NCBI GenBank assembly: GCA_022711495.1
Contig: JAKLEX010000001.1
Span: 291,379 to 355,378, forward strand
From: Patescibacteria group bacterium
GTDB taxonomy: Bacteria; Patescibacteriota; Minisyncoccia; Phycocordibacterales; JAACPR01
Reading direction: 5' to 3'
Length of the DNA stretch: 64,000 bases
The number at the start of each line of letters is the position of its first letter. Within the stretch, counting starts at the first letter, position 1. Under the pieces are notes generated by a model. That model saw only the letters and a list, made by a program, of their open reading frames with translations. It had not been told where the DNA came from and did not search any database. Below are positions 1-64,000 of the stretch, piece after piece. The translations under genes were made by a program, and so were the position numbers.

Positions 1-125
1 ATTAGATAAATTATTGATGCAACAATTAGACCAAAACTAAAATGCAATATTGACCATAGGTCTATAATATTTTTGTTATTCCATAAATCCATCAGAATAT
101 TATATCAGAAATATTGTTAGATCTT

Positions 126-200
126 TGGCTCCGCGACCTGGATTCGAACCAGGAACCAACCGCTTAACAGGCGGTTGCTCTACCGTTGAGCTATCGCGGA
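126..200 (-). tRNA. tRNA-Asn (anticodon GTT)
   Basis: The reverse complement folds as a cloverleaf: TCCGCGA acceptor, GCTC/GAGC D-stem, ACCGC-CTGTTAA-GCGGT anticodon arm with anticodon GTT, CCTGG-TTCGAAT-CCAGG T-arm, discriminator G and an encoded CCA. Confidence 0.85.
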
Positions 201-323
201 ATGTTTTCTCTTGATCGCTGGACGATTTTAAGAGTGACCAAAATCATAGCAAAATAAACTGGAAAATCAAAGACCCGGTCGACGCTCTTTTATTGAAACT
301 TGATATAATAAATCACAGCTATT

Positions 324-548
324 ATGTATGTAAAAGTTAAAGTTACTCCAAACGCCAAAAGGGAAATCGTATCCAAAATTTCTGACAACGAATTTGAAAT
401 AAGTGTCAGAGAACCGGCCGAGCATAACTTGGCCAATAAAAAAATCTGTACTCTACTGGCTTCTCATTTTTCTAATCCGCTTGGCGGTGTTAAAATAATA
501 AATGGACATCATGCCAGGACGAAATTATTAAAAATTGGTAACGACTAA
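324..548 (+). CDS. DUF167/YggU-family small protein (UPF0235)
   Basis: 74 aa. The KVKVTPNAKR...REPAEHNLANKKICTLLA pattern is typical of YggU-like proteins. Confidence 0.6.
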   Translation: MYVKVKVTPNAKREIVSKISDNEFEISVREPAEHNLANKKICTLLASHFSNPLGGVKIINGHHARTKLLKIGND

Positions 549-551
549 AAT

Positions 552-947
552 ATGGAATCTATCAAGACAAATATTAAAGCCACAAATTTTGAATTAACTC
601 CCGAAGTTCGATCTCATGTTGAAAATAAAATCCACAGCATCGCCAAATATTTTAATATAAAAGAGGACACAGAAATTCTCGCCCATGTTGAGATTGATAA
701 AGTCGCTGGCGAGCACCACAAACACGGCAACATCTTTCGTGCGGAAATTAATCTAACTTATGAAGGTAAAACCTATCGTGCCGAGGAGACTAGGGAGGAC
801 ATTTTTGTCGCTATTGAAGAAGCCGGCCGGGAAATTTCTTACGAGATAAAAAAAGGCAAAAAGCGCCATATTGGTTTAGTTCGTCGTGGTGGCGCCGCTC
901 TGAAAAGACTCCTTCGCTTTGGTCAAAAAGACGAATCGGAAAGTTAA
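552..947 (+). CDS. hpf: ribosome hibernation promoting factor / ribosome-associated inhibitor (HPF/RaiA family)
   Basis: 131 aa. The N-terminus MESIKTNIKATNFELTPEVRSHVENKI and the beta-alpha-beta-beta-beta-alpha core are typical of the sigma-54 modulation protein/S30EA family. Confidence 0.75.
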   Translation: MESIKTNIKATNFELTPEVRSHVENKIHSIAKYFNIKEDTEILAHVEIDKVAGEHHKHGNIFRAEINLTYEGKTYRAEETREDIFVAIEEAGREISYEIKKGKKRHIGLVRRGGAALKRLLRFGQKDESES

Positions 948-969
948 TTTGAAAGAGCTTGCGTCGTCG

Positions 970-1884
970 TTAGTTTTGAATAAAACCTCTCTTAAAGTCC
1001 GCGTAGCTCATCTCTTTTTTGCCTTCCGGAATAACTTTTTCTATTTCTAGTTTACCGTTTTGAAATTTGGCCGAGGTTATTTTGACCCGGATCTTTTTTC
1101 CTTTATGTTCTATGAAAAAGTAAACGCCCGGCCACGGATTAAGCGCTTGAATTTTTAGAAAATTTGAATATTGCGCGGCTGAATCTTTTTCGTTCAACGC
1201 GGTTTCGCCGCCATTTAAATTTAAAGAAATTTCTCCGTCCTCTTTGTTGATCTTTTTTGTGAAAGTCGCTTTGTCATGATTCTGCGCGATGGGTGAAACT
1301 TTTCCTTCAGCAAATTTTGGAATGATTTCTGCCAATAATTCGCCGCCAATTGTTGCCAGCTCTTTCTCAACCTCAATTCGCGGCGGCCATTCTTTGAATG
1401 AGACTTTTTTTGAAGTTAAAATCGGGCCATGATCCATCTCCGCGTCCACCAGCATAATCGTTACGCCGGTTTCCTTTTCGTCAGCCAGCATGGCTGATTC
1501 AATCGGCGAAGCTCCACGGAATTTTGGCAATAGGGAAGGGTGGACGTTCAAAGAACCCAGCTGTGGCAACGCCAAAACGCCGTCGGGGATTATTTTTCCG
1601 TATGAAGCTACGATGAAAAAATCCCAAGCCTCTCGTTTCAATGAATTGACGAATTCAGAATCCAGTCTTGCCGGTTGCAGAACTTTTACGCCGTTTTTCG
1701 TCGCCCAGATTTTGCTTGGCGGTTGATGCAAATGCTGACCGCGCCCGCTCGGTTTATCTGGCGCAGTGACGATAATTTTCGGCGTGAAACCGGATAATTT
1801 TAATTTCTCAAGAACGACAACGGCAAAAGTGTCCGTTCCCAAAAAAACAAAATTTAACTTAGTTTTTGTCTTAATGCTTTTCAT
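970..1884 (-). CDS. fmt: methionyl-tRNA formyltransferase
   Basis: The N-terminal formyltransferase domain carries SLNVHPSLLPKFRGASPIESAML, the HxSLLPxxRG motif. The gene lies downstream of def and overlaps it by 14 nt. Confidence 0.9.
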   Translation of the reverse strand: MKSIKTKTKLNFVFLGTDTFAVVVLEKLKLSGFTPKIIVTAPDKPSGRGQHLHQPPSKIWATKNGVKVLQPARLDSEFVNSLKREAWDFFIVASYGKIIPDGVLALPQLGSLNVHPSLLPKFRGASPIESAMLADEKETGVTIMLVDAEMDHGPILTSKKVSFKEWPPRIEVEKELATIGGELLAEIIPKFAEGKVSPIAQNHDKATFTKKINKEDGEISLNLNGGETALNEKDSAAQYSNFLKIQALNPWPGVYFFIEHKGKKIRVKITSAKFQNGKLEIEKVIPEGKKEMSYADFKRGFIQN

Positions 1885-2386
1885 AAAATTCTTTCGGCAT
1901 TTCCATCAACTCTTTAGCTTTATCGGTGAAAAGTACGCCTTCCAAATGATCAGTTTCGTGTTGGAAAATTTGAGCTAGCAGGCCGGTGCTTTCCATGATG
2001 AATTTCTCACCCCGCTCGTCATAAGCTTCTATCGTCACGCGCGATGAACGGCGAACTTTTCCGTATAATGGCCGAACGGACAGACAACCTTCTTCCACTA
2101 ATTTCTTATCCTTGGATCTTTTTAAGATAACTGGATTTATAAAAACCAATTTCTTTTTCCCGGAGAAGTTCATGGCCTCATAAGCCATCGGCGAGACGAT
2201 GAATAACCGAAGAGATTCTCCGATTTGCGGCGCTGCCAAAGCCACGCCGTCCGGTTCTTTTTCCAGCGCCACCGTCATTTCGACGATCATTTTTTGAATC
2301 TTGGTCGTTGAAATTTCTTTAGGATCAATCGCTCTGGCGATTTTTCTTAAGGCCCGATGTTCTTTTTGGACGATTCTTTTTGTCAT
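1871..2386 (-). CDS. def: peptide deformylase
   Basis: The motifs GVALAAPQIG, EGCLSV and HETDHLEG are present, the three conserved PDF motifs. Confidence 0.9.
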   Translation of the reverse strand: MTKRIVQKEHRALRKIARAIDPKEISTTKIQKMIVEMTVALEKEPDGVALAAPQIGESLRLFIVSPMAYEAMNFSGKKKLVFINPVILKRSKDKKLVEEGCLSVRPLYGKVRRSSRVTIEAYDERGEKFIMESTGLLAQIFQHETDHLEGVLFTDKAKELMEMPKEFYEKH

Positions 2387-2447
2387 TTTAAATAAATACG
2401 CCGTTTCATTATATCATTTACTCGCTCCGATTTTTTGCGGACTTTTT

Positions 2448-4358
2448 CTATAAGATGCTTTCGGCGTCAACCTGAACTTTGAATTGCGGCGGCAGATTTT
2501 GCAATTGGTGAATCAGATATTTGTCCGGCCACTCTTCGCGCGGGATTTTTATCATCCCGTGGACGATTTTTTGCCCGCGAACCGTTTCAATAAAGGCCGG
2601 ATAAGTAACCAATTCGCCCGGCTTCAGCGCCTCAATGATTTCGGCGAATTGTTTTTCAATCTGCGCCGCGGTTTTGGCCGAGAGAGACAGTTTGATAATT
2701 ATGCTGAATGGCGGATAGTTGAATTTTTTTCTATCTATGAATTCCTGGCGGTAGAAATCAGTCAGGTTGCCTTCAATGATATTTTTGAAGAGGATTTCCT
2801 CCTTATTTCTGGTTTGGATGATAAACTCCTGCGAAGCTAAAGCTCGAGCGCGCAAAAGAATGTTCAGAATCCTTTCCTTGATTCGGAAATCGGGCAAAGC
2901 GAACATTGAATCAATGGAAATGATACCAACTCTTTCAACTTGTTGATGCAGATACAATAAAGCCATTTCTGTCCCAATCAGAATACCGGCCGGCGATTCA
3001 TTGAAAGCCGCGGCGATTTTTCGAGCCTTTTCCGGAGTTTCAGCGTGATCTTTATCCAAGATAAAAAGATTGGCTCCCGGGAATTCTTTTCTTATTTCAT
3101 TTTCAACTTTCTCAATCCCAATTCCGAGCAGATTCAATCTCCAGCCGCCGCAATTTTTGCAGACAAAATCCGTCTCTCTGGTCAAACCGCAAGCGTGGCA
3201 ACGTAAATGATTTCCGCGCTCTTTTAGACTTTTGCCATGTAAAACCGTCGGCGCGCTGCAGCGATCACAATGCACGATGGTTCCGCAATCAGCGCAGAGT
3301 ATAATCGGCGCGATTCCTCGGCGATTGCTTAGCAGAAAGACGCGCTCGTTTTTCTTCAAAGATTCGGCCAGAGTTTTTCTCAGTGTTTCGGAAACGGCCG
3401 CTTCGGCGGCAATAATCTCGTTTTTATCTTTGAGGTTTATTATTTTTTGATTGGCGTCAGTTACTGATCGAAATTTTATCGGCGCGTGTTCCAAAAATTC
3501 CTGCTGGCCGTATCGCCACAGAGTTTCAACCCGGAGCATCAAATCTCCCAGCAAATAGTTGACGCCCATCGCCTCGGCGTATTTTTCCAGGAAAAATCTG
3601 AAATCAAAATAAGGTCTTCGGCGGGTTTTATATGAAGCCGAACTTTCTCTTTCTACGATGATGACGCCGATCTTTTCCAGAGGAACGCCAACGAAGCCGA
3701 CGGTGGCGATGACCAAGCTCGGCCGGTCTCGGACGGTTATTTCTTTCCATCTTTCAATCATCTTGTTTTTGCTTACTTTGCTGTGTAAAACAAAAGTGTG
3801 TTTTTCAATTCCGCGCGCCAATTCTTCCTCGGCGTAGTTGGCATCTTCTATGGTCGGAGCGCAGAACAAAATAGATTTACCGCGGGCGAATTGTTCGCGG
3901 ATAATGCTTTTGTATTCGGAATAACGGTCCTTGTCTTCGGTCTGTAAAATATATTTAGGTCGCGAATCTTTGCCGGTTTCTTTATCTTTTTCTTTTGCTC
4001 CGAGATCTTTTTGAAATCTGGAAACATTTTTTAAAACCTCTTCCGGTATCAACGATTGGATAATCGTTCCGGTTCCGGTAGCGAAATAATGCGCTGTTTT
4101 TTCCGCCGCAGAAATAAATTCTTTGGAGAAGAGGGAATTTTTTGAAATGCTGCGGATTTTTTTCAAGGCAAACCGCGACGATTTAATTTCTGATTTTAGA
4201 TTTTTAACCTCGGAACAGCCGATGACCAGTCCCTTGGTCAGTTTGTTCCGCAAGGGAATAGTCACGATGGCGCCCGGCGAAACTTTTTGTCCGGAGAAAT
4301 AAGACAGAGAAGAACTCCGGACGGATCTTGAAAATGGCGTAACCTCAACAATATGCAT
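2448..4358 (-). CDS. priA: primosomal protein N' (replication restart helicase PriA)
   Basis: 636 aa. A helicase core is present with cysteine-rich zinc-binding insertions CADCG...CDRC...CHACG...CKNCGG. Confidence 0.8.
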   Translation of the reverse strand: MHIVEVTPFSRSVRSSSLSYFSGQKVSPGAIVTIPLRNKLTKGLVIGCSEVKNLKSEIKSSRFALKKIRSISKNSLFSKEFISAAEKTAHYFATGTGTIIQSLIPEEVLKNVSRFQKDLGAKEKDKETGKDSRPKYILQTEDKDRYSEYKSIIREQFARGKSILFCAPTIEDANYAEEELARGIEKHTFVLHSKVSKNKMIERWKEITVRDRPSLVIATVGFVGVPLEKIGVIIVERESSASYKTRRRPYFDFRFFLEKYAEAMGVNYLLGDLMLRVETLWRYGQQEFLEHAPIKFRSVTDANQKIINLKDKNEIIAAEAAVSETLRKTLAESLKKNERVFLLSNRRGIAPIILCADCGTIVHCDRCSAPTVLHGKSLKERGNHLRCHACGLTRETDFVCKNCGGWRLNLLGIGIEKVENEIRKEFPGANLFILDKDHAETPEKARKIAAAFNESPAGILIGTEMALLYLHQQVERVGIISIDSMFALPDFRIKERILNILLRARALASQEFIIQTRNKEEILFKNIIEGNLTDFYRQEFIDRKKFNYPPFSIIIKLSLSAKTAAQIEKQFAEIIEALKPGELVTYPAFIETVRGQKIVHGMIKIPREEWPDKYLIHQLQNLPPQFKVQVDAESIL

Positions 4359-4413
4359 TACCTATTTTTATTACTTTTTTGGCAAATTGTAAAATTTTAA
4401 AAAAAGTATTAGT

Positions 4414-5439
4414 ATGATGTCACTTATGGGAATCTTTACACCTAAATTGGGGATAGACCTTGGTACAGCCAACACTTTAGTCTTTGTTCCAGGTCGCGGC
4501 ATTGTTTTGAACGAACCATCCGTTGTGGCTGTTTCCGAACAGGACAATAAGATTTTAGCCGTCGGCGCTGAAGCTCGCGATATGATCGGCAAAACGCCGG
4601 GAAACATTGTGGCTTATCGTCCGATGCGCGATGGTGTCATTGCCGATTATCGCGTTACCGAGGCCATGCTCTCTTATTTTATAAACAAAGCTCTACCACG
4701 GTTTAATCTTTTCAAACCGGAAGTTTTGATTTCTGTTCCGGCCGGCATCACTTCCACGGAACGCCGCGCGGTCATAGAAGCGGCTATTAAATCCGGCGCC
4801 AAAAACGCCTATGTCGTAAAGGAACCAATTCTGGCGGCTATTGGTGCCGGCATCCCTATAAATGATGCTCAGGGACGAATGGTTGTTGATATCGGCGGAG
4901 GCACAACCGACGTGGCTGTTATTTCGTTGGGCGGAATTGTGGCCTCAACTTCAGTTAAAGTCGCTGGCGATAAAATTGACAATGCCATTGCTGATTATGT
5001 TAAGAAAACTTTCAATTTGGCCATTGGCGATAAGACGGCCGAACGAATAAAGATACGAATCGGCTCGGCGGTGTTGTTGGATGAAGAATTGAAGATGGAC
5101 ATAAAGGGCCGAGACTTTTTGACTGGGCTACCACGCTCTATTGAAATTAAAACCAACGAAATCGTCAAAGCCATAAACCGCGAACTCCGCGACATCATCA
5201 AGGCCATAAAAGATGTCTTGCAGGAAACTCCACCGGAATTGTCTTCAGACATTATTGATTTTGGAATTACTATGACTGGCGGAACGGCGCAATTGCGAAA
5301 CATGACCGAACTTGTTTTCCGTCGAACCGGCGTCAAAGCGCATCTGGCTAAAGATCCGTTATTCTGTGTCGCCAAAGGAACCGGCATTGCTCTCAACCAT
5401 CTTGATACTTATAAAAAGAGTATTATCGCCAAGAGATAA
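4414..5439 (+). CDS. mreB: rod shape-determining protein MreB (paralog 1)
   Basis: An actin-like ATPase with LGIDLGTANTLVFV phosphate-1 and DIGGGTTDVAV phosphate-2 motifs. The first ATG may be 3-15 nt downstream of the ORF start. Confidence 0.9.
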   Translation: MMSLMGIFTPKLGIDLGTANTLVFVPGRGIVLNEPSVVAVSEQDNKILAVGAEARDMIGKTPGNIVAYRPMRDGVIADYRVTEAMLSYFINKALPRFNLFKPEVLISVPAGITSTERRAVIEAAIKSGAKNAYVVKEPILAAIGAGIPINDAQGRMVVDIGGGTTDVAVISLGGIVASTSVKVAGDKIDNAIADYVKKTFNLAIGDKTAERIKIRIGSAVLLDEELKMDIKGRDFLTGLPRSIEIKTNEIVKAINRELRDIIKAIKDVLQETPPELSSDIIDFGITMTGGTAQLRNMTELVFRRTGVKAHLAKDPLFCVAKGTGIALNHLDTYKKSIIAKR

Positions 5440-6137
5440 TGGACGAAATAATTCAACAATACAAGAAAAGCGGGACACTGCACCATTTTTATATTATCGC
5501 TGGCCAGTCAGAATCGGCGATTGAGAAAGTTTTGAATTTTTGCCAAGCCTCTCTCGTGCCGAAAGGCAAGTTTGCTTCATCGGTTTTTCAGTATCAATTT
5601 GATCGTTTGGTAATCGCCGACGCTCGGGCCATTTGCGCCCGTGGTTTGATCAAGGCCGAGACGGGTAGCAAAACAATTTTTGTAATTTCTTTTAATTCGG
5701 TCACGGCTGAAGCGCAAAACTCTCTTCTGAAAAGCATTGAAGAGCCAACGGCCAACACGATTTTCTTTTTTATTGTGCCTGATTCAAAAATCTTTTTACC
5801 GACGGTTTTGTCTCGAGCCATTCTGGTTAAAGAGGAGGCCGCCGAAGAAACGGCCGGCAGCCGACAACTTTTGGATGAGCTACTTCGGAAAGATATCGCC
5901 GGCCGAATGAAGTTCGTTGAATCGGCCATAAAAGACATAAAAAACGAAAAACAATCTCGTGCTTACGCCCGGGAAATAGTTTTGTCTCTGATGACCGGTT
6001 TGCGCCACTCGCTGTCTGAAAAACCGGAATACGCCGTTTCTTTACGGAAATTACAAGAAGTGAACAAGTATCTTGCTGACCCAGCGGCTTCTTTAAAGAT
6101 TCTGCTGGAGCGGGCCATTTTGTCATTACCAAAATAA
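5439..6137 (+). CDS. DNA polymerase III delta-prime-like clamp-loader subunit (degenerate, no P-loop)
   Basis: 232 aa. The motifs T.EAQNSLLKSIEEP...TIFFF and LPTVLSRA match the HolB/DnaX sensor-1 and SRC regions. The Walker A site is replaced by IIAGQSE. The start codon overlaps the mreB stop (TAATG). Confidence 0.6.
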   Translation: MDEIIQQYKKSGTLHHFYIIAGQSESAIEKVLNFCQASLVPKGKFASSVFQYQFDRLVIADARAICARGLIKAETGSKTIFVISFNSVTAEAQNSLLKSIEEPTANTIFFFIVPDSKIFLPTVLSRAILVKEEAAEETAGSRQLLDELLRKDIAGRMKFVESAIKDIKNEKQSRAYAREIVLSLMTGLRHSLSEKPEYAVSLRKLQEVNKYLADPAASLKILLERAILSLPK

Positions 6138-6159
6138 TTTTCTTTGATATAATTTACTT

Positions 6160-6711
6160 ATGACATACGATTTCAAAAAATTTAAGTCTCATATGGATGA
6201 AGTTAAGACTTGGTTAAAAGGAGAATTGGCGACAATTCGAACCGGCCGAGCTTCTTCGGCATTACTGGATTCCGTGAAAGTGGATTTCTACGGCTCTCAC
6301 ACGCCCCTTAATCAAACGGCGGCGATTATTTCGGAAGATGCCCGAACCTTGAAAATTAATCCGTATGATAAGACTCAAACGAAAAATATTGAAAAAGCTC
6401 TGACTGATGCCGATTTGGGCGTTTCCGTGGTGGTGAACGATGCCGGAATCCGCGTGATTTTTCCGGAACTTACTTCCGAGAGACGAGATGCTTTGTTAAA
6501 ACAAGTCGGTAAAAGAGTTGAGGAAGCCCGTATTTCTGTTCGAAAGAACCGGGATGAAACTTGGAACGACATCCAAGAGCGAGAAAAATCTGGTGCTATC
6601 AGCGAGGATGAAAAATTCCGTGCCAAAGAAGAGATGCAGAAAATTGTTGATGAGGCTCAAAAACAATTTGAGGAGATGTCGACTCTGAAAGAAAGGGAAA
6701 TTAAATCCTAG
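6160..6711 (+). CDS. frr: ribosome recycling factor
   Basis: 183 aa. Full-length similarity to RRF, including LDSVKVDFYGSHTPLNQTAAI and ARISVRKNRDE. Confidence 0.9.
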   Translation: MTYDFKKFKSHMDEVKTWLKGELATIRTGRASSALLDSVKVDFYGSHTPLNQTAAIISEDARTLKINPYDKTQTKNIEKALTDADLGVSVVVNDAGIRVIFPELTSERRDALLKQVGKRVEEARISVRKNRDETWNDIQEREKSGAISEDEKFRAKEEMQKIVDEAQKQFEEMSTLKEREIKS

Positions 6712-6714
6712 AAA

Positions 6715-7815
6715 ATGTTCTTGGCGGCTATTTTGTTGATAGTAATTCTGGGAGTTCTGATTTTTGTTCACGAACTTGGCCATTTTTTAATCGCCAAAAA
6801 ATCTGGAATAAGAGTTGACGAATTTGCCCTCGGCTTTCCACCACGGTTGTTTAGTTTCAAAAAAGGGGAGACGAAATATTCCATAAATTTAATTCCGTTT
6901 GGCGGATTCGTGAAGATTTTTGGCGAGGATGTTGACGATGAAAGTTCCGATCCAAATCGGACCGACAGTTTCCTGAACAAATCTAAATTGACGCAAGCGG
7001 TGGTTTTATCCGCCGGAGTTTTATTTAATGTCTTTTTTGGCTATGTTTTGATTTCTATAAGTTTGATGGCCGGATTTCCTTCTATTATTACGGACAGAAA
7101 CTCGGATTGGGTTTCAGACGCTCGCGTGGTCGTGAGCGGCGTTTTACCGAACTCACCGGCGAAAATGGCTGGAATTGAGCCGGGCGATTCAATTTTGCGG
7201 GTTGTAAAAGGAGGGAAGACCTTGGGTCCAGAAGAGATCACCGTTTCTAATATTCAAAATATTATCGCCGGCGGCGAAGCCGGAGAAGTTTCTCTAACTT
7301 TGATCCGAAACGGAGAAGAGAGAAATGTCGTGGTGGATACGACTCCCGGGATAATCGCCGATAAACAGGCCATCGGCATCTCAATGGAAAAAATCGGCAC
7401 CGTGAAGTTTCCTTTTTTCCGTGCGCTCGGCGAAGGGATAATTTTGACTGGTCAGACAATTAAAGAAGTCGCCGTTGGTTTGGCAAGAATCATCGGAATG
7501 GCGGTTACCGGACGTGCTTCTCTGAATGATATCGCCGGTCCGGTAGGAATCGTCGGACTGGTGAATTCGGCTCGAAATTTTGGTTTCTTTTATTTGTTAA
7601 CTTTCACGGCGTTCATTTCTTTGAACTTGGCGGTTTTGAATATTTTGCCTTTGCCGGCGTTGGACGGCGGGCGGCTTTTGATGATTTTGATTGAAGCGAT
7701 CTCCCGCCGAAAAATAAAACCAGCCGTGGCCAATTGGCTAAACGGAATCGGCTTTGCTTTGCTGATGTTATTTATGATCGCCGTGACGGTCAATGATATT
7801 TTAAGGTTGGTTTAG
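6715..7815 (+). CDS. rseP: RIP site-2 zinc metalloprotease RseP
   Basis: HELGHF (HExxH) sits in the first transmembrane helix. A PDZ domain is present. The C-terminal LDGG motif is present. Confidence 0.85.
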   Translation: MFLAAILLIVILGVLIFVHELGHFLIAKKSGIRVDEFALGFPPRLFSFKKGETKYSINLIPFGGFVKIFGEDVDDESSDPNRTDSFLNKSKLTQAVVLSAGVLFNVFFGYVLISISLMAGFPSIITDRNSDWVSDARVVVSGVLPNSPAKMAGIEPGDSILRVVKGGKTLGPEEITVSNIQNIIAGGEAGEVSLTLIRNGEERNVVVDTTPGIIADKQAIGISMEKIGTVKFPFFRALGEGIILTGQTIKEVAVGLARIIGMAVTGRASLNDIAGPVGIVGLVNSARNFGFFYLLTFTAFISLNLAVLNILPLPALDGGRLLMILIEAISRRKIKPAVANWLNGIGFALLMLFMIAVTVNDILRLV

Positions 7816-7896
7816 GTTCGGGCTTTCATAATTGATTACGGCGCCCCCTCTCTTCTCGCTTCTCCTTTCACTCAGATTTTGCTATATTATTGAGCA

Positions 7897-9156
7897 ATGA
7901 GGCAATCAAAACTTTTTACTAAAACACGTCGTTCGGCGCCGAAAGACGAAATTTCCAAAAGTGCGCAATATTTAATCCGCGCCGGATTTATCCATAAACA
8001 AATGGCCGGCGTTTATACGTTGCTTCCGCTGGGATTGATGACCATGAAAAAAATTGAGCAGGTCATTCGCGAGGAGATGAACAAAATCGGCGGAGTTGAA
8101 TTAAGTCTGACCGCCCTTCAAGATCCGGAAGTTTGGAAGAAAACTGATCGCTGGGATGACGACAAAGTTGATAATTGGTTTAAGACAAAATTAAAAAACG
8201 GCACGCAACTTGGTCTCGGATTTACTCATGAAGAACCTTTGACGGAAATCATGACCAATCACATTCACTCTTATAAAGATTTACCGATCTATGCCTATCA
8301 GTTCCAAACCAAATTTCGCAATGAATTAAGGGCTAAATCGGGTATTTTGCGTGGTCGGGAATTCTTGATGAAAGACCTGTATTCTTTCTCTAAAAACCAA
8401 AAAGAGCACGACGAATTTTACAAAAAAGCCCAAGAAGCTTATAAAAATATTTTTCATCGTCTAGGAATCGGCGATCGAACTTATATGACTTTTGCTTCGG
8501 GCGGAGTCTTCAGCCAATTTTCGCATGAGTTTCAAACCTTAACTGAAACTGGCGAGGACACGATCTTTGTTGACGAGAAGAAGAAAATCGCCGTCAATAA
8601 AGAAGTTTGCACCGATGAAATCTTAGCCGAACTTGGTTTAAGCCGAAAAAACTTAAAAGAAGTTCGCGCCATTGAAGTCGGAAATATTTTTAATCTGGGC
8701 ACTCGATTTTCCGAACCACTGAGTCTGGTTTTTGACGATGAAAAAGGCGAGAAGCATCCGGTCATAATGGGCAGTTACGGAATCGGTTTGGGCAGAGTTA
8801 TGGGCACTCTTGCCGAAGTTTTATCTGATGAAAAAGGGCTAGTCTGGCCGGCAGAAGCTTCGCCCTTCGCTGTTCATCTAATAAACGTCTCGCCGGAAGA
8901 AGAGGCGGCCGTCAAAACCGCTGAAGACTTTTATGAGAATCTGGTCGCCAACGGTCTTTCTGTTTTATACGACGACCGCAAAATGGCCGTTGGAGAGAAA
9001 TTAGCCGACGCCGATTTAATTGGCATCAAGACTCAAATTATTGTCGGCGCCAAATCTATCCAATCCGGCGAGTTTGAAATTCGGGACAGGCAAACCGGTT
9101 CAATCAAAAAAATGAGCGAAGCCGATATTTTAAAAGGAAAGTTTGCAAAAGCCTAA
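7897..9156 (+). CDS. proS: prolyl-tRNA synthetase (short bacterial form without INS editing domain)
   Basis: 419 aa. Class II motifs YQFQTKFRNELRAKSGILRGREFLMKDLYSF and GSYGIGLGR are present. Confidence 0.85.
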   Translation: MRQSKLFTKTRRSAPKDEISKSAQYLIRAGFIHKQMAGVYTLLPLGLMTMKKIEQVIREEMNKIGGVELSLTALQDPEVWKKTDRWDDDKVDNWFKTKLKNGTQLGLGFTHEEPLTEIMTNHIHSYKDLPIYAYQFQTKFRNELRAKSGILRGREFLMKDLYSFSKNQKEHDEFYKKAQEAYKNIFHRLGIGDRTYMTFASGGVFSQFSHEFQTLTETGEDTIFVDEKKKIAVNKEVCTDEILAELGLSRKNLKEVRAIEVGNIFNLGTRFSEPLSLVFDDEKGEKHPVIMGSYGIGLGRVMGTLAEVLSDEKGLVWPAEASPFAVHLINVSPEEEAAVKTAEDFYENLVANGLSVLYDDRKMAVGEKLADADLIGIKTQIIVGAKSIQSGEFEIRDRQTGSIKKMSEADILKGKFAKA

Positions 9157-9178
9157 AAAATCTATAATCTGGTAACCA

Positions 9179-10261
9179 ATGAAAGATTTCTGGGGAAAAA
9201 TCAAGAAATATATAGAAAAAATCAAGCCGATGTTGTCTAACGATATCGGTATTGATTTGGGAACAGCCAATACCTTGGTTTATGTTCCGGGAAAAGGCGT
9301 GGTCATAAATGAGCCGTCGGTTGTAGCCGTTAATCAGAAAACCGGCCAAGTTGTGGCTGTCGGCGCCGAAGCCAAAAGGATGCTCGGTCGGACACCGGCC
9401 CACCTGATCGCCACTCGGCCGATTGTTGACGGAGTTATTTCTGATTTTGAAATTACGGAAGAAATGATTGCTTATTTGGTTAACAAATCGCAGGAGGGTA
9501 ATAAAAAACTTCTCGGTCCGCGAGTCGTCGTCGGGGTTCCCAGCGGCGTGACTAACGTTGAGGCCCGGGCCGCGCGGGACGCCGCTATCAATGCTGGCGC
9601 GCGCAAGGTTTTCATCGTGGAGGAGCCGATGGCCGCCGCCATTGGTATCAAATTACCGGTCAATGATCCCATCGGCAGTATGATTATTGACATCGGCGGT
9701 GGAACAACTGACATCGCCGTGATTTCGCTCGGTGGAATTGTCAGATCAAAGAATCTCAATGTCGCCGGTGACGAGATGAACGAGGACATCATCAACTATA
9801 TTCGCAATGAATTTAAAATTTTAATTGGCGAGAAAACGGCCGAACAAGTCAAAATTGATATTGGTAAAGTTCTTCCGGATGGCGAATCGCTCGAATCTTC
9901 CGTTCGCGGTCGCGATTTAGTTTCCGGTTTGCCGCGTGAGGTGATCATTACAGAATCTGATGTTCGGGAAGCCATCGCTCAATCAATTGACAACATTATA
10001 GAAGCCGCCCGTGAAGTTTTGGAAACGACTCCGCCTGAAATTGTCGCTGACGTTATGAAAGCGGGAATTAATTTGGTCGGCGGCGGAGCGCTGATTCGCG
10101 GGCTGGATAAATTGCTGACTCAAGAATTACAAATACCGGTAAAAGTCGCTCCAGATCCTTTAACCGCTGTGGCCAGGGGAGCGGGAATTATTTTGGAGAA
10201 CCTAAAATTATACGAAAGCGTTTTGTTAGAAAATGAGGACGAACTTCCCCCAAAGGAATAA
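9179..10261 (+). CDS. mreB: rod shape-determining protein MreB (paralog 2, in mreBCD-pbp2 operon)
   Basis: The motifs IGIDLGTANTLVYV and DIGGGTTDIAVISLGG are present. mreC and mreD follow. Confidence 0.9.
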   Translation: MKDFWGKIKKYIEKIKPMLSNDIGIDLGTANTLVYVPGKGVVINEPSVVAVNQKTGQVVAVGAEAKRMLGRTPAHLIATRPIVDGVISDFEITEEMIAYLVNKSQEGNKKLLGPRVVVGVPSGVTNVEARAARDAAINAGARKVFIVEEPMAAAIGIKLPVNDPIGSMIIDIGGGTTDIAVISLGGIVRSKNLNVAGDEMNEDIINYIRNEFKILIGEKTAEQVKIDIGKVLPDGESLESSVRGRDLVSGLPREVIITESDVREAIAQSIDNIIEAAREVLETTPPEIVADVMKAGINLVGGGALIRGLDKLLTQELQIPVKVAPDPLTAVARGAGIILENLKLYESVLLENEDELPPKE

Positions 10262-11015
10262 AAAACAAGAACTTAAGAGAAAAATTCATCAAGCAATTTT
10301 AGTTGTTGTTATTCTTGCCGCCCTGTTCTTTTTTGGTTCTTTTGTCAGAGGGCTTGTTCAATTTATCAATGCGCCAATTAGCGCCGCCAAAGAAATTATT
10401 ACGCGGCCGTTTGGAACTTTTTTTGGTTATTTTGCTTCAAAAAGCGAATTGGTAGAACGAAATCTAGCTTTGGATGGAGAGAACAAAAAATTAAAAATAG
10501 AGCTTCTGACCGTTGAATCTCTGCGTCGGGAAAACGATTCTTTAAAAGACCTTTTAAATTATAACCAGGAAAACCCGAATAATCTTTTGGCTAAAGTTTT
10601 AAATCGTCCGCCGGTTTCTCCCTACGATACCTTTGTCATAGACCTAGGTAGTGATAAAGTCGCTGTCGCTCAAGAAGTTTTCTATCAAAATATTCCCATT
10701 GGTCGGATCGCTGAAGTTTATAGTGGCAGTGCCATAGTTAGAATTTATTCTTCTTCCGGTGAGAAGATTTTTGTTGATATCGACGAAGATCTGACTAATA
10801 TTGAAGCCCTGGGAATCGGTGGCGGGACTTTCCGGGCCAAAATACCAAAAGACCTGATAATTGATGTTGGCGCCATGGTTACTCTGCCGGGCGGTGTCTT
10901 GCTTGGCCAGGTAGAAGGAATTGAGCCGGAACCTTCCGATACTTTCCAAAATCTATATTTCAGGTATCCATTTAAATTAAGCCAAATTGATTGGGTTACC
11001 GTTCAAGCGGATTAA
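10233..11015 (+). CDS. mreC: rod shape-determining protein MreC
   Basis: 260 aa. An N-terminal transmembrane segment is followed by a coiled coil (NLALDGENKKLKIELLTVESLRRENDSLKDL) and a beta-rich C-terminal domain. It sits between mreB and mreD. Confidence 0.75.
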   Translation: MRTNFPQRNKKQELKRKIHQAILVVVILAALFFFGSFVRGLVQFINAPISAAKEIITRPFGTFFGYFASKSELVERNLALDGENKKLKIELLTVESLRRENDSLKDLLNYNQENPNNLLAKVLNRPPVSPYDTFVIDLGSDKVAVAQEVFYQNIPIGRIAEVYSGSAIVRIYSSSGEKIFVDIDEDLTNIEALGIGGGTFRAKIPKDLIIDVGAMVTLPGGVLLGQVEGIEPEPSDTFQNLYFRYPFKLSQIDWVTVQAD

Positions 11016-11031
11016 ATTATAGAAAATCAAA

Positions 11032-11298
11032 ATGAAGACAAATATCTGGTGGAGAGTTTCGTATAGTTTGTTCATAATCCTGTGCGCTTTCGTCGCTCCG
11101 TGGTGGATCAGCGTCGTTTTTTCAATATTGGGGTTGTTATACTTTGAGAAATTATACGAAGTTATGGTCGTCGGAATTGTTCTGGATTCTCTGTATGGTT
11201 TCAATGTTGAGATCTTTAGTTTTGGCTTTATTTTCACTCTATTTTTAATTATTGTCTTTTATCTGATTTCTAATCTTAGAAAAAATTTGCTGATCTAA
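11032..11298 (+). CDS. mreD: MreD-like small integral membrane protein
   Basis: 88 aa and very hydrophobic. It sits between mreC and PBP2. Confidence 0.55.
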   Translation: MKTNIWWRVSYSLFIILCAFVAPWWISVVFSILGLLYFEKLYEVMVVGIVLDSLYGFNVEIFSFGFIFTLFLIIVFYLISNLRKNLLI

Positions 11299-11299
11299 T

Positions 11300-12994
11300 A
11301 TGTATTTTTTCAACAGAAAGAGGGGGCGAGTTAGACAAAGAAGGGAAATTGATCCCGATGAGATTTTAATTGACGCGGAAAATCTGCCGGGTTTTGATAC
11401 GGATCAATTTGAAGGTCGGATTGAAAAACCGATCGCCAAAAAAACATTTTTTATTGTCGGTTTAATTTTCCTGATTATCGGGGCGTCTTTTCTTTCTCGA
11501 ATTTGGTTTTTACAAATCACCGAAGGTCAAGAAAATGTTAAAATTAGCGAACAGAATCGTTTGCGACAGTCGGTGATTTTCGCCGATCGTGGAATCATTT
11601 ACGATATCAATAATAATCCGCTTGTTTGGAACGAAGCGGCAGCCAATCCCGGAGATGTCAGTCAGAGGCGATACATTGATCTGCCCGGTTTCGCCGATCT
11701 CTTGGGTTACGTAACTTATCCTAAAAAAGATAACGCCGGATTCTATTTTGCCGAGGAGACCATGGGGGTTGATGGTTTAGAGCTTATTTACAACGATTTT
11801 CTATCCGGAGAAAATGGTTCGGAGATTATTGAGACCAACGCCTTGGGTGAAACGGTTGATACCAGTACTATTCGTAAACCTGTTCACGGCGGAGATTTAC
11901 ACTTAACCATTGATCGCGACATCCAGAGTAAACTTCAAGAAGGCATGGCGCGAATTATTTCCGAAAGAGATTTCCGCGGTGGCGGCGGAGTAATCATGGA
12001 TGTTTGGACTGGCGACATCTTGGCACTGGTCAGTCTGCCCGAATATGACTCAAATGTCTTATCAGAAGGGCAAGATGAGGCCAAGATTCAATCTTATATA
12101 GATAATCCGCAGAATCCTTTTCTTGATAGAGTCACCAATGGTCAATACACTCCGGGCTCTATTGTTAAACCTTTTATCGCCCTGGCGGCCCTATCGGAAA
12201 ATATTATTAATCCACTCAAAGAGATTTATAGCGCTGGTAAAATGTACGTGCCCAATCCGTATGATCCCGAACATCCCTCGGTTTTTTCCGATTGGAAAGC
12301 TCATGGTGCGGTTGATATGAGAAAAGCCTTAGCGGTTTCCTCAAACATTTATTTTTATCAAGTTGGTGGTGGGTTTGAAGATCAACCCGGACTTGGCATT
12401 TCAAACATAAATAAATATATGCGAATGTTTGGTTTTGGCGAATCCATTTCTACCAATGAGTTTGATACGCCTTCTGGTGTAGTTCCAAATCCGGAATGGA
12501 AGAGAGAGACTTTTGATGATGACTGGCGCCTTGGCGACACATATTTTACCTCAATCGGTCAGTACGGCTTTTTGGTGAATCCACTACAAATGGTTGTGGC
12601 CGTCGCGACTATTGCTAATGAGGGGACGGTTCTTAACCCGCGGTTGGTTTCCGATCAAACCGGTTCGCCGGAGATTAAAAGACAGGTTTCTATTTCACGC
12701 GAAGATTTTCAAGTCGTGAAAGAGGGCATGCGACAGGGCGTGACTTCGGCTACAGTTCAAGGATTAAACTATCCCGATCTGGAAATCGCCGGTAAAACTG
12801 GAACGGCTGAATTGGGCGAATCCAAAGAAAGAGTCAATTCCTGGGTCACAGGATTCTTTCCATATAGAAATCCGCGATACGCATTCGTCTTGGTTTTGGA
12901 ACAGGGGCTGGTTAAAAACCAGGTCGGCGCCGTTTATGCCGCGAAAATTCTTTTTGACTGGTTGAAAGTTGAAAAACCAGAATATACTTATTAA
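11300..12994 (+). CDS. mrdA: penicillin-binding protein 2 (class B transpeptidase)
   Basis: SIVKP (SxxK), SSN and KTGTAE motifs are present. An N-terminal transmembrane segment and a dimerisation domain are present. The gene follows mreBCD. Confidence 0.85.
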   Translation: MYFFNRKRGRVRQRREIDPDEILIDAENLPGFDTDQFEGRIEKPIAKKTFFIVGLIFLIIGASFLSRIWFLQITEGQENVKISEQNRLRQSVIFADRGIIYDINNNPLVWNEAAANPGDVSQRRYIDLPGFADLLGYVTYPKKDNAGFYFAEETMGVDGLELIYNDFLSGENGSEIIETNALGETVDTSTIRKPVHGGDLHLTIDRDIQSKLQEGMARIISERDFRGGGGVIMDVWTGDILALVSLPEYDSNVLSEGQDEAKIQSYIDNPQNPFLDRVTNGQYTPGSIVKPFIALAALSENIINPLKEIYSAGKMYVPNPYDPEHPSVFSDWKAHGAVDMRKALAVSSNIYFYQVGGGFEDQPGLGISNINKYMRMFGFGESISTNEFDTPSGVVPNPEWKRETFDDDWRLGDTYFTSIGQYGFLVNPLQMVVAVATIANEGTVLNPRLVSDQTGSPEIKRQVSISREDFQVVKEGMRQGVTSATVQGLNYPDLEIAGKTGTAELGESKERVNSWVTGFFPYRNPRYAFVLVLEQGLVKNQVGAVYAAKILFDWLKVEKPEYTY

Positions 12995-13011
12995 AAATCC
13001 ACCATTCCTCT

Positions 13012-13039
13012 TTGACACCAAAAGGCAAGTGTGTATAAT
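13012..13039 (+). promoter_or_regulatory. sigma70-type promoter for greA: TTGACA-16 nt-TATAAT
   Basis: TTGACA lies at 13012-13017 and TATAAT at 13034-13039, with TGTG immediately upstream of the -10. The greA ATG at 13061 is about 15 nt after the predicted transcription start, so the leader is very short. Confidence 0.6.
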
Positions 13040-13060
13040 TGCCTAATCTTTTATTTTAAG

Positions 13061-13522
13061 ATGTCAAAAGAATACTTATCAAAAGAAAAATATAAAGAGC
13101 TTGAAGAAGAATTAAATTCGTTGGTTAGCGTTAAACGCCGGGAAATTGCCGAGCGTCTTGAATATGCCAGATCATTGGGCGATTTGGCGGAAAACGCCGA
13201 ATATCATTCCGCTCGCGATGAACAGGGCGAGATTGAATCGCGAATAGAGTTTTTAACGGAACTGTTAAAATCAGCGGAAATTATCGGCCACAAGAAATCC
13301 GATGAGGTCATTGTCGGTTCAATAGTGACTTTGAAAAAAGATAAAGACGGCGAGAAGGTCACTTATACTATTGTTGGCAGGGAAGAAGCCGACTTGTTGA
13401 ACGGCAAGATTTCCTACGTGTCTCCTCTGGGTCAAGCGATCATGGGTAAGACCAAAAAAGACAAAATCTCTTTGGAGACGCCCAAGGGCGTGATTGGCTA
13501 TTCCATAGTGGAGATTGATTAG
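13061..13522 (+). CDS. greA: transcription elongation factor GreA
   Basis: The N-terminal coiled coil (SLGDLAENAEYHSARDEQ) and C-terminal FKBP-like domain of Gre factors are present. Start taken at the ATG at 13061 because the GTG at 13031 overlaps the promoter -10. Confidence 0.85.
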   Translation: MSKEYLSKEKYKELEEELNSLVSVKRREIAERLEYARSLGDLAENAEYHSARDEQGEIESRIEFLTELLKSAEIIGHKKSDEVIVGSIVTLKKDKDGEKVTYTIVGREEADLLNGKISYVSPLGQAIMGKTKKDKISLETPKGVIGYSIVEID

Positions 13523-13552
13523 ATTCTCGTCATATTTCCAGATAAAGAACTA

Positions 13553-13580
13553 AAAACCGGCCAGCTATTGGTCGGTTTTT
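13553..13580 (+). terminator. rho-independent terminator after greA
   Basis: AAAACCGGCC...GGTCGGTTTTT forms a hairpin followed by a T-run. Confidence 0.6.
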
Positions 13581-13604
13581 AGTCTATTTCAATGAAATTG
13601 GTGA

Positions 13605-13676
13605 AAAGTGGATAACTTTATTATTGTTTTGGTATCGGGTGGTGTATTATAGTAGATAAGTGGGATAGAGTGGGAA
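13605..13676 (+). promoter_or_regulatory. MraZ-box-like direct repeats upstream of mraZ
   Basis: Three copies of AAGTGG(G/A)A are present: aagtggataa at 13605, aagtgggata at 13657 and agtgggaaa at 13668. The last two sit 10 nt apart. A tattat -10-like hexamer lies at 13645. MraZ is known to bind GTGGG direct repeats in its own promoter. Confidence 0.5.
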
Positions 13677-13701
13677 ACAAGAAGAGAGTCCGCTTAAGCA
13701 T

Positions 13702-14136
13702 ATGTTAATCGGCGAATACAAACACACACTGGATGACAAAAAACGAATCTCTCTGCCGATGAGATTTCGCAAAGAAATCGGCAGGAAGGTCGTGGTTACG
13801 CACGGATTAGACCAATGTTTGTTCATGTATTCGGTAGGAGAGTGGGAAAAAATCTCTCAGAAAATCGGAGAGCTTGGCATGGGACAGGCCGATCGCCGAG
13901 GCTTTAACCGTTTTATGTTGGCTGGAGCCTCGGAGCTATCGGTTGATTCTGTCGGCCGAATCTTGCTCCCGGAACATTTACGAAAATTTGCTCGAATCAG
14001 TTCCAAGGTGGTTTTTGCCGGAGTTTATAACCGAATAGAAGTTTGGGACGAAACGGCCTGGGAGCAATACAAAGCAAAAGTTGTCAGAGGTGCCGATGAT
14101 ATTGCTCAAAAGCTTGGTGATATCGGAGCTCTGTAG
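13702..14136 (+). CDS. mraZ: transcriptional regulator MraZ
   Basis: 144 aa. A duplicated DxxxR motif (DDKKRISLP and DSVGRILLP) is present. It is the first gene of the dcw cluster. Confidence 0.9.
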   Translation: MLIGEYKHTLDDKKRISLPMRFRKEIGRKVVVTHGLDQCLFMYSVGEWEKISQKIGELGMGQADRRGFNRFMLAGASELSVDSVGRILLPEHLRKFARISSKVVFAGVYNRIEVWDETAWEQYKAKVVRGADDIAQKLGDIGAL

Positions 14137-14169
14137 AGATTGAAGTAACGTCTGAAGAAAAGTTAGGCC

Positions 14170-15081
14170 ATGGGGCACATACCTGTTCTTTTAAAAGAAA
14201 TCATAAATCATCTTTCACTGAAAGACGGCGAAGTCGTGGTGGACATGACTATCGGCAATGGCGGTCACGCCCGAGCGCTTTTGCAGAGTGGCGCTCGTCG
14301 GCTGACGTTGCTTGGAGTTGATGCCGACAAGACGGCTATTGAATCGGCGCGCAAAAATCTTTCCGAAATTTTCGCTGAAATAGAATCGCTGGGCCATCGT
14401 CTGATTTTGGAAAATCATTATTTTGACGCGTTGCCAAAAATTTTAGAGAAACACGCCGTTTCAAAAATTGACAAAGTTCTCTTTGATCTAGGATTTCGTT
14501 CCGATCAAATAGAGACGCCGACTCGCGGATTTTCTTTCAACGAAGAAGGTCCGCTGGACATGTCCTTTCTGGAAAATGCCACGGTTGATGCCAAGATCAT
14601 TGTCAATGAATGGGAAGAAGATCTCTTAGCCAAAATTATTTACGGATTTGGCGAAGAAAGATTTTCTCGTCGAATCGCCAAGGCCATCGTTTCGGCCAGG
14701 CGAGAAGGACCGATAGAAACGACGACCCAATTGGCCGAGATCATCAAAAAAGCCGTACCAGTCTTTTACCGCCGAAGCAAAATCCACCCCGCCACCAAAA
14801 CCTTTCAGGCCTTGAGAATTGCCGTTAACAGAGAGCTGGAACGATTAGAAAAAGTTTTACCAGTTGTCTTTTCCAGCCTTAATCCTGGCGGCCGAATCGC
14901 GGTTATCAGCTTCCATTCGTTGGAAGACAGAATTGTCAAAAACTTCTTCAGGGATAAGTTCAAAGCCGGCCAGGCAACTTTACTTACCAAAAAACCTATA
15001 GTTGCCAGCCGAGAAGAAGTTCTAGAAAACCCTCGTTCCCGTAGCGCTAAGCTAAGAGTTTTAGAAAAAAATGACCATTAA
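14170..15081 (+). CDS. rsmH: 16S rRNA (cytosine1402-N4)-methyltransferase RsmH
   Basis: HIPVLLKE and VVDMTIGNGGHA (SAM binding) are present. The gene follows mraZ. Confidence 0.9.
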   Translation: MGHIPVLLKEIINHLSLKDGEVVVDMTIGNGGHARALLQSGARRLTLLGVDADKTAIESARKNLSEIFAEIESLGHRLILENHYFDALPKILEKHAVSKIDKVLFDLGFRSDQIETPTRGFSFNEEGPLDMSFLENATVDAKIIVNEWEEDLLAKIIYGFGEERFSRRIAKAIVSARREGPIETTTQLAEIIKKAVPVFYRRSKIHPATKTFQALRIAVNRELERLEKVLPVVFSSLNPGGRIAVISFHSLEDRIVKNFFRDKFKAGQATLLTKKPIVASREEVLENPRSRSAKLRVLEKNDH

Positions 15082-15388
15082 AACATTACAAATAAATATA
15101 AATCGAACCGGATGCGTTAAGACTTTGTCCATGGTGATTCTGGGCGTGGTTTTCAGCTACGTTTATATGATCAACGCCATTTCTTTTAATACCGCCTCCA
15201 GAGAAAAGGTTAGCGACTTGATTTCAATGAGACAATCGGAGATCAGCGAATTGGAAAGCCAATTTTTGTCGGAAAGCAAAAAAATTGATTTGCCAGTGGC
15301 GAAAAGCCTAGGCCTGGTTAAATCAATGGAAAACGAAACTTTTGTTGTCGTTCGCCAGAGCAATAGCCGCTTGACCCTTAATGAATAA
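15071..15388 (+). CDS. ftsL: FtsL-like cell division protein
   Basis: 105 aa with a single transmembrane segment and a short coiled coil. It sits between rsmH and ftsI. Confidence 0.55.
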   Translation: MTIKTLQININRTGCVKTLSMVILGVVFSYVYMINAISFNTASREKVSDLISMRQSEISELESQFLSESKKIDLPVAKSLGLVKSMENETFVVVRQSNSRLTLNE

Positions 15389-17126
15389 AAAGAATCTAGT
15401 CGCAAAAGGGAGGGTTTATTTTGTTTTTGCCGTTTTCATTTTAATAAGTCTTCTTTTGATTTCTAAATTGTATTTGGTGCAGATTGTTGAAGGCGAATTT
15501 TATTCTCAAAGAGCCGATCGGCAACACATTCGACCAACGGCCAGCATTTTTGATCGCGGTTCCATTTTTTTCACCACTAAAGACGGCGAGAAGATAAACG
15601 CCGCGACTTTAAAGTCGGGCTTCAAAGTCGCCATTAGTCCGAGCCTGATTATTCATCCAGAAGATGTTTTTAATAATTTAAGTTTATATTTGGCCATTCC
15701 GGAAGAATCTTATTTGAATCACGCGGAGAAAATTGGTGACCCGTACGAAGAAATTGCTCGTCGAGTTCCGTATGAAATCGGCCAGCAGATTAAAGATCTA
15801 AATATCAACGGAGTATCGGTTATTGATGAAAATTGGCGTTCTTATCCTGGTGATGAACTGGCCGCGCAAACTGTCGGTTTTGTGGCTTACGGCGATGATG
15901 ACGACATAAAGGGACGCTATGGCTTGGAAAGACAATACGAAGACATTCTTGGTCGTGATCATAGAAATATCTTTACTAACTTTTTTGTTGAAATTTTTTC
16001 CGAAGCGGCGGAAGCTTTGAAAGACGAGAATAGCATGGAAGGCTCCATTGTTACCACAATAGAACCGGAAGTTCAGCTATTTGTTGATAATGAACTTAAA
16101 ACCGTGCGAGAGACCTGGTCTCCGAAAAAGGCTGGAGCGATTGTTATGGACCCAAACGATGGAGCTATTCGCGCCCTGTCTCTTAGCCCCAACTTTGATC
16201 TTAACCAATTTAATTTAGTCTCTGACCCAGCTATTTACAAAAACGACCTGATTGAAAGCGTCTATGAGATGGGTTCAATTATAAAACCCCTAACTTTGTC
16301 AGTTGGTCTTGACGTTGGTGCCATCACGCCCAATTCGACTTATGAAGACCGGGGTTATATTTCTTTAAACAACAAAACCATTTGGAATCATGATAAAAAA
16401 GCTCACGGAGTCGTCAGCATGCAAGAAGTTCTCAATAAATCTTTAAATACCGGCGCCGGTTTTGTTGAACAGAAAATGGGCAATGAAATTTTTGCGGATT
16501 ATATGAAAAAACTTTTTGACCAGAAAACCGGCGTTGATTTACCTAATGAAGCCAAATCAATTCTTTATCCGAATTTAAGTAGCAATACTGACATTGAATA
16601 TGTCACGGCCTCTTATGGGCAGGGCATCGCCATGAGTCCGATTAGCGTTATTCGAGCGCTGGCCGCCCTGGGTAACGGTGGCAAATTAGTGACTCCTCAC
16701 TTGGTTGAGCAAATAGAATACGATCTGGGTTTTTCTAAAGATTTAGATTGGCCAGAACCAGTTTCGGTTTTCAAACCGGAGACGTCTGAAAACATTACGC
16801 GGATGTTGGTTGAGACAGTGGACACGGCTTTGCGCGGTGGACAATTTTCTCTTAGAAATTACAGCATCGCCGCCAAAACCGGCACGGCGCAGATCCCGAA
16901 AAGTTACGAGGCCGGGTATTACGACGATCGTTTTCTGCACTCATTTTTCGGATATTTTCCCGCTTACGATCCACAATTTATAATTTTTCTATATCAGCTT
17001 GAACCGGTTGGCGGACAATACGCTGCCGATACTTTAACCGAACCCTTTATGAATATTACTAAATTTCTGATAAATTATTATTCAATACCGGCCGATAGGC
17101 AAAACTCAAATGAAAGCATTAATTAG
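15381..17126 (+). CDS. ftsI: peptidoglycan D,D-transpeptidase FtsI (PBP3-like class B PBP)
   Basis: 581 aa. An N-terminal transmembrane segment, SIIKP (SxxK), SLN and KTGTAQ motifs are present. dcw position. Confidence 0.8.
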   Translation: MNKKNLVAKGRVYFVFAVFILISLLLISKLYLVQIVEGEFYSQRADRQHIRPTASIFDRGSIFFTTKDGEKINAATLKSGFKVAISPSLIIHPEDVFNNLSLYLAIPEESYLNHAEKIGDPYEEIARRVPYEIGQQIKDLNINGVSVIDENWRSYPGDELAAQTVGFVAYGDDDDIKGRYGLERQYEDILGRDHRNIFTNFFVEIFSEAAEALKDENSMEGSIVTTIEPEVQLFVDNELKTVRETWSPKKAGAIVMDPNDGAIRALSLSPNFDLNQFNLVSDPAIYKNDLIESVYEMGSIIKPLTLSVGLDVGAITPNSTYEDRGYISLNNKTIWNHDKKAHGVVSMQEVLNKSLNTGAGFVEQKMGNEIFADYMKKLFDQKTGVDLPNEAKSILYPNLSSNTDIEYVTASYGQGIAMSPISVIRALAALGNGGKLVTPHLVEQIEYDLGFSKDLDWPEPVSVFKPETSENITRMLVETVDTALRGGQFSLRNYSIAAKTGTAQIPKSYEAGYYDDRFLHSFFGYFPAYDPQFIIFLYQLEPVGGQYAADTLTEPFMNITKFLINYYSIPADRQNSNESIN

Positions 17127-18417
17127 AAAAGTCATATTTATAATACTAACGATTGAAGCAAAAATTGTTCTTTTGCGTTATCGTCCGAAGATTATCGTTG
17201 TTAGTGGCACGGTTGGTAAGACGACGACCAAGGATGCCATTTTCTCGGCCCTCTCAAAGACTTTTCATGTTAGAAAGAATTCTAAAAGTTTGAACAGTGA
17301 AATTGGTGTGCCCTTAACTATTTTGGGTCTGGAAACCGGTTGGAATAATCCGTGGCGCTGGTTGTCTAATCTAGTCATTGGATTTTTGGAGATAATCTAT
17401 TATCCAAAATATCCCGAGTGGTTAGTAATTGAAGTCGGAATTGATCATCCGGGAGACATGAAAAAAACTGCTTCATGGCTTAAGCCGAATGTTGCGGTTT
17501 TGACGGCCTTTGGCCAAGTTCCGGTTCACGTAGAATTTTTTGAAGGACCAGACGATGTCACGAAAGAAGAAGCTGATATCATCAATTATTTACGCCGAGA
17601 CGGAATTATTGTCTTGAACGCCGACGACGAAAAAGCTCTGCGGTTGAAAGGGAAGACGAATCACAAAGTTTATACTTTCGGTAAGGGAGAGAATGCCGAC
17701 CTGGTTGCTTCTCATTATTCGGTGGTTTATGAATCTGTAAATGGCCGACCAGTTCCGCGCGGCGTTTCTTTCAAGGTCAGTTATTTGGGCAGTATTCTGC
17801 CGATTTCAGTAAGAAATGTTGTTGGCGATCAATTTGTTTATCCGATTCTGGCGGCGCTTTCCGTTGGCGTAGCGGTTAATTCATCGTTGGTTTCTTCTTT
17901 GGAGGGTTTGCGAAATTTTAAAGCGCCAAAAGGTCGCATGAATTTACTGGCTGGTGAAAACGAGACGATTATTATTGACGACAGTTACAATTCTTCACCG
18001 ATGGCGGCGACCAGCGCCATTCGCAATTTAGCCGAAATAGAAACGGCGGGGTCAAGAATCGCGGTGCTTGGCGATATGGCAGAAATCGGGCGATTCTCCG
18101 CCAGTGAACATCGCAAAATCGGAGCTTTAATTAAACAAAAGAAAATTGATATTTTGATAACTGTCGGCCGCGCTTCGGAATTGATGAATGAGCAGGCGAT
18201 TGAAGAGGGCATGGCTCAATCGCGCAATTATCATTTCAGTCATTCGGAAGAAGCTATCGCGACAGTTAAGAGATATTTAAAGCCGGGCAATATTATTTTG
18301 GTTAAGGGATCGCAATCAATGCGGATGGAAAGAATCACTAAGGCGATTATTTTGGAAAAGGATTCGGCTTCGGATTTGATTGTTAGGCAGGAAAAAGAAT
18401 GGCTAGCGAGAAGTTAA
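17110..18417 (+). CDS. murF: UDP-N-acetylmuramoyl-tripeptide--D-alanyl-D-alanine ligase MurF
   Basis: The Mur ligase P-loop GTVGKTTTKD and the IIDDSYNSSP motif (the DDSYN signature of MurF) are present. Confidence 0.75.
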   Translation: MKALIRKVIFIILTIEAKIVLLRYRPKIIVVSGTVGKTTTKDAIFSALSKTFHVRKNSKSLNSEIGVPLTILGLETGWNNPWRWLSNLVIGFLEIIYYPKYPEWLVIEVGIDHPGDMKKTASWLKPNVAVLTAFGQVPVHVEFFEGPDDVTKEEADIINYLRRDGIIVLNADDEKALRLKGKTNHKVYTFGKGENADLVASHYSVVYESVNGRPVPRGVSFKVSYLGSILPISVRNVVGDQFVYPILAALSVGVAVNSSLVSSLEGLRNFKAPKGRMNLLAGENETIIIDDSYNSSPMAATSAIRNLAEIETAGSRIAVLGDMAEIGRFSASEHRKIGALIKQKKIDILITVGRASELMNEQAIEEGMAQSRNYHFSHSEEAIATVKRYLKPGNIILVKGSQSMRMERITKAIILEKDSASDLIVRQEKEWLARS

Positions 18418-18582
18418 GAAGTAACAAAACTCCAAAGCATTTTTCAAGACACGCGTCGGCTCCTCCAGCGAGGAGCCGCGCTACTCTCGGTCGGTTTTCG
18501 GCACTCTTCGGTGCCGACCAAGCAAAACCGACCTGCGAGAGTCTCTCAAAATGCTTTGGAGTTTTGTTAGGGAGCTTAACTT
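18411..18582. ncRNA. highly structured palindromic element (candidate ncRNA / MITE-like repeat): 8+22 bp perfect closing stem enclosing three internal hairpins
   Basis: AAGTTAAG..GTAACAAAACTCCAAAGCATTTT at 18411-18443 pairs perfectly with AAAATGCTTTGGAGTTTTGTTA..CTTAACTT at 18550-18582. The internal hairpins are CGGCTCCTC-cagcg-GAGGAGCCG, GTCGGTTTT[CGGCAC-tcttcg-GTGCCG]...AAAACCGAC and GAGA-gtc-TCTC. The overlapping 68 aa ORF has no RBS and is judged non-coding. Confidence 0.5.
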
Positions 18583-18613
18583 CTCATTTAAAAATGCTAT
18601 ATTAATTGCCACT

Positions 18614-18687
18614 GGCCCTATCGTCTAACGGTTAGGACATCGCCTTCTCAAGGCGGAAATCAGAGTTCGATTCTCTGTAGGGTCACC
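18614..18687 (+). tRNA. tRNA-Glu (anticodon CTC)
   Basis: GGCCCTA acceptor (G2-U71 wobble), TCGCC-TTCTCAA-GGCGG anticodon arm with anticodon CTC, a 4 nt variable loop, CAGAG-TTCGATT-CTCTG T-arm, discriminator A and an encoded CC. Confidence 0.85.
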
Positions 18688-18706
18688 TAAACATTCTCAC
18701 TCACAG

Positions 18707-18734
18707 TTGACAGAATAAGTTCAAGTGATACAAT
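18707..18734 (+). promoter_or_regulatory. sigma70-type promoter TTGACA-16-TACAAT for the SemiSWEET-like gene
   Basis: TTGACA lies at 18707-18712 and TACAAT at 18729-18734. A GGGGG Shine-Dalgarno site sits 8 nt upstream of the ATG at 18778. Confidence 0.55.
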
Positions 18735-18777
18735 ATCTCAAGAAACTAAGGATCTTTAGAGATGAAAGGGGGATAGA

Positions 18778-19056
18778 ATGTCCTCGATACTCGGTGCTCT
18801 GGCGATGCTTGTCTCGCTGGCAGTTGTTTTCTTTGGCTTGACTTCTCAAGCCTGGAAAAATTACAAGAGAAAAACTTGCGAAGGTTTGTCCATAACACTG
18901 ATACTGGTTACGCTACTGGCCTATTCGGTTTGGCTGGCGTATGGAATATCCAAACCGGACTGGTTTTTGATTGCCTCGCAAACCCCGGGCGTAATAATGG
19001 GGCTGATAATCTTGAGCCAGTATTTGGTCTATGATTCCAAAAAGAAGAAGTCGTGA
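18778..19056 (+). CDS. SemiSWEET-like PQ-loop family small transporter (3 TM)
   Basis: 92 aa. QAWKNYKRKTCEGLS and LAYGISKPDWFLIAS...G.I match the PQ-loop/SemiSWEET signature (PQ..K.K....G.S and YG....D..LIAS). PQ is replaced by SQ here. Confidence 0.6.
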   Translation: MSSILGALAMLVSLAVVFFGLTSQAWKNYKRKTCEGLSITLILVTLLAYSVWLAYGISKPDWFLIASQTPGVIMGLIILSQYLVYDSKKKKS

Positions 19057-19089
19057 TCAGCGATAAACCCAATAAAAAAGGAGACTGCC

Positions 19090-19272
19090 ATGTCCAGAAA
19101 AAGATGCGGTATGAAAGGACGAATCCGGCTCTGCTTGCGGAACGGGATGATATTTTGCCACCGGCTGAAATGCAAGGTGCCGATCGTTGTGGACGACAAC
19201 GAAGGTAACTATTGCGTTGAGCCGAGCTGTCCCTGCAACCCACATCTGCGCCCGAAAGAAGCGGCGCAGTAG
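19090..19272 (+). CDS. small cysteine-rich protein (7 Cys in 60 aa), function unknown
   Basis: An AGGAG Shine-Dalgarno site lies 6 nt upstream of the ATG. The terminator follows immediately. Cysteines sit at positions 6, 15, 23, 28, 42, 47 and 49. The protein is basic. Confidence 0.45.
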   Translation: MSRKRCGMKGRIRLCLRNGMIFCHRLKCKVPIVVDDNEGNYCVEPSCPCNPHLRPKEAAQ

Positions 19273-19294
19273 GCAACTCTATTCCAAGAAACAA

Positions 19295-19327
19295 AACACT
19301 CGTGGCTATGCCCGGGTGTTTTTTATT
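19295..19327 (+). terminator. rho-independent terminator
   Basis: AACACTCG...CGGGTGTT forms a hairpin followed by TTTTTTATTT. Confidence 0.6.
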
Positions 19328-19355
19328 TGACACGTTGAATGTTTATTTGTACTAT
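19327..19355 (+). promoter_or_regulatory. sigma70-type promoter TTGACA-17-TACTAT
   Basis: TTGACA lies at 19327-19332 and TACTAT at 19350-19355. It is followed by an untranslated leader of about 75 nt before the GAGGAG RBS. Confidence 0.5.
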
Positions 19356-19431
19356 TTTACCCCAGAACAGTGGAACTTGAAGCACAACGTTTCAGGCCAT
19401 TGAGGAAAGTACGTTATAACAAGAGGAGAAG

Positions 19432-20367
19432 GTGGACATGAACAAGGGGACAAAGTTGGCGATAGCGCTATTTGTCGGGGCCGTCTTTGGCGAAGCTGTC
19501 GGTTATTATCTTCTGGTCAGTACACTCGGCCTTTCCATGATCTGGATTTTGCCGACGACTCTGATCGGGATGCTCGCTGGCAGTTGCGCCGTCTTGGGCG
19601 TCGAACCGTTGGTCCTGATTATCTGCACGATCGGTCTCTGGCTGACAAGTCTGGAGCCCGGCCAAAAAATCCGTGCGTGGAAACAGGGCCTGATTAGCAG
19701 TTGGCGTGCCTTCCGCGACGATCATCCGTGGTGGAGAACTTTACGGACGATCTGCCTCATTCTGTATTGGGCATCGTGGATCTGGGCGTATTTCAAAGCC
19801 GCCATGTTTATGTGGCATGGAAGTCACAGCCTATTCTTGGCTCTTACTGTGCCGGTTGGCGTTGGTGCGTTTTTGTTCGTCTCATCTATATTGCTCGTTG
19901 AGCGATATGGTCTGGAAGAAGTCCTTTTTCAGAAAATGTTGGTCCGGCGCTCGCCAAAGAGGTTATTTCGGAGAGACAAGGTGGTGGATTTCGTGATAGA
20001 GGAGATAACATTCCTATTGGCGGCCAACCCGTTTTCGGTGGTGACCATTGATATCTTCCTCGGCGGGTTTTTTGTGGTGAAAACCACTGCTGTCTGGCTC
20101 ATCAACCTTTTCTGGAATATTCTGGAGACGGTCAATTCCAGTAACCTTGTAGTGATTGCGACCGGCGGCGCGATCGGCCTGATCGTCTCGCAAGTATGTG
20201 GATATCCTCCGTTGATCTCTTGTGTCGTCGGCGGAGTCGGCGGACTTCTCGTGAAGCTCGCAATCAACGCGATCCTGTTCGTGTTTGTCTTCATCGTTCT
20301 GATGATCATGAGTTGGTTACTTGGTTCTGATATTATCTGGGAAGCAACATCGTGCGATTCGGACTAA
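19432..20367 (+). CDS. polytopic integral membrane protein (about 8 TM), unknown function
   Basis: 311 aa and strongly hydrophobic. A strong RBS AAGAGGAGAAGG is present. The start is either the GTG at 19432 or the ATG at 19438. The segment is GC-richer than its surroundings. Confidence 0.5.
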   Translation: MDMNKGTKLAIALFVGAVFGEAVGYYLLVSTLGLSMIWILPTTLIGMLAGSCAVLGVEPLVLIICTIGLWLTSLEPGQKIRAWKQGLISSWRAFRDDHPWWRTLRTICLILYWASWIWAYFKAAMFMWHGSHSLFLALTVPVGVGAFLFVSSILLVERYGLEEVLFQKMLVRRSPKRLFRRDKVVDFVIEEITFLLAANPFSVVTIDIFLGGFFVVKTTAVWLINLFWNILETVNSSNLVVIATGGAIGLIVSQVCGYPPLISCVVGGVGGLLVKLAINAILFVFVFIVLMIMSWLLGSDIIWEATSCDSD

Positions 20368-20409
20368 TGGTCGATTAGTTTGCTGGCACCTAATCGGTTC
20401 GTTAATTCC

Positions 20410-20448
20410 AAAGCTCGGAAGATGGCAATCTTTCGAGCTTTTATTTTT
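20410..20448 (+). terminator. rho-independent terminator
   Basis: AAAGCTCGGAAGAT-ggca-ATCTTTCGAGCTTT forms a hairpin followed by TATTTTT. Confidence 0.65.
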
Positions 20449-20474
20449 GACATACTTTTTAAAACTTGTAGTAT
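20447..20474 (+). promoter_or_regulatory. sigma70-type promoter TTGACA-16-TAGTAT
   Basis: TTGACA lies at 20447-20452 and TAGTAT at 20469-20474. An AAGGAG RBS sits 7 nt upstream of the ATG at 20520. Confidence 0.5.
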
Positions 20475-20519
20475 CTATCTTGAATAGTTCATAAGAATCC
20501 AAATATAAGGAGAAAACAG

Positions 20520-21167
20520 ATGAACCTGTTGATAGCTGATATTGCCGCTTGGATGAAGGAGAAGGGGCTGATCGGTCTGCATTTTGATACCACGGTTGAA
20601 GACGGAGTTTATGTTTATCATGTTTACGTTCATGGTCGAGTTTCGGCCGTCAGGGGCGACGACTATCAGTCGAACATTGAAGCTGTTGTGTTTTGGCATA
20701 AACCCGGCCGGCCGTTAAACGCCGATCAGATTGCCTCTTCTTTGTCTCCCGGAACTCGTAAGAAGATTCTTGACGAGTTGGAAGAATTGCAAGCCGCGAA
20801 TCGTCTTGATGCGTGCGATCAAATCGCATACACGGAGGCCTTTGAGTTCAAACTGCAGGAGCGGGTCATGGACGATTATCGTGAAAAATGTATGGTCGTC
20901 GGTCAGCGCGACGAAGAAGCTCTTCACATGTTTTTTAGCCCGGCCCGAGTGGTCGCTGGGCTGACTGACAGGGAGGTGCGGCTCTGCATTCTAATGTCTT
21001 CTTTACGCGATCAGCAGAAAAGGCTTTTTCCTTTGATGAGGCCACCGATGTTGTCCGAGAAGTTACTAAGATTTCCGGATATTTCTTTGCCCAGAGGGGA
21101 GGCACTGAAGGAGGCGATCTACGATATCCTCCTGGATATTGCCGAAAGCCAAATTCTTCCTTTTTGA
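20520..21167 (+). CDS. hypothetical cytoplasmic protein (215 aa)
   Basis: A good RBS is present with its own promoter and terminator. No recognisable domain was found. It contains an R-x5-H stretch (RDEEALH), which is weak HEPN-like evidence only. Confidence 0.45.
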   Translation: MNLLIADIAAWMKEKGLIGLHFDTTVEDGVYVYHVYVHGRVSAVRGDDYQSNIEAVVFWHKPGRPLNADQIASSLSPGTRKKILDELEELQAANRLDACDQIAYTEAFEFKLQERVMDDYREKCMVVGQRDEEALHMFFSPARVVAGLTDREVRLCILMSSLRDQQKRLFPLMRPPMLSEKLLRFPDISLPRGEALKEAIYDILLDIAESQILPF

Positions 21168-21179
21168 TCTCTTCGCTAC

Positions 21180-21214
21180 GACCAGAGCTAGTCTCTGGTC
21201 TTTTTATTTTTTTG
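21180..21214 (+). terminator. rho-independent terminator
   Basis: GACCAGAG-ctagt-CTCTGGTC is a perfect 8 bp hairpin followed by TTTTTATTTTTTT. Confidence 0.7.
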
Positions 21215-21229
21215 AGAGAATAATCACGT

Positions 21230-21656
21230 TGTTTTTTAAATAAAATCATTGCAAATAAAAATCACCCCTGAAAGATGAGGTGATGAAAATGGTCGGTGCC
21301 TTCTAGGCGGCACCGGTAGCCCCTAACTCTGCACTGAACTGCCATTAATGGCGGAGACCGGCGGAAATTGGTTTTTCCGCACCGCCGTACCTTTCTCGGT
21401 ACGTGTCCACGTTGGATTTTTACTGCCTTCTCCATTATGCAACCGGTTGGACGCCGGGACCCCAGTCCACGCGTGCGTTTCCAGGATCAACCAGAAACGA
21501 TCACTCGCTTAAACCGGAAAGTCGGTGCTTTTCAAGAAGAGTTCACAAACCCAACTGAACTTACGGCCTCCATATTTTCTAGACAAGAGAATAGCAAAAC
21601 TTGGTTTTGTGTCAAGAGGTTGCGGATCTCGGTCAATTTGCCGATTTGGGCAAATA
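21230..21656. other. GC-rich, hairpin-dense non-coding region (candidate structured RNA, unidentified)
   Basis: There is no credible ORF; 21368..21730 overlaps the thrS 3' end and lacks signals. Multiple stable hairpins are present: ATCACC...GGTGAT, CGGTGCC...GGCACCG, the palindrome GCCATTAATGGC, GCGGAAA...TTTCCGC, GTACC...GGTAC and TTGCC...GGCAA. Confidence 0.35.
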
Positions 21657-23387
21657 TTATTTTAGATCTTCAACCAATTTTTCCAAATCTAGCATTCCGA
21701 TATTACCTTTGTCGCGACTTTCCAGTGTGAACTTATCTTCCGCGATTTCTTTATCTCCAATTACGACGAAATAGGGAACTTTTTCAATCTTGGCCTTTCT
21801 AACTTTTTTACCAAAACCGTCGTTGGAATCGTCAATCTCAGCGCGGATTTTTCTTTTCTTAAACTCCGCCAAAAGCTCAAGAGCTTTTTCATTGTGAGTT
21901 TCTCCAACTGGCAGAATCTTCACTTGAACTGGAGCGATCCAGAAAGGGAAATTGCCAGCGAAATGTTCAATCAAAATCGCCAGAAATCTTTCATAAGAAC
22001 CCAGAATTGCTCGGTGAATCATGACCGGCGGTTTCTTTTGACCGTCTTTGTCCGTATATTCCAAACCGAATCTCTTTGGCATATTAAAGTCCAGCTGAAT
22101 CGTCGCCAACTGCCATTCGCGACCGAGAGAATCCTTAAACATATAGTCTATTTTTGGTCCATAAAGCGCCGCTTCGCCCTCCATGGTTTTGGCGCCTAAA
22201 TTAAGTTCTTCAGAGATTTCTTTCAAAATTTGCTCAGACTTTTTCCAAGTCTCTGGATCGCCGATGTATTTTTCCGGATGTTTTTTGTCGCTAGTAGAGA
22301 GCGAAACCCAATGAGAGCCAAACAAGCCGATGTCCGTATAAAATTCTTCAATAATTTTAGCGATACTTTTAACTTCATTTTTAACCTGTTCCGGCGTGCA
22401 GAAAATATGGCCGTCATCGCAGGTAATTGATCGAACGCGCGTTAGACCGCTGATTTCACCAGGCATTTCATCGCGATATTGCATGGTTGATTCCATCAGA
22501 CGAACTGGCAGATCGCGATAACTTCTTGGAATTGAAGCATAAATTTGGGTGTGATGTGGACAATTAACTGGCTTCAAAACGAATTCATCGTAATGGCTAA
22601 CAACTTTTATCAATTCATCGGAAAATTTAGCCGCATGACCGGAAATTTCGTAAAGTTTTTTCTTGGCTAAGTGAGGGATAGTAACTTCTTGCATGTCATA
22701 TCTGGCACTAATTTCAAAAAGGCGATTTTTCAAAGCGTTGCGAATAGCCGTGCCTTTAGGCGTGAACAATGGCAAGCCGGCGCCAACTAATTCGGAAAAA
22801 GTGTACAGATTCATTTCTTTGCTGATCTTGCGATGATCTCGTTCGGCCGCTTCAGCCATTTTCTTTTTGTGTTCTTCTAAGGCCGCGGCATTTTCAAAAG
22901 CCAGACCGTAAATACGAGTCAACATCTTATTTTTTTCATCGCCTCGCCAATAGGCGCCAGCCATTTTGTTGATTTCAAAAGCTTCGGCGTCAATCTCTTT
23001 GGTGTTCTCTATATGAGGGCCGGAACACAAGTCAACAAAATCTCCGGTTGAGTAAATAGAAATTTTTTGCCCGTCATTAACAATCTCGTCAATTAACTCT
23101 AGTTTATATGGATTGTCTTTAAAAATTTCGCGCGCCTCTTTTTCTGAAACCTCTTTTCTCTCAAAATCAAGCTTTTTATTGATAAGTTTTTTAATGGTTT
23201 TTTGAAAAGTTTTTAAGTCTTTTTCAGTCGGAGTTTTACCGTCACTGAAATCAAAGTCATAATAAAAACCGTTATCAATAACTGGCCCGATGGTGACCTT
23301 AACCTTGGGGTCAAAATCTAATACTGCCATAGCTAATAAATGAGCCAGCGAATGACGAATCTTAAATATCTTGTCTTCTTTATTCAT
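21657..23387 (-). CDS. thrS: threonyl-tRNA synthetase (short form lacking N-terminal TGS domain)
   Basis: 576 aa. It begins with the second additional domain (HSLAHLL). The class II catalytic core and a C-terminal anticodon-binding domain are present. Confidence 0.85.
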   Translation of the reverse strand: MNKEDKIFKIRHSLAHLLAMAVLDFDPKVKVTIGPVIDNGFYYDFDFSDGKTPTEKDLKTFQKTIKKLINKKLDFERKEVSEKEAREIFKDNPYKLELIDEIVNDGQKISIYSTGDFVDLCSGPHIENTKEIDAEAFEINKMAGAYWRGDEKNKMLTRIYGLAFENAAALEEHKKKMAEAAERDHRKISKEMNLYTFSELVGAGLPLFTPKGTAIRNALKNRLFEISARYDMQEVTIPHLAKKKLYEISGHAAKFSDELIKVVSHYDEFVLKPVNCPHHTQIYASIPRSYRDLPVRLMESTMQYRDEMPGEISGLTRVRSITCDDGHIFCTPEQVKNEVKSIAKIIEEFYTDIGLFGSHWVSLSTSDKKHPEKYIGDPETWKKSEQILKEISEELNLGAKTMEGEAALYGPKIDYMFKDSLGREWQLATIQLDFNMPKRFGLEYTDKDGQKKPPVMIHRAILGSYERFLAILIEHFAGNFPFWIAPVQVKILPVGETHNEKALELLAEFKKRKIRAEIDDSNDGFGKKVRKAKIEKVPYFVVIGDKEIAEDKFTLESRDKGNIGMLDLEKLVEDLK

Positions 23388-23431
23388 ATGGGGTGAATTA
23401 TGCCCGAAAATAGCGGAGATGTAAATTCATA

Positions 23432-26400
23432 TTAAAGCGCCTTCAGAACATCGGCGATCAGTCCAATTTCGCCATTTCTGTCGGACAACTTGCCCTTGAT
23501 GGCTAAACAATTTTTGGGCTGAATTATATCTCTATATTTATCAAATATTTTTGGAAAGACCACGACCTCTATTTTGTCCGACAAATCGCTGACTTTCACG
23601 AAAGCCATCTCACTGTTGTTTTTTGTCCTAATGATCCGGATATCGTCAATATGTCCGGCCAGAACGGCAGTCATTCCCGGTTTCAGTCGTTCTTTGCTTT
23701 TTCTAATAGGCGGGGTCTTTTCCAATTTGGCACGGAATTTATCAAGCGGATGTCCGGAAATATAAAGACCAAGCAGTTCTTTTTCCCAGGCCAGCTTTTC
23801 TGAATCGCTTACTGGTGCGGTTTTTTTAAGCCGTAACTTTGGCAGAACTGTTTCTGAGCCGGCAAACAAAGAATTTTGATTTTTTAAGCCATTACCGTTC
23901 GCTTCTTTTGAATAATGCAGAAGTTCTTCCAGATTTCCAATTAGTTCGCCACGGTCGGCGAATTTATCTAGGGCGCCAACTTTAATTAGAGCTTCCAGCG
24001 ATTTCTTATTAAGATTTCGATCGTTTATTCGGTGGAGAAAATCTTCCAATGATTGGAAAGAGCCGTTTTGTTTTCTCTCGCGGATAATTGAGTGAGCGAT
24101 GCCGTCGCCGAAATTCTTGATGCTGGTCAGGCCGAATCGAATTTTTGACTTTTCGCCACTTATTGTTTTTTCTCCGTGAACCTTATCTATTATTTCATCC
24201 TCCGCTTTGTTTGTTGTTTCATCCACCGATTTGTTTACCAGAGCCGTGAAATCGGTAAAGCTTTCATTGATATCCGGAGGCAGAACCTCAATATTCATCC
24301 GCCGAGCTTCTTCAACCATTTCGGCGATTTTATCCACATCTCCCGAATCAGCCGTTAAAACAGCGGCCATGTAAATAACGGGATAGTTCGCTTTTAGATA
24401 AGAAGTCAAATAGGCGATTCGCCCGTAACTAGCCGCGTGGGCCTTGTTGAATCCGTAAGCGGCGAAAGTTTCAATTGATTCCCAAAGCTTTTTGATTTGT
24501 CCGTCGTTTAAACCGCTGTGTTTTTTGCAACCTAGGGCGAATTTCTCTTTCTGCGCCTCCATGATCTCCGGAATTTTCTTTCCCATGGCTTTGCGGAATT
24601 TATCGGCTTCTCCCCAAGAATAACCGGCGAATTTAACCGCGATCATCATAATATCGTCTTGGTAAATCAAGATTCCGAATGTCGGCTCTAGAATTTCTTG
24701 GAAACGTGCATCAATGTATTTAACCTTTTGCGGATTATGTTTTCTTTCAATGTAATCCGGGATAAAAGCCATCGGACCTGGTCGGTAAAGCGCCACCATG
24801 GCATTGATGTCGTTAACGTTCGTCGGCTTAAGCTCTTTCAAGAATCTGGTCATACCTTGACCGTTTAATTGAAAGGTCGCCGCCGTTTCTCCGCGCGTCA
24901 GCATTTCAAAAGTCTTTTTGTCATCCAACGGAATCTTATCTAAGTCAATTTTTTCCCCATGAATAATTTCAATTCGTCTTAGAGTTTCGGCCATGATCGT
25001 CAGATTTTTTAGTCCCAGAAAGTCAAATTTCAAAAGTCCAATACCGTCTTCGCCGACCGAATACATATCATATTGGGTAATTAGCTTCTCGCTTCCTTTT
25101 GGGTCATATTGTAAAGGCACGTCTTCAATTAGCGGGTCCGGAGAGATAACCACGCCGGCGGCGTGGACGCCAATATGGCGGGCGCAACCCTCAATTTTTC
25201 TGGCCATGTCTAGGATTTTCTTAGCGTCGTTTTCAGATTTATAGACAGTGGCTAATTCCGGAACCTCTTCCAAGGCTCGATCAATAGTCATCGGGAAACC
25301 TTGTTTGCCAAAAGGAATTAATTTGGCGATTCTATCGGCGACGCGCACTTCGTAACCCATGGCTCTGGCTGCGTCGCGAACTGAACCACGCGCCATCATC
25401 GTTCCGAAAGTCCCGATTTGTGCTACGCGATCCTTGCCGTATTTTTCTCTGACGTAATCTAGCAATTCATCACGACGATTGTCGGCGATGTCCATATCTA
25501 TATCTGGTGCCGAGGGCCTCTCCGGGTTCAGAAATCGTTCAAACGGCAGATTCAGTTTTATTGGATCAACCGTGGTAATCCCAATTAAATAAGAAACTAA
25601 GGAACCCGCCGCCGAACCCCTGGTGTTGCTTAAGATTCCTTTCTCCCTCGCCGCCCGCAAAAAATCGGCCACTGCCAAAAAGTAATTTGAATAACCTTTC
25701 GTGGCGATGATTTCCAATTCGTAATTTATTCTATCAATCACCGCCGGTGATTTTTCCATTCCTCTAAAACCTATTCCTTCATAAGCCAGTCTTTTAAGCT
25801 CTTCATCTGAAGTTAAGCCACTCTCAATTTTGAAATCCGGAAATTTCCACTTACCGATCTCAATTTCCAAATCGCAAGCATCCACGATTTTCTGAATATT
25901 TTGCAGAGCTTCCGGCTCATCTTTGAAAAGTTCGGTCATTTTTTCCGGACCGATGAAAGAGAAATCAGCATTGTCGCGCATAAAAGTTGAATCGCTGCCG
26001 CCGAAACTTGATTGAACCATCAACAAAGTTCGGCGAGCTTCTTTATCATCCTCATTCATGTAATAAACGTCTTGGCTGGCAACCAGTTGAAAATTATTTT
26101 CTCGCGCAAAAGTCTTTATCTTTTGCGTCAATTCGGCGAAGTCTTCAATTTCTGGATGATGACAGATTTCCATGAAAACGTTTTCTTTTCCAAACTGTTC
26201 CTCGTAAAACTTTATAATTTGCTTAGCTTTATCAAAATCATTTACTCGCAGGGCGTTGGCGACTTCGCCACCAAAAGCGGGAGAGACGCAGATCAATTCG
26301 GACGAATATTTTTGGATAAGTTCTTTGTCTATCCTTGGTTTGTAATAGAAACCTTCCAGGTGCGAATAAGTAACGAGTTTAATCAGATTTTTATAGCCGA

Positions 26401-26740
26401 CCTTATTTTTGGCCAGTAAAACTAATCGGCTGCGGGCCGTGTCTATTCGCGGCTCTTTGTCGTGACGAGTTCTGTTGGCCACGTAAAAATCAACACCCAG
26501 AATCGGCTTTATTTCGTTTTCAATGCACTCTTGATAAAAGGGAATTGCTCCGTACAAATTACCATTATCTGTTAGCGCCAGGGCCATCATTCCAAGTTCT
26601 TTAGCTCGTCCGACCAACTCCGGAATTTTGGGCAGAGCCGACAGAAGACTATAATGGCTGTGGACATGGAGATGTGTCGGATTCAATTTCATGCTGGTAT
26701 TATAAGAGTCCGAAGAGTATTTCGCAAAATTTTTTAACAT
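23432..26740 (-). CDS. dnaE: DNA polymerase III alpha subunit
   Basis: 1102 aa. The PHP domain HLHVHSHYSLL is at the N-terminus. Polymerase core and OB fold are present. The true start may be the MKLNP codon 48 nt downstream. Confidence 0.85.
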   Translation of the reverse strand: MLKNFAKYSSDSYNTSMKLNPTHLHVHSHYSLLSALPKIPELVGRAKELGMMALALTDNGNLYGAIPFYQECIENEIKPILGVDFYVANRTRHDKEPRIDTARSRLVLLAKNKVGYKNLIKLVTYSHLEGFYYKPRIDKELIQKYSSELICVSPAFGGEVANALRVNDFDKAKQIIKFYEEQFGKENVFMEICHHPEIEDFAELTQKIKTFARENNFQLVASQDVYYMNEDDKEARRTLLMVQSSFGGSDSTFMRDNADFSFIGPEKMTELFKDEPEALQNIQKIVDACDLEIEIGKWKFPDFKIESGLTSDEELKRLAYEGIGFRGMEKSPAVIDRINYELEIIATKGYSNYFLAVADFLRAAREKGILSNTRGSAAGSLVSYLIGITTVDPIKLNLPFERFLNPERPSAPDIDMDIADNRRDELLDYVREKYGKDRVAQIGTFGTMMARGSVRDAARAMGYEVRVADRIAKLIPFGKQGFPMTIDRALEEVPELATVYKSENDAKKILDMARKIEGCARHIGVHAAGVVISPDPLIEDVPLQYDPKGSEKLITQYDMYSVGEDGIGLLKFDFLGLKNLTIMAETLRRIEIIHGEKIDLDKIPLDDKKTFEMLTRGETAATFQLNGQGMTRFLKELKPTNVNDINAMVALYRPGPMAFIPDYIERKHNPQKVKYIDARFQEILEPTFGILIYQDDIMMIAVKFAGYSWGEADKFRKAMGKKIPEIMEAQKEKFALGCKKHSGLNDGQIKKLWESIETFAAYGFNKAHAASYGRIAYLTSYLKANYPVIYMAAVLTADSGDVDKIAEMVEEARRMNIEVLPPDINESFTDFTALVNKSVDETTNKAEDEIIDKVHGEKTISGEKSKIRFGLTSIKNFGDGIAHSIIRERKQNGSFQSLEDFLHRINDRNLNKKSLEALIKVGALDKFADRGELIGNLEELLHYSKEANGNGLKNQNSLFAGSETVLPKLRLKKTAPVSDSEKLAWEKELLGLYISGHPLDKFRAKLEKTPPIRKSKERLKPGMTAVLAGHIDDIRIIRTKNNSEMAFVKVSDLSDKIEVVVFPKIFDKYRDIIQPKNCLAIKGKLSDRNGEIGLIADVLKAL

Positions 26741-26753
26741 TTCACAACAAAAA

Positions 26754-27386
26754 ATGTATAAGAAAAAGGTGCAGAAAATAATTGTCGGTATAGATGAGGT
26801 CGGTCGCGGCCCGTTGGCGGGACCGGTTTCAGTCTGTGTTTTAAAGATGTTAGCGGGGAATTATGGCCGATTTCTAAAATCGCTCGAAAGAAAATTTTTG
26901 CGTGATTCAAAAAAATTATCAGAAAAAAAGAGACAGACTTGGTTTTCTAAAATAAGAAGATGGCAAAAGGAAGAGCTTTTGGATTTTTCTTATCAAACGG
27001 TTTCGGCCCGAGAGATTGACCGCATTGGTATTAGCTCGGCCATTGCCAAAGCTTTAAATGCCGGACTTCGGGAATTGCGAATTCCGAGTAGCGCGGCTAT
27101 TTTATTAGACGGGTCTTTGTTCGCGCCAAAAAGATTTAAAAAACAAAAGACCATTATTCGTGGCGATGAAAAGGAACCAATCATCTCCTTAGCTTCTATT
27201 GTGGCTAAAGTTCGGCGTGATGATTTTATGGTTCGGTTGGCGAAGAAATCTCCTAAAAAATATCGCCAATATGATTTTAAAAATAATAAAGGTTATGGAA
27301 CTCTGGCCCATCGCCGGGCGATTAGAAAACTTGGACTAAGTTCTATTCATAGAAAGAGTTTTTGTAAGGGGATAATAAGTGTTTAA
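26754..27386 (+). CDS. rnhB: ribonuclease HII
   Basis: IVGIDEVGRGPLAGPV at the N-terminus carries the RNase HII D-E-D active-site signature. Confidence 0.85.
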   Translation: MYKKKVQKIIVGIDEVGRGPLAGPVSVCVLKMLAGNYGRFLKSLERKFLRDSKKLSEKKRQTWFSKIRRWQKEELLDFSYQTVSAREIDRIGISSAIAKALNAGLRELRIPSSAAILLDGSLFAPKRFKKQKTIIRGDEKEPIISLASIVAKVRRDDFMVRLAKKSPKKYRQYDFKNNKGYGTLAHRRAIRKLGLSSIHRKSFCKGIISV

Positions 27387-27437
27387 ACCCACAGCTACTT
27401 GCCTTTGTTTTTTGCTTCTGCTAAACTCTTGGTCACT

Positions 27438-27656
27438 ATGGTTGTAAGAATGCGTAGCAATAGTTCTCATACGGGTAATCGCCGATCTCATATTAAATTG
27501 AGCAAGCCGGCGTTAACTCGCGACCAAAATGGCGCTCTATCGTTGCGCCATCGTGTTTCTCCGATTTCTGGAATGTACAAAGGAAAACAGGTTCTTGATT
27601 TAACTAAGAAGCTTACTAAGAAAGCCAAGAAGATAGAAGAGACAGAAAAGAAATAG
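27438..27656 (+). CDS. rpmF: 50S ribosomal protein bL32 (cysteine-free form)
   Basis: RRSHIKLSKPAL...LRHRVSPISGMYKGKQVL aligns with the bL32 consensus RRSHxALxxPAL..C..CG...LxHRVCPxCGYYKGxxV. All four zinc-ligand positions are substituted. Start taken at the MVVRMRS codon. Confidence 0.6.
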   Translation: MVVRMRSNSSHTGNRRSHIKLSKPALTRDQNGALSLRHRVSPISGMYKGKQVLDLTKKLTKKAKKIEETEKK

Positions 27657-27657
27657 G

Positions 27658-27717
27658 AAATTGGCAAAACACTTTTGAGAGACTCTCGCGTGTCTCGAAA
27701 AAGTGTTTTGCCAATTT
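27658..27717. terminator. giant near-perfect hairpin (about 27 bp stem) between rpmF and nusB; likely terminator/palindromic repeat
   Basis: AAATTGGCAAAACACTTTTGAGAGAC-tctcgcgt-GTCTCGAAAAAGTGTTTTGCCAATTT. A T-rich tract follows. The centre shares the core GCGAGAGTCTCTCAAAA with the element at 18535. Confidence 0.5.
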
Positions 27718-27768
27718 TCCCTTTACTTTTCTGTATAAAAAGTTAAAATTGTCCTGTACCTTAAAAGC

Positions 27769-28683
27769 ATGGCGAATCGGCACCTTTCACGATCAATAGT
27801 GTTGCAGTCTCTCTTCGAATGGGATTTTCGGGGAGATGCCAAATTTGATGTTGATGAAACTATTTTGCGCAATGCTACGGAATTTGCTCCGGGAATCAGC
27901 GACGCGCCCTTTATGAAGAAGTTGCTTGAAACAGTTCTGGCCAAAAAATCCGAGCTGGATAAAATTATTACCAAAGCCGCGCCCGATTGGCCCCTAGATA
28001 AAATCTCCATTGTTGATAGAAATATTTTGCGTATTGGTCTGGCCGAACTGCTTTTTGCTGACCGAGAAGAAGTCCCGTCTAAAGTCGCCATAAACGAAGC
28101 TATTGAATTGGCTAAAACTTTCGGCGGCGAATCTTCCAGTAAGTTTGTTAACGGCGTTTTAGGCGCAGTTTATAAAGAGCTGGGAGAGCCAGGTAAAGAC
28201 GAATCAAAATCCAAAAAGCGTCGCGATATACCTTTTGAACAGATGCCTGTTGAGAAAAAGGCCGGCGCGGTTATTTATTCTGTTCATGACGGAGGAATCT
28301 ATATTGCTTTGGTGCATGATGTTTTCGGCCACTGGACTTTATCAAAAGGTGGAATTGAGTCTGGTGAAACCGACGAGGTCGGGGCCGTTCGCGCCATTAA
28401 GCAAGAACTTGGTCTGGACATAGAAATCGTTGACAGAATCGGGGAGAACGAATACGTTGCCAATCATCCGGAAAAAGGACAGCACCGTAAGCAAGTTGTT
28501 TACTTTTTAGCCAAGTCCAAATTTGAAGAACTTAAATTGAGTCAGTCTGGCGGTCTTGATAACGCGCAGTGGTTTAAGCTGGCCGACATCCTTGACCTTA
28601 ATTTTTATGATGATATTCTGCCTCTAGTTACTAAGGCGTTGAAGAAATTAGCGGAAATAAATGTCCGAGTAACGACTACTTAA
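27769..28683 (+). CDS. nusB: NusB-NUDIX fusion protein (N-terminal NusB antitermination fold, C-terminal NUDIX hydrolase-like domain with degenerate Nudix box)
   Basis: The N-terminal 130 aa are NusB-like (SRSIVLQSLFEWDF...RNILRIGLAELLF). A lysine-rich linker follows. The C-terminus has GGIESGETDEVGAVRAIKQELGL, matching GX5EX7R.UX.EXGU with REUxEE replaced by RAIKQE. Confidence 0.6.
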   Translation: MANRHLSRSIVLQSLFEWDFRGDAKFDVDETILRNATEFAPGISDAPFMKKLLETVLAKKSELDKIITKAAPDWPLDKISIVDRNILRIGLAELLFADREEVPSKVAINEAIELAKTFGGESSSKFVNGVLGAVYKELGEPGKDESKSKKRRDIPFEQMPVEKKAGAVIYSVHDGGIYIALVHDVFGHWTLSKGGIESGETDEVGAVRAIKQELGLDIEIVDRIGENEYVANHPEKGQHRKQVVYFLAKSKFEELKLSQSGGLDNAQWFKLADILDLNFYDDILPLVTKALKKLAEINVRVTTT

Positions 28684-29379
28684 ATGAATTACAAAAAAAT
28701 AGCTGAAAAGCTCGGCGTAGATTTTAATGATGAGAGTCTGTTAAAACAGGCTTTTACTCACCGTTCTTATTTGAATGAAAACCGCGGCAGCAATCTTCAA
28801 CATAATGAACGTCTGGAATTTTTAGGTGACGCGGTTATGGAACTGGCTACAACCGATTACTTATATCGTAGCTTTCCGAATAAAACCGAGGGCGATCTGA
28901 CGGCTTTACGCGCTTCGCTGGTCAACACCCAAACGATTTCCAATGTCGCCAACGAGCTTGGTTTAAATGAATATTTGTTGTTATCTAAAGGTGAAGCTAA
29001 AGATCGGGGTCGTGCTCGACAATATATTTTAGCCAACACTTTTGAATCAATTATTGGCGCCATTTATCTGGATCAAGGGTACGAACGAGCCAAATTATTT
29101 ATTTATCAAAACCTTATGAGTCGATTGGAAGAAATTCTAACTCAAGGTTCTTGGATTGACGCCAAAAGCAAATTACAAGAAATAGTTCAAGAAAAATTAG
29201 GAATTACTCCGACTTACAAAACTATAAAAGAAGAAGGCCCGGACCATGACAAAAAGTTCACTGTTGCCCTATTCTATGGCGAAAAAGAAATCAATATTGG
29301 TCAGGGGAAATCCAAACAGGAAGCCGAACAAAGTGTGGCTCAGAAGGTGTTGCTGGAAGAAGCCGCTTCTTCAAAATAA
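28684..29379 (+). CDS. rnc: ribonuclease III
   Basis: ERLEFLGDAV is the RNase III signature. A C-terminal dsRBD is present. Confidence 0.9.
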   Translation: MNYKKIAEKLGVDFNDESLLKQAFTHRSYLNENRGSNLQHNERLEFLGDAVMELATTDYLYRSFPNKTEGDLTALRASLVNTQTISNVANELGLNEYLLLSKGEAKDRGRARQYILANTFESIIGAIYLDQGYERAKLFIYQNLMSRLEEILTQGSWIDAKSKLQEIVQEKLGITPTYKTIKEEGPDHDKKFTVALFYGEKEINIGQGKSKQEAEQSVAQKVLLEEAASSK

Positions 29380-29406
29380 ATTCGGCTCTGTTATAATACC
29401 TTTCTA

Positions 29407-31650
29407 ATGTACCTGAAAGAGCTAGAAATCCTCGGTTTCAAGTCCTTTGCCAAAAAGGCGAATCTCAAATTCAATTTTCCCATTTCCGCTATTGTTGGAC
29501 CGAATGGTTCGGGCAAATCAAACATTGCCGAGGCCTTTCGTTTTGTTCTTGGTGAGCAGTCTTTTAAATCCATGCGCGGGAAAAGAGGTGAAGACTTAAT
29601 TTTTAGCGGTACGCCGACTCTGCCCAGACAATCCCGAGCTTCTGTTAAACTAGTTTTTGATAATTCCAGAAAGATTTTGCCGGTTGATTTTGAGGACGTT
29701 ACCTTAGAGAGAATTGTTCATCGAGATGGCATAAATCAGTACATAATTAATGGCTCGGAGGTTCGCTTGAAAGATCTAATTGAACTTTTGGCCTCGGCCA
29801 ATATTGGTTCTAGCGGCCACCATATTATTTCTCAAGGCGAAGCGGACCGCATTTTAAGCTCAAGTCCAAAAGAGAGGAAGACCATGCTAGAAGACGCTCT
29901 CGGACTTAAAATTTTTCAATATAAAAAAGTTGAAAGCGAAAGAAAACTGATCAAAACGGAGGAAAATATCAAACAGGTTCAGTCGTTGAGAAGGGAGATT
30001 GCTCCACATATTAAATTCCTGAAAAAGCAAGTTGAGAAGATAGAAGAGGGCGAGAAGTTAAAGGGAACTTTGCTGACTTTTTACAAAGAGTATTTGAAGA
30101 CTGAAACCGAGTATTTGAAATCTAAAAAAGCCGAACTTGGAAAAAATATTGATGGTCCGCAAAAACGTTTGCGCGAAATAGCCACAGAAATCGCCGCTGC
30201 GGAAAAGTTAACGCAAAATCAAACTCATCATGATTTGACGATTAAGATAAAAGATCTAGAGAATCAGATCTCTTCTATTACCAAAGAAAAAGAAGATCTG
30301 TTGAAAGAAGATGGCCGAATTGAAGGACAGCTTTCTTCTTTAACAAGACTTATTGAAAAACAAAAAGCTGAAGATAAATCGGTCTCATTAACCAAGTCGG
30401 AGCTTAATGAAATTAAAAATAAAATTGAAGACCTTGATAAAGAATCCGCCGGAGCTTCAGACGTGGCCATTTTGCGAGAGGTTGTTAAGAAAATTATCAA
30501 TTTCGTCAAAGAGTTTTTGATCAGTAAAATAGCCGGTCATGGTCCAGTGGACGAGATGCAAGCGGAAGTCGAGAAATGTCGCGAGAGAAAAGAGGAAATT
30601 AATTCGGCGCTTGATTCCATAAAAAACCGAGAAAGTTTTTGCCGCGAGGAAATTAAAAATCTTCGACAAAAGTTAGATCAAGACAAATCAAGCTCTTTGG
30701 CGGCCGAAAAAAAGATTGTCACATTAATGTCAGAGAAAAATGACATTCAACAGGAGATTTCTAAACATTCCATTGCTATAGACACGCTCAATCGCGACGA
30801 GACGGCCTTCAAGCAGGAATTGACCGAAGCTGTTGTCTTGGTCGGTCGAGAGGTCTTAAATTACGAGTCTGCGCCTATTTCCGTCGAAAGCCCTGAAATT
30901 TCCAGAGAAGAGCAGCTTGAAAAGCGCAAAAAATTGGAACGCCTGAAAATTCGTGTTGAAGAATCAGCTGGCGGCGTGGTCAGCGAGGACGTCCTGCGCG
31001 AATATAAAGACGCGTCCGAACGAGATGAATTTTTAGCTCGGGAGATTGAAGACCTGGAGAAATCCTCTATTTCTCTAAAAAGTCTGATTGAAGAACTTGG
31101 ACAGAAAATTGAAACTAAGTTTCACGAGGGCGTAGCAAAAATAAACAATGAATTTCAAAAGTTCTTTGAACTAATGTTCGGCGGCGGTACGGCCGGAATC
31201 AAAGTTATAAAGACTGAAATCCGCCGAAGAAAAGAAACTGACTTGTCGTTTGATGAAGGCGACCTTGAATCGGCACCGGAGGAAGAAGAGGAACCAGAAG
31301 AGGGAATTGACATAAAAGTTAATTTGCCAAGAAAAAAGATAAACGGCCTGATGATGCTTTCCGGTGGAGAAAGAGCTCTAACTTCCATTGCCTTGTTGTT
31401 TGCTATTTCTCAAGTTAATCCACCACCGTTCATTATTTTGGATGAAACTGACGCCGCTCTCGATGAAGCCAACAGCCGAAAATATGGCGATATGATAGAA
31501 AATCTTTCCAAAAGTTCTCAGCTAATTTTAATTACTCATAATCGCGAAACTATGAGTCGCGCCGGTGTTTTATACGGAGTTACCATGATCGGCGGAGCTT
31601 CTCAGCTGTTGTCAGTGGCTTTTGACGAAGGAACTCAGTGGGCAAAGTAG
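29407..31650 (+). CDS. smc: SMC-family chromosome segregation ATPase (short, 747 aa)
   Basis: N-terminal Walker A GPNGSGKSN. A long coiled coil. C-terminal LSGGERALTSIALLFA signature with Walker B ILDETDAALD. An acidic insertion EEEEEPEEG is present. No obvious hinge glycine motif was found. Confidence 0.65.
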   Translation: MYLKELEILGFKSFAKKANLKFNFPISAIVGPNGSGKSNIAEAFRFVLGEQSFKSMRGKRGEDLIFSGTPTLPRQSRASVKLVFDNSRKILPVDFEDVTLERIVHRDGINQYIINGSEVRLKDLIELLASANIGSSGHHIISQGEADRILSSSPKERKTMLEDALGLKIFQYKKVESERKLIKTEENIKQVQSLRREIAPHIKFLKKQVEKIEEGEKLKGTLLTFYKEYLKTETEYLKSKKAELGKNIDGPQKRLREIATEIAAAEKLTQNQTHHDLTIKIKDLENQISSITKEKEDLLKEDGRIEGQLSSLTRLIEKQKAEDKSVSLTKSELNEIKNKIEDLDKESAGASDVAILREVVKKIINFVKEFLISKIAGHGPVDEMQAEVEKCRERKEEINSALDSIKNRESFCREEIKNLRQKLDQDKSSSLAAEKKIVTLMSEKNDIQQEISKHSIAIDTLNRDETAFKQELTEAVVLVGREVLNYESAPISVESPEISREEQLEKRKKLERLKIRVEESAGGVVSEDVLREYKDASERDEFLAREIEDLEKSSISLKSLIEELGQKIETKFHEGVAKINNEFQKFFELMFGGGTAGIKVIKTEIRRRKETDLSFDEGDLESAPEEEEEPEEGIDIKVNLPRKKINGLMMLSGGERALTSIALLFAISQVNPPPFIILDETDAALDEANSRKYGDMIENLSKSSQLILITHNRETMSRAGVLYGVTMIGGASQLLSVAFDEGTQWAK

Positions 31651-31669
31651 AGATATCGGCTCCAGTGGA

Positions 31670-33619
31670 TTATCGCACCAAACTCATGTTAATGGCATTA
31701 CGATCCATGTCAATTGAGTCAATTTTTACTTTGACGGAATCCATCAATTTAAAGACTTTTTTAGTTTTGTCGCCGACTATTTGATATTTATTCTCTTCTA
31801 ATCTGAAGTAATCGCTGCCAAGTTTTGAAATATGAACCATTCCTTCTGACAGAGTATCTTTTAACTGAACGTAAACTCCCCACGAAGCCACGCCAGAAAT
31901 TACTCCATCAAAAATTTCTCCGATATGATTGGCCATATACTCGGCTTGTTTGTATTTTATTGATTCTCTTTCTGCTTCAGCCGCGGCGATTTCTCTTTCA
32001 GTGGCCAATTCGGCTCCTCTTTCCAGTCGCAGAATTTCTTTTTTATCTAATTTCTGATCGTTTAAAAATTTTTCTAAAATCCGATGAACTAGCAAATCAG
32101 GGTATCTTCGAATTGGAGAAGTAAAGTGAGTGTAGTGTTCAAAAGCCAAGCCGAAATGCCCGGTGTTTTCGGTTGAATAAATCGCTTTGCTCATCGTCTT
32201 TACGGCGGCCGATTTTATCAATTGTTCTTCGTCTCTTCCCTCAATCTCGGCGAACAAATCGTTTAAATCTTTGGCCGAAATTTCACCGGCGGAATTTGTC
32301 TTTAAGTGATAACCAAGGGCCTTCAAGAAAATCGCCAGATCGGAAATTTTTTCTTTGCTTGGAACATCGTGAACGCGGTACATCAGGGTGTTTTGCTCAC
32401 CGCCTAATTTTTGACCCCTGTCATGGATGAATTTAGCGACTTCGCGGTTAGACAAGAGCATCATATTTTCTACCAATTTGTGAGTTTCTAGTGGCTCCTT
32501 TTTGATTATCTGGATTGGTCGGCCATCTTTGTCCAAGACGAATTTTATTTCATCTTTTTCAAATTCAATGGCGCCTTCCAATTTATTTTTCTTATTCAAA
32601 ATTTTTGCTAGACGATTTAATGTTTCCAGTTCTTCGTAAAAAGGACCCTGTTTAGCATCTAATACCGCTTGAGCTTCCTCATAAGTGAATCTTTTTTTTG
32701 ATTTTATGATTGTCTTGCCAAACCAGCGATTGGTAACTTTGCCGTCATTGGTCATTTCAAAAATTGAACTGAAAGAAAGTTTTTCTTCGTTAGGATTAAG
32801 GCTGCACAAATCGTTGGATAGAATTTCTGGCAACATCGGAATTGTTCTGTCCACCAAGTAAACCGACGAACCTCTTTGGAAAGCTTCTTCGTCAAGAGCG
32901 GTACCCAACCTAACATAATGCGATACGTCGGCGATATGAACTCCGATTTCAAGATTGCCATTGGCCAGTTGTTTGTAGTGAATGGCGTCGTCAAAGTCTT
33001 TCGCATCAATCGGGTCAATGGTCATGACATTTTCATCACGCAAATCGCGTCTTTTGCGAATTTCGTCCTCAGGAATTTTCGACCAGTTTATTTTCAATTG
33101 TTCGGCTTCTGCTTCAACCGCTGTTGGGAATCTGGAATCAAATCCCTTTTCAAAAATTATTGACTGTATTTCAACTTCATGAATTCCTTTCTGGCCGAAA
33201 ACTTTTAATAAACTGACCTCCGGGCCCGGTTCGCCCTTATCCCAGCGCACAAACTTAACCAGGACCTTATCGTTTTGTTTAACTTTCTCCGAATCGGAAT
33301 TTGTCAAAATGAAATCGGTGTAAATTTTAGGATTGGCCGGTTTGATGGTTGAGATATTTTCGTTTTTTTGTACAGTGCCGACAAATTGTTCTCTGGCCCG
33401 ACTCAAAATTGCGACCACTTCGGCTAACAATCTATCGTTATCACGCTCACCGGTTAGAACAACCCTGACCTTATCTCCCGGCAGGGCGGTGTTTATCTTG
33501 TCTGCTTTTATGAGGATGTCTTCGCCGCCTTGCGGGTTCTCAATAAAACCTAAGCCTTTTCCCGTAGTGGAAATTTTGCCTTCTATTTCTCTTTTTCCTT
33601 TAGTCATATTTATTATCAT
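31670..33619 (-). CDS. rnr: ribonuclease R (RNB-family 3'-5' exoribonuclease)
   Basis: N-terminal cold-shock/OB domains. RNB catalytic motif IDPIDAKDFDDAIH. C-terminal S1 domain. Confidence 0.85.
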   Translation of the reverse strand: MIINMTKGKREIEGKISTTGKGLGFIENPQGGEDILIKADKINTALPGDKVRVVLTGERDNDRLLAEVVAILSRAREQFVGTVQKNENISTIKPANPKIYTDFILTNSDSEKVKQNDKVLVKFVRWDKGEPGPEVSLLKVFGQKGIHEVEIQSIIFEKGFDSRFPTAVEAEAEQLKINWSKIPEDEIRKRRDLRDENVMTIDPIDAKDFDDAIHYKQLANGNLEIGVHIADVSHYVRLGTALDEEAFQRGSSVYLVDRTIPMLPEILSNDLCSLNPNEEKLSFSSIFEMTNDGKVTNRWFGKTIIKSKKRFTYEEAQAVLDAKQGPFYEELETLNRLAKILNKKNKLEGAIEFEKDEIKFVLDKDGRPIQIIKKEPLETHKLVENMMLLSNREVAKFIHDRGQKLGGEQNTLMYRVHDVPSKEKISDLAIFLKALGYHLKTNSAGEISAKDLNDLFAEIEGRDEEQLIKSAAVKTMSKAIYSTENTGHFGLAFEHYTHFTSPIRRYPDLLVHRILEKFLNDQKLDKKEILRLERGAELATEREIAAAEAERESIKYKQAEYMANHIGEIFDGVISGVASWGVYVQLKDTLSEGMVHISKLGSDYFRLEENKYQIVGDKTKKVFKLMDSVKVKIDSIDMDRNAINMSLVR

Positions 33620-33666
33620 AAAACTGTATCAGATTTATGTTGACGAGACAAAGGAGACTTGCTAGT

Positions 33667-34077
33667 ATGACGCACATGTTAATGATAAGGTTGCAACGAG
33701 TTGGCAAGAAGAACGAACCGACTTTTCGCATTGTTTTGACCGATTCAAAGAATAGCTCAAAAAGCGGAAAGTTTTTGGAAGTTTTAGGCTCTTATGACGC
33801 TCGAGATAAAAACCAAACCAAAATTGATTCTGACAGAGCTCAATACTGGATATCAAAAGGGGCCAAACTTTCGGATACCATAAACAACCTTTTTATAAAT
33901 AAGAAAATTATTGTTGGTAAAAAAATCAATGTTTTGCCGAAGAAAAGCCCAATCAAAAAAGAAGTAAAAGCCGAAGAGGGTGCCGCACCCAAAACTCCTG
34001 AAGTCGCCGGTGTTCAGACCGAATCTAAACCGAAAGAGGAGCCAAAGGAAGGACCAAAAGAAAAGCCGATTGTTTAA
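33667..34077 (+). CDS. rpsP: 30S ribosomal protein bS16 with Lys/Glu/Pro-rich C-terminal extension
   Basis: MIRLQRVGKKNEPTFRIVL matches the bS16 N-terminus. An AAAGGAG RBS sits 9 nt upstream of the ATG at 33667. The C-terminal tail is roughly 55 aa and rich in lysine, glutamate and proline (KPKEEPKEGPKEKP). Confidence 0.8.
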   Translation: MTHMLMIRLQRVGKKNEPTFRIVLTDSKNSSKSGKFLEVLGSYDARDKNQTKIDSDRAQYWISKGAKLSDTINNLFINKKIIVGKKINVLPKKSPIKKEVKAEEGAAPKTPEVAGVQTESKPKEEPKEGPKEKPIV

Positions 34078-34154
34078 CTCCTAACTTGTATTATAATATC
34101 CAGCAAGCAGTTACCGACTCGGGCGCTGCCATTATTGGTCTAATCAGATAGAAA

Positions 34155-34463
34155 ATGTCAGGAAGAGAACTAGATTATCAATTTTTGGAGTATGTAGTCA
34201 AAACTCTCGTTGATAATCCAAAAGATGTAAAAATTGATAGAACGGTTGATGAAATGGGCGTGTTGTTGACGCTGACGGTTAATCCGGAAGATATGGGCAA
34301 GATAATCGGACGACAGGGAAATACCGCCAAGGCCATTAGAACCCTTTTGAGAGTTGTCGGCATGAAAAATAATGCTCGCGTTAATCTAAAAATAAATGAG
34401 CCGGAAGGTGGTAAGAAATCGGCCACTTCGGTTGACGAGGCGGTTGAAGATTTGAAGCTGTAA
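34155..34463 (+). CDS. KH-domain RNA-binding protein (YlqC/UPF0109 family)
   Basis: IGRQGNTAKAIRTLL carries the GxxG KH loop. Its position directly after rpsP is conserved. Confidence 0.75.
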   Translation: MSGRELDYQFLEYVVKTLVDNPKDVKIDRTVDEMGVLLTLTVNPEDMGKIIGRQGNTAKAIRTLLRVVGMKNNARVNLKINEPEGGKKSATSVDEAVEDLKL

Positions 34464-34503
34464 AAAACCCAATCAAAACCTCTAAACTATTTTTTCGAGA
34501 TGT

Positions 34504-34538
34504 GCGTCAGCTCCCCCAGTAGGGAGCTGCGCTTTTTT
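34504..34538 (+). terminator. rho-independent terminator after the KH gene
   Basis: GCGTCAGCTCCC-ccagta-GGGAGCTGCGC forms a hairpin followed by TTTTTT. Confidence 0.6.
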
Positions 34539-34656
34539 GGGACGATTTTTCACCTTCGGTGAAACCAAGAAGAATCATCCTGCGGAAGTTTCTTAAAAAG
34601 TGTTTGGAATTATTTATTTGTTTTATAGTTTGAAATGAGCTAATCTGAACTTTAAT

Positions 34657-35298
34657 ATGAATTTCCATATAATCTCACTTTTTCCAAATTCCATGAGCTC
34701 TTATATTAAGGAGTCTATTATCGGTCGCGCCATAAAGGATAAAAAAATTAGAGTTAAATTTTATAACCCAAGAGATTTTACCAGGGACAAATGGCGCCGG
34801 ATTGATCAAAAGCCGTATGGCGGTGGACCGGGCATGGTTATTCAAGCCGAGCCGGTTATTCGCGCAATCTCCAAGGCCATTGCTCGAAAAAATAAATACA
34901 AAATTGTTTTTCTGTCTCCTGGCGGTAAGCAGTTTGATACTAAAACCGCTCGACAAATCGCCCAATCTATAAAAGATTTGGTAATCATCGCCGGCCGCTA
35001 TGAAGGGATCGATGAAAGGGTTAATAAAGTTTTTAAGACCGAGAAAATTTCCGTTGGTCCGTATGTTTTGACTGGCGGGGAATTGCCGGCCCTGATTTTG
35101 GTTGATTCAATTTCTCGCCAGATTGAGGGCGTTTTGGGCAACGATTTGTCATTAGAAGAACGGCGGATTTCTTCAAACAAAGTTTATACGCGTCCGGAGA
35201 TCTTCAAAATAAAAGATAAAAATTACCGTGTGCCAAAAGTTCTTCTAAGCGGTGACCATAAGAAAATCAACATGTGGAAAAACGCCGGTAACAAATAA
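34657..35298 (+). CDS. trmD: tRNA (guanine37-N1)-methyltransferase TrmD
   Basis: SPOUT knot motifs YGGGPGMV and IAGRYEGIDERV are present. Confidence 0.9.
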   Translation: MNFHIISLFPNSMSSYIKESIIGRAIKDKKIRVKFYNPRDFTRDKWRRIDQKPYGGGPGMVIQAEPVIRAISKAIARKNKYKIVFLSPGGKQFDTKTARQIAQSIKDLVIIAGRYEGIDERVNKVFKTEKISVGPYVLTGGELPALILVDSISRQIEGVLGNDLSLEERRISSNKVYTRPEIFKIKDKNYRVPKVLLSGDHKKINMWKNAGNK

Positions 35299-35371
35299 AG
35301 ACGCATTTTGCTCGTCGTGGTACAATATCCACATAGGTTTTTATAATTTAGTTCACAATATAATTATCCTC

Positions 35372-36640
35372 ATGTTTTTTTCTAGATCATTAAGACGAAA
35401 CACCTCAAAAGGTTTCACTCTCCTGGAAATGCTCTTGGTCATCGCCATCATCGCCATCTTAGCTGCTATCGTTATCGTGGCCATCAACCCAGCGCGGCAA
35501 CTAGCCCAAGCTCGAAATGCTCAAAGAGCTAGTGATCTCAATGCTATCCATAAAGCTGTCCAACAGTACTACATAGATAACCTGGAATACCCAGACGGTT
35601 TAGATAGTAGTCTGCAAGAAATCTGCAATACTGGCGGAGGAGAAGATTGTATTGATATTGAAGACGCTTTAGTACCAACTTATCTTTCTGCTCTACCAGA
35701 AAATCCAAATGGTGGTAATTACGAAATCGCTCTACAGACTGGCAACAAACTAGCTTTAGTTGCTCCTGGTTCAAAAGAACAAGGACTTGGCGGCATTGTC
35801 ATTGGAACTTCAACTTCGTTAGTTGAAGAAGAAGGTGGTGGAGGGGGAGAAGAATGTGATGTTACTGCTGCCGGATCCTATGACTCCGCTACTGATGGCG
35901 ATTACACAGTTTTAACTTTTGATGGGGCCGGCACGTTCACAGTTAACTCTGGTACCTGTGATGCTGATATTCTTGTTGTTGGCGGTGGAGGAGGAGGAGG
36001 GCAGAAACATTCCGGAGGTGGTGGAGGCGGCGGCGTTATAGAAGAAAGCGTATCTGGTTTATCTGGTGAAATAGGAATCTCTGTTGGTTCTGGTGGCGCA
36101 GGTGGGCCAGCTGGTGATCCTTATAATGCTGGAGAAAACGGCGGAGATAGCTCTTTTGGTGATGATTATATTGCAATTGGTGGCGGTGGAGGAGGGGGTT
36201 ATAGTACAGCAAATGAAGCCGGTGACGGTGGTTCTGGGGGAGGCGCCGGGCAGAATAATGATGATCCGCCAGGACTTGGTGAAGCTGGACAAGGTAATAA
36301 TGGAGGTGACGAGTCTAGCGGCCGAGGCGGAGGCGGTGGTGGGGCCGGCGCGGTTGGAGAGGACTCTGATGGCACTAACGGCGGAACCGGAGGTGATGGC
36401 ATTTCTTCTGATATAACAGGTGTCGCCACCTATTATGGTGGTGGCGGAGGTGGAGTTGGTCCATCCCAAGCCGCTGGCGGACAGGGAGGCGGTGGTTCTG
36501 GTGCAAATTACAGCGATGAAGGATCGTTTCCGGCGGAAGATGGAACGGATGGACTTGGTGGTGGCGGAGGTGGAGGTCAAGATGCCGCAGGCGGAGATGG
36601 CGGTGATGGTGTTGTTATAGTCCGATATATAGCCAGCTAG
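35372..36640 (+). CDS. type IV pilin-like protein with very large glycine/aspartate-rich low-complexity C-terminal domain
   Basis: A prepilin class III signal MFFSRSLRRNTSKG|FTLLEMLLVIAIIAILAAIVIVAINP is present. A pilin head domain follows (QQYYIDNLEYPDG). About 250 aa are made of runs such as GGGGGGG, GSGGAGG and GGDGGDG. Start chosen at the ATG at 35372 because the ORF's upstream part overlaps trmD. Confidence 0.65.
   Translation: MFFSRSLRRNTSKGFTLLEMLLVIAIIAILAAIVIVAINPARQLAQARNAQRASDLNAIHKAVQQYYIDNLEYPDGLDSSLQEICNTGGGEDCIDIEDALVPTYLSALPENPNGGNYEIALQTGNKLALVAPGSKEQGLGGIVIGTSTSLVEEEGGGGGEECDVTAAGSYDSATDGDYTVLTFDGAGTFTVNSGTCDADILVVGGGGGGGQKHSGGGGGGGVIEESVSGLSGEIGISVGSGGAGGPAGDPYNAGENGGDSSFGDDYIAIGGGGGGGYSTANEAGDGGSGGGAGQNNDDPPGLGEAGQGNNGGDESSGRGGGGGGAGAVGEDSDGTNGGTGGDGISSDITGVATYYGGGGGGVGPSQAAGGQGGGGSGANYSDEGSFPAEDGTDGLGGGGGGGQDAAGGDGGDGVVIVRYIAS
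35980..36600 (+). repeat. degenerate GGN-codon tandem repeats (low-complexity DNA encoding the Gly-rich tail)
   Basis: Reiterated ggtgg(a/t)gg(a/c)gg units occur throughout. Confidence 0.6.
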
Positions 36641-36885
36641 TTGATTTTAGTTAAAATTCACCGCCATTTTCTGTGGAAAACTCGTTGACGCGGGTTTACT
36701 TTTAGTTTATCCTATCTTTAACGCTAAAGGGGATTGAGTTCGGGCAGAAATTGCGGTTTAAATATTAAAAATAATAAAAGCTAGCGGATGCGGCTTTTGG
36801 AAAATTATAAAAGTTAATTAATCATAAGAGGCGAAACTCTGAAAGGGGAGAGTTCCGCCCAATTTTTGCGTCTGCATAATTAAAT

Positions 36886-39800
36886 ATGAAAAACACCAAG
36901 TTTGCTAAAGACGAAGCCAAAACTGTCGGCCAAAGAGAAAAAAAGTATTTCTCAAAGTATCGAAAACCTCCGATAGAATTACCTAATTTGTTTGAAGGTC
37001 AAATTGAATCTTTTAATTGGCTTATAAACGACGGCTTGAAAGAAGTTTTCAAGGAATTTTCAGAGATCTCTGATTATTCCGGGAAAAAATTTGATCTTAA
37101 ATTAGGCGAACTGATTTTTGAGAAACCGAAATTGACTAGCCGCGAAGCCCGATTCAATCATCTAACTTACGAAGCTCCTCTTAAAGTTCGAGCCACCCTT
37201 GTAAACAAAGCCCTTAATACGACCAAAGAACAAGACATCTTCCTGTCCGAGTTTCCAATAATGACTCGCCACGGAACTTTTATCATCAATGGCGTTGAAA
37301 GAGTTATCGTTCCACAACTAGCCCGTTCTTACGGGATTTTATTTACAACAAATTTGATCCGCGGCCGAATTTTATTCGGTGCCAAAATAATTCCATCCAG
37401 AGGTGCTTGGATAGAATTTGAGACCGATGCCGATAATGTTGTCTATGTCCGAATCGATCGAAACCGCAAGTTCCCAGTCACGACCCTTTTACGAGTTTTA
37501 GGCACGGCGACAGATGAAGCCATATTAAAATTATTTAAAGGTCATGACTTTGTTGTTGAGGCGATTAAGAAAACTTTGGCCAAAGATTCGGTCAAAGAGC
37601 TAGAACACGCATATCTTGATATTTATAAAAGATTGCGCGATGGCGATTTGGCGACCTTGGAAAATGCCAGAGAATTTGTTGATTCTATCTTAGACGAAGA
37701 TCGTTATGACTTATCAGAAGTTGGTCGTTTCAAGTTCAACAACCGTTTTGGTCTACCGACTGATAAAAAAGCTCTGCAAAAGAGAGTTATTGACAAAGAC
37801 GACTTAGCCATCATCATCTCTCATATTGTTGAGTTAAATCATACGCCAGATGCCATAGAAGACGATATTGATCACCTTGGTTCTCGTCGAGTTAGATTTG
37901 TTGGCGAACTGCTTCAACAGAAAGTTCGAACGGGTCTAGCTCAAATGCGTCGAAACATCCAAAATCGAATGTCTACCATGGACACCTCGACGACCTTGCC
38001 GGCCAATTTTATCACCCCGAGACCGTTGCAAGCTCGAATTAAGGAATTTTTCACCACCAGTCAGCTGTCTCAATTCATGCAGCAAGAAAATATCTTGACG
38101 GAGATTGAACACCTAAGAACTGTTTCTGCTCTTGGACCCGGAGGTTTGACTAGAGAGAGAGCCGGACTTGAAGTTAGAGACGTTCATCCTTCTCATTACG
38201 GCAGAGTTTGTCCGATTCAAACTCCTGAAGGACCAAACATCGGTTTGATTTTGAGACTTTCTTGTTACGCTAGAACCAACAAATATGGAATGATTGAGAC
38301 GCCTTATTTGAAGGTTGAGGACGGAAAAGTTACAAACGAAATCGTTTATCTCAACGCTCACGAAGAGGAAAAATATTCTATCGCTCATGCCGCGTTGAAA
38401 TTAGATGAAAACGGACATTTTACCGACAAATATGTCAATGCCCGGGTTCATGGCGTTCCAAATGTCGTTAAAAATACTGAAATAAATTTCATGGACGTTG
38501 CTCCTTACCAAGCGTTTTCTGTCGCCACATCCATGGTGCCATTTTTGGATCACGATGATGCCAACCGTGCTCTGATGGCCTCAAACATGCAGAAACAAGC
38601 TGTTCCGCTGTTAAAAACAGAAGCTCCACTCGTGGCGACTGGTATTGAAGAAGACTCGCTTAAGTATTCAAATCGCGTTATTCGCGCCGAAGAGGCGGGA
38701 GTCGTTGAGGCGGTTGACGGCAGAAGAATTATCGTTAACTCTGGTCGAGAGAAAAAAGAATATGAATTGGAAAACCTTCGCCGAACAAATAGTTTTACGG
38801 CTTTCGGACATAAGCCGATTGTTAATGTCGGAGACAAAGTGAAAAAAGGCGGGCTTTTGGCTGATAGTTCAACCAGTGACCACGGACAAGTTGCGTTTGG
38901 TAAAAACTTGCTTGTGGCTTTTATGTCCTGGTCCGGTTCAAACTACGAAGATGCCATTATCATTTCGCAGAAGTTAGTAAAAGACGATACCTTAACTTCT
39001 ATTCATTTAGAAGAAGTCGTCGTTAATGTTCGGGATACACGGCTTGGTCCGGAAGAAACGACATCTGATATTCCAAATGTCAGCGACATCAAATTAAAAA
39101 ATCTTGATGAGGAAGGAATCATCCGTGTTGGCGCTGAGGTTCGTCCCGGAGATATTCTCGTTGGAAAAATCACGCCAAAAAGCGAAACCCAACTTACGCC
39201 GGAAGAAAGATTACTCAGATCAATTTTCGGAGAAAAGTCTCGTGATGTTAAGGATTCATCAAAAAGAGCCGAGGGCGGACTTTGTGGTCGTGTCGTCGGC
39301 GTTAAAATTTTTACTAGGGAAAAGGGAGATAAACTTGATTCTGGAATTATCAAGAGAATTCATGTTGAGGTTGCTCAACTCCGAGCAATCCAGGTTGGTG
39401 ACAAATTAGCCGGGCGTCACGGTAACAAGGGCGTGATTTCCAGGATTCTACCGGTTGAGGACATGCCTTACACGGAAGACGGAACAGCGGTTGATATAGT
39501 TTTAACTCCTCTAGGTGTACCGAGTCGTATGAACCTTGGCCAGATTTTGGAGTTACACCTTGGTCTAGCGGCAAATTCACTTAATTATCAAGCTATCTGT
39601 CCGCCATTCTCTGGGGCAACTGTTGAAGAAATCCGCTCGGAATTAGCTCAGGCCGGTTTCAACACAAATGGCAAAATGCCTTTGTACGATGGCCGAACAG
39701 GTGAAAAATTTGAACAAGACATCGCTGTTGGTTATATGTACATGCTTAAACTTCACCACATGGTTGAAGATAAAATCCACATGCGCTCTATTGGGCCTTA

Positions 39801-40113
39801 CTCATTAATTACCCAACAACCTTTGGGTGGTAAAGCGCAAAACGGTGGACAGAGATTCGGAGAAATGGAAGTCTGGGCACTGCTTGGTCACGGCGCTGCT
39901 CATACCCTTCGCGAAGTTTTGACTTACAAGTCGGACGACATTGTCGGACGATCGGCGGCTTTTGACGCTATTGTTAAAGGACAACCAATAACTCAAACCA
40001 ATGTTCCGGCCTCGTTTAATGTTTTAGTTAATAATATGCGAGGTTTGGGGCTAGATGTTGACATTAAATACGCAGACAAAAAGGCAGAAGATGATGAGAA
40101 CAATAAAAAATAA
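36886..40113 (+). CDS. rpoB: DNA-directed RNA polymerase subunit beta (compact form)
   Basis: 1075 aa. Conserved Rpb2 blocks are present: GDKLAGRHGNKGVIS, NMQKQAVP and ARFNHLTYEAPL. Confidence 0.95.
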   Translation: MKNTKFAKDEAKTVGQREKKYFSKYRKPPIELPNLFEGQIESFNWLINDGLKEVFKEFSEISDYSGKKFDLKLGELIFEKPKLTSREARFNHLTYEAPLKVRATLVNKALNTTKEQDIFLSEFPIMTRHGTFIINGVERVIVPQLARSYGILFTTNLIRGRILFGAKIIPSRGAWIEFETDADNVVYVRIDRNRKFPVTTLLRVLGTATDEAILKLFKGHDFVVEAIKKTLAKDSVKELEHAYLDIYKRLRDGDLATLENAREFVDSILDEDRYDLSEVGRFKFNNRFGLPTDKKALQKRVIDKDDLAIIISHIVELNHTPDAIEDDIDHLGSRRVRFVGELLQQKVRTGLAQMRRNIQNRMSTMDTSTTLPANFITPRPLQARIKEFFTTSQLSQFMQQENILTEIEHLRTVSALGPGGLTRERAGLEVRDVHPSHYGRVCPIQTPEGPNIGLILRLSCYARTNKYGMIETPYLKVEDGKVTNEIVYLNAHEEEKYSIAHAALKLDENGHFTDKYVNARVHGVPNVVKNTEINFMDVAPYQAFSVATSMVPFLDHDDANRALMASNMQKQAVPLLKTEAPLVATGIEEDSLKYSNRVIRAEEAGVVEAVDGRRIIVNSGREKKEYELENLRRTNSFTAFGHKPIVNVGDKVKKGGLLADSSTSDHGQVAFGKNLLVAFMSWSGSNYEDAIIISQKLVKDDTLTSIHLEEVVVNVRDTRLGPEETTSDIPNVSDIKLKNLDEEGIIRVGAEVRPGDILVGKITPKSETQLTPEERLLRSIFGEKSRDVKDSSKRAEGGLCGRVVGVKIFTREKGDKLDSGIIKRIHVEVAQLRAIQVGDKLAGRHGNKGVISRILPVEDMPYTEDGTAVDIVLTPLGVPSRMNLGQILELHLGLAANSLNYQAICPPFSGATVEEIRSELAQAGFNTNGKMPLYDGRTGEKFEQDIAVGYMYMLKLHHMVEDKIHMRSIGPYSLITQQPLGGKAQNGGQRFGEMEVWALLGHGAAHTLREVLTYKSDDIVGRSAAFDAIVKGQPITQTNVPASFNVLVNNMRGLGLDVDIKYADKKAEDDENNKK

Positions 40114-40126
40114 TTAATAATCAACC

Positions 40127-43100
40127 ATGCAAAGAAAAACTTATAAAAAACCATCTATAGACAAAATCTTTTTAAGATTGGCTTCACCCGATCGGATTTT
40201 GGAGTGGTCGCACGGCGAAGTAACAAAACCGGAAACGGTCAATTACCGAACACAACGTTCTGAAAAGAATGGACTGTTTGACGAAAGAATTTTCGGTCCG
40301 GAGAGAGACTATGAATGTTACTGCGGAAAATATCGAGGCATTCGCTATAAGGGAATTGTCTGCGAAAAATGTGGCGTTGAAATAACTCGATCAATTGTTC
40401 GTCGCGAGAGGATGGGGCACATTACTCTGGCTAGTCCGGTCGCCCACATCTGGTTTTTGAGAAGTATTCCGTCAAGAATTAGCACTTTGCTTGGTATGAG
40501 TTCTTCCGACGTTGAAAAAGTCGTCTATTTCGCCGGTTATCTTGTAACCGAAGTGAATGAAACAGAGAAAAAAAGAATTCTTGGTGATCTTGAATCTGAA
40601 TATAAAAATAAAAGTAAAACCGCCCAAGATGAAAAGACTAAAGAAAAGCTAAAATCGCTTTATCTCCAGACTAAACAAGAAATTGACAGTTTGGTTAAAG
40701 GCCAGGTCTTGGATGAAGTTGTGTATCACAAATTTTCAATGAGATATGGCTCTGTTTTTGAAGCAGAAATCGGCGCGGAAGCTGTCTTTGAACTGTTCAA
40801 ATCTTTGAATTTGGAAAGTTTATTAAAAAATCTTGAAGAGCAAAGCACAACCGCGACAGGACCACAGAAAGACAAACTCAACCGTCGAATCAGTTTAATT
40901 CGAGCCATGATCAAATCAGAGATTCGTCCGGAGTGGATGTTTTTACAGCATATTCCAGTTATACCACCGGCGCTTCGACCGATGGTTGCACTTGATGGCG
41001 GAAGACAAGCAACTTCTGACATTAACGATCTTTATCGCCGAGTCATCAACAGAAATAATCGTTTGAAAAAATTACAAGATATTGGCGCGCCAGACGTAAT
41101 TTTGCGAAACGAAAAGAGAATTCTTCAGGAGGCCGTCGATGCTTTGGTAGATAATAATATTCGTCACAGTTCAAGTTCCAGCATGGCCAATCAAGCTCAA
41201 AAAAGGGCGCTAAAATCTTTGGCCGACAACTTAAAAGGTAAACGTGGTTTTTTCAGAGGTAATTTGCTGGGAAAAAGAGTTGATTACTCCGGTCGCTCTG
41301 TCATCGTTATTGGTCCTGATTTAGCCTTAAACCAATGCGGATTACCAAAACTTATGGCGCTTGAGTTATTCCGACCGTTTATCATTTCTAAACTTTTGAA
41401 AGATGAATTGGCTTTCAATATCCGAGGAGCTGGACGATTAATCGATGAAAAGGCTCCAGAGGTTTGGGAAATCCTGGATGAGGTTATTCAAAATAAATAT
41501 GTTTTGTTAAACCGCGCGCCGACTCTTCACCGTCTGGGCATCCAAGCCTTTAAGCCGGTTTTGATTGAAGGTAATGCCATTCAAATCCATCCGTTAGTTT
41601 GTACCGCCTTTAACGCCGACTTCGACGGTGACCAAATGGCCGTTCACGTTCCATTGTCGGTTGTCGCTCAATATGAAGCTCGCGAAATCATGGCCGCGGA
41701 TAAAAATGTTCTAAAGCCTGGTTCCGGTGATCCGGTTGTGGCCGCGAAGCTTCTGGATATTTTGCTAGGTTGTTTCTGGATGACCAAGATGGTCGCCGGC
41801 GAAAGAGGGGAAGGAATGCGGTTCCCTGGTCCAAATTTGGCCATGACAGCTTATGATTATGGCCTTGTTGGATTGAGAGCTAAAGTTTTGGTCAAAACAA
41901 AAAGTGGCACGAAATACGTAAATGGCGACAAAGATGTTCTTGAAACGACCGTGGGTCGGATTATGTTCAATTCTATATTGCCACACGACTACAAGTTTAT
42001 AAACGAAGAAATTGACAAGAAGAAGATGTCCAAGGTTGTAAACGACTTTATCAATAAATACGGACTTCATGGTTTGCCGGAGATTTTAGACAAGATAAAG
42101 AAATTCGGCTTCACTTATGCCACGACTTCCGGGATAACTTGGGCCATCGATGATCTGCAAATTCCAGAAGGAAAACAAAAAATTATTGAGGCCTCTTTGG
42201 AAGAAGTTAAAAAAGTCAAAAGTCAGTATAACGAAGGTTTGCTTTCTGAAGCCGAAAAGAAGAGAAAACTAACAACGATCTGGCACGAGGCTAAAAATAA
42301 AATTGAAGCTCTGATTCCGGCAACTCTTGATCCAAACGGACCAGTTTACGACATGTGGAAATCTGGCGCCCGAGGTTCGCTCGGTCAGATTACTAACATG
42401 GCCGGCATGAAGGGATTGATTGTTAACTCAAGAGGAGAGGAAATTGAAACTCCGATTCTATCAAACAGTAAAGAAGGATTCAGCCCGATTGAATACTTCA
42501 CCTCAACCCACGGTTCTCGAAAGGGCCTCACCGACACGGCGCTTAACACGGCCCGAGCGGGTTACTTAACCAGGAGACTCTTTGATGTGGCGCAAGACAT
42601 CGTAGTTAGAGAAAAGGATTGTAAGACAAAGAAATCTATCACTATCAAAAAGCGCGGTAGCGATTCCGGTATAGAAATTTCTCTATCAAAGAAAATTCGC
42701 GGTCGTGTTTTGGCTGAAGATCTCAAGGATGATAACGGCAAGAAGATGTTTGAAAAAGGCCATCTAATTAGCAAAGATGATGCTCAAACCATTGAGGATT
42801 CAAATATTTCAGAAATCAAAGTTAGATCACCTCTAACTTGCGAGACAAGTCACGGCGTTTGCAGTCTGTGCTACGGAATGGATCTTGGAAATGACGAGAT
42901 CGTTGATTTGGGTGAGGCAGTTGGCACAGTCGCCGCTCAAGCCATCGGTGAGCCTGGCACACAGCTGACAATGCGTACTTTCCATGCCGGTGGAACCGCT
43001 TCTGTCGGTGGCGATATTACCCAAGGTTTGCCTAGAGTTGAGGAGGTTTTTGAAAGAAGAAAACCGAAAAGTCCTTGCTTGATCGCAAAGACTGATGGAA

Positions 43101-43810
43101 TTGTTTCCGAAATTCGGGAAGAAGGAAAAGACAAGATTATTGTTATTTCACCAAAAGAAGGAGGTAAAACTAAATCAAAGAAAAACAGCGAATATGTGGT
43201 GACTCATATTAGAACACCGCTGGTAAAAGTTGGTGATGAGGTATTAAAAGGCCAGATGTTAACCGATGGTTCCGCCGATATTGCTGAAATATTCAAATAT
43301 GCTGGCAGAGAAAGAGCCGAGGAATATATTATTCACCAGATCAACAAAGTTTATGAACTCCAGGGCGAATCTGTTTCCCGCAAGCACATAGAATTAATCG
43401 TTCGCCAGATGTTTTCTAGAGTTAAGGTCATTGACGGGGGCGATACGAAATATACAGTTGGAGATGTTGTTAATCAGGACGATTTGATTGAAGAGAATCG
43501 CTTGGTTAGTGAGGATGACGGCATGAAAGCAAAGGCCGAACCAATAGTCTTGGGAATTACGGAAGTTTCTCTTTCTAGAAAAAGCTTCTTGTCAGCCGCT
43601 TCATTCCAACACACAACAAAGGTTCTTATCAATTCAGCCATTCGCGGCGCCGAAGATAATCTGACTGGCTTGAAAGAAAATGTGATCTTGGGCCGACTAA
43701 TTCCCGCCGGCACCGGCTTTTCTGGCAGTAAGAAACATGAGGAGGCTAAAAAAATAGAAGAGGCTGCCCTGGCTGAATATGAAACGGCTCGGGCGATGGA
43801 GGAAGAATAA
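40127..43810 (+). CDS. rpoC: DNA-directed RNA polymerase subunit beta'
   Basis: 1227 aa. The zinc finger CYCGKYRGIRYKGIVCEKCG, the catalytic NADFDGDQMAVH and the trigger loop region are present. Confidence 0.95.
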   Translation: MQRKTYKKPSIDKIFLRLASPDRILEWSHGEVTKPETVNYRTQRSEKNGLFDERIFGPERDYECYCGKYRGIRYKGIVCEKCGVEITRSIVRRERMGHITLASPVAHIWFLRSIPSRISTLLGMSSSDVEKVVYFAGYLVTEVNETEKKRILGDLESEYKNKSKTAQDEKTKEKLKSLYLQTKQEIDSLVKGQVLDEVVYHKFSMRYGSVFEAEIGAEAVFELFKSLNLESLLKNLEEQSTTATGPQKDKLNRRISLIRAMIKSEIRPEWMFLQHIPVIPPALRPMVALDGGRQATSDINDLYRRVINRNNRLKKLQDIGAPDVILRNEKRILQEAVDALVDNNIRHSSSSSMANQAQKRALKSLADNLKGKRGFFRGNLLGKRVDYSGRSVIVIGPDLALNQCGLPKLMALELFRPFIISKLLKDELAFNIRGAGRLIDEKAPEVWEILDEVIQNKYVLLNRAPTLHRLGIQAFKPVLIEGNAIQIHPLVCTAFNADFDGDQMAVHVPLSVVAQYEAREIMAADKNVLKPGSGDPVVAAKLLDILLGCFWMTKMVAGERGEGMRFPGPNLAMTAYDYGLVGLRAKVLVKTKSGTKYVNGDKDVLETTVGRIMFNSILPHDYKFINEEIDKKKMSKVVNDFINKYGLHGLPEILDKIKKFGFTYATTSGITWAIDDLQIPEGKQKIIEASLEEVKKVKSQYNEGLLSEAEKKRKLTTIWHEAKNKIEALIPATLDPNGPVYDMWKSGARGSLGQITNMAGMKGLIVNSRGEEIETPILSNSKEGFSPIEYFTSTHGSRKGLTDTALNTARAGYLTRRLFDVAQDIVVREKDCKTKKSITIKKRGSDSGIEISLSKKIRGRVLAEDLKDDNGKKMFEKGHLISKDDAQTIEDSNISEIKVRSPLTCETSHGVCSLCYGMDLGNDEIVDLGEAVGTVAAQAIGEPGTQLTMRTFHAGGTASVGGDITQGLPRVEEVFERRKPKSPCLIAKTDGIVSEIREEGKDKIIVISPKEGGKTKSKKNSEYVVTHIRTPLVKVGDEVLKGQMLTDGSADIAEIFKYAGRERAEEYIIHQINKVYELQGESVSRKHIELIVRQMFSRVKVIDGGDTKYTVGDVVNQDDLIEENRLVSEDDGMKAKAEPIVLGITEVSLSRKSFLSAASFQHTTKVLINSAIRGAEDNLTGLKENVILGRLIPAGTGFSGSKKHEEAKKIEEAALAEYETARAMEEE

Positions 43811-43822
43811 TACCCAACAGTA

Positions 43823-45535
43823 ATGTCGCATCGTGATGTAGAAAAAATAAAAGAGCGATTGGGCATAAAGGAAGTCGTTGAATCATACATAAAGTTAGAA
43901 AAGACAGGCAAGAATTATCGCGGACGATGTCCCTTTCACAATGAAAAAACCCCGTCTTTTTTCATTTCGCCCGAACGGGACAGTTATTATTGTTTCGGCT
44001 GCGGAGCCAAGGGCGATATTTTTTCTTTCGTTCAGCAGTTTGAATCAACTGATTTTGTTGGCTCGCTGAAAATCCTGGCTGAACGGGCCGGTGTTGAAAT
44101 CACTCATGAATCAAGCGGCGCGGAAACTAAAAATAAGCAGCTTAAAAAAATATTGGAGGAGGCGACTAGCCATTTTCAGGAAAATCTCTCGGGAAACAAA
44201 CTCGCTCTAGAGTACTTAAAAAAACGAGGTCTAAAGGAAGATACCATCAAAAGCTGGCGAATTGGATTCGCCGCGGATAGTTGGCGGGAGCTATACGATT
44301 TTTTACTGAAGAAAGGCCACAAAGATTCGGCGCTTATTGATGCCGGGGTCGTGAAGAGAGGCGAAAAGGGCGGTTTGTATGATTATTTTAGAAGCCGCGT
44401 AATGTTTCCCATCTTTAATTCTTCCGGCGAACCAGTAGCTTTTTCCGGCAGAATCTTCGGCGCGGAAGAATCAGAAACGGCCAAATACATAAACAGCCCT
44501 GAAACAGAGTTGTTCAAAAAGTCGGAGGTTCTTTATGGATTTGACCGCGCCAAGAGTCATATCAGAAAGAACGATTTTTCAATTTTAGTGGAAGGGCAAA
44601 TGGACCTCATAATGTGTCATCAGGCTGGCTACAAAAATGCCGTGGCATCAAGTGGAACGGCGCTGACCGAGAGGCAATTGGGAATGATATCCAGAATCTC
44701 ACCCAAATTAGTCATCGCCTATGATTCTGACAGTGCTGGATTCAAGGCTTCGGAAAGAGCATGGCAGATGGCCTTGGGTCTGGGAATGGATGTGAAGATC
44801 GCCGATTTAGTTGGCGGCAAGGATCCGGCCGACATTATTCTTGCCGACGTAAAAAAGTGGCGTGAAGCTGTAAAAAATTCAAAACACATAATTGAAATCT
44901 TAATTCAAAAAATTGAAAACGAAGTTAAGGGCAAAAGAGAAGCCGGCCTGGAAGTTTCAGAAAAAATAATACCGTATCTGTTCATGATAAAAAACAAGAT
45001 AGATCAAGCACACTTCGTAAAGGCTGTGAGCGATAGACTAGGAATCCGTGAGGAAGCCATTTACACCGATTTGCAAAATTATAAGCCAGATATTATTTCA
45101 AATTCGACCGACAGGAAAAACAAGGCCATTCTCTCTGTAGGCAAAGATCAGATGGCCGTGGAAAAGAGACTCTTCGGCTTGATCTTATGGCAGGAGAGAT
45201 TGCCGAATCCGACAATTGATGTTGAATCTGCGCGAAATGAAATTCGAGAAATTTTAGGTGAAGAATATGAAGTCATTTGGGAATCAGTTAAAGATTTTAT
45301 AGACGACGTTTTATTCGCCATTGAAAGTAGTTATGGCGATGAAAAAATTATTAAAAAAGAATTTAAAGAGTTGATCGTTAATCTACGGCTCAAATACTTG
45401 ATAAAAAAGCGCGAGCGATTACTGCTGGAACTCAAACGCCAGGAACAAAATAATAACGAGAAGGAGTCGGATCAATTACTGGGAAAAATTAATGAGATTT
45501 CAAAAGAGATAAACGCCATTAATAGGGAATTATAA
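43823..45535 (+). CDS. dnaG: DNA primase DnaG
   Basis: Zinc ribbon CPFHNEKTPSF...CFGCG. TOPRIM domain (EGQMDLI, DSDSAG). Confidence 0.9.
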   Translation: MSHRDVEKIKERLGIKEVVESYIKLEKTGKNYRGRCPFHNEKTPSFFISPERDSYYCFGCGAKGDIFSFVQQFESTDFVGSLKILAERAGVEITHESSGAETKNKQLKKILEEATSHFQENLSGNKLALEYLKKRGLKEDTIKSWRIGFAADSWRELYDFLLKKGHKDSALIDAGVVKRGEKGGLYDYFRSRVMFPIFNSSGEPVAFSGRIFGAEESETAKYINSPETELFKKSEVLYGFDRAKSHIRKNDFSILVEGQMDLIMCHQAGYKNAVASSGTALTERQLGMISRISPKLVIAYDSDSAGFKASERAWQMALGLGMDVKIADLVGGKDPADIILADVKKWREAVKNSKHIIEILIQKIENEVKGKREAGLEVSEKIIPYLFMIKNKIDQAHFVKAVSDRLGIREEAIYTDLQNYKPDIISNSTDRKNKAILSVGKDQMAVEKRLFGLILWQERLPNPTIDVESARNEIREILGEEYEVIWESVKDFIDDVLFAIESSYGDEKIIKKEFKELIVNLRLKYLIKKRERLLLELKRQEQNNNEKESDQLLGKINEISKEINAINREL

Positions 45536-45555
45536 ATTTGATATAATAAATTTTT

Positions 45556-46746
45556 ATGTCTAAAAAAAGAGCGGTATCAAAAAAGCAGCGAGTAGTAAAA
45601 AGAAAAAAATCTAAGAGAGTTTTAAATAAATCTAAAAAGAACTCCGCATCAGCCGCAAAGAAAACTTCTCCTATTTCTAAAAAAGATAAGGAAGTGCGCA
45701 TCGCCGGTTTGTTGGATAAGGGCAAGGAGAGGGGGTTTGTTACTTACGATGAGATTCTAAAACATTTTCCAACTATAGAAACCGACGTTCCCTTACTGAC
45801 TGCCTTGTACGAAAAATTTGAGACAGCCGGCATTGATATTTTAGAAGGGGGCGGCTTTTTAGAGATGAAAGAAGAGGATGAAACTAAAAAATACATGGCT
45901 GGGAAATCTCCCTCGCAGTTTGATTCAATTCAGATGTATTTGAAAGAAATCGGACAATTTCCGCTCATTTTGGCCCATGAAGAAAAAGAATTGGCCAAAA
46001 GAATTGAAACCGGAGATAATGATGCTAAGACGCTTCTAGCCCGAGCCAACCTTCGTCTGGTCGTTTCTATTGCTAAAAAATACGTCGGCCGAAGTCCTGA
46101 TTTAACTCTGCTTGATTTGATTCAAGAGGGGAATATCGGCTTATTTAAGGCCGTGGATAAGTTTGATTGGACTAAAGGCTACAAGTTTTCTACATATGCT
46201 ACCTGGTGGATTCGTCAAGCCATTACCAGGGCCCTGGCCGATCAGTCCAGAACGATCCGCGTGCCGGTGCACATGGTTGAAACTATAGCCAAATATAAAC
46301 AAGTTTTTCGTAGACTGTCGCAAGACCTTGGTCGCGAACCTTTGCCAAGCGAAATTTCCATAGAAATGAGCTTAGAGTTGGAGAAAATTTACACGATTGA
46401 AAAGATAGACCAAAGCACCGTCTCACTGGAAAATCCCGTCGGTGACGAAGGCGATGAAAAATCAACCCTGGGAGATTTCATTCCAGATGAAAATATTTCT
46501 TCTCCGGATCAGGATTCGTCTCATAGAATTCTGCGAGATCAGGTTTTAGAAATTCTCAACGATTTATCCGAAAAAGAAAGAAAAATTTTAGAATTGCGGC
46601 ACGGTCTTATAGACGGCGTACAACACACCCTTGAAGAAGTCGGCAAAAAGTTCGGCGTTACTCGTGAAAGAATTCGACAGATTGAATCAAAGGCGCACGA
46701 AAAGATCCGACAGCACAGCGCTTCTGACAAACTTAAAAATTATTGA
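45556..46746 (+). CDS. rpoD: RNA polymerase sigma factor RpoD (sigma70 family)
   Basis: Region 2 [36 protein letters not shown]. Region 4 [20 protein letters not shown] lysine-rich N-terminus is present. dnaG-rpoD arrangement. Confidence 0.9.
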
Positions 46747-47453
46747 GGAGTCTTATTTAAAAGCTGACTGACAATTTCCTTTAGATAGGAAAAATCTTGT
46801 GCGCCGATCATTTCTACTTGATCTCCACTTTGAGTGACAATAATAGTATATGGGGTTCCAAAATCAGAATCGTATTTGTATATTATTAACCCATCTTCAA
46901 TTGATTTTTTAATCTTATCTCTAAATTTTTGGTCGGCCAGACATTCGTCGTACTTTTCTTTCTCAATGGATAGGCTCATTGCGACATCTTCTAGGTCATC
47001 TTGAGTAAAAGATGCGGGCAGCTCCTGATTTACTTTTGAGACAAACTGCCAAAATTTTGGTTCTCCGCCGATGTCTGCGACACATTCGGCGGCAACGGCT
47101 GAAATCGTAGAGAGGGAGTTGTTATCTTGGAGCGCGTCTTCTCTAGGGAAATGCCTGTACACCCAGGCTAAATCTCCGTTTTTTCCGAATTCTTCTACTA
47201 ATTTTTCCATTGTTGAATGAAATTCCCGGCAGAATGAGCATTTAAAATCGGCGTATTCAATAAAAATAACTTCGGCTTCGGGATTACCCAGAATATGATC
47301 GTCATCTGTTACCGGACTTATGGCATATCTAATTTCCTCATCGCTGATTTTTTCCGGAAGAGGCGCGTTTTTTTGACCCAAAATTATTCCGCTGGCAACA
47401 ACAACTCCAATTAATATTAAAATTATTCCAAAAAATGTAGCGTTTCTGTTCAT
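46740..47453 (-). CDS. DsbA-like thiol:disulfide oxidoreductase with N-terminal TM anchor
   Basis: Thioredoxin fold with CSFC active site ([15 protein letters not shown]). An N-terminal hydrophobic segment is present. Confidence 0.75.
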
Positions 47454-47491
47454 AGATTAACTGCCGGCAATTATAACATTCAAAGATTACT

Positions 47492-48073
47492 TTAAAAAAG
47501 CGACTTGGTTGATTTTGGCGTGTCAGTTGATTTTTTCCACTCCGAAGTGTCAATGGGGACCTCTATCACATTGTCGCTAAATTTATCTTTCACTAAAACC
47601 TTTTTATTTTTAAGAGCGTATTCAAATATTTCTTTTGTGATTAAGACATCCTCTTCGCAGTATTTCTTGATTTGATCAATTTTACCTTGTTTCCACCACT
47701 CTACGGCGTTAAGTCCTTCGGCGATTTTATTTCTGCCCAAGGTGCCAGCCGCCACGTTATCCAATTTGGGTCTACGACCAAGATTTTTCTTTATGCTGGC
47801 CATTAGATCCACCCCCTTAAAACGTGACAAATCGCCGGAATAGTATTTATTAAGCAAGGGAATATCAAAATGCTCCGAGTTATATCCGACGATTATATCC
47901 GCCCGTTCAAAAATCGGCCACATTTCATGGAAATCTTGCTCTAAAAAACTTTTAACAGTATCAGAATCCTTCTCATAAACAGAAACTACCGATATATCCA
48001 AATCTCTTGGATCGTTAGATTCAACTTCACTGAAGGTGTTTTTAGTTTCGACGTCAAAGACGATGTAATTCAT
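47492..48073 (-). CDS. DEDDh-family 3'-5' exonuclease (DnaQ-like)
   Basis: FDVET (Exo I) and YNSEHFDIPLL (Exo III with His) motifs. 193 aa. Confidence 0.7.
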   Translation of the reverse strand: MNYIVFDVETKNTFSEVESNDPRDLDISVVSVYEKDSDTVKSFLEQDFHEMWPIFERADIIVGYNSEHFDIPLLNKYYSGDLSRFKGVDLMASIKKNLGRRPKLDNVAAGTLGRNKIAEGLNAVEWWKQGKIDQIKKYCEEDVLITKEIFEYALKNKKVLVKDKFSDNVIEVPIDTSEWKKSTDTPKSTKSLF

Positions 48074-48088
48074 GAATAAATTAAGCGC

Positions 48089-49324
48089 TTAGCGTTCCGA
48101 AAGCGTTTTAGAGACAAAATCCGCGATCTGTTCCACAGGTAATTCTTTTTCTTTGCCTGATTTTAGATATTTAACTTTGAAAATATTTTTTCCGATTTCT
48201 TCATCACCCACACAGATGATAAAGGGTATGCCTTTTTTGTCGGCTCTTTTAATTTGCTCGCCGATTTTTTTGCCGTCGTAATTGACCAACGCGTCAATTC
48301 CGGCGACTCTTAATCTGTTGGCTAGGGAAGCGGCATAATCAAAAGCTAATTCATTAGTCGGGCAGATCGCAACATGGGCCGGACATAATCTATTTGGTAG
48401 AAGATTTCGTAGTTCCAAAGCTTCTCGGATTGTCACGTCTCCCATTCCAAAACCGGCTGTACCAATTTTTTCGCCACCAAACAGAGTCAGAAGATTGTCA
48501 TAACGACCGCCGCCAAAAAGAGAACGGCCATTGTCTTTGTTTGTGTCAAAAATTTCAAAGACAATTCCGGTGTAGTAATCAAACCCGCGAATTAACATCG
48601 GCTCGAAAACAACATTTGAAATTCCGCGAGCTTTTAGTTTTCTGGTTAATTCTTGAATCTTTTCGTTCGGCTGCAATATTTTCTCAAAACTTTGTCCAAC
48701 CAGCTCAATCATCTGTTCTTCAAAATCTTTCGTTTTGTCTTTTCGATCTAAGAGCTTTCTGACTAGAATTTTTTTATTTTCGTCCAATCCCAAACCAGCC
48801 AGAGCTTCCTCCAGAATTTTGCGATCGTTTATTTTTATAATGAAATCACCGTCTTTCAATCCGAAATTTCGCATTATCGCTGACGCGATTTCAATTAATT
48901 CGGCCTCGGCCTCAAGTCCGTCTAGGCCGAAAATGTCAACATTTAGTTGCCAGTGCTCTCGCAAGCGACCGCGTTGTGGTCTCTCATATCTGAAAACATT
49001 CGGTATTGAGTACCAGCGCAACGGAAAAGATAAGCTCTTTTGTTTTTTAGCTACCATTCTAGTTATGGTCGGAGTCATCTCCGGCCTCAAAGTGACTCGG
49101 CGGTCACCGCGATCTTTAAAAGTATAAGTCTGTTCAGAGACGATTTCGGCGCTAGTTTTGCCTTCGTAGATCTCCGATGGTTCCAGCACTGAAGCAGAGT
49201 AATGTTCATATCCGTAACTTTGCAAAACAGAATGCCAAACAGAATAGATATAATCTTGGATAAACATATCCTCCGGATAAAAATCTCTCACGCCCTTGTA
49301 ACTATCGGTTTTAAGATTATTCAT
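48089..49324 (-). CDS. hisS: histidyl-tRNA synthetase
   Basis: Class II motifs RWYSIPNVFRYERPQRGRLREHWQ and GGGRYD. A C-terminal anticodon-binding domain is present. Confidence 0.9.
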   Translation of the reverse strand: MNNLKTDSYKGVRDFYPEDMFIQDYIYSVWHSVLQSYGYEHYSASVLEPSEIYEGKTSAEIVSEQTYTFKDRGDRRVTLRPEMTPTITRMVAKKQKSLSFPLRWYSIPNVFRYERPQRGRLREHWQLNVDIFGLDGLEAEAELIEIASAIMRNFGLKDGDFIIKINDRKILEEALAGLGLDENKKILVRKLLDRKDKTKDFEEQMIELVGQSFEKILQPNEKIQELTRKLKARGISNVVFEPMLIRGFDYYTGIVFEIFDTNKDNGRSLFGGGRYDNLLTLFGGEKIGTAGFGMGDVTIREALELRNLLPNRLCPAHVAICPTNELAFDYAASLANRLRVAGIDALVNYDGKKIGEQIKRADKKGIPFIICVGDEEIGKNIFKVKYLKSGKEKELPVEQIADFVSKTLSER

Positions 49325-49356
49325 GACCTACCAATTTTAGCAAAAAATCATTTTTA

Positions 49357-49608
49357 TTGCTAAAATTCTATCTGATGGTCGGTAAAGACAAGATTATAGA
49401 TCTACCAATCGCTCCAGAGTTTCTTTGGTTTATTTTAGCTTTTCTTATTATTCTTTTTATCGCGATTTATTTGATATTAATCTATCACTGGAAAAGTTAT
49501 GGCCTGGAACATAATCCCCGAATATTCGCCCGAACGATTTTTTGGATTATAGCCATAGTTTTGATTTTAATTATGGCTTTTTCTATAACTGGATTTGAAT
49601 ATTCATGA
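49357..49608 (+). CDS. small hypothetical membrane protein (2 TM)
   Basis: 83 aa and hydrophobic. Translationally coupled to the downstream bPH gene. Confidence 0.4.
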   Translation: MLKFYLMVGKDKIIDLPIAPEFLWFILAFLIILFIAIYLILIYHWKSYGLEHNPRIFARTIFWIIAIVLILIMAFSITGFEYS

Positions 49609-50144
49609 TCGTATTAGACAAAAACGAACATCTTGTTTTACAGATAAGGCAACATTGGTTTATCTTCTTTTCACAATTAATAGTTTTGCTTTTCTTGGCA
49701 TTACTGCCATTAATCGTTATTGAAATCATCAAATTATTACCGGTTGAAATAATTTCTTCTGGCCGAAGCATTTTGGCTCTGGTAATTTTCTTTTATTCTG
49801 CCTGGTTATTTATCCTTTGGATGGTGGGCTTTGTAATTTGGACAGACTATTACTTGGATATTTGGTTTGTCACGAATACCAAAGTTATTAATATTGAACA
49901 AAAAGGACTATTTCGAAGGGAAATTTCCGTTTTACACTTAGATAAGATCCAAGATGTCACCAGCGATGTTCGGGGCATGTTGAAAACTCTGATTGATTAT
50001 GGAAATATTTCTGTTCACACCGCCGGGCAAAAACTAGATTTTGTCATTAGAAATGTGCCTCAACCCGATATTATAAGAGAGAAACTTAGCGAGACCATAA
50101 AACTCTTTAGAGAAACTGCCGAAGAAACAGGCGACAATAGTTGA
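49605..50144 (+). CDS. bacterial PH-domain membrane protein (YdbS/YdbT-like, bPH_2/DUF304)
   Basis: Two transmembrane helices are followed by a PH-like domain (DYYLDIWFVTNTKVINIEQKGLFRREISVLHLDKIQDV). Confidence 0.6.
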   Translation: MIVLDKNEHLVLQIRQHWFIFFSQLIVLLFLALLPLIVIEIIKLLPVEIISSGRSILALVIFFYSAWLFILWMVGFVIWTDYYLDIWFVTNTKVINIEQKGLFRREISVLHLDKIQDVTSDVRGMLKTLIDYGNISVHTAGQKLDFVIRNVPQPDIIREKLSETIKLFRETAEETGDNS

Positions 50145-50161
50145 CGAAAATAAGTTGAGGT

Positions 50162-50851
50162 CTAATCTTCCAGCCGGATCGGGGCGCTTTTAATAATTTC
50201 AATAATCTTATCCTCATCGTCAGTGATTTCATACAAAGATAGGTCGCTTTCGCTTATCTTTTTATTCGCAAGCAAGTTTTTCCTTAAAAAGGCATCAAAA
50301 TTGTTCCAAAAATATGAACCGACGAGAATGACGGGAGCCGATGGAATTTTTTTGGTCTGCACCAATGTTAATATCTCAAACAACTCATCCAGAGTTCCAA
50401 ATCCACCGGGGAAGAAAACATAGGCCTCAGCAGAAAAGGATAGACAGACTTTTCGACTGAAAAAGTAATTAAATTCAAGGGCTTCTGTCAGAAATGAATT
50501 GGTTTTTTGCTCCTTAGGCAATTTAATGTTTAATCCTAGAGACCTTCCTCCGGCAGTGAAAGCGCCGCGGTTAGCCGCCTCCATAATACCCACTGAACCA
50601 CCGGTTAATACCGAATAGCCCAATTCTCGGCAGATTCGTCCGGCCAATTTTTCCGCCGTAATATAATCTTGATCAACAGAGGGAGTTCTAGCTGATCCGA
50701 AAAAAGTTACGCTTCGCGGATGATTTCTTATGAAGTCAAAACCGGCCTTAAATTCTTTCTCTATTTTATCAATCCGTTGATTAATATCCTGGCTAATTTC
50801 TTTAAAATTAATCAATTTATATTCTGGTTTTTTGGGCGTTTTATTCATCAT
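50162..50851 (-). CDS. LOG-family protein (TIGR00730; cytokinin riboside 5'-monophosphate phosphoribohydrolase-like)
   Basis: GGSVGIMEAANRGA and FPGGFGTLDELFE carry the PGGxGTxxE motif. Confidence 0.8.
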   Translation of the reverse strand: MMNKTPKKPEYKLINFKEISQDINQRIDKIEKEFKAGFDFIRNHPRSVTFFGSARTPSVDQDYITAEKLAGRICRELGYSVLTGGSVGIMEAANRGAFTAGGRSLGLNIKLPKEQKTNSFLTEALEFNYFFSRKVCLSFSAEAYVFFPGGFGTLDELFEILTLVQTKKIPSAPVILVGSYFWNNFDAFLRKNLLANKKISESDLSLYEITDDEDKIIEIIKSAPIRLED

Positions 50852-50950
50852 ATGAACAATATTCTAAACCAGAGAAGCGTCTTTGCAAAATCGCCATTCT
50901 CTTATATGCTTTCTTTTGTGTCGGCTATTGATTTCAAAATTATCAAAAAA

Positions 50951-52150
50951 ATGAAAGAGCCTAAGGCGTTGGGACGAGCCGGGGTTTTAAAAACCGCTCA
51001 CGGAAAAATTCAGACTCCGGCATTTGTGGCGGTAGGAACAAAGGCAACAATCAAATCTTTGACCCCAGAACAGGTCAAAGACCTTGGCGTAGAGGTGATT
51101 TTGGCCAATACTTATCATCTCCATTTACAACCGGGTGAAGATCGTATCGCTTGCGCTGGCGGACTCAACAAAATAATGGGCTGGAATGGTCCGACCATGA
51201 CAGACTCCGGCGGTTTTCAAGTTTTTTCTCTGGGGGCTGCTTTTGGTAAAAACATCACGAAAATAACCAAAAATCACGCCGAAGAAATTTTGCTTGAAGA
51301 TTTTACCGAGACAACTAGAAAAAACCGTGGCCCAATCGTGGAAAATTTTAAACCAGCCAAGGTTAAAGAGGATGGTGTTTATTTTAGATCTCATATTGAC
51401 GGTTCGGCCCATTATTTTTCTCCCGAGAAATCAATTGAGATACAAAATAAAATTGGGGCGGATATTATTTTCGCTTTTGATGAATGCACTTCGCCCAACG
51501 AATCAATTCATTATCAGAGAGAGTCTTTGGATCGAACTCATCGGTGGGCAAAAAAATCTTTGAAATATCATCGCGCTCAACCGATTTCAAAAAAGCAGGC
51601 GATTTTTGGTATCGTTCAGGGCGGTCGGCACGAGGAATTGCGTAAGAAGAGCGCCGAGGTTATTTCCAAAATGGATTTTGATGGTTTTGGTATCGGTGGC
51701 AGCTTTCAAAAAGTCGATATGTCAAACGCCGTCCGCTGGGTCAATGAGATTTTACCGGAAGAAAAACCAAGACATTTACTTGGTATTGGCGAACCGGAAG
51801 ATCTCTTCATGGCCGTGGAAAACGGTTGCGATTTATTTGATTGCGTGGCGCCGACCAGAATCGCTCGAACGGGGCAGGTCTATACTTCTTCAGGTAAGAT
51901 TAATTTGAATAACTCAGCCTTTCAGGAAGATTTATCGCCGATTGAAAAGACTTGCGGATGTTACACTTGCAAAAAATACACCCGGGCTTATTTGGCGCAT
52001 CTCTTCCGGGCTGACGAAATTTTAGCCGCGACCCTGGCTTCTATTCATAATTTGTATTTTATCGTCAACTTGGTCAAAAAGATGAGAAGGGCTATTTTGA
52101 ATAACACTTTCAGCAAACTTAAAAAAGAATTTCTGAAGAAATATAATTAG
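50951..52150 (+). CDS. tgt: queuine tRNA-ribosyltransferase (tRNA-guanine transglycosylase)
   Basis: AFVAVGTKATIK...LANTYHL...DSGGFQV and the zinc site CGCYTC...H. Start set at the MKEPKALGRAG codon because the upstream part of the ORF overlaps the LOG gene. Confidence 0.85.
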   Translation: MKEPKALGRAGVLKTAHGKIQTPAFVAVGTKATIKSLTPEQVKDLGVEVILANTYHLHLQPGEDRIACAGGLNKIMGWNGPTMTDSGGFQVFSLGAAFGKNITKITKNHAEEILLEDFTETTRKNRGPIVENFKPAKVKEDGVYFRSHIDGSAHYFSPEKSIEIQNKIGADIIFAFDECTSPNESIHYQRESLDRTHRWAKKSLKYHRAQPISKKQAIFGIVQGGRHEELRKKSAEVISKMDFDGFGIGGSFQKVDMSNAVRWVNEILPEEKPRHLLGIGEPEDLFMAVENGCDLFDCVAPTRIARTGQVYTSSGKINLNNSAFQEDLSPIEKTCGCYTCKKYTRAYLAHLFRADEILAATLASIHNLYFIVNLVKKMRRAILNNTFSKLKKEFLKKYN

Positions 52151-52202
52151 TCCGCTTAAACGAATTTAACTCTTGGGTTTTGGTGTGTTAAAATTTATTC
52201 CA

Positions 52203-53168
52203 ATGAGAAGAAAAATCATAGTTCTCCGAGGTGGGCCGTCCAGCGAATACGAGGTTTCAATGAAAACTGGGCGGGCAGTTATTGACGAGCTATCAAAAAA
52301 GCACGAAATTTTGGACGTTGTCATTGACAAACAGGGCAAATGGATTTCGCGCGGTCGAGAAGTTCGACCGGAGATCATCTGTCAAAACTGCGATTTGGTT
52401 TTCAACGCTTTGCATGGCGAATTCGGCGAAGATGGGCAGGTTCAAAAAATTCTGGAAACTACCGGCGTCTGTTTCACCGGCCCGCAAAAATTGGCCGCGG
52501 CCCTTTCCATGAACAAAGCACAAACCAAAGACATTTATAAAAAGTTTGGAATTAAAACCCCATATTATAAGGTAGTTAACAGAGAAGACGGCGATATAGA
52601 TAAATTGGCAACTGATATTTTTAGAACTTTTCCGATGCCAGTAATTATTAAGCCGGTTAACCTCGGATCTTCGGTGGGAATCTCTATTGCTCGTGATTAC
52701 AAATCTTTGAAGGAGACTTTAACAAGTTTGTTTATTCGATACGATAAATTACTGGTAGAAGAATATATAAAAGGCAAGGAAGCCACCGTCGCGGTTGTTG
52801 AGAGCTTTAGAAATAAAGATTTCTACTCTCTTTTCCCGGTAGAAATCCGCATACCATCAAGTTCGGAGTTTTTTGATTACAACGCGAAATACTCTGGTGA
52901 AACGCAGGAAATTTGCCCCGGCAATTTTAGCGCCAAAGAAAGTGAAATTATGCAGGATCTCGCCATTAAAGCTCACCAGGCCCTTGGATTACGACACTAC
53001 TCGCGAACTGATTTCATTATTTCTCCGACCCGCGGAGTATATGTTATTGAAACAAACTCGTTGCCAGGCCTAACGAATGAATCTCTTTTGCCAAAGTCTT
53101 TGTTAGCAATTGGTTCAAATTACGGAGAGTTTCTCCAACATATAGTGGAATTGGCGATCGACAAATAA
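52203..53168 (+). CDS. ddl: D-alanine--D-alanine ligase
   Basis: N-terminal IIVLRGGPSSEYEVS. ATP-grasp fold. Start at the MRRKII codon. Confidence 0.85.
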   Translation: MRRKIIVLRGGPSSEYEVSMKTGRAVIDELSKKHEILDVVIDKQGKWISRGREVRPEIICQNCDLVFNALHGEFGEDGQVQKILETTGVCFTGPQKLAAALSMNKAQTKDIYKKFGIKTPYYKVVNREDGDIDKLATDIFRTFPMPVIIKPVNLGSSVGISIARDYKSLKETLTSLFIRYDKLLVEEYIKGKEATVAVVESFRNKDFYSLFPVEIRIPSSSEFFDYNAKYSGETQEICPGNFSAKESEIMQDLAIKAHQALGLRHYSRTDFIISPTRGVYVIETNSLPGLTNESLLPKSLLAIGSNYGEFLQHIVELAIDK

Positions 53169-53170
53169 TT

Positions 53171-53246
53171 TGGTGGACCGGACAGGACTTGAACCCGCTA
53201 CCTCCTCAGTGCAAATGAGGCGCTCTACCAGCTGAGCTACCGGCCC
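53171..53246 (-). tRNA. tRNA-Ala (anticodon TGC)
   Basis: The reverse complement is GGGCCGGTAGCTCAGCTGGTAGAGCGCCTCATTTGCACTGAGG...GGTTCAAGTCC...CCGGTCCACCA. The G3:U70 alanine identity pair is present. The anticodon is TGC. CCA is encoded. Confidence 0.85.
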
Positions 53247-53323
53247 ATTTCAAGCTCCACGATTATATCCATAATACATTAAAAAATCTAGTCTGGTCGT
53301 AATGTTGTGATACAATTCCATTT

Positions 53324-53644
53324 ATGTTAATTATCAGAATCATTTTTGTCTTACTGATCTTTGCCCTTGGCCTGCTTTTCAGTTTTCAAAACATTGCTCC
53401 GGCGCAAATCGTTTTTTTGGCTTGGAACTTCCAAAGTCCAACTTGGTTGGTCATCGCTGTGTCATTTTTTCTTGGGTTTATTATTCCGCTTGGAATATTG
53501 CTGCCGATGGTTTTAGTTCGCAACTTAAAAATAAGAAAACTTGAGAAAGAAAAAGCCGTGGCTGAAAAAAGATTAAATGATTCCGGTTTGTTGTTTGAAT
53601 CTCCGGGGCTTGGAACAGAAGGCGAGAAATACAAGAACAGTTAA
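53324..53644 (+). CDS. LapA-like inner membrane protein (DUF1049)
   Basis: 106 aa. Two transmembrane helices are followed by a charged coiled segment (KIRKLEKEKAVAEKRL). Confidence 0.5.
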   Translation: MLIIRIIFVLLIFALGLLFSFQNIAPAQIVFLAWNFQSPTWLVIAVSFFLGFIIPLGILLPMVLVRNLKIRKLEKEKAVAEKRLNDSGLLFESPGLGTEGEKYKNS

Positions 53645-53669
53645 TTTTAATAGACGTAACCCAAACAAA

Positions 53670-53888
53670 ATGAATTTCTTAATGAAAGCTCTATTAAAAA
53701 GACAGTTAAAAAATATTCCTTCCGATCAGCAGGACAAAATTATTGCCGCTCTTGAAAAGGATCCGCATTTTTTTCAAGATTTGGCTAAACAAATACAAGA
53801 CAAAGTTAAAGAAGGAAGGGATCAACAAGCCGCCGCCTCGGAAGTACTGTTGGCGAATCAACACAAATTATCTGAGATTTTTAAATAA
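53670..53888 (+). CDS. small hypothetical protein (72 aa)
   Basis: ORF from the ATG at 53670. Charged and helical. No recognisable domain. Confidence 0.35.
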   Translation: MNFLMKALLKRQLKNIPSDQQDKIIAALEKDPHFFQDLAKQIQDKVKEGRDQQAAASEVLLANQHKLSEIFK

Positions 53889-53952
53889 AATCGCGTTTTT
53901 GCGACTTTTACACAGCCTTTCATGGGGTTCTAGCGCGACTTGAACCTATATA

Positions 53953-53961
53953 TGGTATAAT
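53953..53961 (+). promoter_or_regulatory. extended -10 promoter element TGgTATAAT upstream of the major pilin gene
   Basis: tggtataat lies at 53953-53961, about 40 nt upstream of the ATG at 54002. The upstream TTGAAC is only 10 nt away and so is not a usable -35. Confidence 0.4.
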
Positions 53962-54001
53962 TTCGTCATTAAAAGTTAAGTTATTTTTACGGATTAAAAT
54001 T

Positions 54002-54544
54002 ATGAATCAATTAAGAAAAGAGAGAGGTTTCACTTTATTGGAAATGCTTTTGGTTATAGCCATCATCGCCATCTTGGCAGCCATCGTCATCGTGGCTATC
54101 AACCCGGCTAAACAACTGGGCGATGCTAACAACGCTCAAAGACAATCAGATGTTTTGGCAATCTTAAACGCCGTTCACCAGTATTCCATTGACAATGAGG
54201 GCGATATCAGTGGTTTAGGCATTGTGAGCATTGCTGCCGCAGCTGATGAATGCGAAACCAGCGCCGATGCCACCAGCTATATTTGTCTCTACGATGCCGA
54301 TTGTGTTGACGGAACTGATTTAGATGATTTAATCGGTGACGATGACGAAGCGAGTTATTTGACTGATATTCCGATGGACCCTCTAGCCACTTCATCAGAT
54401 GAATTTGATACTTTCGGGTTTGATGACGAAGACCATAATGGATACATTATTCTACAAGATGACGATAACGGTCGTATTACTGTCTGTGCCCCACTTACAG
54501 AAAATCAGGATATAGGTGAAGAAATTATTACTGTAACTAGATAA
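54002..54544 (+). CDS. pilA: type IV pilin (candidate major pilin)
   Basis: MNQLRKERG|FTLLEMLLVIAIIAILAAIVIVAINP is a class III prepilin signal with Glu5. It is the first gene of the pilus operon. The C-terminus is acidic. Confidence 0.8.
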   Translation: MNQLRKERGFTLLEMLLVIAIIAILAAIVIVAINPAKQLGDANNAQRQSDVLAILNAVHQYSIDNEGDISGLGIVSIAAAADECETSADATSYICLYDADCVDGTDLDDLIGDDDEASYLTDIPMDPLATSSDEFDTFGFDDEDHNGYIILQDDDNGRITVCAPLTENQDIGEEIITVTR

Positions 54545-54618
54545 AGACAGAGTATTATTGGTTGAACGAGCGACGAACTTCTGCTGTGGGCAGATTGGGA
54601 ACCTTAACAAAGAACTTA

Positions 54619-56295
54619 ATGTCAGAGGAACAAATCAAACAAGCGTTAATAAACGGCAAAAAAATCACGCCGGATAATTTTGAAAAAGCTGCCGCGGCCG
54701 CCCAGAAAGAAAATATCTCTCTGGAAAAGGCACTGATAAAAGGTGGCTTTCTGACCGAACAAATTCTTGGCGCCACGTTGGCTGAACTAATCGGGTTTCC
54801 TTACATTGATCTTGATCACGAAAGCATCCAAGACAGTTATCTAACTTATCTGCCTGAAGAAGTCGCTACTGCCCAACAAGCCTTGATTTTCAACGAATCC
54901 TCTGATTCATTCAAAATCGCCACGACAAATCCCAATAACTTTAAATTGATTAAGGATTTGGAAAAAGTCGTCGGTAAAAAAGCCGAAGTTTTCTTTGCCA
55001 CCAAGACAGCCATTGAAAAATTTCTCCTATTCTACAAAAATAACTTGCCACAAGATTTCCGGGAGTTCGTTGAAGAATTCAAAAAAAGTGGAGACGAAAA
55101 CATCATCGTAAAAATGGTTGATCGCCTAGTTGACTACGCTTATGAAAATAAGGCCTCGGACATTCACATTGAGCCGAGCACCAAAGACGTTGGAGTTCGG
55201 GTTCGTGTTGATGGTTTGCTTCGTCGCGTCGCATCTTATCCGCTTGATCTCCATCCTAAAATAGTCTTTCTCATCAAAATCTTGTCTCACTTGAAAACTG
55301 ATGAACACGGTATGACACAGGACGGACGATTCGATCGCGTCTCAAAAAACGAAAAGTTTGATATTCGTGTTTCAATTTTGCCGGTAACCAACGGCGAAAA
55401 TATCGTTATGCGTATTCTGGCGGAAAAATCTCGTCGCCTGTCTCTTGAAGAACTTGGTCTGATGCCGGAAGAGCTAAGAAAATTAAAAGAGATGATTGCT
55501 CGACCTTACGGAATGATTATCGCCACTGGAGCAACTGGTTCCGGAAAGACCACAACTTTGTACGCAATTTTGCAATTAGTTGATAAGAAAAAGTTAAATG
55601 TCGTCACTATTGAGGATCCGGTGGAATACGCCATGGAAGGCATTCAACAAATTCAGGTTAACGAAAAGAAAAACTTAACTTTCGCCAATGGTTTGCGTTC
55701 CATCGTCAGACAGGACCCGGACATGATCATGGTCGGAGAAATTCGTGACGCCGAGACAGCCTCCATCGCCATAAACGCCGCTCTTACCGGCCACGTCCTG
55801 TTTTCCACTCTCCACGCCAACGATACCGCCACGGTTTTCTCTCGTCTGACCGAATTGGAAATTGATCAAACTCTTATCGCCACGTCTCTAAGTTTGATTA
55901 TCGCCCAAAGATTGGTTCGTCGAGTTTGTCCGTATTGTAAAGTAGCTCACAAACCAACATCGGCGGAGATGGCTTATCTTAAAGCCAATAAGCATGTTGA
56001 GGCGATTATCAAAGAAAGCCCTGACGGCAAAAAACGGAATCTTGATGATATAAATTTCTACGAGGGCACGGGTTGTTCAATGTGCGGTAATACCGGCTTT
56101 TTAGGTCGCGTTGGTATTTTTGAAGTCATGATGCTCGACGATGAAATAAGGTCATTGGTTGTCAAAAACTCTCTAGCCCAAGATATCAAAAAATTGTCAA
56201 TTCAAAAGGGGATGAAGCCCATGGAATATTGGGAGGCTTACCATTTGATAAACGGTACGACGACTCTTAATGAATTATTAAATCCAATTGCATAA
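54619..56295 (+). CDS. pilB: type IV pilus assembly ATPase PilB/GspE family
   Basis: Walker A GATGSGKTT. Asp box. His box. The C-terminal tetracysteine CPYC...CSMCG is present. The start could alternatively be the TTG at 54562. Confidence 0.85.
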   Translation: MSEEQIKQALINGKKITPDNFEKAAAAAQKENISLEKALIKGGFLTEQILGATLAELIGFPYIDLDHESIQDSYLTYLPEEVATAQQALIFNESSDSFKIATTNPNNFKLIKDLEKVVGKKAEVFFATKTAIEKFLLFYKNNLPQDFREFVEEFKKSGDENIIVKMVDRLVDYAYENKASDIHIEPSTKDVGVRVRVDGLLRRVASYPLDLHPKIVFLIKILSHLKTDEHGMTQDGRFDRVSKNEKFDIRVSILPVTNGENIVMRILAEKSRRLSLEELGLMPEELRKLKEMIARPYGMIIATGATGSGKTTTLYAILQLVDKKKLNVVTIEDPVEYAMEGIQQIQVNEKKNLTFANGLRSIVRQDPDMIMVGEIRDAETASIAINAALTGHVLFSTLHANDTATVFSRLTELEIDQTLIATSLSLIIAQRLVRRVCPYCKVAHKPTSAEMAYLKANKHVEAIIKESPDGKKRNLDDINFYEGTGCSMCGNTGFLGRVGIFEVMMLDDEIRSLVVKNSLAQDIKKLSIQKGMKPMEYWEAYHLINGTTTLNELLNPIA

Positions 56296-56302
56296 TTTTA
56301 TG

Positions 56303-57367
56303 TCATCAAAATTTTTATCTTTTCAACAAAATGCTTCTCAACGAGATCAAATAAATTTTGCCAGAGATTTGGCTATTCTTTTACGCAGCGGAGTAACTCT
56401 AAATGAAGCTATTCGGCTTTTGCAATCGCAAGCTAAATCGAGCGCCATGAAAAAGTTGTTAAGCGAGGCCATTGAGAATGTCAGCCGGGGAACGACTTTA
56501 TCGGTTACTTTGCAAGAATCTAGCGTCAGATTAAGAAGCGTCTTTATCAGTATGGTACACGCCGGCGAGATCAGCGGTACCCTAGTCTCAAACCTTTTGT
56601 TTTTGGCTGATTGGTTGGAAAGAAACTTGCAATTGAAGCAAGAAGTAAAATCGGTAACTTTGTATCCAAAGATTGTTTTCAGCGCGGCCATTTTACTGGG
56701 CGCCGGATTAGCGATTTTCATTCTGCCAAGATTGATACCGGTTTTTCAGGGCATGAAGATTGCTTTGCCGCTCATAACTCGGATGGTTTTGGCCACGGCA
56801 GTTTTTGTTCGGTCGTATTCAATCTGGATTATTTTGGGAATTCTAGTCTTTATAGTTGTCTTTACGGCTCTATCCAGAATTACGCTGACTCGCCGCTGGT
56901 TACAAAAATTTTATTTAAAAATCCCGTTTTTTGGAGAACTTATTCGGGCTTATGAATTGGCCTTATATTCTCAATTGATGCACGTTTTATTGAAGAGCGG
57001 TCTAACTATAAATGAATCTTTTGAAATCGCCAGCACGGAAAGTTCCAGCGTTCCATATCAAGATTCATTTATCATAATCAAAGAAAGATTGATTAAGGGC
57101 GTCAGTTTGTCCGATTCAATCGCTGATTTTCCTAAATTATATCCACCGAATTTTATCAGCATTATCGCCGTCGGAGAAAAAACCGGTACAATTGAAGGCT
57201 CTTTTGAAAGTCTTTCCGCTTTTTACAACAGGGAAATTAACACTAAGACAAAAAACTTACCGACAATTTTGGAGCCGATTCTTTTGGTTGGCATTGGACT
57301 TGTTGTCGGTATTGTAGCTTTGTCAATTATCTTGCCGATCTACACTTTGTCGGGAAGTCTTAGATAA
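56303..57367 (+). CDS. pilC: type IV pilus inner-membrane platform protein PilC/GspF family
   Basis: Two GspF repeats. Three transmembrane segments. The ORF is 359 aa; the chosen start is the MSSKFLSF codon at 56303, which gives about 354 aa. Confidence 0.8.
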   Translation, partial: SSKFLSFQQNASQRDQINFARDLAILLRSGVTLNEAIRLLQSQAKSSAMKKLLSEAIENVSRGTTLSVTLQESSVRLRSVFISMVHAGEISGTLVSNLLFLADWLERNLQLKQEVKSVTLYPKIVFSAAILLGAGLAIFILPRLIPVFQGMKIALPLITRMVLATAVFVRSYSIWIILGILVFIVVFTALSRITLTRRWLQKFYLKIPFFGELIRAYELALYSQLMHVLLKSGLTINESFEIASTESSSVPYQDSFIIIKERLIKGVSLSDSIADFPKLYPPNFISIIAVGEKTGTIEGSFESLSAFYNREINTKTKNLPTILEPILLVGIGLVVGIVALSIILPIYTLSGSLR

Positions 57368-57378
57368 ATAAGCCGCAA

Positions 57379-57855
57379 ATGAAATCTTATGGATTCACAC
57401 TAATAGAAATCTTAATTACCATTGGCATTGTGCTGGTAATTGCCGCATTAGCTTTGCCTATATCCATTGACTTCTACAACAATCAAATAACCAGAAGCGC
57501 TACCGATGAAATTTTTTCGGCCCTCAAAAAAGCCCAGGCTTTTTCTCTTTACAGGCGAGACGACAGTTCTTATGGAGTGGCCTTTGATTCGGGCGAAGAC
57601 GTCTATGTGATATTTGACGGTGATTACAACGATGTCCCGGCAGATTATGACGAAGTTTACGACTTACAGAGTATATCTGTCAGTTTTGATCCGGAAGCCG
57701 ACCCGGTAAATGAGATTTCTTTTGAAAAAGGGACGGGATTACCGAACGAAGGATCAATCACAACAATTACTCTTACCAAAGGCGCCGTTGAGCAATTCAT
57801 ATCAGTCTGCGAATCCGGTCTTGTAGAGTTGGGCGAAAATTGCGACGAAATTTAA
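57379..57855 (+). CDS. prepilin-type minor pilin / pseudopilin
   Basis: MKSYG|FTLIEILITIGIVLVIAALA signal with Glu5. Confidence 0.7.
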   Translation: MKSYGFTLIEILITIGIVLVIAALALPISIDFYNNQITRSATDEIFSALKKAQAFSLYRRDDSSYGVAFDSGEDVYVIFDGDYNDVPADYDEVYDLQSISVSFDPEADPVNEISFEKGTGLPNEGSITTITLTKGAVEQFISVCESGLVELGENCDEI

Positions 57856-57858
57856 ATC

Positions 57859-58341
57859 ATGAAATTCTTAAATGAAAAAAATAAAACTGGCGATGGAGGA
57901 TTCAGTCTGCTGGAAGTCATCTTATCTATTGCCGTATTTACCATCGGAATCGTGGGCATTGGCTTGTTCATGATAGACATTATGACCACGGCCGAAAGAG
58001 CTAGAAACTTAGACCAAGGAATTTTGCTTGCCGAGGAGGGATTAGAGGCGGTTAAACTCATTCGGGACGAAGATTTTGACGAAATTGCGGAAGGAGCATA
58101 TGGGCTATTATTGTCCGAAGATGATACCTGGACATTGGATCCCGGAAATCCGGACGTCACCGATCTGGGAAAAAATTTCACCAGAACGATTATTATCACC
58201 ACTTCGGAGGAATACACGGAAGAACCAGTGAGTGCCACGACTTCCGTTATGGTCATAGAAAGCCAGGTTTCTTGGCCAATCCGAGATGCTACGATTACCA
58301 TAAGTCTGTTTACTTTCCTCACCAATTGGTATCGTGAATGA
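57859..58341 (+). CDS. prepilin-type minor pilin
   Basis: GDGG|FSLLEVILSIAVFTIGIV signal with Glu5. Confidence 0.65.
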   Translation: MKFLNEKNKTGDGGFSLLEVILSIAVFTIGIVGIGLFMIDIMTTAERARNLDQGILLAEEGLEAVKLIRDEDFDEIAEGAYGLLLSEDDTWTLDPGNPDVTDLGKNFTRTIIITTSEEYTEEPVSATTSVMVIESQVSWPIRDATITISLFTFLTNWYRE

Positions 58342-58350
58342 TTTGTTATA

Positions 58351-58602
58351 ATGAGCAAAATGCCGACTGAAAAAAAATTACAAAAAGGTTTCACTCTTCT
58401 GGAATTTTTAATCTATTTCGCCATTACTTTAATAATGTTGGGCGTCATTACGCAAGTCTCGCTTAATATTTTGGACGGCAAAGAAAAAATTCGGGCTTAC
58501 GAGGAAGTCAGTCGTAGCGGCCGAAGTTCGTTAAACGCCATGATTGAAGCCATTTCCGAAGCCGACGAGGTTCTCGGAACTTCCGGAGAAGAACCAGAAT
58601 AA
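58351..58602 (+). CDS. prepilin-type minor pilin (small)
   Basis: KG|FTLLEFLIYFAITLIML signal with Glu5. 83 aa. Confidence 0.65.
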   Translation: MSKMPTEKKLQKGFTLLEFLIYFAITLIMLGVITQVSLNILDGKEKIRAYEEVSRSGRSSLNAMIEAISEADEVLGTSGEEPE

Positions 58603-58606
58603 ATTT

Positions 58607-59020
58607 ATGTTTCTATATTTTTCAAACAAAAGAAATCGGGGATTCGTCGCTTTGACGGCGGTTTTGTTGTTAAGTGCCGTTATTCTTTTTATCATCACCA
58701 GTCTTTCCATGCAGGTTCTGGATGAGGCGGAAGTCAGTTTGGCTCATGAGCAATCAAATAAGGCAAATTATTTGGCAGAAGCCTGCGCTGAATATGTGCT
58801 TCTGAAACTTTCCAATGATTCTAGTTATGACGTTGACGACGAACTTACTTTGGATGATGAGACGTGTTCTTACGTCATTGATGGTGAATACCCAGATAAA
58901 ATTATTCGGGTTACCAGCGTCGTTGGAGATCATTCTTACACCGCCGAAATGGAAATAGAAATATCAACCACGACTCCGTCGGTCACCATTGAATCTTTTA
59001 ATCGTAATGCGGATTTTTAG
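58607..59020 (+). CDS. PilX-like minor pilin (prepilin-like N-terminus lacking Glu5)
   Basis: MFLYFSNKRNRG|FVALTAVLLLSAVILFI. Start at the ATG at 58607; the longer ORF version overlaps the previous gene. Confidence 0.55.
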   Translation: MFLYFSNKRNRGFVALTAVLLLSAVILFIITSLSMQVLDEAEVSLAHEQSNKANYLAEACAEYVLLKLSNDSSYDVDDELTLDDETCSYVIDGEYPDKIIRVTSVVGDHSYTAEMEIEISTTTPSVTIESFNRNADF

Positions 59021-59062
59021 CTTCCTTCACTGCTTGAGCTTTGTTATAATGATTTGAAATAA

Positions 59063-60415
59063 ATGTTTGACAAGAAAAAAACAGAAGAAAAAAAAGCGCC
59101 GGTGGAGAAAACAGCAGAGAAAACGATAGAAAAAAAAGAAGACTTAGATTCAGTGAGAAAAACTTCTTTAAGATCTTTTGCTAAAAGAAAAATTGACTCA
59201 GCTTTTGGGATGAGCATCTCTGACAGTTCAATAGAATTGCTTGAATTTAGGCCATTTTTAACTCATAAACCAAGTTCTTATTCCAGAATCACTCTGGAAG
59301 AGGGGATTGTTTTGAGGGGCAAAATCATAGATAAAGATCGGCTAGTTGATAAAATTAAGACTTTACTTTTGAATGCTAAACCGGGAAAAGTCTCAACCAA
59401 CCGCGTTGTTCTGTCACTGCCGGAAGAACAGGTTTTTACCTGGAGTGTGGCCATCAGCCGATCAATTTCTGGCTCCGAACTTAGGGCTAAGATCCTAGAA
59501 GAAGCCAAAAAAATCGTTCCTCTTGATTTTAAGAAAGTTTACTGGGATTTTGTTTCTTATCCATTAAGACAAAAGGAGTTGCAATACGTAACTTTTGTCG
59601 GGATTTCGCGGGACATTCTTGATGGTTATTTTAATGTTTGCAGTGAATTAGGTCTGGAGGTTGTTGATTTCTCATTGGAAAGCATGAGCTTGGCTCGGGT
59701 ATTTTTACCACCTTCAGACAAAGATGACTACGTTTTGCTCAATATCGGCGGCGAGACTAGCACCGTTAGCATCATCGGCGGCAATCAGTTGTTGAAATTA
59801 TCTTTCACTTTGCCACTAGCCGGTGACGCCATAACGGACGCGATTGCCAAATCTTTGAATGTCACGAAACTTGAGGCGGAGCAACTAAAAATGAAGTTTG
59901 GGGTCGGCGACAGCCCAAATCCTTCTTACAAAACGGCCGTTGAATCTGTTTTGAACGAGCTCTTAAAGCAAGTCAGTGAGGCCATCGCTTATTACGAAAA
60001 AAACAGCGGGGAAACCGTGGACGCGATTTATCTAACTGGCGGAAGCTCGCTTCTAAATGGTTTGGATGGTTATGTCGCCCAACAGACCGGCAAAAATATC
60101 CAGGCTCTAGCTTCTTTACCGTTTATCGTCAGAAGTCCGATTTTTAAGAAAGAAATAAACATAAAACTATTTGCCGACGCCGTGGGGTTAGCCATCATCG
60201 GTATTTCGCAGGATTACAAAATCTTATCTTTCAGAAAACAAATCTCTATAAAAGGTTCCAAACCAAGCTTCTTTAAAAAATTAAGGAGCGGTTATTTTAG
60301 CAAAACAAAGATGATCTTTTCTCCGGCTCACATAACTTATGGTTTGTTATTTTTGTTAATCGTTGGCTTAACAACCGTCTTCACGCTCATGTGGTTGAAC
60401 ATCAGGCAGGGGTAG
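59063..60415 (+). CDS. pilM: type IV pilus assembly protein PilM (actin-like) with C-terminal transmembrane segment (PilM-PilN-like fusion)
   Basis: Actin/FtsA-like fold (FGMSISDSSIELLEF, NIGGETSTVSIIGG). A charged N-terminal extension is present. C-terminal hydrophobic helix GLLFLLIVGLTTVFTLMWL. Confidence 0.7.
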   Translation: MFDKKKTEEKKAPVEKTAEKTIEKKEDLDSVRKTSLRSFAKRKIDSAFGMSISDSSIELLEFRPFLTHKPSSYSRITLEEGIVLRGKIIDKDRLVDKIKTLLLNAKPGKVSTNRVVLSLPEEQVFTWSVAISRSISGSELRAKILEEAKKIVPLDFKKVYWDFVSYPLRQKELQYVTFVGISRDILDGYFNVCSELGLEVVDFSLESMSLARVFLPPSDKDDYVLLNIGGETSTVSIIGGNQLLKLSFTLPLAGDAITDAIAKSLNVTKLEAEQLKMKFGVGDSPNPSYKTAVESVLNELLKQVSEAIAYYEKNSGETVDAIYLTGGSSLLNGLDGYVAQQTGKNIQALASLPFIVRSPIFKKEINIKLFADAVGLAIIGISQDYKILSFRKQISIKGSKPSFFKKLRSGYFSKTKMIFSPAHITYGLLFLLIVGLTTVFTLMWLNIRQG

Positions 60416-60459
60416 AAATTGGGCTGTATTTACGCAGTCGAATTTGTTAAAATCGCGGA

Positions 60460-61554
60460 ATGTCACTATCAATCGGCATTGTCGGTCTACCAAACGTTGG
60501 AAAATCAACGCTTTTTAACGCATTAACCAGAAAATGCGTTCCCTCAGAAAACTATCCTTTTTGTACCATTGATCCGTCGGTTGGCATCGTGCCGGTACCG
60601 GATGAGAGATTGCAAAAACTGGCGACCATGTCCAAATCCGAGAAAGTTATCCCGGCTGTGGTGGAATTTATTGACATCGCCGGATTGGTGAAGGGCGCGG
60701 CTGGCGGGGAAGGGTTGGGAAATAAATTTCTTTCTCATATTCGCGAAGTTGATGCCATCGCCGAAGTCGTGCGCATCTTTGAAGACGACAGAATCACGCA
60801 CGTTTCCAATGAAATTAATCCGTTATCGGACATAGAAGTTATAAATTTGGAACTTATTTTGGCTGATCGCGAGACCGTTTCAAAAAGATTGGCTAACATA
60901 ACTAAAGACGTAAAAGGCGGGAAAAAAGAAGCGGCTATTGAAAAAACCGCGCTGGAAAAAATTGATAAAGCCCTTGGAGAAGGAAAGTTGGCTAGCGATG
61001 TTGTTTTATCCGAGGAGGAAGAAAGTTTGGTTAAGGGTTTGCATTTATTGTCCAAAAAGCCGATTTTGTATGTTTTAAATAAGAAAACTGGCGGAAAAAA
61101 TTTAGACGAATCCAATGACAAGCGCCATCAAGATCTTTTGAAATTCTTCAAGGAAACAAATTCAAGATATGTCATAGTGGATGCCGGGTTTGAAGCGGAA
61201 ATTAAAGACCTGAATCTGGACGAAAAAAAAGATTTTAGAAAAGAATCTGGGGTTGATACCAACGTGGACAATCTAATCGTTGAGGGCTATAAAATATTGG
61301 ATTTAATCACTTTTTTAACAACCGGAACAGACGAAACTCGAGCGTGGACAACTAAAAGAAATTCAACCGCACCAGTGGCTGGACGAGCGCTTCACTCGGA
61401 TTTTCATGATAAGTTTATTCGAGCCGAAGTTATTGGTTCTGATGAACTTCTACAATTTGGTTCTTATGCAACTGCGCGCGAACATGGAAAAGTTCGAACA
61501 GAAGGGAAGAGTTATATTGTCCAGGACGGTGATGTCATTGAGTTTAAGATTTGA
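60460..61554 (+). CDS. ychF: ribosome-binding ATPase YchF (Obg-like)
   Basis: GIVGLPNVGKSTLFNALT P-loop. C-terminal TGS domain. Confidence 0.9.
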   Translation: MSLSIGIVGLPNVGKSTLFNALTRKCVPSENYPFCTIDPSVGIVPVPDERLQKLATMSKSEKVIPAVVEFIDIAGLVKGAAGGEGLGNKFLSHIREVDAIAEVVRIFEDDRITHVSNEINPLSDIEVINLELILADRETVSKRLANITKDVKGGKKEAAIEKTALEKIDKALGEGKLASDVVLSEEEESLVKGLHLLSKKPILYVLNKKTGGKNLDESNDKRHQDLLKFFKETNSRYVIVDAGFEAEIKDLNLDEKKDFRKESGVDTNVDNLIVEGYKILDLITFLTTGTDETRAWTTKRNSTAPVAGRALHSDFHDKFIRAEVIGSDELLQFGSYATAREHGKVRTEGKSYIVQDGDVIEFKI

Positions 61555-61615
61555 CAAAAAGCTCCATCTTTTGGGCTCTCCCATAAATCTGTTATAATTT
61601 GTTCCGAATAAATCG

Positions 61616-64000
61616 TGAGCGAATACGACCATAAAAAAATAGAGAAAAAATGGCAAGAAGCTTGGGCAAAAAACGAAATCTATAAAACCGCCGATAAAAG
61701 TTCAAAACCCAAGTATTACATTTTAGACATGTTTCCTTATCCGTCCGGCTCGGGGCTTCATGTCGGCCACCCGAAAGGTTACATTGCCAGCGACATTCTT
61801 TCTCGTTTTTATCGCATGAGCGGTTTTAATGTTCTTCATCCAATGGGCTGGGACGCATTTGGTTTACCGGCGGAAAATTATGCTTTAAAAACAAAGACTC
61901 ATCCAAAAGTATCTACTGATAAAAATGTTCAGGTTTTCAAAAAACAAATCGGCATCATTGGTCTGGATTACGATTGGGGCCGAGAAATTAATACGACCGA
62001 TCCGGAATATTATAAATGGACGCAGTGGATTTTCCTTAAGCTTTTTGAAAAGGGATTGGCTTATGAATCAAACGAGCCGATAAATTGGTGTCCTTCGTGC
62101 AAAACGGGCTTAGCCAACGAGGATTTGGAAAACGGCAAATGCGAAAGGTGCGGATCGGATATTGAAAAGAAGCCAATGCGCCAATGGGTTCTTAAAATAC
62201 GAGAATACGCTGACAGATTATTGAACGATATTGACCAATTAGATTGGCCAGAATCAATTAAAGAGCTACAGAAAAATTGGATCGGCCGAAGCGAGGGGGC
62301 ACAAATATCTTTTAAAATAAAAGATGGTCAAGACAAAATAGATGTTTTCACAACTCGAGTTGACACGCTTCTTGGCGCGACTTATGTTGTCTTGTCGCCA
62401 GAGCATCCATTAGTAGCAAAATTATCAGCTCAAGCTAAAAATAAAAACGAGATTGAAAAATACGTAAGAGCAGCGGCGAATAAAACTGATGCGGAGAGGT
62501 TGATAGAAAATAAAGATAAAACCGGCGTCAAAATAGATGGCGTTTTGGCTATTAATCCTTCAAACGACGAGGCGATACCAGTTTTCATCGCCGATTACGT
62601 TTTGGCGCAATATGGAACTGGTGCGGTTATGGCCGTACCGGCCCATGATCTAAGAGATTTTGACTTCGCCAAAAAATATTCCATACCGATCAAAAAAGTC
62701 ATCGCGCCGGCGGGAGAAAAGCAAAATAACGAAGAATGCTTTGTCGAGGACGGAGTTTTGATAAATTCCGGTCAATTTACCGGCTTATCATCCTCTGAGG
62801 CCAGAAAAAAAATAACTAAATTTTGCGGTGGCAAATTGACTACTAATTATAAACTTCGCGACTGGGTTTTTTCTCGTCAAAGATATTGGGGCGAACCGAT
62901 TCCAATAATTCACTGCCAAAAATGTGGAGTTGCCCCGGTTCCGGAAAAAGATTTGCCAGTTTTGCTCCCAGAAGTCGCTTCTTATGAGCCAACTGGCACC
63001 GGGGAATCGCCATTGGCCGGCATAGATGAGTGGGTCAACACGACTTGTCCAAAGTGTGGTGGCAAAGCAAAAAGAGAAACTAATACCATGCCTCAATGGG
63101 CCGGCTCTTCTTGGTATTATCTACGTTATATTGATCCTAAAAACGCCAAGGCACTGGTGGATGAAAAAAAGGAGAAATATTGGTCTCCGGTAGATATGTA
63201 TATCGGCGGAGCGGAGCACGCCACCAGACACCTTATTTACGCTCGATTTTGGCACAAATTCCTAAAAGACATCGGCGTGGTTTCTTATGATGAGCCATTT
63301 AAAAAATTACAGCATGTCGGATTAATCAACGGCGAAGACGGTCGGAAAATGGGTAAGCGTTGGGGCAATGTGGTTAATCCGGACGACATTGTGGCAACTT
63401 ACGGTGCCGATACCCTAAGACTTTTTGAGATGTTCCTTGGCCCATTTGACAAGTCGGCCAATTGGAATACCGCCGGCATAATCGGGCCAAGAAGATTTTT
63501 GGAAAGAGTTTGGAAAATGTCCGGCGTCGTGACAAAAGAAACCGGCGAGGAAAACGCTAGAATTGAAAGTCTTTATCACGCGACTCTTAAAAAAGTCGGC
63601 AACGACATCAGAACCCTTAATTTCAATACGGCCATCTCTGAAATGATGATCTTCGTAAATAAAGTTGAAGAAATAGGGAAGATTTCAAAAACTATTTACA
63701 TGGAATTTTTGCAAATTTTAGCGCCATTCGCTCCGCACATGACGGAAGAATTGTGGCATCAGCTTGGACAAAAGAAGTCCATTCATTTGTCCGATTGGCC
63801 AAAATACGACGAGAAAAAGATTGTTTCGGAGTTAAAGAAAATCGCGGTTCAGGTCAACGGCCGAGTCCGAGGAGAAATCAAGCTTGAACAAAATTGCGAC
63901 GGAAAAATCACCCAGAAAATGGTTCTTGAAATGCCCGAGATACAAAAGTGGGTTCCGGACGGAAAGTTCAAAAAATTCATCTACATAGAGGGGAAAATTA
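61616..64000 (+). CDS. leuS: leucyl-tRNA synthetase (5' partial; continues beyond window)
   Basis: GTG start at 61616. The translation is VSEYDHKKIEKKWQEAWAKNEIYK...YILDMFPYPSGSGLHVGHPKGY (HIGH motif). CP1 and zinc motifs are present, and VDMYIGGAEHATRHLIYARFW further along. No stop before position 64000. The -10 TGtTATAAT lies at 61591-61599. Confidence 0.85.

Follow-up and report, generated by a model that had tools for sequence, protein, structure and literature searches.

The stretch of DNA examined here (64 kb in its entirety, hereafter the window) carries a large hairpin, E1, at positions 18408-18585, in a spacer bounded by two plus-strand genes. Upstream lies murF (17110..18417; protein accessions HRY31121.1 and HRZ34491.1), the last gene of the local dcw block, the transcript of which would enter E1; downstream is the gene for tRNA-Glu(CTC) (18614..18687), with a promoter-like site of its own, TTAACT-16-TG-TATATT, at 18576-18603. 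The murF stop codon (18415-18417) is located inside the outer helix of E1, and MurF has one extra C-terminal residue here compared with four relatives. In relative L004, murF runs into tRNA-Glu and the hairpin is absent—a terminator is therefore not obligatory at this position.

A first-pass annotation of the sequence had reported a structured element between murF and tRNA-Glu, and both its location and its strong folding (z around -12) are borne out. It had also placed the element between a truncated dcw cluster and a compositionally foreign island. The cluster does not appear to be truncated: all relatives seen have the same order, mraZ-rsmH-ftsL-PBP-murF and then non-dcw genes. The island is only mildly shifted in GC content (0.48-0.50 vs. 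~0.42). A 215-aa gene without a Pfam match, a possible counterpart of the 215-aa gene of the window, also adjoins thrS in L025 and L026. The 68-aa and 43-aa open reading frames overlapping E1 were discarded as by-products of the palindrome. E1 is not an assembly artefact, since independent assemblies (a JGI 36-kb contig and a Logan contig) contain exactly this sequence, in the interior of long contigs.

Architecture of the murF-tRNA-Glu hairpin

The predicted folding of E1 lies far beyond chance. Minimum free energies (MFE) calculated with RNA parameters were -101.4 kcal/mol for the plus strand and -104.5 kcal/mol for the minus strand, whereas shuffled versions averaged about -51 and -55 kcal/mol, respectively (z = -11.5 and -11.9; none of 200 shuffles equalled the native sequence), and DNA parameters gave z = -12.2. 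The outermost part is a perfect 11-bp inverted repeat formed by GAGAAGTTAAG (18408..18418, plus strand) and CTTAACTTCTC (18575..18585, plus strand). The 5' outer arm covers the end of the murF reading frame, stop codon included; its GAGA is ancestral murF sequence, whereas AGTTAAG is new with respect to the relatives. The 3' outer arm doubles as the -35 region of the tRNA-Glu promoter, and CTTAACTTCTC is also found upstream of tRNA-Glu in the closest relative, L003, which does not carry the element. Inside the outer helix, and separated from it by a 3x5-nt internal loop (AAG/GGGAG), lies the closing helix P1, in which all 22 nucleotides of TAACAAAACTCCAAAGCATTTT (18422..18443, plus strand) are complementary to AAAATGCTTTGGAGTTTTGTTA (18548..18569, plus strand; supported by both the MFE structure and the inverted repeat). 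The 5' arm of P1 opens with an A-rich tract and is homologous to the P1 arms of the related elements E5, E3 and E2 described below, while the last 8 nt of the 3' arm, TTTTGTTA (18562-18569), form a U-rich tract right after the G+C-containing part of the stem. The 30-bp helix with zero mismatches of the first-pass annotation is thus real as to its perfect segments; there are, however, two of them, of 11 bp (8 of which had been seen) and 22 bp. Likewise, the element is palindromic in its flanks and not throughout, as the 104-nt centre (18444-18547) is asymmetric.

According to the MFE structure, the centre begins with helix P2, in which AGAC (18447..18450, plus strand) pairs with GTCT (18543-18546)—a GAGAC/GTCTC helix that recurs in E2 and E3. 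Two domains follow, and not the three enclosed hairpins originally proposed. The first is hairpin A (18453..18481, plus strand), which reads GCG-U-CGGCUCCUC-CAGC-GAGGAGCCG-CGC and is confined to the long-form copies of the family. The second is the composite hairpin B (18483..18542, plus strand), homologous in all family members, with covarying pairs, and built from P3 (ACUCUC/GAGAGU), P4 (GGUCGGUUU/AAACCGACC) and P5 (UCGGCACU-CUUC-GGUGCCGA); it contains a UGC bulge and a second bulge of 7 nt, CCAAGCA, which is conserved. The C(UUCG)G loop formerly assigned to E1 rests on a CUUCGG string that is out of register, since the MFE loop is CUUC closed by a U·G pair; a true C(UUCG)G loop does exist in the paralogue E5 (34481-34608).

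A family of palindromes at gene ends

E1 belongs to a family of structured, palindromic repeats that occupy intergenic sites and are specific to one lineage, a narrow clade of the Paceibacterota (CPR). Across the window and six relatives, the family amounts to eight full copies, one mini copy (in L060) and one remnant (E2), located at the 3' ends of murF, khpA, smc and rpmF, and present or absent even between close relatives. The first-pass annotation had considered a MITE-like repeat among several options, and the finding of further copies at different loci, within the window and beyond it, supports that direction.

The second full long-form copy of the window, E5 (34481..34608, plus strand; nhmmer E = 1.4e-25), occupies the khpA-trmD spacer in the same orientation to its upstream gene as E1; its closing helix has decayed, and its fold has z = -4.4. 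E2 (27642..27734, plus strand), situated after rpmF, is a core-less member, the plus strand of which corresponds to the minus strand of E1. The alignment identifies E2 as an E1-type element with a precise deletion between GCG...GCG direct repeats; the two share an exact 17-mer plus 16 flanking nucleotides, and the fold of E2 scores z = -9.5 and -11. E3, found in L019, is 69% identical to E1 over 154 nt (blastn E = 4e-14), and E5 together with the copies in L021, L017, L019, L005 and L023 gave nhmmer E-values between 1e-19 and 1e-32. The L060 copy is a mini form and likewise sits in the khpA-trmD spacer, where the element is direct in the window, L021 and L060, and inverted in L017, L019 and L023. 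The density is low, with two full copies and one remnant in 64 kb and 0-2 copies per 15-20-kb relative locus; further solo hairpins or mini forms, looked for by pattern, were not found. A covariance model of the short forms (R1), which misses the long forms, recovered only the five copies used to train it, on either strand, and one marginal match. Two contigs end at or inside family members.

The units share one anatomy: an A-rich tract, the long A/T-rich closing helix P1 and a T-rich tract enclose two short helices, P2 and P3, with conserved bulges between their paired parts, and a variable apical module. This module defines three size classes, i.e., mini, short (with P4-P5) and long (with P4-P5 and the side hairpin A), and E1 belongs to the long class. 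Long inverted arms occur on every copy, and several copies share CAAACACTTTT/AAAAGTGTTTG; even so, the arms are the least conserved part, with 36-54% identity in most comparisons between loci or with more distant relatives, against 70-89% for the core. The copies of L005 (at murF) and L023 (at khpA) illustrate this pattern, as their cores are 89% identical and their arms only 36%, yet the arms remain self-complementary.

The fold is maintained through compensatory changes, as seen in a small sample of aligned sequences. In the short forms (five sequences), 89% of the cells were paired, with 12 double-change pairs; in the long forms (three sequences), aligned to a structure taken from the MFE of E1 itself, the corresponding values were 94% and 10. 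None of 500 shuffles scored as high in either case, and slid controls of the long forms were only 39-54% paired. Within hairpin A, 5 of 12 pairs carry compensatory double changes among E1, E3 and E5, while the loop is conserved as CAGC/CAGU. Unpaired motifs are conserved as well, comprising the UGC bulge, the CAGC loop, the CCAAGCA bulge and CCUGCGGAGGA. The covariation that the first-pass annotation had asked for is thus present, as are the copies in relatives and the other genomic copies, and a conserved fold is supported. The mismatch types do not single out a strand: the totals of G·U (11) and A·C (13) are about equal, so neither strand is favoured.

The family is undescribed. Literature searches on MITE, REP, palindromic or terminator elements in CPR/Patescibacteria returned nothing relevant, and permissive E-value scans of E1, E5, E3 and the short forms against Rfam 15 returned only tRNAs and sub-threshold matches to generic hairpins. 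Scans of the whole window at the gathering score, and of three relative loci, gave nothing but tRNAs, so that no Rfam family was matched by covariance model. BLAST searches of phage and plasmid collections gave no match, and scans of IMG/VR with an arm, a hairpin, the 17-mer and two degenerate core patterns gave chance matches, all rejected by nhmmer. An E1-specific arm 20-mer had five chance matches in coding regions of metagenome_contigs, and an E1-specific core 20-mer had one in genome_contigs, in an Anaeromyxobacter tandem repeat; the source contig was not among the matches in either search. Known structured elements were also considered and set aside, namely 6S RNA (no large central bubble, several copies, flipping orientation), SRP RNA (no GNRA/GGAA apex, no Rfam match), retron msr/msd (no reverse transcriptase in the window) and self-cleaving ribozymes (no core motifs, no Rfam match).

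Terminator position and competing explanations

Every copy begins at a stop codon or within ~35 nt past it, and every copy has an A-rich tract before P1 and T-rich sequence after it. The layout of an intrinsic terminator—a stable stem and a U-rich tract, just 3' of a gene—is found in all copies. In E1, the stem ends in ...GCUUUGGAG and is followed by UUUUGUUA; a simple terminator scan does not call the element because its loop exceeds 8 nt. E3 is followed by T7 and then by a TTGACA-17-TATAAT promoter. Furthermore, ordinary stem and T-run terminators stand exactly at the site of E2, after rpmF, in L017, L019, L021, L023, L025 and L060, and the khpA site of L025 also has a plain terminator.

On balance, we favour, with moderate confidence, the explanation that these dispersed palindromes serve as terminators or 3'-end hairpins and that they spread or flip at the DNA level. 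We infer termination at the family copies from their position and architecture only. On the murF transcript, the inner hairpins would fold first, and the CUCCAAAGCAUUUU/AAAAUGCUUUGGAG part of P1 would then close directly before UUUUGUUA; such a closure would make E1 an intrinsic, potentially bidirectional terminator and a hairpin protecting the 3' end. In this role, E1 would stop transcription coming from dcw/murF before it reaches the tRNA-Glu promoter, which would thereby be insulated and the -35 box of which lies in the outer arm. The family itself may have been propagated and remodelled at the DNA level through duplication to new gene ends, internal deletion between short direct repeats (giving copies of the E2 type) and inversion by recombination between an element's own inverted arms. 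Several features count against a terminator: the 100-nt branched insert is atypical and could slow the closure of the hairpin, the T-tract of E1 is short and interrupted (TTTTGTTA), and L004 lacks any hairpin after murF.

A possible, if unlikely, alternative is that the family is a selfish non-autonomous mobile element of MITE or REPIN type, mobilised in trans by an enzyme encoded elsewhere in the genome—e.g., a hairpin-recognising HUH/Y1 transposase or another recombinase—with the location at gene ends reflecting a target preference or tolerance and no host function. The dispersal over four kinds of locus, at which even close relatives differ in whether they carry a copy, the occurrence of both orientations, the size classes arising through internal deletion or insertion and the 89% identical cores at unrelated loci on contigs of two different assemblies would all fit such an element. 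Moreover, the motifs are conserved whatever the orientation and a G·U bias is missing, both of which would be expected if the element were recognised as DNA, and the pristine arms of E1 suggest a recent origin. Against this explanation, no target-site duplication flanks E1, E2 or E3 when these are compared with empty or alternative sites in relatives, and conservation is lowest in the arms, contrary to what the terminal inverted repeats of a MITE show. The density is low, and the copy at khpA keeps its position in most of the clade, a pattern resembling vertical inheritance. The 64-kb window encodes no integrase (intI included), no transposase and no reverse transcriptase; a Pfam scan that covered every open reading frame of 110 aa or more, as well as the genes called near E1, showed housekeeping genes only. 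The MITE-like character suspected early on thus survives in the dispersed copies and not in the classical hallmarks, since no target-site duplications were found, the window encodes no partner transposase and the ends are poorly conserved in most comparisons.

The conservation of the unpaired motifs exceeds the needs of a plain terminator and may point to a specific protein or enzyme that recognises them. We raise, as a speculative addition with a low chance of being correct, that the conserved core, made up of P2-P3, the UGC bulge, CCUGCGGAGGA and the optional modules P4-P5 and hairpin A, might be a specific recognition module. It could be the substrate of a DNA enzyme that is specific for hairpins and places new copies at terminator positions, in CPR genomes that show no other sign of mobile elements, or a 3'-UTR RNA module released by RNase III, with a function in trans or in protein binding.

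A doubtful further explanation takes the element as a functional structured RNA module, co-transcribed within the 3'-UTR and either released as a ~100-nt RNA, for instance by RNase III cutting the 22-bp P1, or serving as a cis-acting protein-binding site. Perfect helices of at least 21-22 bp are RNase III-sized, as P1 is, and rnc is encoded in this genome. Compensatory changes in the stems alongside conserved loops and bulges, together with the true C(UUCG)G tetraloop of E5, speak for an RNA, as does the excess of G·U (8) over A·C (3) mismatches on the gene-sense strand of the long forms. The short forms show the reverse on the reference strand (A·C 10, G·U 3), and the inversion at the khpA site in L017, L019 and L023 puts the complement on the gene-sense transcript with the motifs still conserved. 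There is no room for a promoter of its own, Rfam matches are absent, and the element can be lost or swapped for plain terminators. Neither the strand asymmetry nor the constant orientation expected of a strand-specific ncRNA was observed. The novel small ncRNA of the first-pass annotation consequently keeps its conserved, covarying fold, but the strand-specific kind is weakened by the lack of a G·U bias, the two orientations and the missing promoter space.

Finally, an integron attC-like or other site-specific recombination site at the edge of an island by tRNA-Glu, to which a structured, imperfect palindrome with a variable apical structure at a gene 3' end, beside a tRNA and genes without Pfam matches, and a bottom-strand GTTAAGC fitting GTTRRRY had pointed, is contradicted and extremely improbable: both strands read 5'-GTTAAG...CTTAAC-3', the reverse of the R''(RYYYAAC)...R'(GTTRRRY) order, the right box is ancestral tRNA-Glu promoter sequence and the left one murF sequence, other family members do not have the boxes, neither an integrase nor a cassette array occurs in the 64 kb, and E1 lies upstream of the tRNA, the 3' end of which is what integrative elements usually use.

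Relation to known repeats and significance

Placed beside known systems, the family resembles intrinsic, bidirectional (Rho-independent) terminators in following directly on stop codons, in its succession of A-tract, stem and T-tract and in occupying the terminator position of relatives; the plain terminators of this genome, e.g., the one at 13549-13583, have the same A-tract/T-tract design. Ordinary terminators are short and not homologous to one another, whereas the family hairpin spans 90-180 nt, has a conserved branched apical module and is homologous between unrelated loci. The Correia elements (NEMIS) of Neisseria also form hairpins, which RNase III cleaves and at which transcription can terminate. 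Like the family described here, they are 100-160 nt long, have long inverted ends, fall into two size classes that differ by an internal segment and are co-transcribed with their neighbours. The terminal repeats of Correia elements are conserved and 26 bp long, TA duplications accompany them and copies number in the hundreds; in the present family, by contrast, the ends are the most variable part, duplications are not seen and the density is low. The ERIC/IRU and REP/REPIN elements of Proteobacteria are, similarly, imperfect palindromes in transcribed intergenic regions and occur in either orientation; ERIC elements vary in size through internal insertions or deletions, and REPIN hairpins are maintained by compensatory changes. 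They differ from the present family in phylum and sequence and have a simple stem where the family core is a multi-helix module; no RAYT/TnpA-like gene was found in the window.

CPR/Patescibacteria have small, streamlined genomes that, to our knowledge, are generally considered to contain few repeats and little mobile DNA, and the non-coding repertoire of these bacteria is barely charted. Here, homologous multi-helix hairpins stand in the place of ordinary terminators at several gene ends, in three size classes and with flipping in one spacer. With two contigs ending at or inside family members, such palindromes may break assemblies, which matters for the assembly and annotation of MAGs, as does the fact that one family member supplies the stop codon of murF. 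The family offers a handle on the origin and turnover of terminators and intergenic structures in CPR bacteria, on whether long palindromes homogenise their own arms and on whether some undiscovered hairpin-specific DNA or RNA activity operates in these organisms. If the conserved core should prove to be a recognition module, the family would represent a new, Paceibacterota-specific class of element, beyond an elaborate terminator.

Structure and setting of the murF–tRNA-Glu element

The element in the murF–tRNA-Glu spacer (E1, window positions 18408-18585) is built from two perfect inverted-repeat segments of 11 bp (GAGAAGTTAAG/CTTAACTTCTC) and 22 bp (TAACAAAACTCCAAAGCATTTT/AAAATGCTTTGGAGTTTTGTTA)—with a 3×5-nt internal loop between them—and the arms enclose an asymmetric, 104-nt centre of higher G+C content. 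This centre folds into two parts, i.e., hairpin A (GCG-U-CGGCUCCUC-CAGC-GAGGAGCCG-CGC) and a composite hairpin, P3-P4-P5, that carries a 7-nt bulge (CCAAGCA). The minimum free energy (MFE) was −101.4 kcal/mol on the plus strand (z = −11.5) and −104.5 kcal/mol on the minus strand (z = −11.9), with a z-score of −12.2 under DNA parameters. Since all pairs except one are Watson-Crick, the strand cannot be deduced from E1 alone. A JGI contig of 36 kb and a Logan contig from a different run both contain the sequence with zero differences; E1 is therefore real, and the highly structured element described in the first-pass annotation is confirmed.

The murF ORF (17110-18417) ends within the outer helix of E1, and tRNA-Glu(CTC) lies 3′ of the element (18614-18687). 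The MurF protein is 100% identical to HRY31121.1/HRZ34491.1 (‘MAG TPA Candidatus Paceibacterota bacterium’), and the window has a housekeeping-only gene content. Two MreB paralogues (4414-5439 and 9179-10261) and MreC (10233-11015) are encoded there, in a CPR genome. The order PBP-murF persists in relatives whose MurF is 66-79% identical, and in most of them tRNA-Glu(CTC) still comes after murF. The spacer itself varies: it spans 46 nt without a hairpin in L004, holds a 98-aa ORF in L007 and contains a different-looking palindrome in L005. In L003, the closest relative, the locus is locally rearranged: ca. 460 nt 3′ of murF (4306-4772) have no called gene, and tRNA-Glu is encoded 1.8 kb away on the other strand. 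The tRNA-Glu promoter (TTAACT-16-TGnTATATT, corresponding to CTTAACTTCTC...AAAAATG-TATATTAATTGCCA) includes the right outer arm of E1; because L003, where the element is absent, has conserved this promoter sequence in front of tRNA-Glu, the right outer arm is not foreign. At the opposite end, MurF finishes in …EWLARS in the window versus …EWL-R in four relatives, and this one extra residue implies that new sequence begins directly after the Arg codon and provides the stop codon.

Copies in the window and in relatives

The first-pass annotation had proposed a BLASTN search for additional copies, and within the window this search bore fruit. When the remainder of the window was searched with E1 by sensitive blastn, the hit was E2 (27642-27734), a 93-nt hairpin with a 21-bp perfect stem that sits 3′ of rpmF and 5′ of the nusB-NUDIX gene; the scan for long inverted repeats lists only E1 and E2 in the 64 kb. 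The E1 minus strand and the E2 plus strand have an exact 17-mer in common, TTTTGAGAGACTCTCGC, followed by GCGTGTCT(T/C)GAAAAA, and E2 equals an E1-type element minus everything between two GCG direct repeats (ACGCG/TCGG...CCTGCG/AGAG giving ACGCGAGAG). Six relatives have an ordinary stem and T-run terminator at this site instead, and CTTTACTTTT...AAAGTTAAAATT is conserved downstream of it. A second full long-form copy, E5 (34481-34608), lies between khpA and trmD; it escaped the inverted-repeat scan, has a decayed closing helix and carries a true C(UUCG)G loop. Elsewhere in the window, a 462-aa pilin-like protein (35252-36640) with an N-terminal methylation motif and a glycine-rich domain coincides with a GC-skew spike of 0.33 at 36-37 kb.

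Loci of relatives were fetched around NusB homologues (72-87% identity), all of which keep a NusB-NUDIX fusion protein with RNase III immediately after it (window 27769-29379). In L019, a long-form copy (E3, 7860-7995, plus strand) lies directly 3′ of smc and matches E1 at 69% over 154 nt (blastn, E = 4e-14), with a 21-bp perfect closing helix followed by T7 and a TTGACA-17-TATAAT promoter. The post-smc position has no element in the window, L017, L021, L023, L025 or L060. Beside E3, a lineage-specific 75-aa membrane ORF (7997-8400) has been inserted between smc and the gene for RNase R; it is equipped with a TTGACA/TATAAT promoter and a terminator of its own, and the window, L017 and L021 lack it.

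Short forms, which have P4-P5 and lack hairpin A, occupy the khpA-trmD spacer of L021 (16705-16803, plus), L017 (16720-16818, minus), L019 (11235-11333, minus) and L023 (17174-17273, minus), as well as E1's own locus, the murF–tRNA-Glu spacer, in L005 (plus). A mini copy without P4/P5 is found between khpA and trmD in L060 (17065-17151, plus), and L025 has a plain terminator there, yet with CGAGACACGC in common with the family. Family copies fold with z-scores of −4.4 to −11. A family HMM and pattern searches of the window and every Paceibacterota locus fetched detected no further copies, nor did a covariance model in the window and ten of the fetched loci (193,597 bases), and E1-specific 20-mers gave chance matches only in two large DNA collections. 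Two independent Logan contigs end at such elements—L002 3 nt past E1 and L024 inside the khpA element—and assemblies may be broken by the palindromes themselves or by heterogeneity at these sites. In a more distant relative (L058, 9348-9500), the nusB-rnc spacer contains degenerate short tandem repeats with CTATT-type units.

Covariation and orientation

The stems covary in both forms, as the first-pass annotation had suggested checking, in samples that are small. Of the cells in the five short forms, 89% are paired (slid controls, 37-54%) and 12 of 38 pairs changed on both sides, a result matched by 0 of 500 shuffles; for the three long forms, with the structure derived from E1's own MFE, 94% of cells are paired (slid controls, 39-54%), with double changes in 10 of 38 pairs—five of them in hairpin A—again matched by 0 of 500 shuffles. 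The family consists of dispersed palindromic repeats under structural constraint. Conservation extends to unpaired motifs (the UGC bulge, CCUGCG(G/A)AG, the CAGC loop and the ACCAAGC bulge), and the arms evolve faster than the core: the murF copy of L005 and the khpA copy of L023 are 89% identical in their cores and 36% identical in their arms, which are still self-complementary. G·U (11) and A·C (13) occur at equal frequency, with no strand bias. Within the khpA-trmD spacer, L017, L019 and L023 carry the element in the opposite orientation to the window, L021 and L060. The inversion spans the entire element, and an asymmetric mismatch in the inner arms is turned round with it; we infer that it arises when the two inverted arms of an element recombine with each other.

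Affinities and possible function

Copies start at or shortly after the stop codons of co-directional genes, each has an A-rich tract 5′ and a T-rich tract 3′, and copies and ordinary terminators are positionally interchangeable. The conserved unpaired motifs exceed the needs of a terminator and leave room for two less probable explanations. The elements could act as a specific RNA or protein-binding module that RNase III may release; its gene, rnc, lies two genes downstream of E2. Alternatively, they could be selfish and mobilised in trans. Copies are dispersed and polymorphic, as in MITEs; in contrast to classical MITEs, no target-site duplication was found at E1, E2 or E3, conservation is lowest at the ends and no partner gene was seen, with no integrase, transposase or reverse transcriptase encoded in the window. 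The repeat-family and conserved-structure readings of the first-pass annotation stand, given the copies and covarying stems; its attC likeness fell, as the box order is reversed, the boxes are local promoter sequence, absent from other members, and the window encodes no integrase.

No family in Rfam 15 matches, and a search of full-text literature returned no account of comparable elements from CPR bacteria. The closest analogues are Correia, ERIC and REPIN elements, co-transcribed palindromes that vary in size and occur in either orientation; bidirectional intrinsic terminators come close too. E1 belongs, as a pristine long form, to an undescribed family of hairpin repeats in terminator position in a Paceibacterota lineage. 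With its stem CUCCAAAGCAUUUU/AAAAUGCUUUGGAG directly followed by UUUUGUUA, E1 would serve as the terminator and 3′-end hairpin of the murF transcript, and termination there may insulate the tRNA-Glu promoter. A function at the hairpin level, combined with propagation at the DNA level, would fit both the orientation independence and the lack of strand bias of the family.

Follow-up and report, generated by a model that had tools for sequence, protein, structure and literature searches.

Introduction

Palindromic repeats that lie between genes are known from several bacteria. The ERIC (or IRU) sequences of enterobacteria are imperfect palindromes of ~127 bp found in transcribed intergenic regions, in both orientations and in tens to hundreds of copies; they occur as longer and shorter variants through internal insertions or deletions, with the secondary structure maintained. 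The Correia elements of Neisseria (CREE or NEMIS) exist as a full form of ~150 bp and an internally deleted form of ~105 bp, create promoters, and are bound or cleaved by RNase III (PMC2649163). REPINs are extragenic, non-autonomous mobile repeats that form hairpins, with folding predicted in single-stranded DNA or mRNA (PMC3116915). In the literature that we searched, no dispersed palindromic repeats are described for CPR/Patescibacteria. The genomes of this group are small and streamlined, and their transcription signals are largely uncharacterised.

Here we analyze 64,000 nucleotides of a patescibacterial genome (contig JAKLEX010000001.1, positions 291,379 to 355,378; hereafter the window, whose first letter is position 1). 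A reading of the sequence alone, referred to below as the sequence-only reading, had pointed to a 17-mer, GCGAGAGTCTCTCAAAA, shared by two distant hairpins. We report that, in a small family of hairpin-forming repeats with three copies (S1, S2, and S3) at gene ends, this 17-mer is the part that is conserved best. The sequence of the family and its host are new, but its kind is familiar, and it resembles the palindromic intergenic repeats of other bacteria. With modest confidence, we regard the family as small, lineage-specific palindromic intergenic repeat elements of a Candidatus Paceibacterota (CPR) genome, which would have spread within the lineage and would serve in termination or processing.

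The closest analogue is the Correia element of Neisseria. Correia elements are palindromic and intergenic, measure ~100-155 bp, lie beside genes, and form long hairpins on transcription; our full-length S1 and S3 (~150 nt) and short S2 (~62 nt) mirror their full and deleted forms. S1 runs at its 3' edge into a -35 hexamer, which recalls the promoter hexamers at Correia ends (PMC2649163). The differences are that the sequences are unrelated, the host belongs to another phylum, and there are three copies in ~80 kb against more than 100; in addition, there is no demonstrable TA target duplication, the interior folds as a three-way junction that carries GC-rich hairpins, and a role of RNase III is predicted only. 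With ERIC/IRU sequences the family shares the palindromic form, intergenic location, both orientations, and length variants, but neither sequence nor host nor the higher ERIC copy number. The sequence-only reading had proposed a REP/BOX-like dispersed palindromic family at operon boundaries. The family is real, with at least three copies after stop codons and with promoter-like sites following S1 and S2, and like REP sequences and REPINs it consists of extragenic hairpin repeats at gene 3' ends. The more specific REP/BOX label is not borne out by these copies: REP units are short (about 20-40 nt), highly over-represented (tens to hundreds per genome), and RAYT-associated, whereas the units described here span 60-175 nt, number three in ~80 kb, and have no RAYT gene in that stretch.

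Results

A shared core at the apex of two large hairpins

As the sequence-only reading had claimed, GCGAGAGTCTCTCAAAA matches exactly at 18535-18551 on the plus strand and at 27673-27689 on the minus strand, and these are its only two occurrences in the window. The two sites lie in S1 and S2, the two largest inverted repeats of the window. Both had been described as giant hairpins, and in our folding they are very stable: S1, computed on 18405-18590, reaches -101 kcal/mol (z=-12), and S2, computed on 27650-27725, reaches -38.2 kcal/mol on the plus strand (z=-10.7) and -36.2 kcal/mol on the minus strand (z=-8.9). We also confirmed arms with CAAAAC/GTTTTG at both sites, and the flanking genes are those that had been named. 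S1 lies between a MurF-type Mur ligase gene (17110-18417) and tRNA-Glu(CTC) (18614-18687); S2 lies between the L32 gene rpmF, which ends at 27656, and a NusB-NUDIX fusion (27769-28683), followed by the RNase III gene rnc (28684-29379). The next strongest hairpins, at 13881-13950 in the MraZ gene and 36421-36490 in a glycine-rich pilin-like gene, are both coding and reach -33 kcal/mol with z about -4.4.

The statement that a chance 17/17 match is very unlikely in 64 kb proved wrong when taken alone. Simulated 64-kb windows (second-order Markov model) held a mean of 1.2 pairs of 17-mer repeats, with one or more pairs in 50% of them. The window itself has two other, unrelated exact 17-mer direct repeats: one (30414/42292) lies inside the SMC and rpoC ORFs, and the other (35444/54059) starts in the gene of a pilin-like glycine-rich protein and may represent an N-terminal pilin motif that the two sites share. 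Pure coincidence, or a single duplication of a terminator into two copies, would thus be compatible with a lone 17-mer repeat, expected in about half of such sequences, and with the lack of copies elsewhere in exact 17-mer scans. We nevertheless excluded chance, because (i) S1 and S2 have a second block in common, TTTTTC(A/G)AGACACGCG, with 15/16 positions matching; (ii) the shared sequence has an identical placement at the hairpin apex, the two apices agreeing at 29/30 positions once 79 nt are taken out of S1, and this core sits at the apex of the window's two largest hairpins; and (iii) there is a third copy, S3 (z=23, see below), which refutes the coincidence reading. A covariance model built from the other two copies also recovers S2. 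Coincidence or a two-copy terminator duplication is therefore extremely improbable.

A third, diverged copy upstream of trmD

S3 was first flagged in a sliding-window folding census as an intergenic hairpin at 34501-34570 that resembles the interior of S1. On both strands of the window, no sequence other than S1 itself matches S1 better. The two sequences align end to end over ~140 nt with roughly 70% identity and a local score of 69, against 16.3 +- 2.3 (maximum 26) for 1000 dinucleotide shuffles (z=23). The outer arms of S3 are partly decayed. Both sites of the sequence-only reading are therefore real, but its count of two is not, as it missed this third copy. We had considered that the 79-nt GC-rich interior of S1 is a nested foreign insertion, and rejected this: S3 carries the same interior, which is therefore integral to the family and not a one-off insertion. 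The coordinates of all three copies are given in Table 1.

Table 1. Positions of the three repeat copies, their parts, and adjoining promoter-like sites in the window
Feature	Position	Strand	Description
S1, full length with outer stem	18408-18585	+	11-bp outer stem 18408-18418/18575-18585; fold -101.4 kcal/mol, z=-12
S1 P1, 5' arm	18422-18443	+	22-bp perfect A/U-rich helix with 18548-18569
S1 left core half	18440-18455	+	TTTTTCAAGACACGCG; 15/16 match to S2
S1 H1	18453-18481	+	GCG-U-CGGCUCCUC-CAGC-GAGGAGCCG-CGC; kept in S3 with two compensatory pairs
S1 H2	18483-18542	+	Base ACUCUC/GAGAGU, middle GGUCGGUUU/AAACCGACC, apical CGGCAC..GUGCCG, conserved ACCAAG internal loop
17-mer in S1	18535-18551	+	Junction GCG, H2-base 3' strand GAGAG, P2 3' strand GUCU/C, loop UC, start of P1 3' arm AAAA
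S1 P1, 3' arm	18548-18569	+	Partner of 18422-18443
tRNA-Glu promoter-like site	18576-18603	+	TTAACT-16-TATATT with TG; overlaps S1 3' edge; block conserved in L076, L077, L078
S2, short form	27656-27719	- (family consensus strand)	21-bp P1 27656-27676/27699-27719, 2x2 internal loops, 8-nt loop
S2 30-nt core	27673-27702	-	TTTTTCGAGACACGCGAGAGTCTCTCAAAA; 17-mer plus left half
S2 P2	27679-27683/27692-27696	-	GAGAC/GUCUC; from the fold
nusB-NUDIX/rnc promoter-like site	27722-27749	+	TTTACT-16-TAAAAT; immediately 3' of S2; conserved in three relatives
S3, diverged full-length copy	about 34470-34620	+	Between KH-domain gene (34155-34463) and trmD (34657-35298)
S3 P1a	34481-34487/34602-34608	+	From the fold
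S3 P1b	34490-34494/34595-34599	+	From the fold
S3 P2	34497-34501/34588-34592	+	From the fold
S3 H1	34504-34532	+	From the fold
S3 H2	34533-34587	+	From the fold

The long form is a three-way junction, and S2 lacks its hairpins

S1 and S3 share one architecture: a long A/U-rich helix P1, a 2x2 internal loop, a P2 helix of 4-5 bp, and a three-way junction from which two GC-rich hairpins, H1 and H2, extend. The P2 strands are AGAC/GUCU in S1, GAGAC/GUCUC in S2, and GAGAU/GUUUC in S3. H2 is the longer of the two hairpins and bears an ACCAAG internal loop and a UUCG-type apex; ACCAAG and a second motif, CCUGCG, are conserved and unpaired in the long forms. The P1 arms are inverted repeats that enclose the core, and full-length and internally deleted variants are both present, as in Correia elements and MITEs. 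A consensus of 35 pairs for S1 and S3 contains five compensatory pairs and five changes to or from G.U. It was restricted to pairs that both copies can form, so that its 100% pairing holds by construction, but the compensatory counts do not; sliding the register by 1-3 columns left 0-1 such compensatory or wobble pairs.

We built a covariance model from S1 and S3 alone. It finds S2, on the minus strand, at a score of 22.6 bits (E about 0.001-0.004) and, with filters off, nothing in the window beyond S1, S2, and S3. Because the model recovers S2 in this way, S2 is the short form, from which both junction hairpins have been deleted. The missing stretch, with H1 and H2, amounts to 82 nt and is bounded by GCG repeats in S1 and by UGCG repeats in S3; S2 is also short of 7 nt per arm, symmetrically. 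Over 54 alignable positions, S1 and S2 are 87% identical. S2 is an internally deleted copy of the family in the opposite orientation.

The 11-nt palindrome GAGAGWCTCTC was said to lie at the center of both hairpins, and it does not. The axis of S2 falls at 27687/88 and the center of the palindrome at 27682, 5-6 nt off; in S1 it occupies part of the 3' half. The counterpart in S3, GGAAGTTTCTT, is not palindromic. A further proposal was that GAGAGWCTCTC is bound by a protein, for instance as a DNA operator for a dimeric regulator at operon boundaries, and its occurrence in both S1 and S2 beside promoter-like sites is in keeping with this. However, conservation is asymmetric over 30 nt and reaches into structured hairpins, the palindrome is missing ahead of these conserved promoters in all relatives, and the window holds just one other near-match, at 53125, which contains a mismatch. 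We disfavor the operator because S3 lacks the palindrome and because the palindrome is off-axis in S1 and S2, where it is accounted for by two RNA/DNA helices whose 3' strands overlap; an operator now seems very unlikely.

The elements follow stop codons and resemble terminators in part

Each of the three copies begins no more than about 10 nt from a stop codon and lies between co-directional genes. Both long forms have the sense orientation of their operons, and S2 is inverted. S1 and S2 have a promoter-like site directly downstream; behind S3, the sole promoter-like match overlaps the trmD start and is at shuffle expectation. In the outer stem of S1, the final murF codons, stop included, are base-paired with the -35 region of the promoter-like site ahead of tRNA-Glu. 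The 3' arm of this stem, CTTAACTTCTC, is conserved in the relative L076, and the conservation of the promoter blocks in relatives shows this arm to be ancestral promoter sequence. MurF here ends in W-L-A-R-S-stop (window 18403-18417), and its homologs in L076, L077, and L083 end in W-(L/S)-x-R-stop; the outer stem of S1 contains both the added codon and the new stop, as if the original stop had been displaced by the element.

Like intrinsic terminators, the elements stand directly after stop codons, S2 occupies a site where relatives have an ordinary terminator, and H1 of S3, with the TTTTTT that follows it, passes as a canonical intrinsic terminator. The perfect A/U-rich stems of 21-22 bp in S1 and S2, the internal loops, and the three-way junction of the long form exceed an ordinary terminator by far, and S1 lacks a good U-tract; neither the S1 nor the S2 hairpin was called by a simple terminator scan. 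U-rich tails follow S2 (4 U in 8) and S3. The uninterrupted duplex measures 22 bp in S1 and 21 bp in S2, against only 7+5 bp with loops in S3, where at least 20 bp, or about two turns, is taken as the criterion for RNase III. The perfect duplexes of S1 and S2 are thus probable RNase III substrates, as predicted from the folds.

The elements are confined to one lineage in the sequences sampled

The window is matched at 100% identity by seven independent contigs, drawn from JGI, Logan, ENA, and NCBI, which excludes an assembly artefact as the source of the elements. The strains of the species are all identical, and there is no within-species polymorphism of the elements. The contigs extend the window by flanks of 9 kb and 7.5 kb, in which we found no further copy and no comparable hairpin. 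All three homologous copies thus fall inside 16 kb of ~80 kb of contiguous genome, with none in the remaining ~64 kb. Logan contigs of the same clonal genome (L029 and L031) end at the S1 3' edge (18588) and restart inside tRNA-Glu (18627); therefore, the hairpin/tRNA junction breaks short-read assemblies. Left of the window, eight small ORFs (66-260 aa) without a Pfam family (L081 15029-19713) may be a variable or mobile region, and a gene-free gap of ~1.2 kb around tRNA-Asn straddles the left window edge (L081 11561-12755).

We then compared the orthologous junctions of relatives. Three relatives with a ThrRS of 83, 82, and 74% identity keep the rnhB-rpmF-nusB/NUDIX-rnc-smc synteny. At the S2 site they have only a hairpin of 10-17 bp, made of an A-tract, stem, and T-tract, between well-aligned flanks, and the promoter is conserved. 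The NusB of the window is a protein of 304 aa with a C-terminal NUDIX hydrolase domain (27769-28683). This fusion occurs in all relatives examined (L070 4811-5725, L072 4827-5741, L074 3371-4294), where RNase III and then SMC always follow.

The murF junction is more varied. It is a 47-nt spacer with no hairpin in L083 (MurF 72%), leads into another gene in L084 (70%), is rearranged in L076 (79%), where the tRNA-Glu promoter has no upstream hairpin, and holds a small ORF in L078 (66%). Presence in this genome is thus matched by absence at orthologous sites in relatives, with a short terminator at the S2 site and, in L083, the hairpin-free spacer at the S1 site. In L077 (71%), a hairpin of about 117 nt lies at exactly the orthologous position and reaches 13 bits with the covariance model (E 0.46 in 82 kb). 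We rejected it as an established homolog of the family, as its alignment scores to S1, S2, and S3 are at the shuffle mean. In about 140 kb from six relatives, no copy was detected. The sequence-only reading had reasoned that only two copies in the genome and none in relatives would leave coincidence or a simple terminator duplication; relatives are indeed without the elements at the sites compared, but a third copy is present in the same genome.

Several features of this neighborhood stood out in passing. The region downstream of tRNA-Glu(CTC) is variable in relatives; in L078 (7940-13234) it carries a transposase-like island, with a helicase, an N6/N4 methyltransferase, and an HTH gene. Several contigs (the ends of L077, L083, L029, and L031) break at or just after tRNA-Glu(CTC), which suggests an integration hot spot. 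In L076, the closest relative by MurF, a gene-free stretch of 466 nt follows murF (5122-5587). Parts of this stretch are GC-rich and look structured, and a clean terminator (GGCACCATGTTTTGTAAACATAGGTGCCTTTTTT) lies at its end; the stretch has no Rfam match and may be an unannotated ncRNA. In L077, a GC-rich, highly structured-looking segment without an Rfam match (7534-7719) runs from directly 3' of tRNA-Glu to the contig end.

Wider scans, in genome and metagenome collections that do not include the source contigs, gave only chance matches to the exact 17-mer: 27 in 185,579 species genomes, 37 in metagenome contigs, and 1 in viral contigs, all without the left half or a hairpin. A degenerate H1 pattern had 0 matches in viral contigs, and blastn of S1 against phage and plasmid collections gave no match.

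Copying, local duplication, or a functional RNA

Six features bear on how the family arose: (i) graded divergence, ~13% between S1 and S2 against ~30% between S1 and S3; (ii) long and internally deleted forms; (iii) copies in both orientations; (iv) one decaying copy; (v) sites at gene ends; and (vi) absence from relatives. Together, these features make it most likely, as far as sequence comparison goes, that the elements spread by copying in this lineage. Other observations weigh against a simple mobile element: there are no target-site duplications, there is no transposase in 80 kb, the copies are clustered, and compensatory changes occur alongside conserved unpaired motifs. Pfam annotation of the genes in the window and its 16.5 kb of flanks revealed no RAYT, IS200, or other transposase. 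No target-site duplication is discernible at S1 or S2, whose flanks are not direct repeats; GTAA../..TTAG at S1 and ATTGG../..CCAAT at S2 are inverted complements that extend the palindrome, and the TA..TA at the S1 ends belongs to the palindrome.

We therefore weighed a local origin without any mobility mechanism, in which duplication or ectopic gene conversion among neighboring terminator hairpins, through recombination or template switching, acted within 16 kb. This would account for the clustering of all three copies, with none in the other ~64 kb sampled, for the lack of transposase and target-site duplications, and for the location of all copies at terminator positions, where S2 replaces the positional terminator of relatives. 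The spread of divergence, however, implies that such events recurred over time, S1 and S3 share an orientation that S2 does not have, and conversion needs flanking homology, of which the surrounding genes give none. Moreover, clustering is to be read against a sample that covers only about 10% of a CPR-sized genome, if its size is assumed to be roughly 0.6-1 Mb. We consider a purely local origin improbable.

A different possibility is that the long form encodes a true structured RNA, non-coding or cis-acting, which would be either an RNase III-dependent module for operon punctuation or processing or a regulatory leader of tRNA-Glu and trmD, with S2 as a degenerate derivative. Compensatory change and conserved unpaired motifs keep this reading alive: the architecture is retained at about 70% identity with five compensatory pairs, and ACCAAG, CCUGCG, and the UUCG-type apical loop are conserved. 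It also agrees with the sense orientation of both long forms, with the count of G.U pairs in S3 (8 on the plus strand vs 3 on the minus strand), with the RNase III gene two genes downstream of S2, and with the large hairpin at the orthologous murF|tRNA-Glu junction in L077.

Against this, that hairpin aligns no better than shuffled sequence, the roughly 140 kb from six relatives hold no detectable copy, and close relatives have either nothing or something else in place of the elements at the corresponding junctions. Of the three copies, one is inverted and another has decaying arms. Overall folding energy shows no consistent strand bias across the elements, and therefore does not decide between RNA and DNA readings. 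In Rfam 15, no family matched S1 or S3, and only tRNAs reached a gathering score; the best scores in a permissive search with S1 and S3 (E<=10) were 8-19 bits, where the thresholds are 36-80. We also considered and rejected integron attC sites, retron ncRNA, 6S, SRP, Y-RNA-like, and IS200/TnpB-associated RNAs, as there was no Rfam signal and there were no associated genes. We regard a functional RNA as a minority possibility. Its more specific version, a new Paceibacterota structured RNA with a three-way junction on an RNase III-length stem, acting as a punctuation or processing module before tRNA-Glu, trmD, and nusB-rnc and not as selfish DNA, we hold to be unlikely.

Discussion

The reading that we favor, by a slight preference rather than with assurance, is a Correia/ERIC-like family of palindromic repeats that is specific to this lineage and whose members serve as predicted terminator or processing hairpins. 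Under the Correia/ERIC-like reading, the elements would have been copied within the genome in the manner of non-autonomous, MITE-type repeats such as Correia, ERIC, and REPIN. S2 may have derived from an S1-like copy through a slippage deletion between the GCG repeats, and would have taken over the place of an ordinary ancestral rpmF terminator. RNA transcribed from either strand would fold into a long hairpin that ends or punctuates the upstream transcript, and the hairpin could act as a terminator, a 3'-end protector, or a processing signal. For the last of these, the perfect duplexes of 21-22 bp would be long enough for the RNase III encoded close by.

There is a practical side to such hairpins, which coincide with assembly breaks, as at the Logan contig end on the 3' edge of S1. 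Should the functional-RNA reading be true instead, the long form would be a new family for Rfam. If the elements are Correia/ERIC-like, they offer a concrete set of probable RNase III or terminator sites, and the family would represent selfish or co-opted hairpin DNA that shapes the boundaries of transcription units in CPR bacteria.

Follow-up and report, generated by a model that had tools for sequence, protein, structure and literature searches.

Gene content of the junction between tRNA-Glu(CTC) and thrS

In the 64 kb stretch of DNA analyzed here, from a tiny genome of the candidate phyla radiation (CPR; Paceibacterota), a conserved block of the stretch (hereafter the window, whose own positions are used throughout) running PBP2-greA-mraZ-rsmH-ftsL-ftsI-murF-tRNA-Glu meets a second one, thrS-dnaE-rnhB, and at their junction lies an islet (18688-21230, ~2.5 kb) whose four small genes make up three self-contained transcription units. 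The first unit carries a SemiSWEET gene together with a 60-aa Cys-rich ORF, the second a 309-aa membrane ORFan, and the third the gene of a 215-aa protein. The islet and its adjoining elements comprise the following features.

18405..18600, + strand: palindromic element of 190 nt with a three-way junction, lying between the murF stop and tRNA-Glu
18614..18687, + strand: tRNA-Glu(CTC), conserved, bounding the islet on the left (ARAGORN; Rfam tRNA, 61 bits)
18707..18734, + strand: promoter P1, TG-extended TTGACA-16-TACAAT, 11/12 match
18778..19056, + strand: gene of a SemiSWEET-type 3-TM transporter, 92 aa (Pfam PF03083, PF04193)
19090..19272, + strand: 60-aa Cys-rich ORF, 7 Cys
19295..19326, + strand: intrinsic terminator T1, AACACTCG-loop-CGGGTGTT and then a T run, read from the sequence
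19327..19355, + strand: promoter P2, TTGACA-17-TACTAT
19438..20367, + strand: 309-aa polytopic membrane ORFan, with an alternative GTG start at 19432
20410..20441, + strand: intrinsic terminator T2, 14-bp stem and then a T run
20447..20474, + strand: promoter P3, TTGACA-16-TAGTAT
20520..21167, + strand: gene of the 215-aa soluble protein
21180..21200, + strand: intrinsic terminator T3, 8-bp stem then TTTTTATTTT, the right end of the islet
21261..21615, - strand: adjoining unannotated unit of ~325 nt, a candidate structured RNA with a promoter (TTGACA-16-TATTCT) and a hairpin terminator of its own

The islet starts directly after the tRNA gene, as an earlier note on this DNA had stated, with P1 beginning 20 nt past tRNA-Glu(CTC). 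The palindromic element (fold z -12.7, inverted repeat I2) adjoins the islet and stands outside the islet proper. The unit at 21261..21615, on the other side, has a GC of about 0.47-0.50 and a fold z of -4.0, matched no Rfam family, and had no copy downstream of thrS in the relatives; its membership of the islet is uncertain.

The SemiSWEET protein matches PF03083 (MtN3_slv; 52.2 bits versus a cut-off of 23.7, E 6.2e-14) and PF04193 (PQ-loop; 35.8 bits versus a cut-off of 22, E 6.6e-9) and has the size of a single triple-helix bundle, its three hydrophobic segments spanning residues 4-22, 39-57, and 62-80. An identical protein at NCBI is named "SemiSWEET family transporter." The scores nevertheless fall below the NCBIfam cut-offs for SemiSWEET_1 and SemiSWEET_2 (NF037968, 33.8 versus 80 bits; NF037967, 17.9 versus 200 bits), and the protein therefore belongs to a divergent subfamily while remaining a member of the superfamily. 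From its family membership, it is predicted to import sugar. A word-indexed search for relatives gave only four other 90%-identity clusters; these homologs (69-76% identity) occupy four unrelated gene contexts on contigs with a GC of 0.37-0.50, each has an AGGAG or GGAGG motif, and one sits 90 nt after a tRNA. They were found only in other Paceibacterota-like contigs with the leaderless core-gene style.

The 60-aa ORF has no match in Pfam, NCBIfam, PHROG, PADLOC, PDB, or the plasmid and viral collections. The 309-aa ORF, with at least seven hydrophobic segments, matched only itself among 5.8 billion proteins and had no family, PDB, phage, or viral match. The 215-aa protein belongs to an uncharacterized family of ~215 aa, defined here, with ~76 cluster representatives at E<=1e-3 and the C-terminal motif LHMFFSPxRVVxGLTxEEVRxCI (alignment A1); its fold is confidently predicted (AF2 model, pLDDT 85.7) and has no structural relatives, with no significant fold or sequence match. 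Apart from the transporter, the islet products (60-aa peptide, 309-aa membrane protein, cytoplasmic 215-aa protein) are uncharacterized and are probably expressed independently of one another.

Composition and expression signals

The GC of 18688-21230 is 0.476 versus 0.419 for the remaining window, and 500-nt bins peak at 0.52 inside it. The GC-richer island of the earlier note is thus a real outlier, although the background of 38-40% given there was 2-4 points too low. At third codon positions, GC3 is, in gene order, 0.570 (SemiSWEET), 0.672 (60-aa ORF), 0.629 (309-aa ORF), and 0.537 (215-aa gene) versus a mean of 0.416 (s.d. 0.042, maximum 0.491) for the 47 other genes of the window, which places the islet genes at z = 2.9-6.0 and all four above every one of the others. 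The windowed GC and tetranucleotide analyses proposed in the note also find the islet nonuniform, with the 2.5 kb bin 18501-21000 as the top tetranucleotide outlier in the 64 kb window (z 4.1). The 309-aa ORF has a codon bias B of 0.50 versus 0.25-0.33 in host genes of similar length.

Every islet unit has a promoter with a perfect TTGACA -35 box, a leader of 36-80 nt (about 36-43 nt from P1 to the SemiSWEET ATG, about 80 nt for P2, and about 40 nt for P3), and an intrinsic terminator. T1, which abuts the -35 box of P2, was missed by a simple terminator scan because its stem has a G-T pair and its loop is 10 nt long. The 60-aa ORF lies 33 nt behind the SemiSWEET gene without a promoter of its own and is hence co-transcribed with it, so that a promoter and a terminator for each gene, as previously described, become three of each for four genes. 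A perfect TTGACA paired with a -10 box occurs at eight sites in the whole window, both strands included, and four of these fall within 18.7-21.6 kb. An AGGAG motif precedes the ATG by 6 nt in the 60-aa ORF, 9 nt in the 309-aa ORF, and 7 nt in the 215-aa gene, the only bona fide AGGAG at Shine-Dalgarno (SD) spacing in the window; the strong ribosome binding site ascribed to each gene holds for these three but not for the SemiSWEET gene, whose SD is weak (GGGGGA only). The surrounding core genes, in contrast, give leaderless or tightly coupled, SD-free messages: at least 15 of the 47 host genes show the leaderless pattern (-10 box ending 5-10 nt upstream of the ATG), and an SD match of 4 nt or more was found in none of the 47, a contrast sharper than had been claimed. 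The description of the islet signals as E. coli-like is not supported, as they are the general bacterial consensus for sigma-70, SD, and intrinsic terminators, and greA in the window has a 12/12 promoter. The islet is therefore a contiguous outlier in composition and expression signals beside a tRNA gene.

Genomic context and origin

Four relatives whose ThrRS is 70-83% identical keep rnhB-dnaE-thrS but have different genes after thrS; none of the four islet genes lies beside thrS in them, and their neighborhood differs altogether. A metagenome scan with MurF returned one locus only (41% identical; L013, Candidatus Vogelbacteria), in which mraZ-rsmH-ftsI-murF is followed by one 271-aa ORF and then by tRNA-Glu(CTC), 1.26 kb after murF. 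The genes past this tRNA differ from those of the window, and the next 10 kb after murF and tRNA-Glu(CTC) contain no mur or fts genes. The window itself has no mraY, murD, ftsW, or murG, and ddl lies 34 kb away. Because the same order is present in Candidatus Vogelbacteria, the dcw block probably ended at murF and then tRNA-Glu long before the islet arrived, in disagreement with the proposal that the islet splits the cluster or replaces murE-mraY-murD. The synteny comparison suggested in the note thus covers four relatives on the thrS side and L013 alone on the murF side.

The position of this outlier at a block junction, together with the lack of its genes beside thrS in relatives, makes acquisition plausible. 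We favor, with a probability of roughly 0.55, an accessory gene islet, situated where two conserved blocks meet, that was acquired from within the phylum. Horizontal transfer, whether once or repeatedly, would have brought in the four genes from a pool common to Paceibacterota with a GC3 of about 0.5-0.65, and they would not yet have ameliorated to host composition. The site would be a variable, rearrangement-prone spacer downstream of tRNA-Glu(CTC). There is no sign of an integrase-mediated mechanism, so illegitimate or homology-facilitated recombination is the probable route of insertion. No donor was identified for the islet genes. Of the earlier proposal of acquisition from a distant donor, the acquisition remains plausible, but a distant phylum is not indicated, as the only relatives of the SemiSWEET and 215-aa proteins belong to the flanking genes' own group, an outcome that by the note's own criterion speaks against such a donor.

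The relatives of the 215-aa protein are likewise confined to other Paceibacterota-like contigs with leaderless core genes, and their position varies from one otherwise syntenic backbone to the next. The closest homolog (L003, 45% identity) lies about 4 kb from thrS, and the gene is GC-rich and SD-led both there and in the window. Another family member (L014) is found close to the dcw block, 1.6 kb past tRNA-Glu(CTC) and on its strand, and a third (L018) lies between DUF8128 and a sigma/HARE-HTH gene, the same pair being 72 nt apart in the window organism. The members in L014, L017, and L018 have a host-like GC3, and two of these three are without an SD.

The leading alternative is that the genes are native, were passed down vertically, and form a leadered, SD-dependent, individually regulated class with its own composition, which we consider rather unlikely. 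In L014 the 215-aa family is loosely linked to the dcw block and tRNA-Glu(CTC), and in L003 to thrS, so that old vertical inheritance could apply to at least the 215-aa gene. A native class also agrees with the SD being kept in all SemiSWEET homologs despite otherwise divergent upstream sequence, and with the finding that all Paceibacterota-like loci examined combine a core free of SD sites with SD-led minor genes, among them the GC-rich L009 and L013, in which SD genes are not compositional outliers; moreover, an association of GC3 with SD sites would be expected too if leadered genes were biased for other reasons. On the other hand, a 3-6 s.d. shift at the third codon position, which is absent from rpoB, rpoC, and the ribosomal protein genes, cannot be explained by expression signals. 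The host-like GC3 in L014, L017, and L018, two of which have no SD, the variable positions between syntenic backbones, and the thrS-side relatives without islet genes also argue against a native class.

The model of the earlier note, a tRNA-targeting integrative island or phage or plasmid remnant from a distant, SD-using, GC-richer donor, is largely refuted and now improbable. It would fit the start of the islet 20 nt after a tRNA gene, its outlier composition, and its consensus SD sites, and the SemiSWEET protein weakly matches one PHROG of unknown function (1.6e-4). However, there is no room for a further ORF between tRNA-Glu and thrS, and none of the four islet ORFs matches an integrase or recombinase in Pfam, NCBIfam, or PHROGs. 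With up to three mismatches allowed, the 27-nt tRNA 3' end has no match but itself, blastn at word size 7 found no second copy, and the search for a distant attR was thus negative; the lack of an integrase and of a tRNA 3'-end repeat had been reported in the note and is confirmed. PHROG returned nothing for the 60-, 309-, and 215-aa proteins, PADLOC had no match at E<=1 and IMG/VR no relatives for any of the four, the islet DNA had no phage or plasmid match, and comparison of the 60-aa ORF with plasmid proteins and of the 309-aa ORF with phage proteins gave nothing. Without an integrase, att repeat, or phage, plasmid, or defense match, and with all detectable homologs in Paceibacterota-like contigs, the tRNA gene is not supported as an integration target. 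Finally, an assembly or binning chimera joining a foreign fragment into the contig, to which the sharp compositional jump on both sides might point, is highly improbable because the same arrangement recurs in several independent samples, with identical order and 100% identical proteins in JGI 3300025715, JGI 3300010429 (553 kb), Logan SRR5007150, and an NCBI MAG, and 12 contigs in total carrying the 215-aa protein.

SD-led genes across Paceibacterota and relation to known systems

The genomes of CPR bacteria are minimal, and little is understood of where their few accessory genes come from. SD-led genes with raised GC3 are seen again in other AT-rich, leaderless genomes of the group. Across eight genomes or loci, SD-bearing genes had a median robust GC3 z of +2.45 versus -0.06 for the rest (Mann-Whitney p = 2.8e-7), an association on which our literature search found no paper. 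At the single locus studied here, accessory genes of a Paceibacterota genome are recognizable by two independent signatures, synonymous-site composition and a switch from leaderless to SD-led starts. A second cluster of SD-led small ORFans lies 3-5 kb before the window. It is conceivable, if somewhat doubtful, that Paceibacterota have two translation-initiation regimes, a leaderless, SD-free core and a mobile, SD-led, GC3-richer accessory pool with long leaders, consensus -35 boxes, and AGGAG. If so, an SD combined with a GC3 offset would flag recently exchanged genes across the phylum, of which the islet and the upstream SD-led ORFan cluster would be one instance. Were the pairing general, exchanged genes could be flagged in a simple way across thousands of CPR MAGs. 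The pairing also touches on the reasons for which the anti-SD motif is retained or lost among Parcubacteria, part of which have lost it (Tsurumaki et al. 2022, PMC9297842). If the present lineage has lost it, as apparently about half of Parcubacteria 16S have, the SD sites would either be untranslated relics or need another initiation route. The islet itself reveals no new mechanism, and functions are assigned for one of its four genes.

Compared with small tRNA-adjacent genomic islands, the islet is similarly contiguous, deviant in GC, GC3, and tetranucleotides, located at a synteny junction by a tRNA, and made up of accessory or ORFan genes with their own expression signals, but it lacks an integrase, direct repeats, and mobility genes. 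Most acquired DNA is AT-richer than its host, whereas the islet is GC-richer, and all its detectable relatives are in the same phylum-level group. Its transporter resembles the bacterial 3-TM homodimeric sugar transporters of the SemiSWEET type (PF03083/PF04193) in its 92 aa, three hydrophobic helices, and Pfam scores well above the gathering threshold, but lies under the NCBIfam SemiSWEET_1 and SemiSWEET_2 cut-offs. The left flank follows the canonical dcw order, mraZ-rsmH-ftsL-ftsI-murF, but the block ends at murF and then tRNA-Glu in the window lineage as in Ca. Vogelbacteria. In the GeneMarkS-2 framework, which separates "atypical" from "native" genes in leaderless-type genomes (Lomsadze et al. 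2018, PMC6028130), and in the light of the anti-SD loss (PMC9297842), the core genes of the window, with a -10 box directly before the ATG and no SD, are as expected, as is a compositionally atypical minority with different start signals. The atypical genes of the islet differ, however, in their SD-led starts, long leaders, and consensus -35 boxes, and in that their SD/GC3 pairing is seen again in several Paceibacterota loci.

Anatomy and composition of the islet

The window belongs to a genome of Candidatus Paceibacterota (CPR/Patescibacteria), the name under which NCBI lists proteins identical to its own. Four plus-strand ORFs lie between tRNA-Glu(CTC) and thrS, and they are organized as three complete transcription units. 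The earlier note had given every gene its own promoter and terminator; this holds for the units but not for the 60-aa ORF, which starts 33 nt behind the SemiSWEET gene and has its promoter and terminator in common with it.

Features of the islet and its borders, in window positions
18614-18687, tRNA-Glu(CTC)
18707, promoter-like site TTGACA-16-TACAAT
18778-19056, plus strand, SemiSWEET of 92 aa (PF03083, 6e-14) with three hydrophobic helices
19090-19272, plus strand, 60-aa ORF with 7 Cys
19295-19326, hairpin and T run ending the first unit, read from the sequence
19327, promoter-like site TTGACA-17-TACTAT
19438-20367, plus strand, 309-aa ORF with at least 7 hydrophobic segments
20410-20441, hairpin and T run ending the second unit
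20447, promoter-like site TTGACA-16-TAGTAT
20520-21167, plus strand, soluble 215-aa protein
21180-21200, hairpin and T run ending the third unit
21657-23387, minus strand, thrS

The islet is indeed richer in GC than the rest of the window (0.476 versus 0.419), although the 38-40% background of the earlier note was too low. Its ORFs have third-codon-position GC (GC3) values of 0.570, 0.672, 0.629, and 0.537 in gene order, against a mean of 0.416 (sd 0.042, maximum 0.491) for the other 47 genes of the window; with z values of 2.9-6.0, all four therefore fall outside the host range. High expression does not account for this offset, since rpoB, rpoC, and the ribosomal protein genes are unshifted. 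The Karlin codon bias of the 309-aa gene is 0.50, compared with 0.25-0.33 for host genes of similar length, and the 2.5-kb bin at 18501-21000 is the largest tetranucleotide outlier of the window (z 4.1). The distinctness of the islet exceeds chance.

The contrast in expression signals proved sharper than first described. None of the 47 host genes carries a match of at least 4 nt to AGGAGGT in the Shine-Dalgarno (SD) zone, whereas AGGAG lies 6-9 nt 5' of the ATG in three islet genes, the SemiSWEET gene having GGGGGA, and the islet leaders measure 36-80 nt. In at least 15 host genes, thrS, rpoB, and rpoD among them, a gap of 5-10 nt separates the end of a TAnnnT box from the ATG, the signature of leaderless mRNAs; TATAAT-like examples occur at the core-gene starts at 6160, 7897, 9179, 23387 (minus strand), 29407, 36886, 45556, and 59063. 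The lack of SD sites together with the many TATAAT-like boxes so close to the ATG indicates that the genome is largely leaderless, and operon-internal host genes abut or overlap their neighbors. A perfect TTGACA with a -10 box at 16-18 nt is found at 8 sites on both strands of the window, four of them in 18.7-21.6 kb. According to Tsurumaki et al. 2022 (PMC9297842), just 48% of 16S sequences from Parcubacteria have a detected anti-SD motif; therefore, whether the SD sites are used depends on the 16S 3' end. Apart from this anti-SD loss, the literature searched yielded nothing on leaderless or SD-led initiation in Paceibacterota in particular.

Flanking blocks and neighboring elements

The left flank reads MreB-MreC-PBP2-GreA-MraZ-RsmH-FtsL-FtsI-MurF. 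Two MreB paralogues are encoded within 5 kb (4414-5439 and 9179-10261), the second directly 5' of mreC-PBP2, and a type IV pilus cluster (pilin, PilB, PilC, PilM) occupies 54-60.4 kb. A metagenome scan with MurF returned one relative only, a distant locus (L013) with an FtsI protein that carries the name Candidatus Vogelbacteria. This locus carries mraZ-rsmH-ftsI-murF, then a 271-aa ORF, then tRNA-Glu(CTC), with no mur or fts genes in the 10 kb further on. A short division and cell wall (dcw) block ending in murF and then tRNA-Glu is thus shared, and the block is therefore old. The islet had been taken to split the dcw cluster and to replace murE, mraY, and murD, a reading that we rejected since the Vogelbacteria block ends in the same way, with tRNA-Glu and no mur or fts genes after murF. 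Directly 3' of its tRNA-Glu(CTC), at L013 12655-12900, stand a TTGACA promoter-like site, an SD of sequence GGAGAAGGAGG, and a 27-codon ORF, followed by ~1 kb without a convincing gene; the spacer behind tRNA-Glu(CTC) appears variable there as well.

On the right, thrS-dnaE-rnhB is kept in four GTDB genomes (ThrRS 70-83% identical, GC 0.32-0.35). What follows thrS in these relatives is unrelated: a 110-aa ORF, a 217-aa ORF, tRNA-Tyr, a 268-aa ORF, and a large AAA+ ORF that is ClpB-like by eye; none of the four islet genes is present beside thrS in any of them. Because both flanks are conserved independently, the islet falls precisely where two blocks meet.

Several further elements were noticed in the window. 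Between the islet and thrS, an unannotated minus-strand unit of ~325 nt (21261-21615, GC ~0.47-0.50) carries both a TTGACA-16-TATTCT promoter of its own and a hairpin/T-run terminator, and its fold energy gives a z of -4.0 against shuffles. No convincing ORF lies in it, nothing similar follows thrS in the relatives, and we regard it as a candidate for a new structured RNA. Past the stop codon of murF and ahead of tRNA-Glu lies a palindromic element of 190 nt (18405-18600) whose fold (z -12.7) is a long stem that includes a three-way junction. A 25-nt stretch of it recurs in another inverted repeat, located between rpmF and nusB (27646-27729), so the two may represent a small family of intergenic structured elements. 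With Rfam, at both the gathering and the lax cut-offs, only tRNAs were matched, and neither the ~325-nt unit (21261-21585) nor the palindromic element. At 35372-36640, where the local GC skew is 0.33, a 422-aa Gly-rich protein is built of at least 8 copies of GGTGGNGGAGG and has no Pfam match. The first 118 nt of its gene are 80% identical to the start of a pilin-like gene at 54025, in which a prepilin N-methylation motif is present; the protein is probably pilin-like, Gly-rich, and located at the surface.

Relatives of the islet genes

Three of the four islet proteins had no match in Pfam, NCBIfam, PHROGs, or PADLOC. The SemiSWEET was the only one with a PHROGs match, to one family of unknown function, and a defense-island reading was rejected because PADLOC matched no islet protein. 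The 309-aa protein had no relative among 5.8 billion proteins in a word-indexed search, and local phmmer matched neither it nor the 60-aa protein to any ORF of the retrieved loci.

The SemiSWEET has only four other 90%-identity clusters as relatives in the word-indexed search (69-76% identity), found in unrelated contexts on contigs of GC 0.37, 0.46, and 0.50. Every homologue has AGGAG or GGAGG 5' of its ATG, and the genes around the homologues are SD-free with a -10 box before the ATG, as in the window. For example, a homologue 69% identical (L011 3580-4031 and L012 1-452) lies 90 nt 3' of tRNA-Ser(TGA), with a TTGACT promoter-like site and AGGAG upstream, a layout that mirrors the tRNA-Glu/SemiSWEET arrangement of the window.

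The 215-aa protein looked like an ORFan in the word-indexed search, an impression that exhaustive phmmer overturned by finding 76 cluster representatives, of which some 20 are full length. The family is uncharacterized, with six invariant alignment positions and a C-terminal motif LHMFFSPxRVVxGLTxEEVRxCI. An alignment-based AF2 model (pLDDT 85.7, confident) predicts an N-terminal helix with three long strands and, at the C terminus, a helical domain; the family profile found only noise among PDB sequences and Pfam. The contexts of five members are all CPR-type. The closest homologue (45% identity, loci L003/L004) has a gene GC of 0.494 in a contig of 0.372, GAGGAG, and thrS ~4 kb off. In L014/L015, where housekeeping proteins are 40-49% identical to those of the window organism, the family gene lies 1.6 kb 3' of tRNA-Glu(CTC) on the same strand, and an inverted ftsI-ftsL-rsmH-mraZ-greA-PBP2 block begins ~2.5 kb past it; this copy has no SD and a host-like GC3. 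In L018, DUF8128 and a sigma/HARE-HTH gene have the family gene inserted between them; in the window organism, 72 nt separate the two. The L017 member is host-like in composition, and a SemiSWEET gene and a GC-rich, SD-led 461-aa ORFan (L017 2909-4294, GC 0.516) lie 5-7 kb from it.

We pooled 188 called genes of the Paceibacterota-like group, taken from 8 genomes or loci; the median robust GC3 z was +2.45 for the 20 genes with a 5-nt SD versus -0.06 for the rest (Mann-Whitney p = 2.8e-7). The GC3 of SD-led genes is roughly 0.32-0.67 regardless of host GC3; in AT-rich hosts (L003, L010, L017, and the window organism) they are conspicuous, but in the GC-richer L009 and L013 they are not. One example is an SD-led, leuB-like Iso_dh gene (L010 1597-2814), with a GC of 0.505 on a contig of 0.37. 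A second SD-led group on the contig of the window, 3-5 kb before window position 1 (L019 1401-2443, minus strand), comprises ORFs of 94, 66, and 127 aa that lack Pfam matches; one of them has a GC3 of 0.672, and the group resembles the islet.

Origin of the islet

We consider that the islet is an accessory element at the junction of two core blocks, probably acquired from a gene pool within Paceibacterota and not yet ameliorated (probability roughly 0.55). Three autonomous, leadered, SD-dependent units would have entered the variable spacer behind tRNA-Glu from genes circulating within the phylum, and their composition would have yet to adjust. The analysis shows directly how the islet is built, its composition, the split in expression signals, the lack of its genes next to thrS in relatives, the age of the murF/tRNA-Glu boundary, and the spread of homologues within the phylum at differing positions; the horizontal acquisition, the donor pool, and any role beyond that of a SemiSWEET-type transporter are inferred.

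The main alternative, which we rate as clearly less likely, is that these genes form a native class of leadered genes. The conservation of SD sites speaks for it, as does the fact that in two distant genomes the 215-aa family is loosely linked to tRNA-Glu, the dcw block, and thrS, but this alternative leaves unexplained both the GC3 offset and the host-like composition of other family members. An island integrated at the tRNA from a distant donor, as the earlier note proposed, is improbable: homologues of the islet genes lie within the phylum at variable positions, no integrase was found in the islet, and a search for a second (attR) copy of the tRNA 3' end found none. IMG/VR viral contigs held no relatives of the four proteins or of two family alignments, and blastn/tblastn against phages and plasmids matched nothing. 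An assembly artifact is scarcely credible given the identical arrangement on contigs from several independent samples; the window sequence also occurs in the middle of a 552,797-bp JGI contig.

No new mechanism is demonstrated here, and a function is assigned to just one of the four genes, the SemiSWEET. Small, compositionally atypical islets beside tRNA genes are already known, and the present islet is one more. Less ordinary are the clean switch of initiation mode between core genome and islet, which recurs across the group, and the presence of an uncharacterized 215-aa protein family whose predicted fold is novel.

Follow-up and report, generated by a model that had tools for sequence, protein, structure and literature searches.

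OLE, GOLLD, ROOL and the raiA motif RNAs belong to classes whose definition rests on covariation among many homologues. Enterobacterial 3′-UTR sRNAs of the DapZ and MicL type are 80-300 nt in length, carry accessible seeds and work through Hfq-assisted base pairing. The genomes of Paceibacterota and other CPR bacteria are tiny and densely packed, and to our knowledge very few noncoding RNAs (ncRNAs) are known from CPR bacteria beyond the universal ones. In this study, we analysed a 64-kb stretch of DNA (hereafter the window) from an uncultured Candidatus Paceibacterota genome, an assignment that follows source names, and consider it possible that the interval downstream of its thrS gene, at positions 21230-21656, is a single-copy, lineage-specific gene for a structured ncRNA of ~325 nt, served by a promoter and a terminator of its own on the minus strand. 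We prefer this reading only tentatively, and stop short of calling it probable, because no homologue was found and because the segment is fast-changing, compositionally odd and rich in ORFans. If the reading is true, a folded RNA of 325 nt with its own expression signals would represent an unusual investment for a small genome and could point to lineage-specific biology. The value of the case lies in a well-delimited candidate (exact ends, strand and fold) that comes from one uncultured species and one sequence.

The interval is flanked on its left by mraZ-rsmH-ftsL-ftsI-murF, tRNA-Glu (18614-18687) and four small transcription units, and on its right by thrS, dnaE, rnhB, rpmF, nusB, rnc and smc. 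The proteins encoded nearby comprise a SemiSWEET and three unknowns, and no phage, defence or mobile-element match was obtained for them. For the 215-aa neighbour, a single distant homologue was found, which is encoded in the variable zone near the thrS gene of a relative (L007) without the RNA, and no homologue of the 311-aa neighbour was found. A structure prediction for the 215-aa protein reached a pLDDT of 49.7, which is too low for use.

The initial annotation described a hairpin-dense noncoding stretch of about 430 nt, the longest noncoding interval of the window. The ORF map, the G+C content, the hairpin counts and the lack of a coding signal confirm this description, and a greedy ORF map places the longest ORF-free gap of the window at 21168-21656 (489 nt). 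The G+C content is 0.475 for 21230-21656 and 0.515 (51.5%) for the core at 21258-21581, compared with 0.421 for the window and 0.28-0.39 for the tRNA-free intergenic gaps, and only 1.9% of 324-nt windows reach the level of the core. The claim that the composition is unlike that of intergenic DNA thus holds against the other spacers but not against the immediate surroundings, where the adjacent ORFan genes likewise have a G+C content of 0.48-0.51. Because the whole ORFan segment shares this elevation, the composition of the interval may reflect its origin rather than an RNA function. The interval has three perfect hairpins of at least 7 bp, a count that only 0.6% of windows reach; the average over the window is 0.34 per 427 nt. 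All of the stems that had been listed initially are present; the list lacked the strongest local hairpin (21476-21499), which comprises 9 bp (two of them G-U) and forms on the minus strand only.

We found no evidence that the interval encodes a protein. A codon-usage score trained on the long ORFs of the window was negative for the interval in six frames, with a best value of -0.19 that falls in the bottom 3% of windows; the controls, thrS and the 215-aa gene, were positive in their own frames. The 120-aa ORF at 21368..21730 that was previously taken for the only one does exist, but it is accompanied by five further ORFs of 46-57 aa. A pseudogene was rejected on the grounds that tblastx of the interval against all loci of the relatives was empty and that the codon-usage scores were negative in all six frames.

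The folded region is bracketed by a putative promoter and a terminator that lie on the minus strand, co-directional with thrS (Table 1). The promoter belongs to a rare set of only 19 sites with at least 10 of 12 matches in 128 kb (both strands of the window). Perfect TTGACA hexamers with spacers of 16-17 nt are located directly upstream of the three neighbouring genes, at 18707, 19327 and 20447; these sites have their hexamers in common, without an extended shared sequence. Since sites of the same type precede three neighbours, a fourth site before the folded region is credible. The -10 hexamer, which matches at only 4 of 6 positions, counts against an ncRNA gene. The transcript would be expected to start at approximately 21580 (A) or 21579 (G), 7-8 nt past the -10 hexamer, and transcription would run from ~7 nt past the promoter to the intrinsic terminator at 21284-21252, which is the first convincing minus-strand terminator past thrS. 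On the thrS strand, no U-run follows the hairpin next to the thrS stop, so that transcription of thrS probably continues into the RNA region. Transcripts that read through from thrS thus probably carry the same sequence at their 3′ end.

Table 1. Positions in the window of the flanking genes, the putative expression signals and the elements of the predicted fold.
Feature	Position	Strand	Description
thrS	21657-23387	-	stop codon 21657-21659
215-aa ORF	20520-21167	+	
Sigma-70-type promoter	21615-21588	-	10/12 matches, extended -10 (TGcTATTCT)
-35 hexamer, TTGACA	21615-21610	-	perfect hexamer
Promoter spacer	16 nt, ending in TG at 21596-21595	-	
-10 hexamer, TATTCT	21593-21588	-	
Predicted transcript body	21258..21581	-	~325 nt (324 nt); from promoter, terminator and fold
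Intrinsic terminator	21252..21284	-	8-bp stem AUCACCUC/GGGGUGAU (21284-21261), 8-nt loop, then U-run UUUUUAUUU; probability 0.97
7-bp hairpin directly after thrS stop	21636..21655		T-run on + strand only
Terminator of convergent 215-aa gene	21180-21200	+	
Spacer between the two convergent terminators	60 nt after 21200, to 21260		17% G+C
End-closing helix, 5′ strand GAAAAU	21574..21579	-	pairs with AUUUUC 21285-21290; probability 0.94
P1, 5′ strand GGAGGCCG	21564..21571	-	pairs with CGGUCUCC 21353-21360; 8 bp, one G-U; probability 0.98; closes four-way junction
P1, 3′ strand CGGUCUCC, then GCCA (21352-21349)	21349..21360	-	acceptor-like end
Long arm	21405..21560	-	156 nt; first junction arm; helix probabilities 0.95-0.99
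Basal helix of long arm	21547-21560 with 21405-21419	-	14 bp, then 6x6 internal loop
7-bp helix of long arm	21534-21540 with 21426-21432	-	leads to inner three-way junction
Apical hairpin CGUUUCUGG-UUGAUC-CUGGAAACG	21476..21499	-	9 bp, two G-U; probability 0.89
6-bp perfect hairpin CGUACC-GAGAAA-GGUACG	21386..21403	-	second junction arm; probability 1.00
7-bp perfect hairpin GCGGAAA-AACCAA-UUUCCGC	21361..21380	-	third junction arm, stacked on P1; probability 0.95; no canonical T-arm
7-bp perfect hairpin CGGUGCC-GCCUAGAA-GGCACCG	21294..21315	-	3′ domain; probability 0.91

The predicted fold of 21581-21258 on the minus strand has a minimum free energy (MFE) of -125.7 kcal/mol and a z of -4.28 against 100 dinucleotide shuffles. 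Among 140 random windows of the same length, the mean z was -0.30 (sd 1.23, minimum -3.42), and none reached -3.5. A second background set contained one window that was more extreme (z = -7.51), which is presumably the 18.4-kb hairpin. A regression of MFE on composition, in which the windows clipped the element, gave a z of about -1.5 to -2 (top 3-7%); this result was counted against an ncRNA gene, and it is superseded by the shuffle test at exact coordinates. The plus strand folds more weakly (-103.7 kcal/mol, z = -2.5). The gap between the strands is moderate, because 13% of background windows reach a z difference of 1.8 and 6.7% of them an MFE difference of 22 kcal, and we consider it suggestive of the minus strand but not decisive.

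The fold consists of 108 base pairs, of which 15 are G-U, and most helices have a mean pair probability of at least 0.9. Because the G-U pairs become A-C mismatches on the opposite strand, the long-range helices form on the minus strand only. Nested long-range helices containing G-U pairs are also unlike what clustered DNA palindromes or terminators would produce. The predicted RNA would be closed and compact, with paired ends and an 8-bp helix, followed by GCCA, that closes a four-way junction; this junction would bear the 156-nt arm and two short perfect hairpins, and two further hairpins would precede the terminator. The end-closing helix begins 2 nt past the predicted start and joins a 5′ end that was predicted independently to the base of the terminator. 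The CCA is encoded in two of the three tRNA genes of the window, and the chance expectation of CCA after a helix is 1 in 64. The GCCA end of the predicted helix is intriguing, yet every other tRNA-like feature is missing.

With approximately two thirds of its bases in pairs and no long single-stranded segment, the RNA would more likely have a structure-dependent role than that of a base-pairing regulator. It may act as a stable protein-binding RNA, as a scaffold or in some other structure-dependent manner. Against 55 translation-initiation regions, its complementarity did not exceed that of shuffled controls.

The arrangement recurs with 100% identity in 12 independent assemblies, JGI 3300025715 among them, which are the only other copies found, and consequently it is not an assembly artefact. 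The nearest other relatives, CAYOAT01, CAYWTD01, JGI Ga0643523 and JGI Ga0643524, have ThrS proteins that are 82-83% identical, and none falls between 83% and 100%. We compared 14 thrS loci with a ThrS identity of 68-83% (a contig scan for ThrS gave 4 loci, and look-ups gave L005-L016). When the interval was searched against all loci with nhmmer and blastn, only the identical source contig was returned, and the thrS loci of the 14 relatives have no counterpart. A comparison with the region downstream of thrS in relatives had been proposed in the initial annotation as a check. The order rnhB-dnaE-thrS is conserved in the relatives, and downstream of thrS, in convergent orientation, they have a variable protein without a Pfam match, a sortase, usually tRNA-Tyr, and clpB. 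The synteny between the window and the relatives ends exactly at the thrS stop. The zone that follows thrS is variable; it contains an rve integrase in one locus (L012) and hairpin inserts of ~100 nt in two others (L013 and L015). The thrS genes of the relatives end within 42-58 nt in strong bidirectional terminators or in hairpins of ~100 nt, with an overall range of 42-177 nt.

A degraded mobile element had also been suggested as the origin of the interval, and we found no positive support for it. Neither terminal inverted repeats nor a target-site duplication occurs within or flanking 21150-21700, no att-type repeat of the 3′ end of tRNA-Glu was found, and no second copy of the interval is present within the 64-kb window; the neighbouring genes, as noted above, are not of mobile, phage or defence type. 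The remnant of a MITE or an IS was rejected on the same grounds, namely, the lack of a TIR, a TSD and an att repeat. In addition, blastn of the interval against phage and plasmid records was empty, as were five pattern scans of viral contigs. Two pattern scans of metagenomes were empty as well, which is weak evidence because the source contig itself was not returned from the collection; the patterns combined 14-15 exact bases with purine/pyrimidine positions and allowed transitions.

The initial annotation had raised a known stable RNA (tmRNA, RNase P RNA, 6S RNA or an intron) as a possibility to be checked with Infernal/Rfam; no family was matched, and Rfam, ARAGORN and the searches for a T-arm, CR-I and CR-V all spoke against it. 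At the gathering thresholds of Rfam 15, only the three tRNAs of the window were found and none of the matches lies in the interval, and at E<=10 nothing credible emerged from searches of 701 nt and 331 nt. ARAGORN reported no tmRNA or tRNA with default settings, with 90% thresholds or with introns of up to 400 nt, and the two tRNA calls that it made at an 80% threshold were judged not credible. The T-arm motif (GTTCRA loop) is absent from either strand of the interval, and the same scan recovers all three control tRNAs. We rejected tmRNA on these results and because position 3:70 is A-U rather than G-U (a G-U pair occurs at 5:68).

RNase P RNA was rejected because the models RNaseP_bact_a/b gave no match at the gathering score or at E<=10. 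Its CR-I sequence GAGGAAAGUCCGGGC has no match with up to 3 mismatches anywhere in the window, and its CR-V sequence ACAGAAnnCGGCUUA has none inside 21168-21660. The partial GGAAAGTCGG, which had been likened to a strand of P4, is located on the plus strand, the worse folder of the two, and too near to thrS for the remainder of the RNA. A 6S RNA was rejected in view of the empty Rfam search and of the fold, which is a multi-branched four-way junction as opposed to a rod with a large central bubble. Riboswitches, T-boxes and ribosomal-protein leaders have no Rfam match here either, and past the terminator there is only the antisense of the convergent gene; since no gene follows on the same strand, the interval is neither a leader nor a riboswitch. 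Moreover, the window lacks infC, rpmI and rplT, and the remnant of an L20/infC leader was therefore dismissed.

The acceptor-like helix followed by GCCA led us to test for an interrupted tRNA. We joined 5′ and 3′ parts of the 223-nt core (21571-21349) in 2250 ways, each with an internal deletion, and obtained no tRNA call; an interrupted tRNA was rejected on the basis of these joins, the intron mode of ARAGORN and the absence of a T-arm. An nhmmer profile of six published tRNA introns of Patescibacteria, run with the filters off, found nothing in 21100-21800, although it does recover the exons of the tRNA-Asn of the window at 126-200. A group I intron was also rejected because RF00028 was not among the matches at E<=10 and the intron profile was empty.

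Several other explanations have to be weighed against an ncRNA gene. The interval could be nonfunctional lineage-specific DNA, the leftover of a rearrangement or an acquisition, in which the signals are partly fortuitous and any transcription is read-through noise. Such an origin would suit a region where synteny with all relatives stops at the thrS stop, where the zone past thrS varies among them, where the neighbours are ORFans of elevated G+C content, and for which no homologue was found in the sequences searched. Nevertheless, we consider it unlikely, though still a serious contender, because the fold exceeds the genomic background in stability and favours one strand, the promoter and terminator are located exactly at the ends of the fold, neither a residual coding signal nor similarity to a pseudogene was detected, and repeats, terminal inverted repeats and att sites are lacking. 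The fold might instead belong to thrS as a cis-acting structured 3′ UTR that stabilizes the mRNA, protects it from 3′ exonucleases or forms a roadblock against the convergent gene, with the internal promoter unused. The lack of a U-run at the post-thrS hairpin and the location of that strand's first good terminator at 21284-21252 would agree with this explanation, as would the relatives, which terminate thrS within 42-177 nt by strong bidirectional terminators or long hairpins. However, a multi-branched UTR of 400 nt is needless for termination and is found in none of the relatives, the thrS stop and the fold are separated by a strong promoter-like site of the type used by the neighbours, and the closing helix starts 2 nt past the start predicted from the promoter and not at the thrS stop. 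These features make a 3′ UTR improbable.

The two remaining explanations we regard as very improbable. A divergent representative of a known stable RNA (RNase P RNA, tmRNA, 6S RNA, an intron-split tRNA or a free group I intron) might have been missed by the models; its size and G+C content would fit, the acceptor-like helix leads into GCCA, and Patescibacteria have been reported with tRNA introns that standard tools miss (PMC13011429). This explanation is already largely refuted, because Rfam offers nothing credible at E<=10, ARAGORN makes no credible call, 0 of the 2250 joins give a tRNA, the T-arm, CR-I and CR-V are absent, position 3:70 is A-U, the intron profile is empty and the multi-branched fold is unlike a rod of the 6S type. 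Equally hard to credit is a gene for a small protein, candidates for which would be the basic 57-aa minus-strand ORF (21262..21435) or one of the other short ORFs of the interval. The 57-aa ORF opens with ATG, is preceded by the promoter and has its end within the terminator, but every frame of the interval scores negative for coding, no Shine-Dalgarno sequence is visible by eye before the ATG, and the JGI annotation of the same contig calls no gene in the interval. The sole match of this ORF among 1.84 billion representative proteins was a eukaryotic IQ-repeat protein, a coincidence at the level of the motif.

We return to the ncRNA gene as our preferred, tentative reading. Two features that are generally looked for in such a gene were found here, namely, a putative promoter and a terminator of its own together with a lack of coding capacity, and a predicted stability beyond the genomic background. 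The suggestion of a novel ncRNA in the initial annotation is favoured by the promoter, the terminator, the strand-biased fold and the noncoding character of the interval, but it designates a candidate only, as no homologue was found. A bolder version, to which we give a slim chance, is that the RNA is the first representative of a new class of large, structured RNAs in Paceibacterota. As a four-way-junction RNA whose acceptor-like helix leads into GCCA, it would be matured by RNase P and 3′ trimming to a tRNA-like end and would serve as an RNP scaffold or a tRNA mimic, perhaps in concert with the ORFan proteins encoded next to it.

Among the described systems, RNase P RNA resembles the candidate in its similar length, a G+C content above that of the genome, paired ends comparable to P1 and a multi-branched architecture. 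It differs in that the candidate has neither of the P4 strands (CR-I and CR-V) and no Rfam match. The resemblance to tmRNA and to the tRNA modules of Y-like RNAs is confined to a few elements: an 8-bp terminal helix (G1-C, G2-C, A3-U) placed on a hairpin, and a discriminator-like G followed by CCA. As with P2 of tmRNA, a long helix leaves the junction beside the terminal helix, and the candidate would likewise be a stand-alone gene with its own putative promoter. However, the T-loop (GTTCRA), an analogue of the D-loop and G3-U70 are missing, and an extra hairpin separates the "T-like" hairpin from the long arm. In addition, the candidate has its CCA at an internal position, with ~95 nt and a terminator after it, and both Rfam and ARAGORN reject a tRNA-like assignment.

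Similar to sRNAs of the DapZ and MicL type, the candidate follows directly on a coding gene of the same strand, makes use of the sole available terminator and has its own putative promoter. With a shared terminator and a promoter of its own, both read-through and independent transcripts are expected. Unlike these sRNAs, the candidate is almost fully paired, its complementarity to targets is not above chance, and its promoter is located after the stop codon and not inside the gene. The comparison with OLE, GOLLD, ROOL and the raiA motif RNAs also has two sides. The candidate is a single sequence, is shorter and does not match the Rfam models of those RNAs. Nevertheless, it shares with them an intricate predicted fold of hundreds of nucleotides, the status of a function-orphan and the putative organization of an independent gene, and it lies near genes for uncharacterised proteins, some of which are membrane proteins.

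The most over-structured stretch in the entire window lies at 18410-18580, between the end of murF (18417) and the tRNA-Glu gene (18614-18687). Its predicted fold reaches -96.6 kcal/mol (z = -10.2), and two G+C-rich hairpins are enclosed by a pair of inverted-repeat arms, the complementarity of which continues into the flanks (see table). A search of Rfam returned no match for this structure, which resembles an inverted-repeat element of the MITE type or else a hairpin RNA of unknown kind. In the composition-regression scan, the stretch at 27433-27920 ranks second for excess structure (z about -3.6); it overlaps a short conserved gene lying between rnhB and nusB together with the flanks of that gene, which is annotated in relatives as ribosomal protein L32 (rpmF).

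The structure at 18410-18580 borders one side of a lineage-specific ORFan segment (18700-21200), and the candidate structured RNA downstream of thrS borders the opposite side. The genes lying between tRNA-Glu and the candidate RNA encode a SemiSWEET (92 aa), a 60-aa ORF, a 311-aa protein and a 215-aa protein, and the G+C content of the segment is 0.48-0.51 compared with 0.42 for the window. A search of 5.8 billion protein clusters yielded no homologue of the 311-aa protein; the 215-aa protein has one homologue, which is distant. Three of these genes (SemiSWEET, 311 aa and 215 aa) have their own predicted TTGACA promoter, and terminator-like hairpins are located in the spacers preceding the 311-aa and 215-aa promoters and at the 3′ end of the 215-aa gene.

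Among relatives (loci L001-L004 and L009-L016), the zone 3′ of thrS is variable, and proteins of 110-491 aa that have no Pfam domain and differ between relatives adjoin a sortase there. In a more distant relative (L007, 10558-12296), thrS is called as a pair of neighbouring ORFs (308 and 255 aa), pointing to a frameshift, an error in sequencing or a pseudogene.

Inverted-repeat arms in the window and insertions downstream of thrS in relatives
Feature	Locus	Coordinates	Details
Inverted-repeat arms	Window	18422-18455 and 18536-18569	34 nt each, 85% complementarity
rve-family integrase, inserted downstream of thrS	L012	7772-8647	
Hairpin insert	L013	5744-5911	~100 nt after thrS stop
Hairpin insert	L014		~100 nt after thrS stop
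Hairpin insert	L015	5753-5929	~100 nt after thrS stop

The G+C content peaks at 0.56 in 35252-36640, with a strong skew of G over C at 36001-36800, because the protein encoded there has a long glycine-rich tail. This protein has a type IV pilin-like N-terminus (GFTLLEMLLVIAIIAILAAIV), and its gene is just upstream of rpoB. The 3′ CCA is gene-encoded in tRNA-Asn (118-200) and tRNA-Ala (53163-53246); the tRNA-Glu gene, read over 18614-18690, ends in ...GGGTCACC followed by T and therefore encodes only CC.

None of the rRNA models matched the candidate RNA region. The loop and loop flanks (window 21482-21494, minus strand) of its apical hairpin, a 9-bp hairpin in the predicted fold, read CUGGUUGAUCCUG, which is identical to the sequence of the hairpin at the 5′ end of small-subunit rRNA in eukaryotes (primer AACCTGGTTGATCCTGCCAGT) and close to its archaeal and bacterial versions. 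This likeness to the small-subunit rRNA hairpin is probably a coincidence.
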